From NCBI GenBank assembly GCA_052168235.1, contig JBQLZK010000114.1, positions 1 through 13,040 of the forward strand: a DNA stretch of 13,040 nucleotides. Reading direction: 5' to 3'. The stretch comes from Thainema sp. (GTDB lineage Bacteria; Cyanobacteriota; Cyanobacteriia; Phormidesmidales; Phormidesmidaceae). Each line of letters begins with the position of its first letter. Within the stretch, counting starts at the first letter, position 1. Position numbers and translations under genes: made by a program. The notes under the pieces were generated by a model, which was not told the DNA's origin, ran no database searches, and was given only the letters and a program-made list of their open reading frames with translations. This document shows positions 1 through 13,040 of this stretch, piece after piece.

Positions 1-341
1 CGAACTCCTGACCACGCAAGGTCTACACTCTATCACCTTTTAGCCGACCAGTGCCAAGAAAACAGTATTGTCCATGATTGATCCTGAATAAAACCCAAAT
101 AGCACTCAAATAAAACTGGTAAATTGAATTGATACATCAAAGCAAATTAAACCAAATTGCTTCCAATCTATGATGAAATATAAATTGAAATCTAAGCTGC
201 GCTGCACTACCGTGAGGCCACCTAATTACCTCTTCAGGTTCATGCGAGCTATTAAGACTATTTAAATACCAATACCACTTCATCTAGTGGGTTCGTTATG
301 CATAAGTGCCTCCAAACTAAGAGAATTCTCCTTTACTGTTT

Positions 342-357
342 TCTACCTGAAGGTAGA
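342..357. promoter_or_regulatory. Perfect 7-2-7 dyad TCTACCT-GA-AGGTAGA, candidate transcription-factor operator upstream of the GH13 gene
   Basis: Seen in sequence: 7-bp arms at 342-348 and 351-357, about 280 bp upstream of the ATG at 634. Regulatory function is inference. Confidence 0.35.
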
Positions 358-391
358 TTGCACATACAGCTCCATTAAATAGCTGGTGAAC

Positions 392-446
392 TAAATTGAT
401 TATGAACAGGCCGATCCGCCGGATCGGCCTGTTCATAATCAATTTA
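392..446. repeat. 55-bp near-perfect palindrome (27-bp arms around a single central C), probably the core of a small MITE-like fold-back element spanning about 364-458
   Basis: TAAATTGATTATGAACAGGCCGATCCG (392-418) is the exact reverse complement of 420-446. The outer flanks ATACAGC (364-370) and GCTGCAT (452-458) are imperfectly complementary. Confidence 0.9.
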
Positions 447-633
447 AGATTGCTGCATTAGGGATTGATTGTGCCTAGGGTAAATTGCTGGGGTGGTGTC
501 AGCTCAGCCCACAATCATCTAATTGACATTGACTAATCCTTCTTGAGGAGGGTGTAGAAAAGCGCATTCAAAATCACATTGGGATAGACAAGAATCCTAA
601 AATTTATAGCACGATAAAATCAAAGGAAGACTC

Positions 634-2283
634 ATGGCTAGCTCAGTTGAGTTTAAGCTGTTTGCCCCCTATAGTCAGGGAGTAAAGCTCCAAGGTTCTT
701 TTTCGGATGGAAAAGAGATTGATTTAGAAAAAGGAAAAGACGGCTATTATCGCACCGAGATTGATCTGGAAGATGGGCTCTACACCTACAAATTCCGAGT
801 TCAGTCCAAGAGTTATTTTTTAGACCCTGATGAATGGGTCGAGGTGATTGATCCGAAAGCGACGAATATAGACGAAGAAAAGCAGATGGCCGTGATCCAG
901 ATTAAAGACGGTCAACCGATTATTGATGACTATGTTTGGCAGCATGACGATCAGTCGCTACCGAACAATGATGAATTAGTGATTTATGAGATCTTAGTCA
1001 AAGATTTCTCGGGTGGAGAAGACGATCCCTATCCACGTGGCAAGTTTAAGCATGTTGTTGAAAAGCTGGATTATCTCTCTGATTTGGGTATTAACGCCAT
1101 TGAACTCATTCCCATTCAAGAGTTTCCTGGCGATGAAGGCTGGGGGTACAATCCTCGTCATTATTTTGCGGTGGAATCTTCTTATGGATCGACGGCTGAC
1201 CTGAAGAACTTGATTGATGAATGCCATGCCCGTGGCATTCGCGTTATGCTCGATATTATTCTCAATCACTCTGATTACGAAGCACCCCTGACCCAAATTG
1301 ACTACAACTATTGGTATTTGAAAGATCCCAAAGATCCGGATTTCAACTGGGGGCCAGAGTTTGATTATGATCACTACGACGAAAATCTTGATTTATGTCC
1401 CGCTCAAGAGTTTGTCAAAGAAATTGTGCGGTTTTGGATTGCGGAATATCACATTGATGGTTTCCGATACGATGCCGTTAAGCAAATGGGGCACTTTGAC
1501 TTTCTGCGCCAGCTCACGGATGAAGCCTCTAAGCTGGCTCACCCCAAGCCGTTTTTTAACATCGGTGAATTAATTCCCGAAGTTCCTGATGCTACCAATC
1601 TAGAGGGGCCGCTGGATGCCTGTTGGCGAGACGGGTTCCAGCACCAAATTGCTCCGATGCTCTGGGGCGAGGATGGTGATATTGAAACGCTGAAAGAGCT
1701 GATTGATGCTAAGCGTTCAGGCTATATGGGCGCTGTGAATGTGATCAATTATCTGAGTAACCATGATCATGATCATTTGATGGTGCAGTTGGCGAATCAT
1801 AATGTGTTCGATGACGCTGCTTTTAAGCGGGCCAGACTGGGAGCCGCGATCATGATGACGGCAATGGGTATTCCCTTAATCTGGATGGGAGAGGAGTTTG
1901 GTGCGTATAAGCCTAAAACGTTAGATTCGGTCAAGATTGACTGGACACTGTTGGGTAACGATTGCAATCGCAACTTATGGGAAACGTATCGCGGTCTGAT
2001 CAACCTGCGGAAAAGTAGCCATGCCCTCCGCACCAATAATGTGGAATTCTTTTATGAAAACTCTGACGATAAGGTAATTGCCTTTGTTCGCTGGAATGAT
2101 GAAGGCTCACGGATCGTCGTTGTGCTTAACTTTTCGGATCAGTATCGAGCAGACTACGAAATTCCCTACTTTCCCCACAACGGCACCTGGCACGAGTGGA
2201 TCAACGACTATGATGTTGAAGTCAACGATGGCCTTTGGGTCACGGATCTGCCGGAATACGAAGCGAAAGTACTAGTAGCTTAA
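634..2283 (+). CDS. Glycoside hydrolase family 13 (alpha-amylase family; branching-enzyme/maltooligosyltrehalose-hydrolase-like) with N-terminal CBM48/AMPK-beta-like carbohydrate-binding domain
   Basis: 549-aa ORF with GH13 motifs: LVIYEI, LDYLSDLGINAIELIP, WGY, RVMLDIILNH, catalytic nucleophile region GFRYDAVK, acid/base IGE, and NHD (YLSNHDHD). The N-terminus (FKLFAP...GSFSD...YTYKFRV) is CBM48-like. A purine-rich AAAGGAAG lies upstream of the ATG. Confidence 0.92.
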   Translation: MASSVEFKLFAPYSQGVKLQGSFSDGKEIDLEKGKDGYYRTEIDLEDGLYTYKFRVQSKSYFLDPDEWVEVIDPKATNIDEEKQMAVIQIKDGQPIIDDYVWQHDDQSLPNNDELVIYEILVKDFSGGEDDPYPRGKFKHVVEKLDYLSDLGINAIELIPIQEFPGDEGWGYNPRHYFAVESSYGSTADLKNLIDECHARGIRVMLDIILNHSDYEAPLTQIDYNYWYLKDPKDPDFNWGPEFDYDHYDENLDLCPAQEFVKEIVRFWIAEYHIDGFRYDAVKQMGHFDFLRQLTDEASKLAHPKPFFNIGELIPEVPDATNLEGPLDACWRDGFQHQIAPMLWGEDGDIETLKELIDAKRSGYMGAVNVINYLSNHDHDHLMVQLANHNVFDDAAFKRARLGAAIMMTAMGIPLIWMGEEFGAYKPKTLDSVKIDWTLLGNDCNRNLWETYRGLINLRKSSHALRTNNVEFFYENSDDKVIAFVRWNDEGSRIVVVLNFSDQYRADYEIPYFPHNGTWHEWINDYDVEVNDGLWVTDLPEYEAKVLVA

Positions 2284-2403
2284 GAGCGGTTATCTCCAAC
2301 TTGGTTGAAAACCCGTAATTTATTTTTTATGAAACGTTTGCGGAGCAAACGTTTCATAAAAAATAAATTGGGTTTTAGTGCAAGATGTGAGATACACAGA
2401 CTT
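2282..2403. mobile_element. ~120-bp nested fold-back, MITE-like: perfect 25-bp inner stem (2317-2341/2345-2369, loop GGA) inside degenerate ~33-bp outer inverted arms; could also terminate GH13 transcription
   Basis: The inner arms AATTTATTTTTTATGAAACGTTTGC are exact inverted copies. The left outer arm AAGAGCGGTTATCTCCAACTTGGTTGAAAACCC (2282-2314) aligns with the reverse complement of 2370-2403 (AAGTCTGTGTATCTCACATCTTGCACTAAAACCC) at AAG, TATCTC, CTTG and AAAACCC. Mobility is inference. Confidence 0.6.
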
Positions 2404-2522
2404 GATATTACGCTGCTGTTTGGTGGCAATGAGCTGCTTCTGGACTGACTTCATGGTTTCATCGTCGGGATCGTGAAAATAGGGTTTTTGCGATAAGTCG
2501 TAGGTATTGAGAGCATAGGTTT

Positions 2523-2572
2523 CAAGTGCGATCGCATCTTCGACAATTGGACGCAAGTGCGATCGCACTTGC
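2523..2572. repeat. 14-bp direct repeat CAAGTGCGATCGCA (2523-2536, 2554-2567) containing HIP1; the second copy lies in a perfect 20-bp palindrome GCAAGTGCGATCGCACTTGC (2553-2572)
   Basis: Read directly from the sequence; 31-bp period. Confidence 0.9.
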
Positions 2573-2601
2573 TCTTTATACTTTGGATTCGCGCTGAGCT
2601 A

Positions 2602-3885
2602 TTATTCCTGGCCATCCTCTTCGAGTAACCCATGTTTTCTGGCATACCGAGCATAGAAACGAGTTAAAGGTGTAGCGCTTAAACTATGAGCCACAATTGA
2701 GGCGCAAACCATGAATGAGACGATACCCCAAACCTCTTCTAAACCAGTCCGGCGTAGACAAAGCCCAGCATAGAAAATCGCTGCGACGCCAATTGGCCCA
2801 AACCATCCGACAAATGCAGCTTCTTGAATTTTTTTAAGAGGTGGAATTTGACGATAGAGCAAGAGCAATGCTGGTAAACGGCGTAGCAACAGCACGGCAA
2901 CGATCAGCAGCAAACTTTGCCAACCGAAGGCAAGCCATTGATTCCAGGGCAGCATTAGACCCAGCAGCACAAAAATCGGTAGGGTAAAGAAGCGGTTGAT
3001 TGCTTCCTGAACGTTATCTTCTTCTGAACGCTGGTTACCTCCAATCACATTGCCAAAGGCCAGTCCGGCCACAAATACGGCCAATACACCATCGGTGCCT
3101 AACAGTTTGGCGGCTCCTAAGACCGTGATAGAAAGAGCAAGGCTAAAGCCAATGAATGATGTATTTTCAATGGTTTTATTTTGTTCGGCCCACTTTAAGA
3201 AATGACCAGCGGCAAAACCTGCAATGAATCCAAACAGGACGGAACCTCCTACTTCTGCAATCACTACTGTCGTTAACCAGTGGGGCAAAACGCTGCTCAA
3301 GGTCGCGGATTCTGCGCTTTCAGCAGCTCTACTCACAATCAGGATGCACAGCAGGACAAAAGGATAGGCCAACCCGTCATTGCTGCCTGACTCGGTTGAA
3401 ATAAGATGGCGCATGCGGGCGGGAAGGTCATCCTTTGCCACTCCTCCCGTCACAATTGAGGTCGAAACGACCGGGTCTGTCGGAGTGATTGCGGCACCAA
3501 TCATCATCGATTCCCAAAACGGAAACCCCATAATCAGGTAGACCAGTAGACCACTGGCTATCCACATCAGCGGCATAACCAAACCCAGAAGTACAGCTAA
3601 AGCCTTCCAGTGTTGGCGACCATAGTGTTGAGGCAGACGGAGTGCGATACCCATTAGCCCAATGGCCATTGTTAAACGGGCAGCCTGTTCTAGAATATGT
3701 TCTCTCGATAGCCCCCACTGCATTGGATCGATCCAGTTGAGGAGCAGTGGCCCTAGCAAGATTCCGAGTGCCAAGGCCGTCAATGGATCAGACGTCCACC
3801 AGTTACGGCGGAAGTAGTCAGAGACAAGACCAAGTATAAGAACAATGCCGCCGATCGCTGTGAGTGCAATGTTAAATTGGGTCAC
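2602..3885 (-). CDS. Cation:proton antiporter, CPA1/NhaP-type (Na+/H+ exchanger family)
   Basis: 427-aa highly hydrophobic ORF with a GTG start, many predicted TM segments and CPA1 motifs ITPTDPVVS, ESGSNDG, LLRRLP and GWFGPIGVAA. Confidence 0.9.
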   Translation of the reverse strand: MTQFNIALTAIGGIVLILGLVSDYFRRNWWTSDPLTALALGILLGPLLLNWIDPMQWGLSREHILEQAARLTMAIGLMGIALRLPQHYGRQHWKALAVLLGLVMPLMWIASGLLVYLIMGFPFWESMMIGAAITPTDPVVSTSIVTGGVAKDDLPARMRHLISTESGSNDGLAYPFVLLCILIVSRAAESAESATLSSVLPHWLTTVVIAEVGGSVLFGFIAGFAAGHFLKWAEQNKTIENTSFIGFSLALSITVLGAAKLLGTDGVLAVFVAGLAFGNVIGGNQRSEEDNVQEAINRFFTLPIFVLLGLMLPWNQWLAFGWQSLLLIVAVLLLRRLPALLLLYRQIPPLKKIQEAAFVGWFGPIGVAAIFYAGLCLRRTGLEEVWGIVSFMVCASIVAHSLSATPLTRFYARYARKHGLLEEDGQE

Positions 3886-3990
3886 GGTTCTTCACTGAAA
3901 GCTGCTGCAAATTCTGCCTCAGGATATAAGCCTCAGCGATTTCTTACCTCTGCCATAAGGATCTACATCAAGCCTATGTGTCATTACACC

Positions 3991-4061
3991 TAAACCAAAT
4001 CCAGGTTGAAAAGTGGCGTTTCCCGCAGGGAAACGCCACTTTTCAACCCTGCTGGGGTTTA
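3991..4061. repeat. 71-bp symmetric fold-back element: perfect 21-bp stem (4004-4024/4028-4048), GCA loop, outer TAAACC...GGTTTA ends
   Basis: GGTTGAAAAGTGGCGTTTCCC-GCA-GGGAAACGCCACTTTTCAACC. TAAACC (3991-3996) and GGTTTA (4056-4061) are equidistant from the centre at 4026. Confidence 0.88.
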
Positions 4062-4189
4062 ATACCTAATTTCCTAGCGCCTAAAACCTATTCTGAGTAC
4101 TGCCAGGCGGCAACACTGGCTGCTTTTGCCTCACTTGCGATCACAATGCCAGAAGTGACCACAGCTTTCCGTACCCTAACTGGGGAATC

Positions 4190-5800
4190 CTAGTCCATCT
4201 CGCTTTTGGACTGAGAAAAATCCAAGACATCGGGAATCTGCTCGGGGTCTTTAAATGGTTTTGAATCCTGAGTTTGAGCGCTAGCCGCTGGATTGATCGG
4301 CGAGTCAGTTGGAGGCAGAGTGTTCGCTTTCTGCAGGACTTGGTTGATTTGCTCGACCTCATCCAGTGTTTGTTCTGGATTGTCGATACTGCTTTTTTCG
4401 ACGTAGTTAATTTTCAGTTCTTCCAGCAGGTCAATTAACAGCGTTTCAAGTTCTTTCTGCGTTTGTTTTTCCTGAAGCTGCTGCTTCAACGCTTGCCGAA
4501 AGTCTTGGCTGAGCTGCTCCATCAGCATGCGGCCTTCCTGGTCAGAATAAGCATTTTTCAGGACATCATAGGTGCCTTGGGCCAGATACTCGGCTAGCTG
4601 CTCAATGGTTTCGTTGGGCAAATTGCCTATGCCAGGAAACTGCTGCACCGCGCCGTAAAAGTCTGACTGGGTAATGACTTCCGTTAAACTGTGGTGCAAC
4701 AAGGCTTCCAAGTCCGGTTGAACTTCTGGCAAAACTCGGTAAATTGACAGTTGAATCAGCCGATCGGTAATGGCGTCGATTTTATTAATATTGCTGACCT
4801 GCCGATATTGACTGGGTTCAAACAAGAATCGTGCCGCATCTCCTTGTTCAATAGAAGTCTGCGCCTGGTTAACGAGTCGCACCATGAGAAACTTGCTCAC
4901 CCGATCGGCAACGTAGGAGACGGGTTCGTGGGTCACTTGAGCCAGCACCCGCTCCATATTGAAGAGTCTGGACTGATGGAGCCGTACTGAAACGGGTAAG
5001 ACCCGCAGCCAGCGCCAATACGGCAGGAAGAAAATCAGGTCATACCAGCGGCGTAAAATAGCATCACCCCAGCTCACTTGAGGCTGACGATAGCTGCTGA
5101 TTAGAGTGCGTCCTAGTAGATCAACGGCAAACAGCGCCATGAACCAGAGATCAATCTGCCAAAACCGATCAGCGAATCGTCCCGTTTCGTCCAACATTCG
5201 CAGATAGTTGTGCTCCAGCATGGGGCGAATGGCGCGATCGAAGTAAGTCAGCTCGCTTTGCCAACCTGCTCGATTCAGATAGTCCCAACTCCAGAATTTC
5301 AGCAGTGCTTGCTTCGCTGAGATTTCACCTACGTGGGACTGGATACGCTGTTTGAGCTTAGCGTACGCACCAAACTGATTGGCTCCAAAAAAGGGATTTT
5401 CTTCTACTAACTCGATGCTTTGGGCCTGCAGATTACTAAGAATAGGCGCAATCTCCGCTGGTTGAGGCGCAAGTTGTAGAGATTGCATGTTTCCCACTTC
5501 ATGATTTGGATTAACCGTTTCAACTAGCTGATCAACAGTCGCCAAATAAAGCTGTGTATCCGGATGCAGTTCGATGCCCTTGATGGGATCGTAGGCATCT
5601 ACGACTGCGGGTGTGTACTCAAAATAAAGCGATCGCAGCGGAATATAGCTGATATTGAACAGCACCAAAACGAGCTGAATGACAGCAATAAGCGCGACAA
5701 GCTTGCTCCAAACTTGGCCAATGTGCTGCCACACGGTAGGTTGACTGGCAGAATGAGACGTACTGCGGTAAGTAGGAGTTGAAGAAGTCGAAGACTGCAT
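4190..5800 (-). CDS. Conserved hypothetical membrane protein with an ion-transport/voltage-sensor-like S2-S4 segment and a long helical C-terminal region
   Basis: Long ORF (the track opens it at 5839; the first ATG is at 5800, giving 536 aa). It has an N-terminal TM (WSKLVALIAVIQLVLVLFNISYI), then IDLWFMALFAVDLLGR, RWYDLIFFLP and RWLRVLPVSVRLHQSR. The start choice is uncertain. Confidence 0.8.
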   Translation of the reverse strand: MQSSTSSTPTYRSTSHSASQPTVWQHIGQVWSKLVALIAVIQLVLVLFNISYIPLRSLYFEYTPAVVDAYDPIKGIELHPDTQLYLATVDQLVETVNPNHEVGNMQSLQLAPQPAEIAPILSNLQAQSIELVEENPFFGANQFGAYAKLKQRIQSHVGEISAKQALLKFWSWDYLNRAGWQSELTYFDRAIRPMLEHNYLRMLDETGRFADRFWQIDLWFMALFAVDLLGRTLISSYRQPQVSWGDAILRRWYDLIFFLPYWRWLRVLPVSVRLHQSRLFNMERVLAQVTHEPVSYVADRVSKFLMVRLVNQAQTSIEQGDAARFLFEPSQYRQVSNINKIDAITDRLIQLSIYRVLPEVQPDLEALLHHSLTEVITQSDFYGAVQQFPGIGNLPNETIEQLAEYLAQGTYDVLKNAYSDQEGRMLMEQLSQDFRQALKQQLQEKQTQKELETLLIDLLEELKINYVEKSSIDNPEQTLDEVEQINQVLQKANTLPPTDSPINPAASAQTQDSKPFKDPEQIPDVLDFSQSKSEMD

Positions 5801-6042
5801 GCGATCGCGAATGGACAACCAGATGAGCAAGGTGCTCAAAAACTAGCTGCGATTCTATCGCTGCCGTTCCAAGAATACACGTATCTTAGGACTGAACTTG
5901 GCGGCGGTTTGCTATCTGGAAACCTCTCACTGTTGATCTGCTTGTGTTAAAACCTTCTCTCGCGCGATTGACGCATTTTCCCAGTGTCCCAACTAATGTA
6001 TAGGCAGATTCTGACGTGAAATGACAAGGCTAGATTCAAATA

Positions 6043-6210
6043 ATGATGAAATATCGCACAACGATTGGCTGGTCACTGTTAACCTCTGGAATGGTGACGC
6101 TCCTACTCAAAATTCTGCCCGGTGATTCATTATGGTGGGGAATTTTATTCTTAATCCTTGGTAGTGCTGTGCTTTTTGTACGCAAAAGCGATCAAGTCCC
6201 CAATCCTTAA
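6043..6210 (+). CDS. Small two-TM membrane protein, 55 aa (MMKYRTTIGWSLLTSGMVTLLLKILPGDSLWWGILFLILGSAVLFVRKSDQVPNP), below the ORF-track cutoff
   Basis: Manual translation from ATG 6043 to TAA 6210. Two hydrophobic helices are joined by a PGDS turn, with basic residues at both ends (positive-inside pattern). It fills an otherwise empty intergenic gap. Confidence 0.65.
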   Translation: MMKYRTTIGWSLLTSGMVTLLLKILPGDSLWWGILFLILGSAVLFVRKSDQVPNP

Positions 6211-6331
6211 TATAGGATATGAGCGAAAGGCTAACAGTTGATATACATTCGTATAGGTAGCCATTTGCCACTGTGACTGCACACCTTCGCGATTAGGCTG
6301 GATCGGCCTGTATTTTGACATCTCGTACCGA

Positions 6332-6387
6332 AACCTGAAGAAATTGTTTTGTCGTCAGTTCTGGCGGCAAAACAGTTTTCCCAGGTT
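6332..6387 (+). other. 56-nt hairpin upstream of the desaturase gene; all inner-stem mismatches are G-U compatible on the + strand
   Basis: AAATTGTTTTGTCGTCAG (6341-6358) pairs with CTGGCGGCAAAACAGTTT (6361-6378) with three T:G pairs. The stem is extended by AACCTG (6332-6337) and CAGGTT (6382-6387). Confidence 0.7.
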
Positions 6388-6462
6388 CTTGAGTTTGTAA
6401 TTTAGTATATGAGTTTCTAGTTTTTAGTTCCTATTACGCTGTTGTTGTTGGATTTTACTTGA

Positions 6463-7212
6463 TTGATTATTCATCGTGTTGGATATTATTGGCTTGTTTT
6501 TCTAGCATTCATTCTAGGTCGCTATTTCCTCGTCGCTGGCGGGGCATTTTGGTTGTTTTATGTTTCTGACAAAATGCCTTTGCTCAAACGTATCGCCGTA
6601 CCAAAACCAAAGTGGAAACTCATTCGCCAAGATATTAGCTTATCCGTAACATCTGCTTTTCTATTTGCGCTTTTATCGGCTCTAATTATGAGCATTTATA
6701 ACGCTGGTGGCACTCGTATCTATAGCTCTATTGATACCTACGGCTGGTGGTACATGGGGTTCAGTTTTTGTGCCGTTTTAATTTTACAGGACACTTATTT
6801 TTATTTTACTCATCGGCTGCTGCATCATCCTCGCCTATTCAAATGGATGCACTATGGGCATCATCGTTCCCGCGTACCAACTCCTTGGACATCATTTGCG
6901 TTTGAACCCAGTGAGGCAATGATTCACGGCATCTTTTTTGTCAGTTTGGTGTTTTTCATCCCGCTCCATTTTGCGACTCTGATTGCGGCATTTGTCACAA
7001 TGACAATCTGGGCAATGATCACTCATTTAGGCTTTGAATTGGTTCCACCCCACTTTTCAGTAGCTGGATTACAAAAAGGACTGATTGGCCCAGTGCATCA
7101 CGCTATTCATCACCGTCGGTATCAAACGCATTTTGGGTTGTATTTCACCTTTTGGGATCGCGTACTGGGCACAACCGATCCCGCATACATCGAAAAATAT
7201 GTGAACAAATAG
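6463..7212 (+). CDS. Sterol desaturase family protein (fatty acid hydroxylase superfamily, membrane His-box diiron enzyme)
   Basis: 249 aa with a TTG start. His boxes DTYFYFTHRLLH, MHYGHH and HHAIHH, plus PTPWTSFAF and FGLYFTFWDRVLGT typical of the ERG3/ERG25-like family; several TM segments. Confidence 0.92.
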   Translation: MIIHRVGYYWLVFLAFILGRYFLVAGGAFWLFYVSDKMPLLKRIAVPKPKWKLIRQDISLSVTSAFLFALLSALIMSIYNAGGTRIYSSIDTYGWWYMGFSFCAVLILQDTYFYFTHRLLHHPRLFKWMHYGHHRSRVPTPWTSFAFEPSEAMIHGIFFVSLVFFIPLHFATLIAAFVTMTIWAMITHLGFELVPPHFSVAGLQKGLIGPVHHAIHHRRYQTHFGLYFTFWDRVLGTTDPAYIEKYVNK

Positions 7213-7218
7213 CGCCAG

Positions 7219-7965
7219 TTATTGAACTTTGCCAAATCTGCGATCGCGGTTTTGAAATGCTGTCAGTGCCTTTTGAAATTCGCTGCGATCAAAGTCAGGC
7301 CAGAGGGCATCGGTCACATAAATTTCGGCGTAGGCCATTTGCCACAGGAGAAAGTTGCTCAAGCGCATTTCGCCACTGGTGCGAATCAGCAAGTCGGGAT
7401 CGGGCAAATTGGCGGTATAAAGCTGCTGAGCGAATAGGTCATCATTAATTGCGCTGGGATCAAGCTGGCCTTGCTGTACCTGAGTTGCGATATCGCGGCA
7501 GGCTTTGATGATTTCGGCTCGTCCGCCGTAGTTCATCGCCACCGTAAACTGTACGGCGTTGTTGTTGGCAGTAGCCAACATCGCTCGCTGAGCTTCCACC
7601 TGAAGCTGTTCCGGCAGGCTGGAGATATCACCCGCAAACGAAATGCGAACGCCTTCTTCGTTCATCTCTTGCAGCTCTTTTCGTAGCAGTCGTTCGAACA
7701 GCCCCATTAGAAAACTGACTTCTTCCAGCGGTCGCCGCCAGTTTTCGGTTGAAAATGCATACACAGTTAAGGCTGGGATGCCCCAGTCCTTGCAGCAGCG
7801 CAGCAAGTCCTTCAGCGTATTGGCTCCCTGGCGATGCCCAGCGATGCGGGGTAGTCCTCGCTGCTGCGCCCAGCGACCATTGCCGTCCATAATCACCGCG
7901 ACGTGCTGCGGCAACCGCTGGCGATCAAGTTCGGCGGGCAGTTTAACTAAGAGCTTGGCAGTCAT
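7219..7965 (-). CDS. uppS: Isoprenyl transferase / cis-prenyltransferase (undecaprenyl-diphosphate synthase family), probably a paralogous copy
   Basis: Motifs [54 protein letters not shown] and RDRRFG. The ATG at 7965 (MTAKLL..., 248 aa) is preferred over 8043 because GGAGA lies 7 nt upstream of it. Confidence 0.93.
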
Positions 7966-8138
7966 CGGTGATTCTCCCGAAAGCAACGAAAAAACAGGTT
8001 TGTGAAACCATTTGGCGGTAGCGCTTCTATTAAAGGTGCCCATTTTGCCCCGGTTAAGCGCAAGACCGAAATGCAGGATTTTGGCAAAACTTTAAGTTCT
8101 GTGTCTGGATTTTACGGTTGGTGTTAAGGGGGAGGGGT

Positions 8139-8178
8139 GGTAGGAGAGTAGATGGGTAGGAGAGTAGATGGGTGGATG
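8139..8178. repeat. Short tandem repeat (STRR-like): (GGTAGGAGAGTAGATG)x2 plus GGTGGATG, built from degenerate octamers
   Basis: Exact 16-bp copies at 8139-8154 and 8155-8170 in a purine-rich intergenic tract between the ferritin-like gene and uppS. Confidence 0.85.
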
Positions 8179-8252
8179 GGTTGTTGCGAAAAGTGCATGA
8201 TCGTAAGGTTCATTCGCGCAGCAATACACTACGCCGGGAGGACTGTAAAGAT

Positions 8253-9230
8253 CTAGCTGTCGCCGAACAGCGATCGCAACTCCTCCACCCGCATTGCCCT
8301 CTGCCATTGGCGTACCCGATTCAGCACCCAAATGAATGTCAGCGCTAGCTCTAGCTTGTGTTGCAGCTTCCAGTCGTGCCAGTGAAGAGTTCCCATCATC
8401 CGCTGGACGGTGCGATAGAGCTTCAGCAGGGACAGCGTTTTTTGCTGGCCGTAGCGGGTATCGACGATGCGATTGCCGAGGAGTCGCCAGCAGCGCTGCC
8501 AGAACGATTCGGGGTAGAGCCAGAGGCCGAATCCCCAGAATTTGGTCATGTGGTTGACTTCGTCGATTAGGATTTCGGTCAGGAGCTGATGCGTTGCGCC
8601 CGTGGTGTGCGCCATCAGCCACAGGTATAGACAGACGGCACTGTATTCCGTGGCGATGCGATGTAGACCGTGGCCATAGAGATCATCGGCAGGATGCTCG
8701 GATGACTCATAGGATTTGGCTTGGCGGAGATTGGCTACGATTTTTTCGCCCTTGAGCTGATAGTAAAGTTTGGCTAGGGCTGGGCTATGCTGCCGCTCTT
8801 CTCTTTCCCACAGTCCTAGTTCTACTAAGTCACCTTGCTCATTGACTGTACCGCCGACAAAACGGGCCATTTCAGGATGGAGCGGTTCTAGATACTGCCG
8901 ACTGGTTTGGGTATAGCCGCGAATGGGTGCTTCGGTATCCATTGCGCCCACGATAACGTTGAGGAACAGATCCAGGTCAATGTCAATTACCTGACTGGGA
9001 TGAATCTCATCCCAGCGAATTGGTTGCCAGGGTCGCGGTTGGGGATTGGCAAACTGTCGCGGTAGATCGGCCAAGCGATCGCATAAAACATCAAGGCTGA
9101 CGTAGTGGTCAATGTGCGATCGCAGCTTGGCGCAGGTCTGTCGAAACAAAGTTGGTTGCTCGGCTTGCTTTTCAGTTTGGTCAGAGTCTTGAACAGGAAC
9201 TTGAATAGAATTAATCGATAGAAAATTCAT
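8253..9230 (-). CDS. Ferritin-like diiron-carboxylate protein (acyl-ACP-desaturase-like ligand pattern)
   Basis: The pattern E...ExxH...E...ExxH appears as DTEAPI, WEREERQH, ATEYSA and DEVNH, comparable to WTAEENRH/DEKRH of soluble acyl-ACP desaturases. The ATG at 9230 has AAGGAG 10 nt upstream (325 aa); the track start at 9281 is an alternative. Confidence 0.82.
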   Translation of the reverse strand: MNFLSINSIQVPVQDSDQTEKQAEQPTLFRQTCAKLRSHIDHYVSLDVLCDRLADLPRQFANPQPRPWQPIRWDEIHPSQVIDIDLDLFLNVIVGAMDTEAPIRGYTQTSRQYLEPLHPEMARFVGGTVNEQGDLVELGLWEREERQHSPALAKLYYQLKGEKIVANLRQAKSYESSEHPADDLYGHGLHRIATEYSAVCLYLWLMAHTTGATHQLLTEILIDEVNHMTKFWGFGLWLYPESFWQRCWRLLGNRIVDTRYGQQKTLSLLKLYRTVQRMMGTLHWHDWKLQHKLELALTFIWVLNRVRQWQRAMRVEELRSLFGDS

Positions 9231-9303
9231 CAATACTGCACTCCTTATAAAAAGGGGCATGGTATGCCATGCCCGGTGCATTCAGGTGTTTTCGTTCATC
9301 CCC

Positions 9304-9438
9304 AACTTACGAAATTCGGCTCGTGGTGTCAGTCGGTTTGAGTCGGAGGTTCGCAGTTTTCCAAACGTCGGCAGAACGTCGGAAAAGGTCGGATTCAGTC
9401 GCCAATGTCGGGACAAGGTAGTGATCATGAGTTAAGCT
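9304..9438. promoter_or_regulatory. Divergent promoter region with a phased GTCGG (CCGAC) direct-repeat array flanked by two -10-like hexamers
   Basis: GTCGG occurs at 9332, 9342, 9367, 9378, 9388 and 9407, with GTCGC at 9398. TAAGTT lies on the - strand (9309-9304) and TAAGCT on the + strand (9433-9438). The repeats are seen; promoter function is inferred. Confidence 0.7.
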
Positions 9439-9523
9439 TGGTGCAATTTAGGCAGTTATTCGAATTCGCAAGCTTTGACCCTGTAGTTCTCTGAAGCAAA
9501 CATCCACAGTCGTTTTTCACGGG

Positions 9524-12037
9524 ATGGACACTGATTCTGCACTAGCGCTGGTTGATGCTCTGGTGTTTGAAAGCACTGGAGAGCATCTCAACGATTTGAA
9601 AGCTGCCATTTTCCAGCGGGTATGGCAGGGGCAAAAGTATTTAGATATTGCCGCAGACTGTGGCTACACCGAAGGCCACGTCAAGGATATCGGCTCGATT
9701 CTGTGGCGACAGCTTTCTGATGCTCTGGGTGAAAAGGTCACAAAACGCAACTGTCGCTCGGTCTTGAAACGCTACAAATCAGCCCTCAAGCAGCGGCTGG
9801 GTCAAGCGAAACGAGTTACGTCTCAGGCCATCCTGCCGATTACGTCGGGCGCTAAATCTTCACTGATGCCGCTACCGATTAACTCAACGGCTCCAGCAGA
9901 TATTGTGAAAAGTACCGCTAATCGAGGTTTTGTGGGGCGGGAAACTGCGATCGCAGATCTCCATCAGTTGGTCAGCCAGGGAGCTAAACTGATTGTCATT
10001 CAAGGTGAAGGCGGACTAGGCAAGACAACGTTGGCGCAGCAGTTTCTACAGGCGCAGTCGTTCGACCGAGTGCTGGAAGTGCTGATGGCCAAGGAAACTG
10101 ACGCTATCACCTCGGCCCATCGAGTGGTGGAAGAATGGCTGCGACAGGATTTTGACGAGGAACCAGGACAGGAGTTTGGCGTTACCCTCAGTCGGCTCAA
10201 GCGCCAGCTTCAGCAGCAGCGAGTCGGCATCCTAATTGATAACCTCGAACCGGCACTGGATGCGAACGGCTGCTTTGTACCGCAGCATCGCGGCTACGCT
10301 GAACTGCTGAGGATTCTGGCCGATCCGCAAGTGCAGGCGGTGACGTTGATTACCAGTCGCGATCGCATTTGTGAATCGGGCGTTGATCTACACCACTATC
10401 GACTGCCGGGGCTGGATTTGAGCGCTTGGCAACAGTATTTTCAATACCCTTCAGTACCTTCCGGTGAAGCAGGAAGCGTTCTTGCCGCTATGCACCAAGC
10501 TTATGCGGGAAATGCGAAGGCGATGGGTGTGCTGTATGGCTTGATTCAAGAGGATTTTGCAGGTGATATTGCGGTTTACTGGCAGGAGTATCAGGGCAGT
10601 CCGTTAGCCCATACGACGTTGCAGAACTTGGTGGTGAGCCAGATCGAGCGGCTCCTGTCTCTTGATCCAGGGGCTTATCAGCTCCTCTGTCGGCTAGGCT
10701 GCTATCGCTATCAGGAGACGCCGACTGTGCCTACGGCTGGGTTAAAGGCATTGATGTGGGATGTCGATCTGCACCAACAGCCGCGAGTAATTCAATCCTT
10801 ACGCAATCGCTCGTTGATTGAGTGCTACAAAGGCCAATACTGGCTGCATCCGGCGATTCACGCAGCAGCAGTTACGCGATTACGTGACGGTGCTGATTAC
10901 GAAGCAGCCCATCGTCGAGCCGCCGCGTTTTGGAGTCAATCGGTGCAGCGCATTCAGTCGGTGCGGGATGCGCTGCAAGCACTGGAAGCTTATTACCACC
11001 ATGTTGCGATTCAGGATTTTGAAGCTGCTGCTGCCGTATTACTCCGCAGTCGCTTGAATCAGTGGCAGCAGTTCTTGCCGCTGGGCAGTACCCTTTACCG
11101 GATGGGCTTTCTGCATCCCGTGGTGGATGCCATTGAGCAGGTGTTGCCCCATCTGCAAGCGACGCCGAATCAGGCAGAACTCTGCAATATTCTAGGCGAC
11201 TTGTACTGGATTACAGGCTGCATTACAGAAGCGATTCAGCAACAGCAACATGCGATCGCAACGGCTAAAACCTGTCTACAAAATGCCGCCAATGATCATC
11301 AGATTTACTACTTAACAATGATAGCTGTGGATTCGCAGCTCAGTATTGGTCTATATTGTGTCGATCGATGGGATTTGGCAACCGCGCAGCAGTATTTTCA
11401 AACGGTGATCGATCAGGCAACTTGTACGCCTCATCATCCCTGGGCTGAGAAAGCATCGGTTTGCCTTGCCCTGGTTTATACACACCAACAGCAGTTCGAG
11501 CAGGCGAAACCGTTGACTGATGAAGTTTATAGCCGAATTGCTAGCAGTCCATTGACAGATTGCAGCGGGCGCTTTGCCTACTTCATCCAGATGCTGGCTC
11601 AGGTTTATAGTTACTTAGGCGAATATAACCAGGCTCAAGAACTTTACGATAGTGCGATCGCCGCCGCCACTGAAAGCCACTATCTCCAGGTCAGAGGCCA
11701 AGCCCTAAACGGATTAGCGGTATTGCATCGTCTTCAGGGGAATTGCGATCGCGCATTAGCCCATCATGCCGAGGCGGTTGAAATCTTAGAAATGATCGAT
11801 GCCAAGTGTGATTTAGCCAATGCGCTGTTTCAACAAGGGATTACCTATAAAACTCAGGGAAATCTCTCTCAAGCACTGCAGAATGTTGGGCGTGCCATCC
11901 AGCTTTTCCGCGCAATTGATGCACCAAATCAAGTGCAGCGGGTGCAGTATCAATTTGATTGCCATACCAGTTCCCTAAACTGTGACTACTCATCAAGCTC
12001 TCTTACCCAGCACCTAACGCAATCAGTATCTAAATGA
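9524..12037 (+). CDS. STAND-class NTPase: N-terminal HTH-like domain + NB-ARC-like ATPase + C-terminal TPR repeats; probable signal-transducing transcriptional regulator
   Basis: 837 aa. The N-terminal ~80 aa (HLNDL...WQGQKYLDIA...GYTEGHVKDIGSILWRQLSDALGEKVTKRN) match the HTH-like module common on cyanobacterial NB-ARC proteins. FVGRE, Walker A GEGGLGKT, Walker B ILIDNLE, sensor LITSR and MHD-equivalent YWLHP follow, then TPR-like repeats (e.g. ALNGLAVLHRLQGNCDRALAHHAEAVEI). Confidence 0.88.
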   Translation: MDTDSALALVDALVFESTGEHLNDLKAAIFQRVWQGQKYLDIAADCGYTEGHVKDIGSILWRQLSDALGEKVTKRNCRSVLKRYKSALKQRLGQAKRVTSQAILPITSGAKSSLMPLPINSTAPADIVKSTANRGFVGRETAIADLHQLVSQGAKLIVIQGEGGLGKTTLAQQFLQAQSFDRVLEVLMAKETDAITSAHRVVEEWLRQDFDEEPGQEFGVTLSRLKRQLQQQRVGILIDNLEPALDANGCFVPQHRGYAELLRILADPQVQAVTLITSRDRICESGVDLHHYRLPGLDLSAWQQYFQYPSVPSGEAGSVLAAMHQAYAGNAKAMGVLYGLIQEDFAGDIAVYWQEYQGSPLAHTTLQNLVVSQIERLLSLDPGAYQLLCRLGCYRYQETPTVPTAGLKALMWDVDLHQQPRVIQSLRNRSLIECYKGQYWLHPAIHAAAVTRLRDGADYEAAHRRAAAFWSQSVQRIQSVRDALQALEAYYHHVAIQDFEAAAAVLLRSRLNQWQQFLPLGSTLYRMGFLHPVVDAIEQVLPHLQATPNQAELCNILGDLYWITGCITEAIQQQQHAIATAKTCLQNAANDHQIYYLTMIAVDSQLSIGLYCVDRWDLATAQQYFQTVIDQATCTPHHPWAEKASVCLALVYTHQQQFEQAKPLTDEVYSRIASSPLTDCSGRFAYFIQMLAQVYSYLGEYNQAQELYDSAIAAATESHYLQVRGQALNGLAVLHRLQGNCDRALAHHAEAVEILEMIDAKCDLANALFQQGITYKTQGNLSQALQNVGRAIQLFRAIDAPNQVQRVQYQFDCHTSSLNCDYSSSSLTQHLTQSVSK

Positions 12038-12086
12038 CAAGTCAAGTACTCTGTAAATTGAGTTTCTGGAGATTGAAGACCGTTTC

Positions 12087-12152
12087 GAGCCTATCCGGAA
12101 ACCCTCTCAAACCCCTATGTGTCGTGGCCAAATCGGGGTTTCGGATAGGTTC
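12087..12152. mobile_element. 66-bp MITE-like / IS-end remnant with ~17-bp imperfect terminal inverted repeats
   Basis: GAGCCTATCCGGAAACCC (12087-12104) versus the reverse complement of 12136-12152, GAACCTATCCGAAACCC (one mismatch, one indel). The 31-bp interior is non-palindromic and no transposase is present. Confidence 0.55.
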
Positions 12153-12320
12153 TTAGTGCCATTGTCAGTGGAGTAGTCAAACATACCCACACCTCGATTT
12201 TGCGGATGACTGGAGTGTTGGTAGCATTTTGCTAACGCTGTTTCTCAAGGACACCCTCTAGGAAGGGGTGTTATGAATCGGAGGCATAGCAACGCACGAT
12301 CTTGTCACCAATGAATTCTT

Positions 12321-12475
12321 TTGGGTGTTGCTTTGAAATTGCTTGGCGAACTGGTGTTTGCTCTCTTCGAATTAATACTAAAATAGCAGGCTGCTTGGGC
12401 TTGCCGATGTAGAGAAGCCCCTAGTGCTAAGTAACTATAGATCCAGTATTCACGGACATCCGTGGCTTCGTACAA
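12321..12475 (-). pseudogene. Frameshifted C-terminal fragment of a Uma2 (DUF820) family endonuclease gene
   Basis: Three consecutive minus-strand frames give LYEATDVREYWIYSYLALG / YIGKPKQPAILV / FEESKHQFAKQFQSNTQ. This matches, from memory, the cyanobacterial Uma2 C-terminal pattern YE..G..EYWIVDYL.LG....IG.PKQP...VY.L.EGEY....QF.G. Confidence 0.72.
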
Positions 12476-12557
12476 AGAATTTAAACCTATTTGTGCTTTG
12501 AAGTTCAAACAGAGCTATGTTGAGCTTATCTATCTAAGAATTACCATTAGTTCTGAC

Positions 12558-13025
12558 ATGAGGAATTATCGCTTACTACGTCGTGTTATCTTCGTGGTCG
12601 TTGGAACCTTGCTATTTGAACTATATACTGGCGAACCTGCCAGGGCACAGCAAGATTTCTATATTGGTTTTGCACAAGTACCAACATCTAATCCTGGAAT
12701 TAGCAGCGAAGATGATGAAACTTCTCCACTCGAAGATATGGAGTCTGGCACACTCCAAGACTCTTCTCTCAATGAAACTTTACCTTCGGAAACTGAAATA
12801 GTCAGTACTGACGTTCTTGAAATGAAACGCTGGGATGTTTTAACGACTTTCATTGTAACGCTACCAGCGATCATTTCGGCTCTCACTGGTTTAGTAGCTA
12901 CGATACAGGTTCGAAAATTTTTGAGCAATACCGAAGGTGAAGAATCTAATGGTCAGATTCAATGGCAGTTATTAATTGCTGTAGGTTTTGTAATTGCTCA
13001 ACCCAGTAGCCAATCGGACTGCTGA
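12558..13025 (+). CDS. Hypothetical exported/membrane protein (signal peptide, acidic linker, 1-2 TM helices); possibly C-terminally truncated
   Basis: The ATG at 12558 gives MRNYRLLRRVIFVVVGTLLFELYTGEPARA-QQ (basic, hydrophobic, AxA). A D/E/S-rich stretch follows, then TM VLTTFIVTLPAIISALTGLVATIQV + RK; 155 aa. The track start at 12462 is GTG and overlaps the Uma2 remnant. Confidence 0.6.
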   Translation: MRNYRLLRRVIFVVVGTLLFELYTGEPARAQQDFYIGFAQVPTSNPGISSEDDETSPLEDMESGTLQDSSLNETLPSETEIVSTDVLEMKRWDVLTTFIVTLPAIISALTGLVATIQVRKFLSNTEGEESNGQIQWQLLIAVGFVIAQPSSQSDC

Positions 13026-13040
13026 GAGGTAAGGGCACGA

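Follow-up and report, generated by a model that had tools for sequence, protein, structure and literature searches.

We show herein that a gene for an HTH-STAND-TPR protein, a gene for a ferritin-like diiron protein and a second uppS gene form a conserved unit in many filamentous cyanobacteria; no description of such a unit was found in our literature searches. The unit lies in a 13,040-nucleotide stretch of DNA from Thainema sp. (hereafter the window), for which a sequence-only reading had described four adjacent genes with given orientations. Open reading frames were found at all of those places, and the 6 bp reported between the stop codons of the PF04116 gene and uppS2 was confirmed. The features are as follows.

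6463 to 7212, plus strand: PF04116 His-box hydroxylase/desaturase, 249 aa; a local neighbour outside the module
7219 to 7965, minus strand: uppS2, a second cis-prenyltransferase; likely start M27 (7965), with the ORF extending to 8043
8253 to 9230, minus strand: diiron-carboxylate protein whose ferritin fold is of the large R2/desaturase-like type; likely start M18 (325 aa), with the ORF extending to 9281
8386 to 8394, minus strand: weak candidate for an internal uppS2 promoter, GGGAACTCT, resembling a SigJ J-box, within the diiron gene
9304 to 9332, minus strand: predicted sigma-70-type promoter, CTGACA (9332-9327), 17 nt, TAAGTT (9309-9304)
9332 to 9411, minus strand: six CCGAC repeats, putative operator (GTCGG on the plus strand at 9332, 9342, 9367, 9378, 9388 and 9407)
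9524 to 12037, plus strand: HTH(PF26355)-STAND(NB-ARC)-TPR protein, putative transcriptional activator, from profile matches and Walker motifs

Both starts on the minus strand are corrected ones; M18 of the diiron gene (9230) is preceded by AAGGAG, and the closest homologue is likewise 325 aa long.

Linkage was counted at 56 diiron-gene loci, with the assessable loci as denominators and the duplicates L046, L167 and L147 excluded (L046 and L167 from the operator counts as well); related genomes in these counts are non-independent samples. uppS lay downstream of the diiron gene in 44 of 51 assessable loci, and a divergent HTH-STAND-TPR gene lay upstream in 40 of 54, in several cyanobacterial families. 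The STAND gene was found in 36 of the 37 diiron-positive genomes of the family. A divergent diiron subfamily, split off at 42% identity (a cut-off picked after inspection of the data), had uppS linked at 0/11 loci and STAND at 0/9. Three genes of the proposed four-gene module are therefore kept together, but the desaturase is not, being present at only 2/49 diiron loci. Its product matched PF04116 at 92.5 bits (cut-off 31) and contains three His boxes (HRLLHH at 117, HYGHH at 130 and HHAIHH at 212). The gene adjoins uppS in 2/20 of its own loci, both from one genus, co-occurs with the diiron gene in 14/61 genomes against about 21 expected, and has a lower GC3 (0.42 versus 0.58-0.60). It was accordingly rejected as a member, and the four-gene biosynthetic cluster with it. 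No other fourth gene qualified, since the genes downstream of uppS2 fell into 16 small clusters and many singletons.

The STAND protein matched NB-ARC (PF00931) at 31.1 bits (cut-off 23.5), with TPR_12 also above its cut-off. Walker A (163-168), Walker B (D239/N240), R279 and a WLHP motif (440-443) were recognized, and G164, G166, K167, T168, D239, R279 and H442 were invariant in 29/29. The best fold match was 6mfv, a STAND protein with a TPR sensor (E 1.8e-12), and Apaf-1 and NLRs were also matched. An N-terminal HTH domain (PF26355), absent from the sequence-only reading, was present on all 120 homologues among the matches listed; the HTH part (residues 1-90 of P0361) received an Atlas score of 0.93. 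Together with the large SARPs, STAND activators of the MalT type are the nearest known systems; in MalT, the HTH is of the LuxR type and C-terminal. The family occurs in 44 of 301 sampled genomes, and its enzyme-linked members form a clade with 100% SH-aLRT support, within which identity was 0.50 over TPR residues 506-700 (0.28 to paralogues) and 0.64 over the ATPase (0.55 to paralogues). The 'SigR/SigL' NB-ARC entry of PMC11119718 bears a different accession.

Also overlooked earlier was a strand-specific pattern, CCGAC-N5-CCGAC-TGAC-N17/18-TAnnnT. The six CCGAC repeats of the window are spaced at roughly 10-11 bp phase, and the last overlaps the -35 hexamer of the predicted promoter, which a generic promoter scan did not pick up; TAnnnT lies 17 or 18 nt past the hexamer in 49/50 anchored homologous promoters. 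The operator was present upstream in 49/54 main diiron loci and in 8/10 STAND-uppS2 loci lacking the diiron gene, and was absent from divergent diiron loci (0/10), cdaA controls (0/37) and the opposite strand (0). In its own genome the full operator-promoter pattern occurs twice, at C114 and at a C15 site. It follows the STAND family rather than the enzymes: paralogous STANDs with other target genes (L098, L099 and L104) share the architecture, and a CCTAC version of the repeats appears where the recognition helix of the paralogue differs. One wrongly picked stretch, from G355, was disregarded among the arrays compared. Because the repeats travel with paralogues to unrelated targets and vary with the HTH helix, we infer that the STAND protein is likely an activator; the array, conserved and operator-like, suggests a dedicated one, in agreement with the regulator proposed earlier. 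In having direct repeats that run into the -35 of its putative target promoter, the unit shows the arrangement expected for a STAND activator.

As far as they are described in the available part of PMC10972967, the large SARPs (AfsR, PolY and RslR3) likewise combine a DNA-binding domain, NB-ARC and C-terminal TPRs, and their direct repeats likewise overlap the -35 of the target. The window STAND differs from them in that its N-terminal HTH is PF26355, where they have an OmpR-type/BTAD SARP domain, for which it gave no Pfam match, and the AfsR model (NF053617) scored 33 bits on it against a cut-off of 1430, over the TPR part only. The window system further differs in its CCGAC pentamer at 10 bp, its cyanobacterial host and its envelope-type targets.

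Published expression data bear on what drives the enzyme genes. In Nostoc punctiforme, over 0-18 h of hormogonium induction, Npun_R1952 gave values of 4, 177, 331, 147 and 58 and Npun_R1953 values of 2, 27, 46, 71 and 44, whereas in a sigJ mutant they reached at most 22 and 6, respectively (PMC6495340, supplement 1). Both enzyme genes are thus up 35- to 80-fold in hormogonia in a sigJ-dependent manner, and the uppS2 homologue is near silent in vegetative filaments at 0 h; housekeeping Npun_F5991 is also up about 4-fold. In the supplementary tables on the SigJ regulon, both genes appear beside sigJ-dependent rodA, mreB-D and a second ftsI, and Npun_R1953 is in the regulon list, without a motif (PMC6495340); its listed promoter window begins just downstream of the CCGAC array. 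The main text of that paper gave 0 matches for Npun_R195 and undecaprenyl. The STAND locus tag was not found in the N. punctiforme tables, and Npun_F2218 was ruled out as the STAND gene by gene order. In Anabaena variabilis, Ava_3455 and Ava_3456 covary across 27 arrays (r=0.97; PMC4046671, supplement 3), and expression also occurs in ordinary light-grown cultures. Ava_3462, the STAND gene by gene order, showed r=0.11 with its proposed targets on these arrays; its signal was high in heterocyst and some vegetative-cell preparations, not in whole filaments, and may reflect how the cells were prepared (lysozyme/EDTA/cavitation) or RNA stability, so that it carries no weight here. Three RNA runs from a single study (X1-X3), represented by small shares and by contigs only, covered genes and intergenic DNA alike and are uninformative on expression.

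The sigJ dependence, together with J-box-like boxes and a STAND mRNA that does not track its targets, would suit a STAND protein that is not an activator but a conflict or anti-phage sensor, or a linked neighbour, with SigJ or another factor driving the operon. The name of PF26355 derives from vWA-MoxR conflict systems, whose STANDs have been proposed to work unlike transcription factors, according to the available part of PMC7159879. This reading nonetheless appears improbable, given the behaviour of the repeats among paralogues; moreover, J-like boxes occur upstream of 2/56 diiron genes as against 9 on the opposite strand, and curated defence models matched weakly or far below cut-off (Avs4, 12.5 bits versus 1500; best PADLOC match, 24.5 bits, TPR part only). 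The position of uppS2 is different. J-box-like boxes precede it in 12/12 loci without a diiron gene and in 23/44 with one, against 3 antisense boxes in each group, so SigJ alone could explain its induction, and uppS2 may have a SigJ promoter of its own inside the diiron gene. The counterpart of GGGAACTCT in G398 is GGGTACTCT, at the same place, and the resemblance of GGGAACTCT to a J-box may merely reflect conserved RMMGTL codons.

uppS2 matched PF01255 at 300 bits, with TIGR00055 and NF011406 above cut-off. It shares family HMMs and catalytic residues with undecaprenyl diphosphate synthase UppS. The housekeeping copy lies in lysA-cdaA-uppS on contig C44, and uppS2 would be a regulated paralogue outside that cluster. 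Residues aligning with Escherichia coli D26, N28, R30, R39, H43, S71, N74 and R77, and with R194, R200 and E213, which we take to have catalytic roles, are invariant in 42/42 linked copies. In genus g136, uppS2 is the sole uppS in 6/6 genomes, and lysA-cdaA lacks uppS in 5/5 checked; uppS2 therefore most likely makes the ordinary undecaprenyl-type carrier lipid and not a special isoprenoid. This weakens the linear pathway to an oxidised isoprenoid envisaged earlier, as does the separate persistence of the two enzymes. In quick and FastTree trees the window's uppS2 shifts position, and three second-copy uppS genes that group with uppS2 lack a STAND gene, a diiron gene and the operator in their surroundings.

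Among 58 aligned homologues, 55 to 58 retain the ligand set of the diiron protein (E117, E162-x-x-H165, E212 and E241-x-x-H244), and the protein thus has the two ExxH motifs and two Glu of a ferritin-like four-helix diiron-carboxylate bundle. It shares this E, ExxH, E, ExxH arrangement with acyl-ACP desaturase, R2lox, RNR R2 and AurF, but differs from those structures in showing 9-15% identity to them, with tied top matches, and in matching no Pfam family. No Pfam or NCBIfam family scored above cut-off, acyl-ACP desaturase (PF03405) and AurF (PF11583) gave no HMM match at E up to 0.1, sequence searches against solved structures gave none, and Foldseek gave none at E up to 0.001 (best E 0.087). 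VIA fold comparison ranked 6d9f (Z 14.4, rmsd 4.2, 235 aligned), 6y2n (14.2), R2lox 4hr0 (13.9) and castor desaturase (11.4); for R2lox, RNR R2 and ADO folds, Z was 12.4-14.4, with the top rows tied and 9-12% identity. Atlas look-alikes were FA_desaturase_2 and AurF clusters, at feature level only. No clear transmembrane segment was seen (best 19-residue hydropathy, 1.34), in line with the soluble enzyme proposed earlier, but its helices at the C-terminal end are basic and amphipathic. Distant relatives occur as fusions with an NAD-binding reductase and a 2Fe-2S domain, a pattern that a true oxidase would be expected to show. The protein is predicted to be an oxidase of a separate, unstudied family.

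These fusions, the tight diiron-uppS2 operon, co-expression of the enzyme genes in both datasets, the clade-specific uppS2 residues (A68, Q72, A74, L119 and V170) and clade-specific TPR residues in the STAND protein would fit a two-step pathway, without the desaturase, in which a polyprenyl chain from uppS2 is oxidised by the diiron enzyme to a lipid or signal sensed by the STAND protein. We regard this pathway as unlikely. Besides the situation in g136, the STAND gene and operator persist with uppS2 alone at 10 loci, 7/51 diiron loci have no uppS downstream (3 of 5 such genomes searched contain housekeeping uppS only), and no tailoring or export gene is kept downstream of uppS2 in the neighbourhoods compared. 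Where the operon is split (G361 and G363), the operator is retained on both halves. Since either enzyme was lost or moved independently with the operator kept each time, a regulon fits better than a pathway. Against a STAND-driven regulon, however, G234 and G260 retain the diiron gene with a partial operator, and no linked-clade STAND was found there.

A sensor, a target copy and an oxidase are also a familiar resistance layout. An altered spare UppS and an oxidase inactivating a compound directed at UppS or the carrier lipid, sensed by the STAND protein, would agree with the patchy presence of the unit, with losses and fragments (54/61 genomes of genus g28, several truncated), and with the uppS2 substitutions lying near the substrate tunnel. 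Such inducible resistance seems quite doubtful, however, because the genes are induced in a laboratory culture as hormogonia develop and are expressed in ordinary light-grown ones, plasmid and phage searches gave no match, and no efflux gene is kept near the unit in the neighbourhoods compared. An Rfam search gave no match either.

We lean toward a regulon for envelope remodelling that is controlled by a STAND activator, in which the unit would raise carrier lipid and the diiron oxidase while the envelope is rebuilt. An inducer would bind the N-terminal TPRs of the STAND protein, and ADP/ATP exchange would lead to its oligomerisation; its HTH domains could then settle on the phased CCGAC repeats and bring RNA polymerase to the overlapping -35, in the manner of large SARPs, thereby switching on extra synthesis of undecaprenyl-type carrier lipid and a lipid-acting diiron oxidase. 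The inducing cue could, at a guess, be a prenyl diphosphate or a wall precursor, and a membrane lipid or the polyprenyl chain could be what the diiron enzyme desaturates or hydroxylates. A bolder and distinctly more tentative version is an NLR-like homeostat, whose TPRs would sense a prenyl diphosphate or wall precursor and whose assembly on phased CCGAC repeats would yield a spare UppS and a diiron enzyme modifying or recycling the carrier; HTH-STAND-TPR activators would then be phylum-wide, with operators readable from the recognition helix.

The envelope-remodelling regulon would assign a proposed DNA target to the PF26355 HTH, a domain so far uncharacterised, and turn a large cyanobacterial STAND family into candidate transcription factors whose operators are predicted. 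A new family of diiron enzymes is flagged as well, and a promoter that climbs from about 4 units to about 330 could serve as a switch. Two strains amenable to genetics carry named homologues, N. punctiforme ATCC 29133 (where the STAND protein is ACC80850.1) and A. variabilis ATCC 29413. The unit suggests a way in which filamentous cyanobacteria may increase the supply of carrier lipid while rebuilding their envelope.

The window, which is the entire contig C114 of a 7.5-Mb cyanobacterial genome, carries four ORFs at the positions proposed in a sequence-only reading, with convergent stop codons 6 bp apart.

Features of the locus, with family-scan results
6463-7212, + strand: PF04116 gene (His-box desaturase)
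7219-8043, - strand: UppS gene (uppS2)
8253-9281, - strand: diiron gene, nothing above the cut-off
9524-12037, + strand: NB-ARC and TPR gene (STAND)

The diiron gene and uppS2 are separated by a tandem repeat of a 16-bp unit (2.2 copies, 8139-8173). A short palindromic element 3' of the STAND gene (12088-12157) matches many other contigs at high depth and is probably a dispersed repeat. ORFs at 4190-5839 and 12462-13025 have no Pfam or NCBIfam match; the former has a paralogue of 33% identity on contig C5.

Diiron loci were gathered from GTDB genomes, and the main set, with three known duplicates removed, comprised the 56 loci whose product is 42% or more identical to that of the window. A uppS gene lies directly downstream of the diiron gene in 44 of the 51 main loci with sufficient sequence, and a divergent STAND gene is found in 40 of 54. 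The desaturase is present at 2 of 49 loci, namely the window and one 93%-identical relative, and adjoins uppS in 2 of its own 20 loci. The proposed four-gene linkage thus holds for the STAND gene, the diiron gene and uppS, and fails for the desaturase, which is a bystander at the locus. As related genomes are not independent, such counts describe a pattern and are no test. The diiron gene occurs in 14 of 301 genomes searched in the phylum, and the six top STAND matches beyond the own genome come from the six genomes with a diiron-uppS pair. Within the own family (61 genomes), the diiron gene is accompanied by the STAND in 36 of 37 genomes and adjoins it in 29 of 37 (tallied from coordinates); the desaturase occurs in 34 and is shared with the diiron gene in 14, fewer than the 20.6 expected. 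Eleven further, divergent diiron loci have neither uppS (0/11) nor STAND (0/9).

The 242-bp STAND-diiron intergenic region contains six CCGAC repeats, all on one strand, the highest copy number among listed clusters with at least four CCGAC in 90 bp; two of the five other listed clusters are pentapeptide-repeat coding DNA. The operator pattern searched (C[CA]GAC-N5-C[CA]GAC or C[CA]GACTGAC) precedes 49 of the 54 main diiron genes and 8 of the 10 uppS2 genes facing a STAND with no diiron gene present, but none of the 10 divergent diiron genes and none of the 37 cdaA controls. Across the loci scanned it never appeared on the opposite strand, and shuffles predict at most 0.2 occurrences. In genus g4 (L050-L054), no operator, STAND or uppS was found at the divergent diiron loci, and an AMP-binding ligase gene lies nearby in four of five. 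A TAnnnT follows the CTGACN hexamer by 17 or 18 nt in 49 of 50 anchored promoters, so that the last repeat overlaps the -35 box. This resembles large SARPs such as AfsR, for which PMC10972967 reports repeats overlapping -35, although the window STAND falls outside that family.

The same array occurs where paralogous STANDs face unrelated genes (NfeD-type, small proteins; L098, L099, L104). Paralogues whose recognition helix has K-A, K-E, R-E or R-A, not K-D, tend towards C[CA]TAC repeats, two or more of which occur in 7 of 20 paralogue loci examined; several paralogues examined have no array. These arrays and their variation with the recognition helix tie the repeats to the STAND HTH (PF26355), which we infer binds them. 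A helix-to-operator code among such paralogues is possible. The HTH-STAND-TPR paralogues at L098, L099, L101, L103-L107, L110, L114, L193 and L195 each face a divergent promoter in which C[CA]GAC or C[CA]TAC recurs in phase, and downstream of which lie genes for NfeD-type proteins or for small Cys-rich and membrane proteins. Of the STAND genes themselves, 35 of 52 are preceded, no more than 110 nt from the start, by a box reading GTAGNNT or GCTARAKT (5 antisense; window copy 9474-9482), in some loci with CGGAAC about 16 nt ahead, an arrangement that resembles an ECF-sigma promoter.

All STAND motifs are intact in the window protein, and its structure model best matches a STAND with a TPR sensor. 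A single clade with support 100 holds the enzyme-linked STANDs (13 of 29 rows). Within it the N-terminal TPRs share 0.50 identity, vs 0.28 with paralogues, unlike the ATPase (0.64 vs 0.55), and residues exclusive to the clade include D603, H637, K643 and R683; this fits a common inducer.

The own genome has two uppS genes, the one outside the window being within lysA-cdaA-uppS on contig C44. All 42 linked uppS2 copies examined share the same catalytic residues. Most uppS2 copies cluster apart from housekeeping enzymes (SH-aLRT 92; 83 with the window copy left out). The window copy looks mosaic, its first third being nearer other uppS2 (0.76) than uppS1, the housekeeping gene (0.71), and its last third nearer uppS1 (0.69-0.72) than other uppS2 (0.61). 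In genus g136 (L136-L143), the STAND-linked uppS is the sole uppS found in six of six genomes (completeness 96-100%), and no uppS lies behind lysA-cdaA in the five checked. The C55 carrier used in wall synthesis comes from UppS (PMC8144471), so the uppS2 clade is most likely able to fill the housekeeping role. The g136 uppS2 promoter retains an altered array and has gained J-box-like boxes. That the genes constitute a resistance module is a reading to which we give little weight.

The six diiron ligands are conserved in 55 to 58 of 58 sequences. The confident model (pLDDT 86) matches the large R2/R2lox/desaturase class (Z 11-14), with tied top matches at about 10% identity. An NAD-binding reductase and/or 2Fe-2S domain in 12 of 27 distant relatives scanned supports an oxidase role. 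The C-terminal helices of the diiron protein are amphipathic and basic; fold class and context suggest a lipid substrate. Among the distant relatives, P0191, P0196, P0198 and P0226 (two of which are named proteins of Bacteriovorax-type bacteria) have N-termini resembling signal peptides or occur as fusions to an NAD-binding reductase and a BFD 2Fe-2S domain. A two-step pathway making a special isoprenoid, much as first proposed, appears unlikely: genus g150 lacks the diiron gene between its STAND and uppS2, with uppS1 retained (4/4), and the split operon of genomes G361 and G363 has the operator on each of its halves, which is regulon-like behavior.

The accessible parts of PMC7159879 and PMC11119718 do not describe the module. 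No paper on the module, operator or diiron family was found in the open literature, subscription journals being mostly outside this scope, and a locus-tag search found one passing mention. The N. punctiforme protein P0040 is encoded in genome G398 at 100%, with the start coordinate listed for Npun_R1953. In PMC6495340, hormogonium development gives 4, 177, 331, 147 and 58 for Npun_R1952 (cluster 12) and 2, 27, 46, 71 and 44 for Npun_R1953 (cluster 15). Both remain low without sigJ; loss of sigC has little effect on uppS2 and a partial one on Npun_R1953; the housekeeping uppS rises about 4-fold; and a second, unnamed motif is noted for clusters 10 and 11. PMC12691664 lists Npun_R1952 as a uppS co-expressed with nagB. 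Ava_3455 and Ava_3456, assigned via gene order in genome G378, covary (r=0.97) in the data of PMC4046671, at about 900-1500 in light-grown vegetative vs 54-101 in dark-grown cells. The STAND Ava_3462 does not track them there (r=0.11). Very high array signals for Ava_3462 and the convergent Ava_3463-3465 (L192 13189-16226) occur in lysozyme- and cavitation-treated preparations and were not seen in whole filaments.

With a loose pattern, J-box-like sequences lie upstream of uppS2 at all 12 loci that lack a diiron gene and at 23 of the 44 that have one, and upstream of uppS1 at 23 of 42 (14 antisense). Direct SigJ input to uppS2 may thus exist, which counts against a simple model. Only 2 of 56 diiron genes have such a sequence, so their sigJ dependence looks indirect, leaving room for the STAND. 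That the STAND is not the activator is considered quite improbable. On balance we lean towards a mechanism in which a signal would gate the STAND activator, the STAND would occupy the phased repeats, and the bound form would switch on spare carrier-lipid synthesis together with a lipid oxidase during a phase of envelope remodeling.

Follow-up and report, generated by a model that had tools for sequence, protein, structure and literature searches.

A conserved array of GTCGG repeats is the likely operator of a neighbouring HTH-STAND-TPR protein in cyanobacteria

The region between a ferritin-like gene and the divergent gene for an HTH-STAND-TPR protein holds an array of GTCGG repeats that, judged by comparison of many genome sequences, is a real and widely conserved operator-like control element of cyanobacteria and not a chance cluster. 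Most likely, the neighbouring immune-receptor-like ATPase binds these repeats and would then act as a transcription activator of lipid and cell-envelope genes. The array lies in a 13,040-nucleotide stretch of DNA, referred to here as the window, and its features are collected in Table 1.

Table 1. Features of the repeat array, its two predicted promoters and the genes on either side, with positions in the window.
Feature	Position	Strand	Remarks
Second copy of the cis-prenyltransferase gene uppS	7219..8043	-	The boxed promoter's most constant target
Ferritin-like diiron-carboxylate protein (R2lox/ADO/acyl-ACP-desaturase-like fold)	8253..9230	-	Probable start 9230; longest ORF from 9281
Hairpin and T-run in the 5' leader of the ferritin-like gene	9255..9274	-	Resembles a dispersed palindromic repeat of the genome
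-10 hexamer TAAGTT of the ferritin-like/uppS promoter	9304..9309	-	Conserved spacing; predicted TSS near 9297
-35-like hexamer CTGACA	9327..9332	-	17-nt spacer to the -10; box 1 overlaps by 1 bp
Left conserved pair GTCGG-N5-GTCGG	9332..9346	+	Box 1 at about -39..-35 and box 2 at -49..-45 of the minus-strand promoter
Extra GTCGG box	9367..9371	+	Same place in the same-genus relative and L043; variable elsewhere among orthologues
Right conserved A-linked box pair GTCGGAAAAGGTCGG	9378..9392	+	The + strand -10 follows after 40 nt
GTCGC and last GTCGG box	9398..9411	+	Genus-level extras, present in L001; no conserved distance elsewhere
-10 hexamer TAAGCT of the STAND promoter	9433..9438	+	Conserved spacing to the A-linked box; predicted TSS near 9445
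HTH-STAND(NB-ARC)-TPR protein, 837 aa	9524..12037	+	Walker A at 161, Walker B at 236
N-terminal five-helix HTH, LuxR/NarL/sigma-4-like	9524..9799	+	Recognition helix from T50-EGHVKD, ~9671-9691

We re-read the array in the window and found its boxes, their spacings and both TAnnnT hexamers where the original prediction had placed them. GTCGG starts at 9332, 9342, 9367, 9378, 9388 and 9407 and GTCGC at 9398, all on the + strand, with TAAGTT (-, 9309-9304) 22 nt from the box at 9332 and TAAGCT (+, 9433-9438) 21 nt past position 9411. The prediction had also argued from the rarity of such a cluster. The array is the sole cluster with at least five GTCGG copies in 80 bp in the 7.54-Mb genome, but 111 of the 512 canonical 5-mers form a six-copy cluster in 80 bp somewhere in the same genome, so the single-genome statistic by itself proves little. 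Across the whole window, GTCGG occurs 20 times versus 15.9 expected. A search of Rfam returned no match for the array. The same-genus relative (L001) has 132 extra bases between the STAND -10 hexamer and the start codon; its boxes and both -10 hexamers keep unchanged spacing.

For the comparison of orthologous upstream regions, we gathered 69 STAND loci, removed four duplicates (L032, L041, L050 and L066) and two truncated loci (L052 and L063), and split the remainder into 45 loci with a ferritin-like gene or uppS alongside and 18 without. Boxes were counted in the 350 nt upstream of the STAND gene. GTCGG occurs at the 45 linked loci 125 times on the same strand versus 4 times on the opposite strand (shuffled sequences give a mean of 20.6 and a maximum of 32); Nodosilinea-type kin make up about half of these loci, so that the set is phylogenetically clumped and the counts are not independent. 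At least two copies are present at 39 of the 45, versus a shuffle mean of 3.5, and the 18 loci without a linked target hold 11 same-strand and 2 opposite-strand copies. The boxes expected in orthologous intergenic regions are thus present and conserved, and because of this conservation and strand bias in the 45 upstream regions we do not regard the array as a product of chance. The proposed one-turn periodicity is borne out as well, since 10-bp spacing dominates and exact pairs peak at 10 nt across orthologues; relaxed boxes add peaks at 33-34, 43-44 and 53-54 nt. The suggested offset of about 2.4 turns between the two runs, however, is atypical: in most orthologues the blocks are 33-34 and 43-44 nt apart, and the window's own offsets are 25, 36 and 46 nt, the latter two being out of phase with the usual values. 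At six Nostocales loci the genes are separated by 1.6-3.6 kb, and both promoters keep their boxes.

The left conserved pair is built into a predicted promoter that faces the ferritin-like gene and uppS. The left block, GTCAGTCGG-N5-GTCGG, is present in 37 of the 45 linked loci, and five re-examined loci without the standard block have an GTCCGTCTG variant at the same spacing. The GTCAG part of the -35-like hexamer is nearly invariant in the 37-locus consensus, and an A...TA hexamer lies 18-19 nt from this GTCAG in 37 of 37 block-bearing loci, a degree of conservation that upholds the -10 element proposed to face the ferritin-like gene. Read on the minus strand, CTGACA (five of the six positions of the -35 consensus), a gap of 17-18 nt and TAnnnT make up a predicted sigma-70-type promoter of conserved architecture; the original prediction had not mentioned the -35-like hexamer. 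This assignment rests on conservation because a generic sigma-70 scan of 9150-9600 detected no promoter. Counted from the conserved -10, with the TSS predicted, box 1 lies at -39..-35 or -40..-36 in all 37 loci. Terminal boxes had been placed near the -35 of both promoters; for box 1, at about -39..-35, this is confirmed, but for the right-hand box at 9407 it holds within the genus only. The hairpin in the leader of the ferritin-like gene, immediately upstream of the ribosome site, is shared with the same-genus relative and could attenuate the ferritin-like transcript. Sequence from a relative that is ~90% identical covers all three genes in three biofilm RNA libraries of one study, and because the contigs also cross the operator, these reads say nothing about the TSS or about expression.

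On the side of the STAND gene, a GTC(T/G)GAAAAAGTCGG-type pair is present in most orthologues. A TA(A/G)(A/G)(C/G)T-type hexamer follows the A-linked box (at 9388 in the window) by 38-41 nt in 29 of 44 loci and by 34 nt in 9 of 44, and this conserved distance supports TAAGCT as the STAND-facing -10 that had been proposed. Two loci (L042 and L044) have a box pair 8 nt before the STAND -10. The idea that the STAND protein controls its own gene did not prove general. In genomes chosen because a target promoter carries boxes, 16 of 18 STAND genes lack a box pair in the upstream sequence displayed (one upstream region being partly masked and one short). Because only 2 of the 18 show such a pair, autoregulation is optional; to judge by where boxes are found, the STAND gene would be controlled from the right pair at divergent loci and in Nostocales, and can do without this control.

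Across 401 genomes, GTCAGTCGG-N5-GTCGG has 78 matches in 67 genomes, and 70 of these matches were inspected. A -10 hexamer stands at 18-19 nt in 51 of the 70. Downstream of these 51 lies the ferritin-like gene in 26 cases, uppS in 12, an ORF and then uppS in 1, a membrane-protein pair in 7, exosortase O in 4 and no target in 1, where the classes of ORF-then-uppS, membrane pair and exosortase O were defined from the pattern matches themselves. Of the 19 inspected matches without a -10, 18 have no such gene. When the genes are unlinked, the boxes go with the target promoter. They stand directly before uppS, with the ferritin-like gene absent at the locus, in several lineages (L051, L053, L055, L117, L312, L326-L328 and L331). 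The membrane pair under a boxed promoter (L107:555-1948, L109, L110, L123, L314, L316 and L318) occurs in one cyanobacterial family; its proteins, ~230 aa each, match no Pfam or NCBIfam family, and the homologue in the window's genome (L267) lacks a boxed promoter. Exosortase O (TIGR04489) is under a boxed promoter at L074, L112, L114 and L320, and at L114 a TIGR02921-like PEP-CTERM gene comes after it. A search of the window's genome for exosortase O gave no match, and the search missed its positive control as well. The full box architecture occurs in the window's genome at the present locus only; a pattern match on C15, considered as a second regulon site, lies inside an ORF and was rejected. 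When the pattern was reduced to the -10 and GTCAGTCGG with a gap of 17-18 nt (30 loci in the 401 genomes), a reversed control matched about equally often.

The ferritin-like protein has the E, ExxH, E, (D)ExxH four-helix core of diiron-carboxylate oxidases, with E99, E143-H147, E194 and D222-E223-H226 (numbering from 9227) invariant in 48 sequences. In VIA comparisons its fold aligns with 6d9f (Z 14.7, rmsd 4.1, 233 aligned) and with R2lox (Z 14.1), and a PDB sequence search returned no match, nor did a search of plasmids. AAGGAG lies 10 nt upstream of its probable start. The neighbouring uppS is additional to a housekeeping uppS on another contig, which adjoins cdaA. In 39 loci taken with flanks of up to 5 kb, the STAND gene is accompanied by the ferritin-like gene 28 times and by uppS 26 times; Chlorogloeopsis fritschii PCC 6912 (L008) carries the complete module. 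The module copies of uppS separate from the housekeeping copies with 85/88 support. A shift in chain length was considered and rejected, as the 25 module and 11 housekeeping copies are told apart by a single column (V/A). Because the module uppS shows no telling residue change, its sequence makes an increase in dose likelier than a new product.

The STAND protein matches NB-ARC (E 1.8e-7) and TPR_12 (E 6.6e-19). GEGG(L/I)GKTT, (I/L)(L/V)(I/V)DN(L/F)E and TSRD are found in 8 of 8 orthologues shown, with Walker A and Walker B intact. NB-ARC proteins usually carry a GxP motif; in its place, within residues 327-335 of the STAND protein, all 8 orthologues shown have GNAKA. Modelling of residues 1-92 gives an all-helical five-helix domain without a wing (pLDDT 95.8). 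Its top VIA matches are RcsB, VqmA and NarL (Z 7.6, rmsd 2.0-2.8, 63-68 aligned), which may mean a common arrangement only, and Foldseek gave sigma-4 matches with E above 0.05. All 18 matches of a search with residues 1-95, including relatives that are 95-99% identical, carry the precomputed annotation PF26355, a family named 'vWA-MoxR associated protein N-terminal HTH'; a Pfam scan of the window protein itself gave no PF26355 match. The sole strong PDB sequence match for the HTH profile, 5i8l (a repeat domain named lysozyme), was judged unrelated. Elsewhere, the STAND-TPR body occurs with several unrelated N-terminal domains (L013, L016, L064, L068 and L069), which amounts to effector swapping. 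Two Microcoleus STAND-TPR genes with a different N-terminal domain (L014 and L015) have three or four 13-nt TAGCTCA-type repeats upstream, which suggests that a second HTH type may follow the same box logic.

Occurrence of the boxes goes together with the recognition helix of the STAND protein. Of 62 STAND loci, 50 have a helix reading (T/S)EGH(V/I/A)KD, and 44 of these carry a box pair; none of the 12 with a different N-terminal domain or helix does. The six exceptions comprise four that are unlinked from a target and two with a variant second box. Of 20 genomes picked for boxed target promoters, 18 encode a TEGHxKD STAND protein, mostly unlinked. In one genome (G059) the STAND body carries a different N-terminal domain, the ferritin-like gene has no boxes, and there is only one uppS. 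Boxed promoters are kept in three genomes in which no TEGHxKD STAND protein was found (G284, G016 and G018; 99% complete, fragmented into 210-250 contigs), and in G016 the ferritin-like gene carries two stops. A further fragmented assembly (G077) has a boxed promoter but only a 190-aa HTH ORF, a truncated regulator. We consider it very probable that the boxes are bound by the HTH of the adjacent STAND protein; as originally proposed, this HTH is the best candidate for their reader, given the contrast between the two groups of loci and the boxes of paralogues, which appear to track the helix.

These paralogues were collected by an HTH profile search, which gave 96 matches in 27 of 41 genomes. 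We recovered 97 distinct HTH genes, 90 of them with 330 nt of upstream sequence. Chains of three copies of a 5-mer at 9-12 nt spacing precede 17 of the 90, versus 96 of 2217 control promoters and 0.8 in shuffles, and off-phase spacings give 2 and 0. Likewise, A-linked one-turn pairs precede 26 of 71 non-orthologous, de-duplicated genes, versus 5 on the reverse strand and 48 of 600 controls (8%). ELGYVKQ helices (as in L179 and L191) are found with GGTTCG or GTTCG, EHLRN with TACAG, and TEGYLRD and TPEYLQD with CTCAG, and EGHxKD paralogues have GACGG or GTCGG upstream. Column-by-column covariation of residues and boxes was not significant (best 0.80, permutation 95% 1.08). A helix-versus-rest test of 27 genes, run later, found that genes with similar helices tend to have similar boxes once the rest of the domain is corrected for (partial rho 0.175, permutation p 0.011), which lends modest support to a helix-to-box relation, the statistics ignoring phylogeny. 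On balance, we lean towards viewing the PF26355 NB-ARC/WD40/TPR paralogues as a family of one-component factors, each with a helix-encoded box. Three paralogous HTH genes of the window's genome have, upstream, TTAGCACTA twice at 13 nt (L102, on C13), GTCAG and GTCAT pairs at 10 nt (L103, on C64) and a CGTCA pair at 10 nt (L101, on C25).

By analogy with MalT, we think it probable that the adjacent HTH-STAND-TPR protein uses the array as its operator and acts as a MalT-like, ligand-gated class II activator. In MalT, inducer binding to a TPR-type sensor leads to multimerisation, cooperative binding to boxes and recruitment of polymerase (PMC4381067). Here, a small ligand would bind the TPR sensor of the STAND protein, and the NTPase domain would then oligomerise head to tail, so that several LuxR-type HTHs with the helix TEGHxKD line up along a single face of the DNA, each at its own box, one per turn. 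The promoter-proximal protomer at box 1 would recruit RNA polymerase to drive the ferritin-like gene and the dedicated second uppS or, in some lineages, exosortase O and a PEP-CTERM substrate or the membrane-protein pair. Other members of the same HTH family would read other one-turn boxes. The output is probably an envelope and lipid programme of more polyprenyl carrier, diiron lipid oxidation and surface-protein anchoring. A further proposal, which we regard as quite unlikely, is a loop of signal synthase and receptor, luxI/luxR-like but made from NLR-like parts, in which a lipid or prenyl ligand for the TPR sensor would be the product of the diiron oxidase and the extra prenyltransferase. 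That ligand would drive oligomerisation on the boxes, and with it its own synthesis and the envelope programme, in mat-forming cyanobacteria.

The same HTH might instead bind the boxes as a repressor, with box 1 over the -35 occluding sigma region 4 until the ligand releases it. The near-consensus CTGACA with its 17-18 nt spacer is a promoter that may not need an activator, boxed promoters persist in the three genomes where no regulator was found, and the pair at L042 and L044 stands very close to the STAND -10. Nevertheless, the conserved boxes extend from the -35 upstream and never lie between the -35 and the start, which is the geometry typical of activators, and STAND oligomers form in the induced state (PMC4381067). 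We judge repression unlikely, and activation much the more probable of the two modes. The three genomes with boxes and no regulator found would also fit a different reader, such as an alternative sigma factor or an unlinked regulator, with the STAND gene a mere neighbour or co-regulated target. Most unlinked STAND genes are without boxes, and the top Foldseek matches imply that a sigma-4-like reader would be all that the boxes need. Such a reader is decidedly improbable in light of the absence of box pairs from loci with another N-terminus or helix, the loss of the boxes together with this HTH in G059, and the different boxes, tracking their helix, at paralogous HTH genes.

A cluster arisen by chance, a dispersed repeat or an element whose role is purely structural, by A-tract bending, would be in keeping with the many 5-mers that cluster alike in this genome and with the A-tract linker in the right pair. 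This reading is already largely refuted and, in our estimate, very remote: the strand bias and the fixed -10 spacing extend across many families, the left-pair linkers are variable, and the genome has one architecture-complete copy, which matches nothing in Rfam.

Activation through an oligomer that reads one-turn boxes has precedents, among which MalT of Escherichia coli is the closest in its workings. The proximal box of MalT lies near -38; the present array shares with the MalT arrays the use of short asymmetric boxes, with a proximal box centred near -37/-38 of the predicted promoter. A STAND NTPase and a TPR-type sensor are likewise shared (PMC4381067), and the fold of the HTH is consistent, on middling scores, with the LuxR type of the MalT DNA-binding domain. 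The HTH is C-terminal in MalT, whereas here it is N-terminal (residues 1-92), and the present boxes are 5-mer direct repeats one turn apart, all on one strand. The TPR_MalT model scores 30.5 bits on the window's STAND protein, below its cut-off of 45. LAL proteins, the large ATP-binding regulators of the LuxR family, also combine an ATPase with a LuxR-type HTH and activate biosynthetic genes, but have the reversed domain order, other boxes and a home in another phylum. The SARP/AfsR activators of actinomycetes bind direct repeats one helical turn apart upstream of the -35, as the present boxes are arranged just upstream of the -35, and AfsR has NB-ARC and TPR. The SARP likeness drawn in the original prediction nonetheless fails structurally, for the model is all-helical and has neither an OmpR winged HTH nor a BTAD domain; the NCBIfam AfsR match covers the TPR region only (33 bits versus a cut-off of 1430). 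The VMAP ternary systems share PF26355, as annotated on near-identical relatives of the window protein, and the passages of their description available to us give no DNA target for this domain (PMC7159879). A VMAP ternary system needs vWA and MoxR neighbours, of which there are none among the window's ORFs, whereas here the HTH appears to be the effector of a stand-alone STAND regulator. The module would, on these comparisons, be MalT-like in its working but outside the MalT/LAL (by HTH position), SARP and VMAP ternary classes. We found no description of the operator, the module or a PF26355 DNA target in the open literature, subscription papers and supplements being beyond its scope.

If the operator assignment is true, this STAND protein is the first of its large family with a predicted binding site. 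Cyanobacterial HTH-STAND proteins have so far been annotated merely as NB-ARC, TPR or WD40 proteins or grouped with conflict systems, and the present locus gives one of them a precise predicted operator, a promoter geometry and a small regulon. Its paralogues suggest a readable helix-to-box code for the HTH family, by which proteins without an assigned role would become testable transcription factors. The locus would also supply a second model, beside MalT, for STAND oligomers that read DNA, one in which the DNA-binding domain sits at the other terminus.

Outside the module, the window holds a fatty-acid hydroxylase/sterol desaturase gene (6463-7212, +) that is convergent with uppS; it was rejected as a part of the module, being found only in the window and in the same-genus relative. 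Two ORFs, 4190-5839 (-; 549 aa) and 12462-13025 (+; 187 aa), have no Pfam match, and further left lie an alpha-amylase gene (634-2283) and a Na+/H+ exchanger gene (2602-3885).
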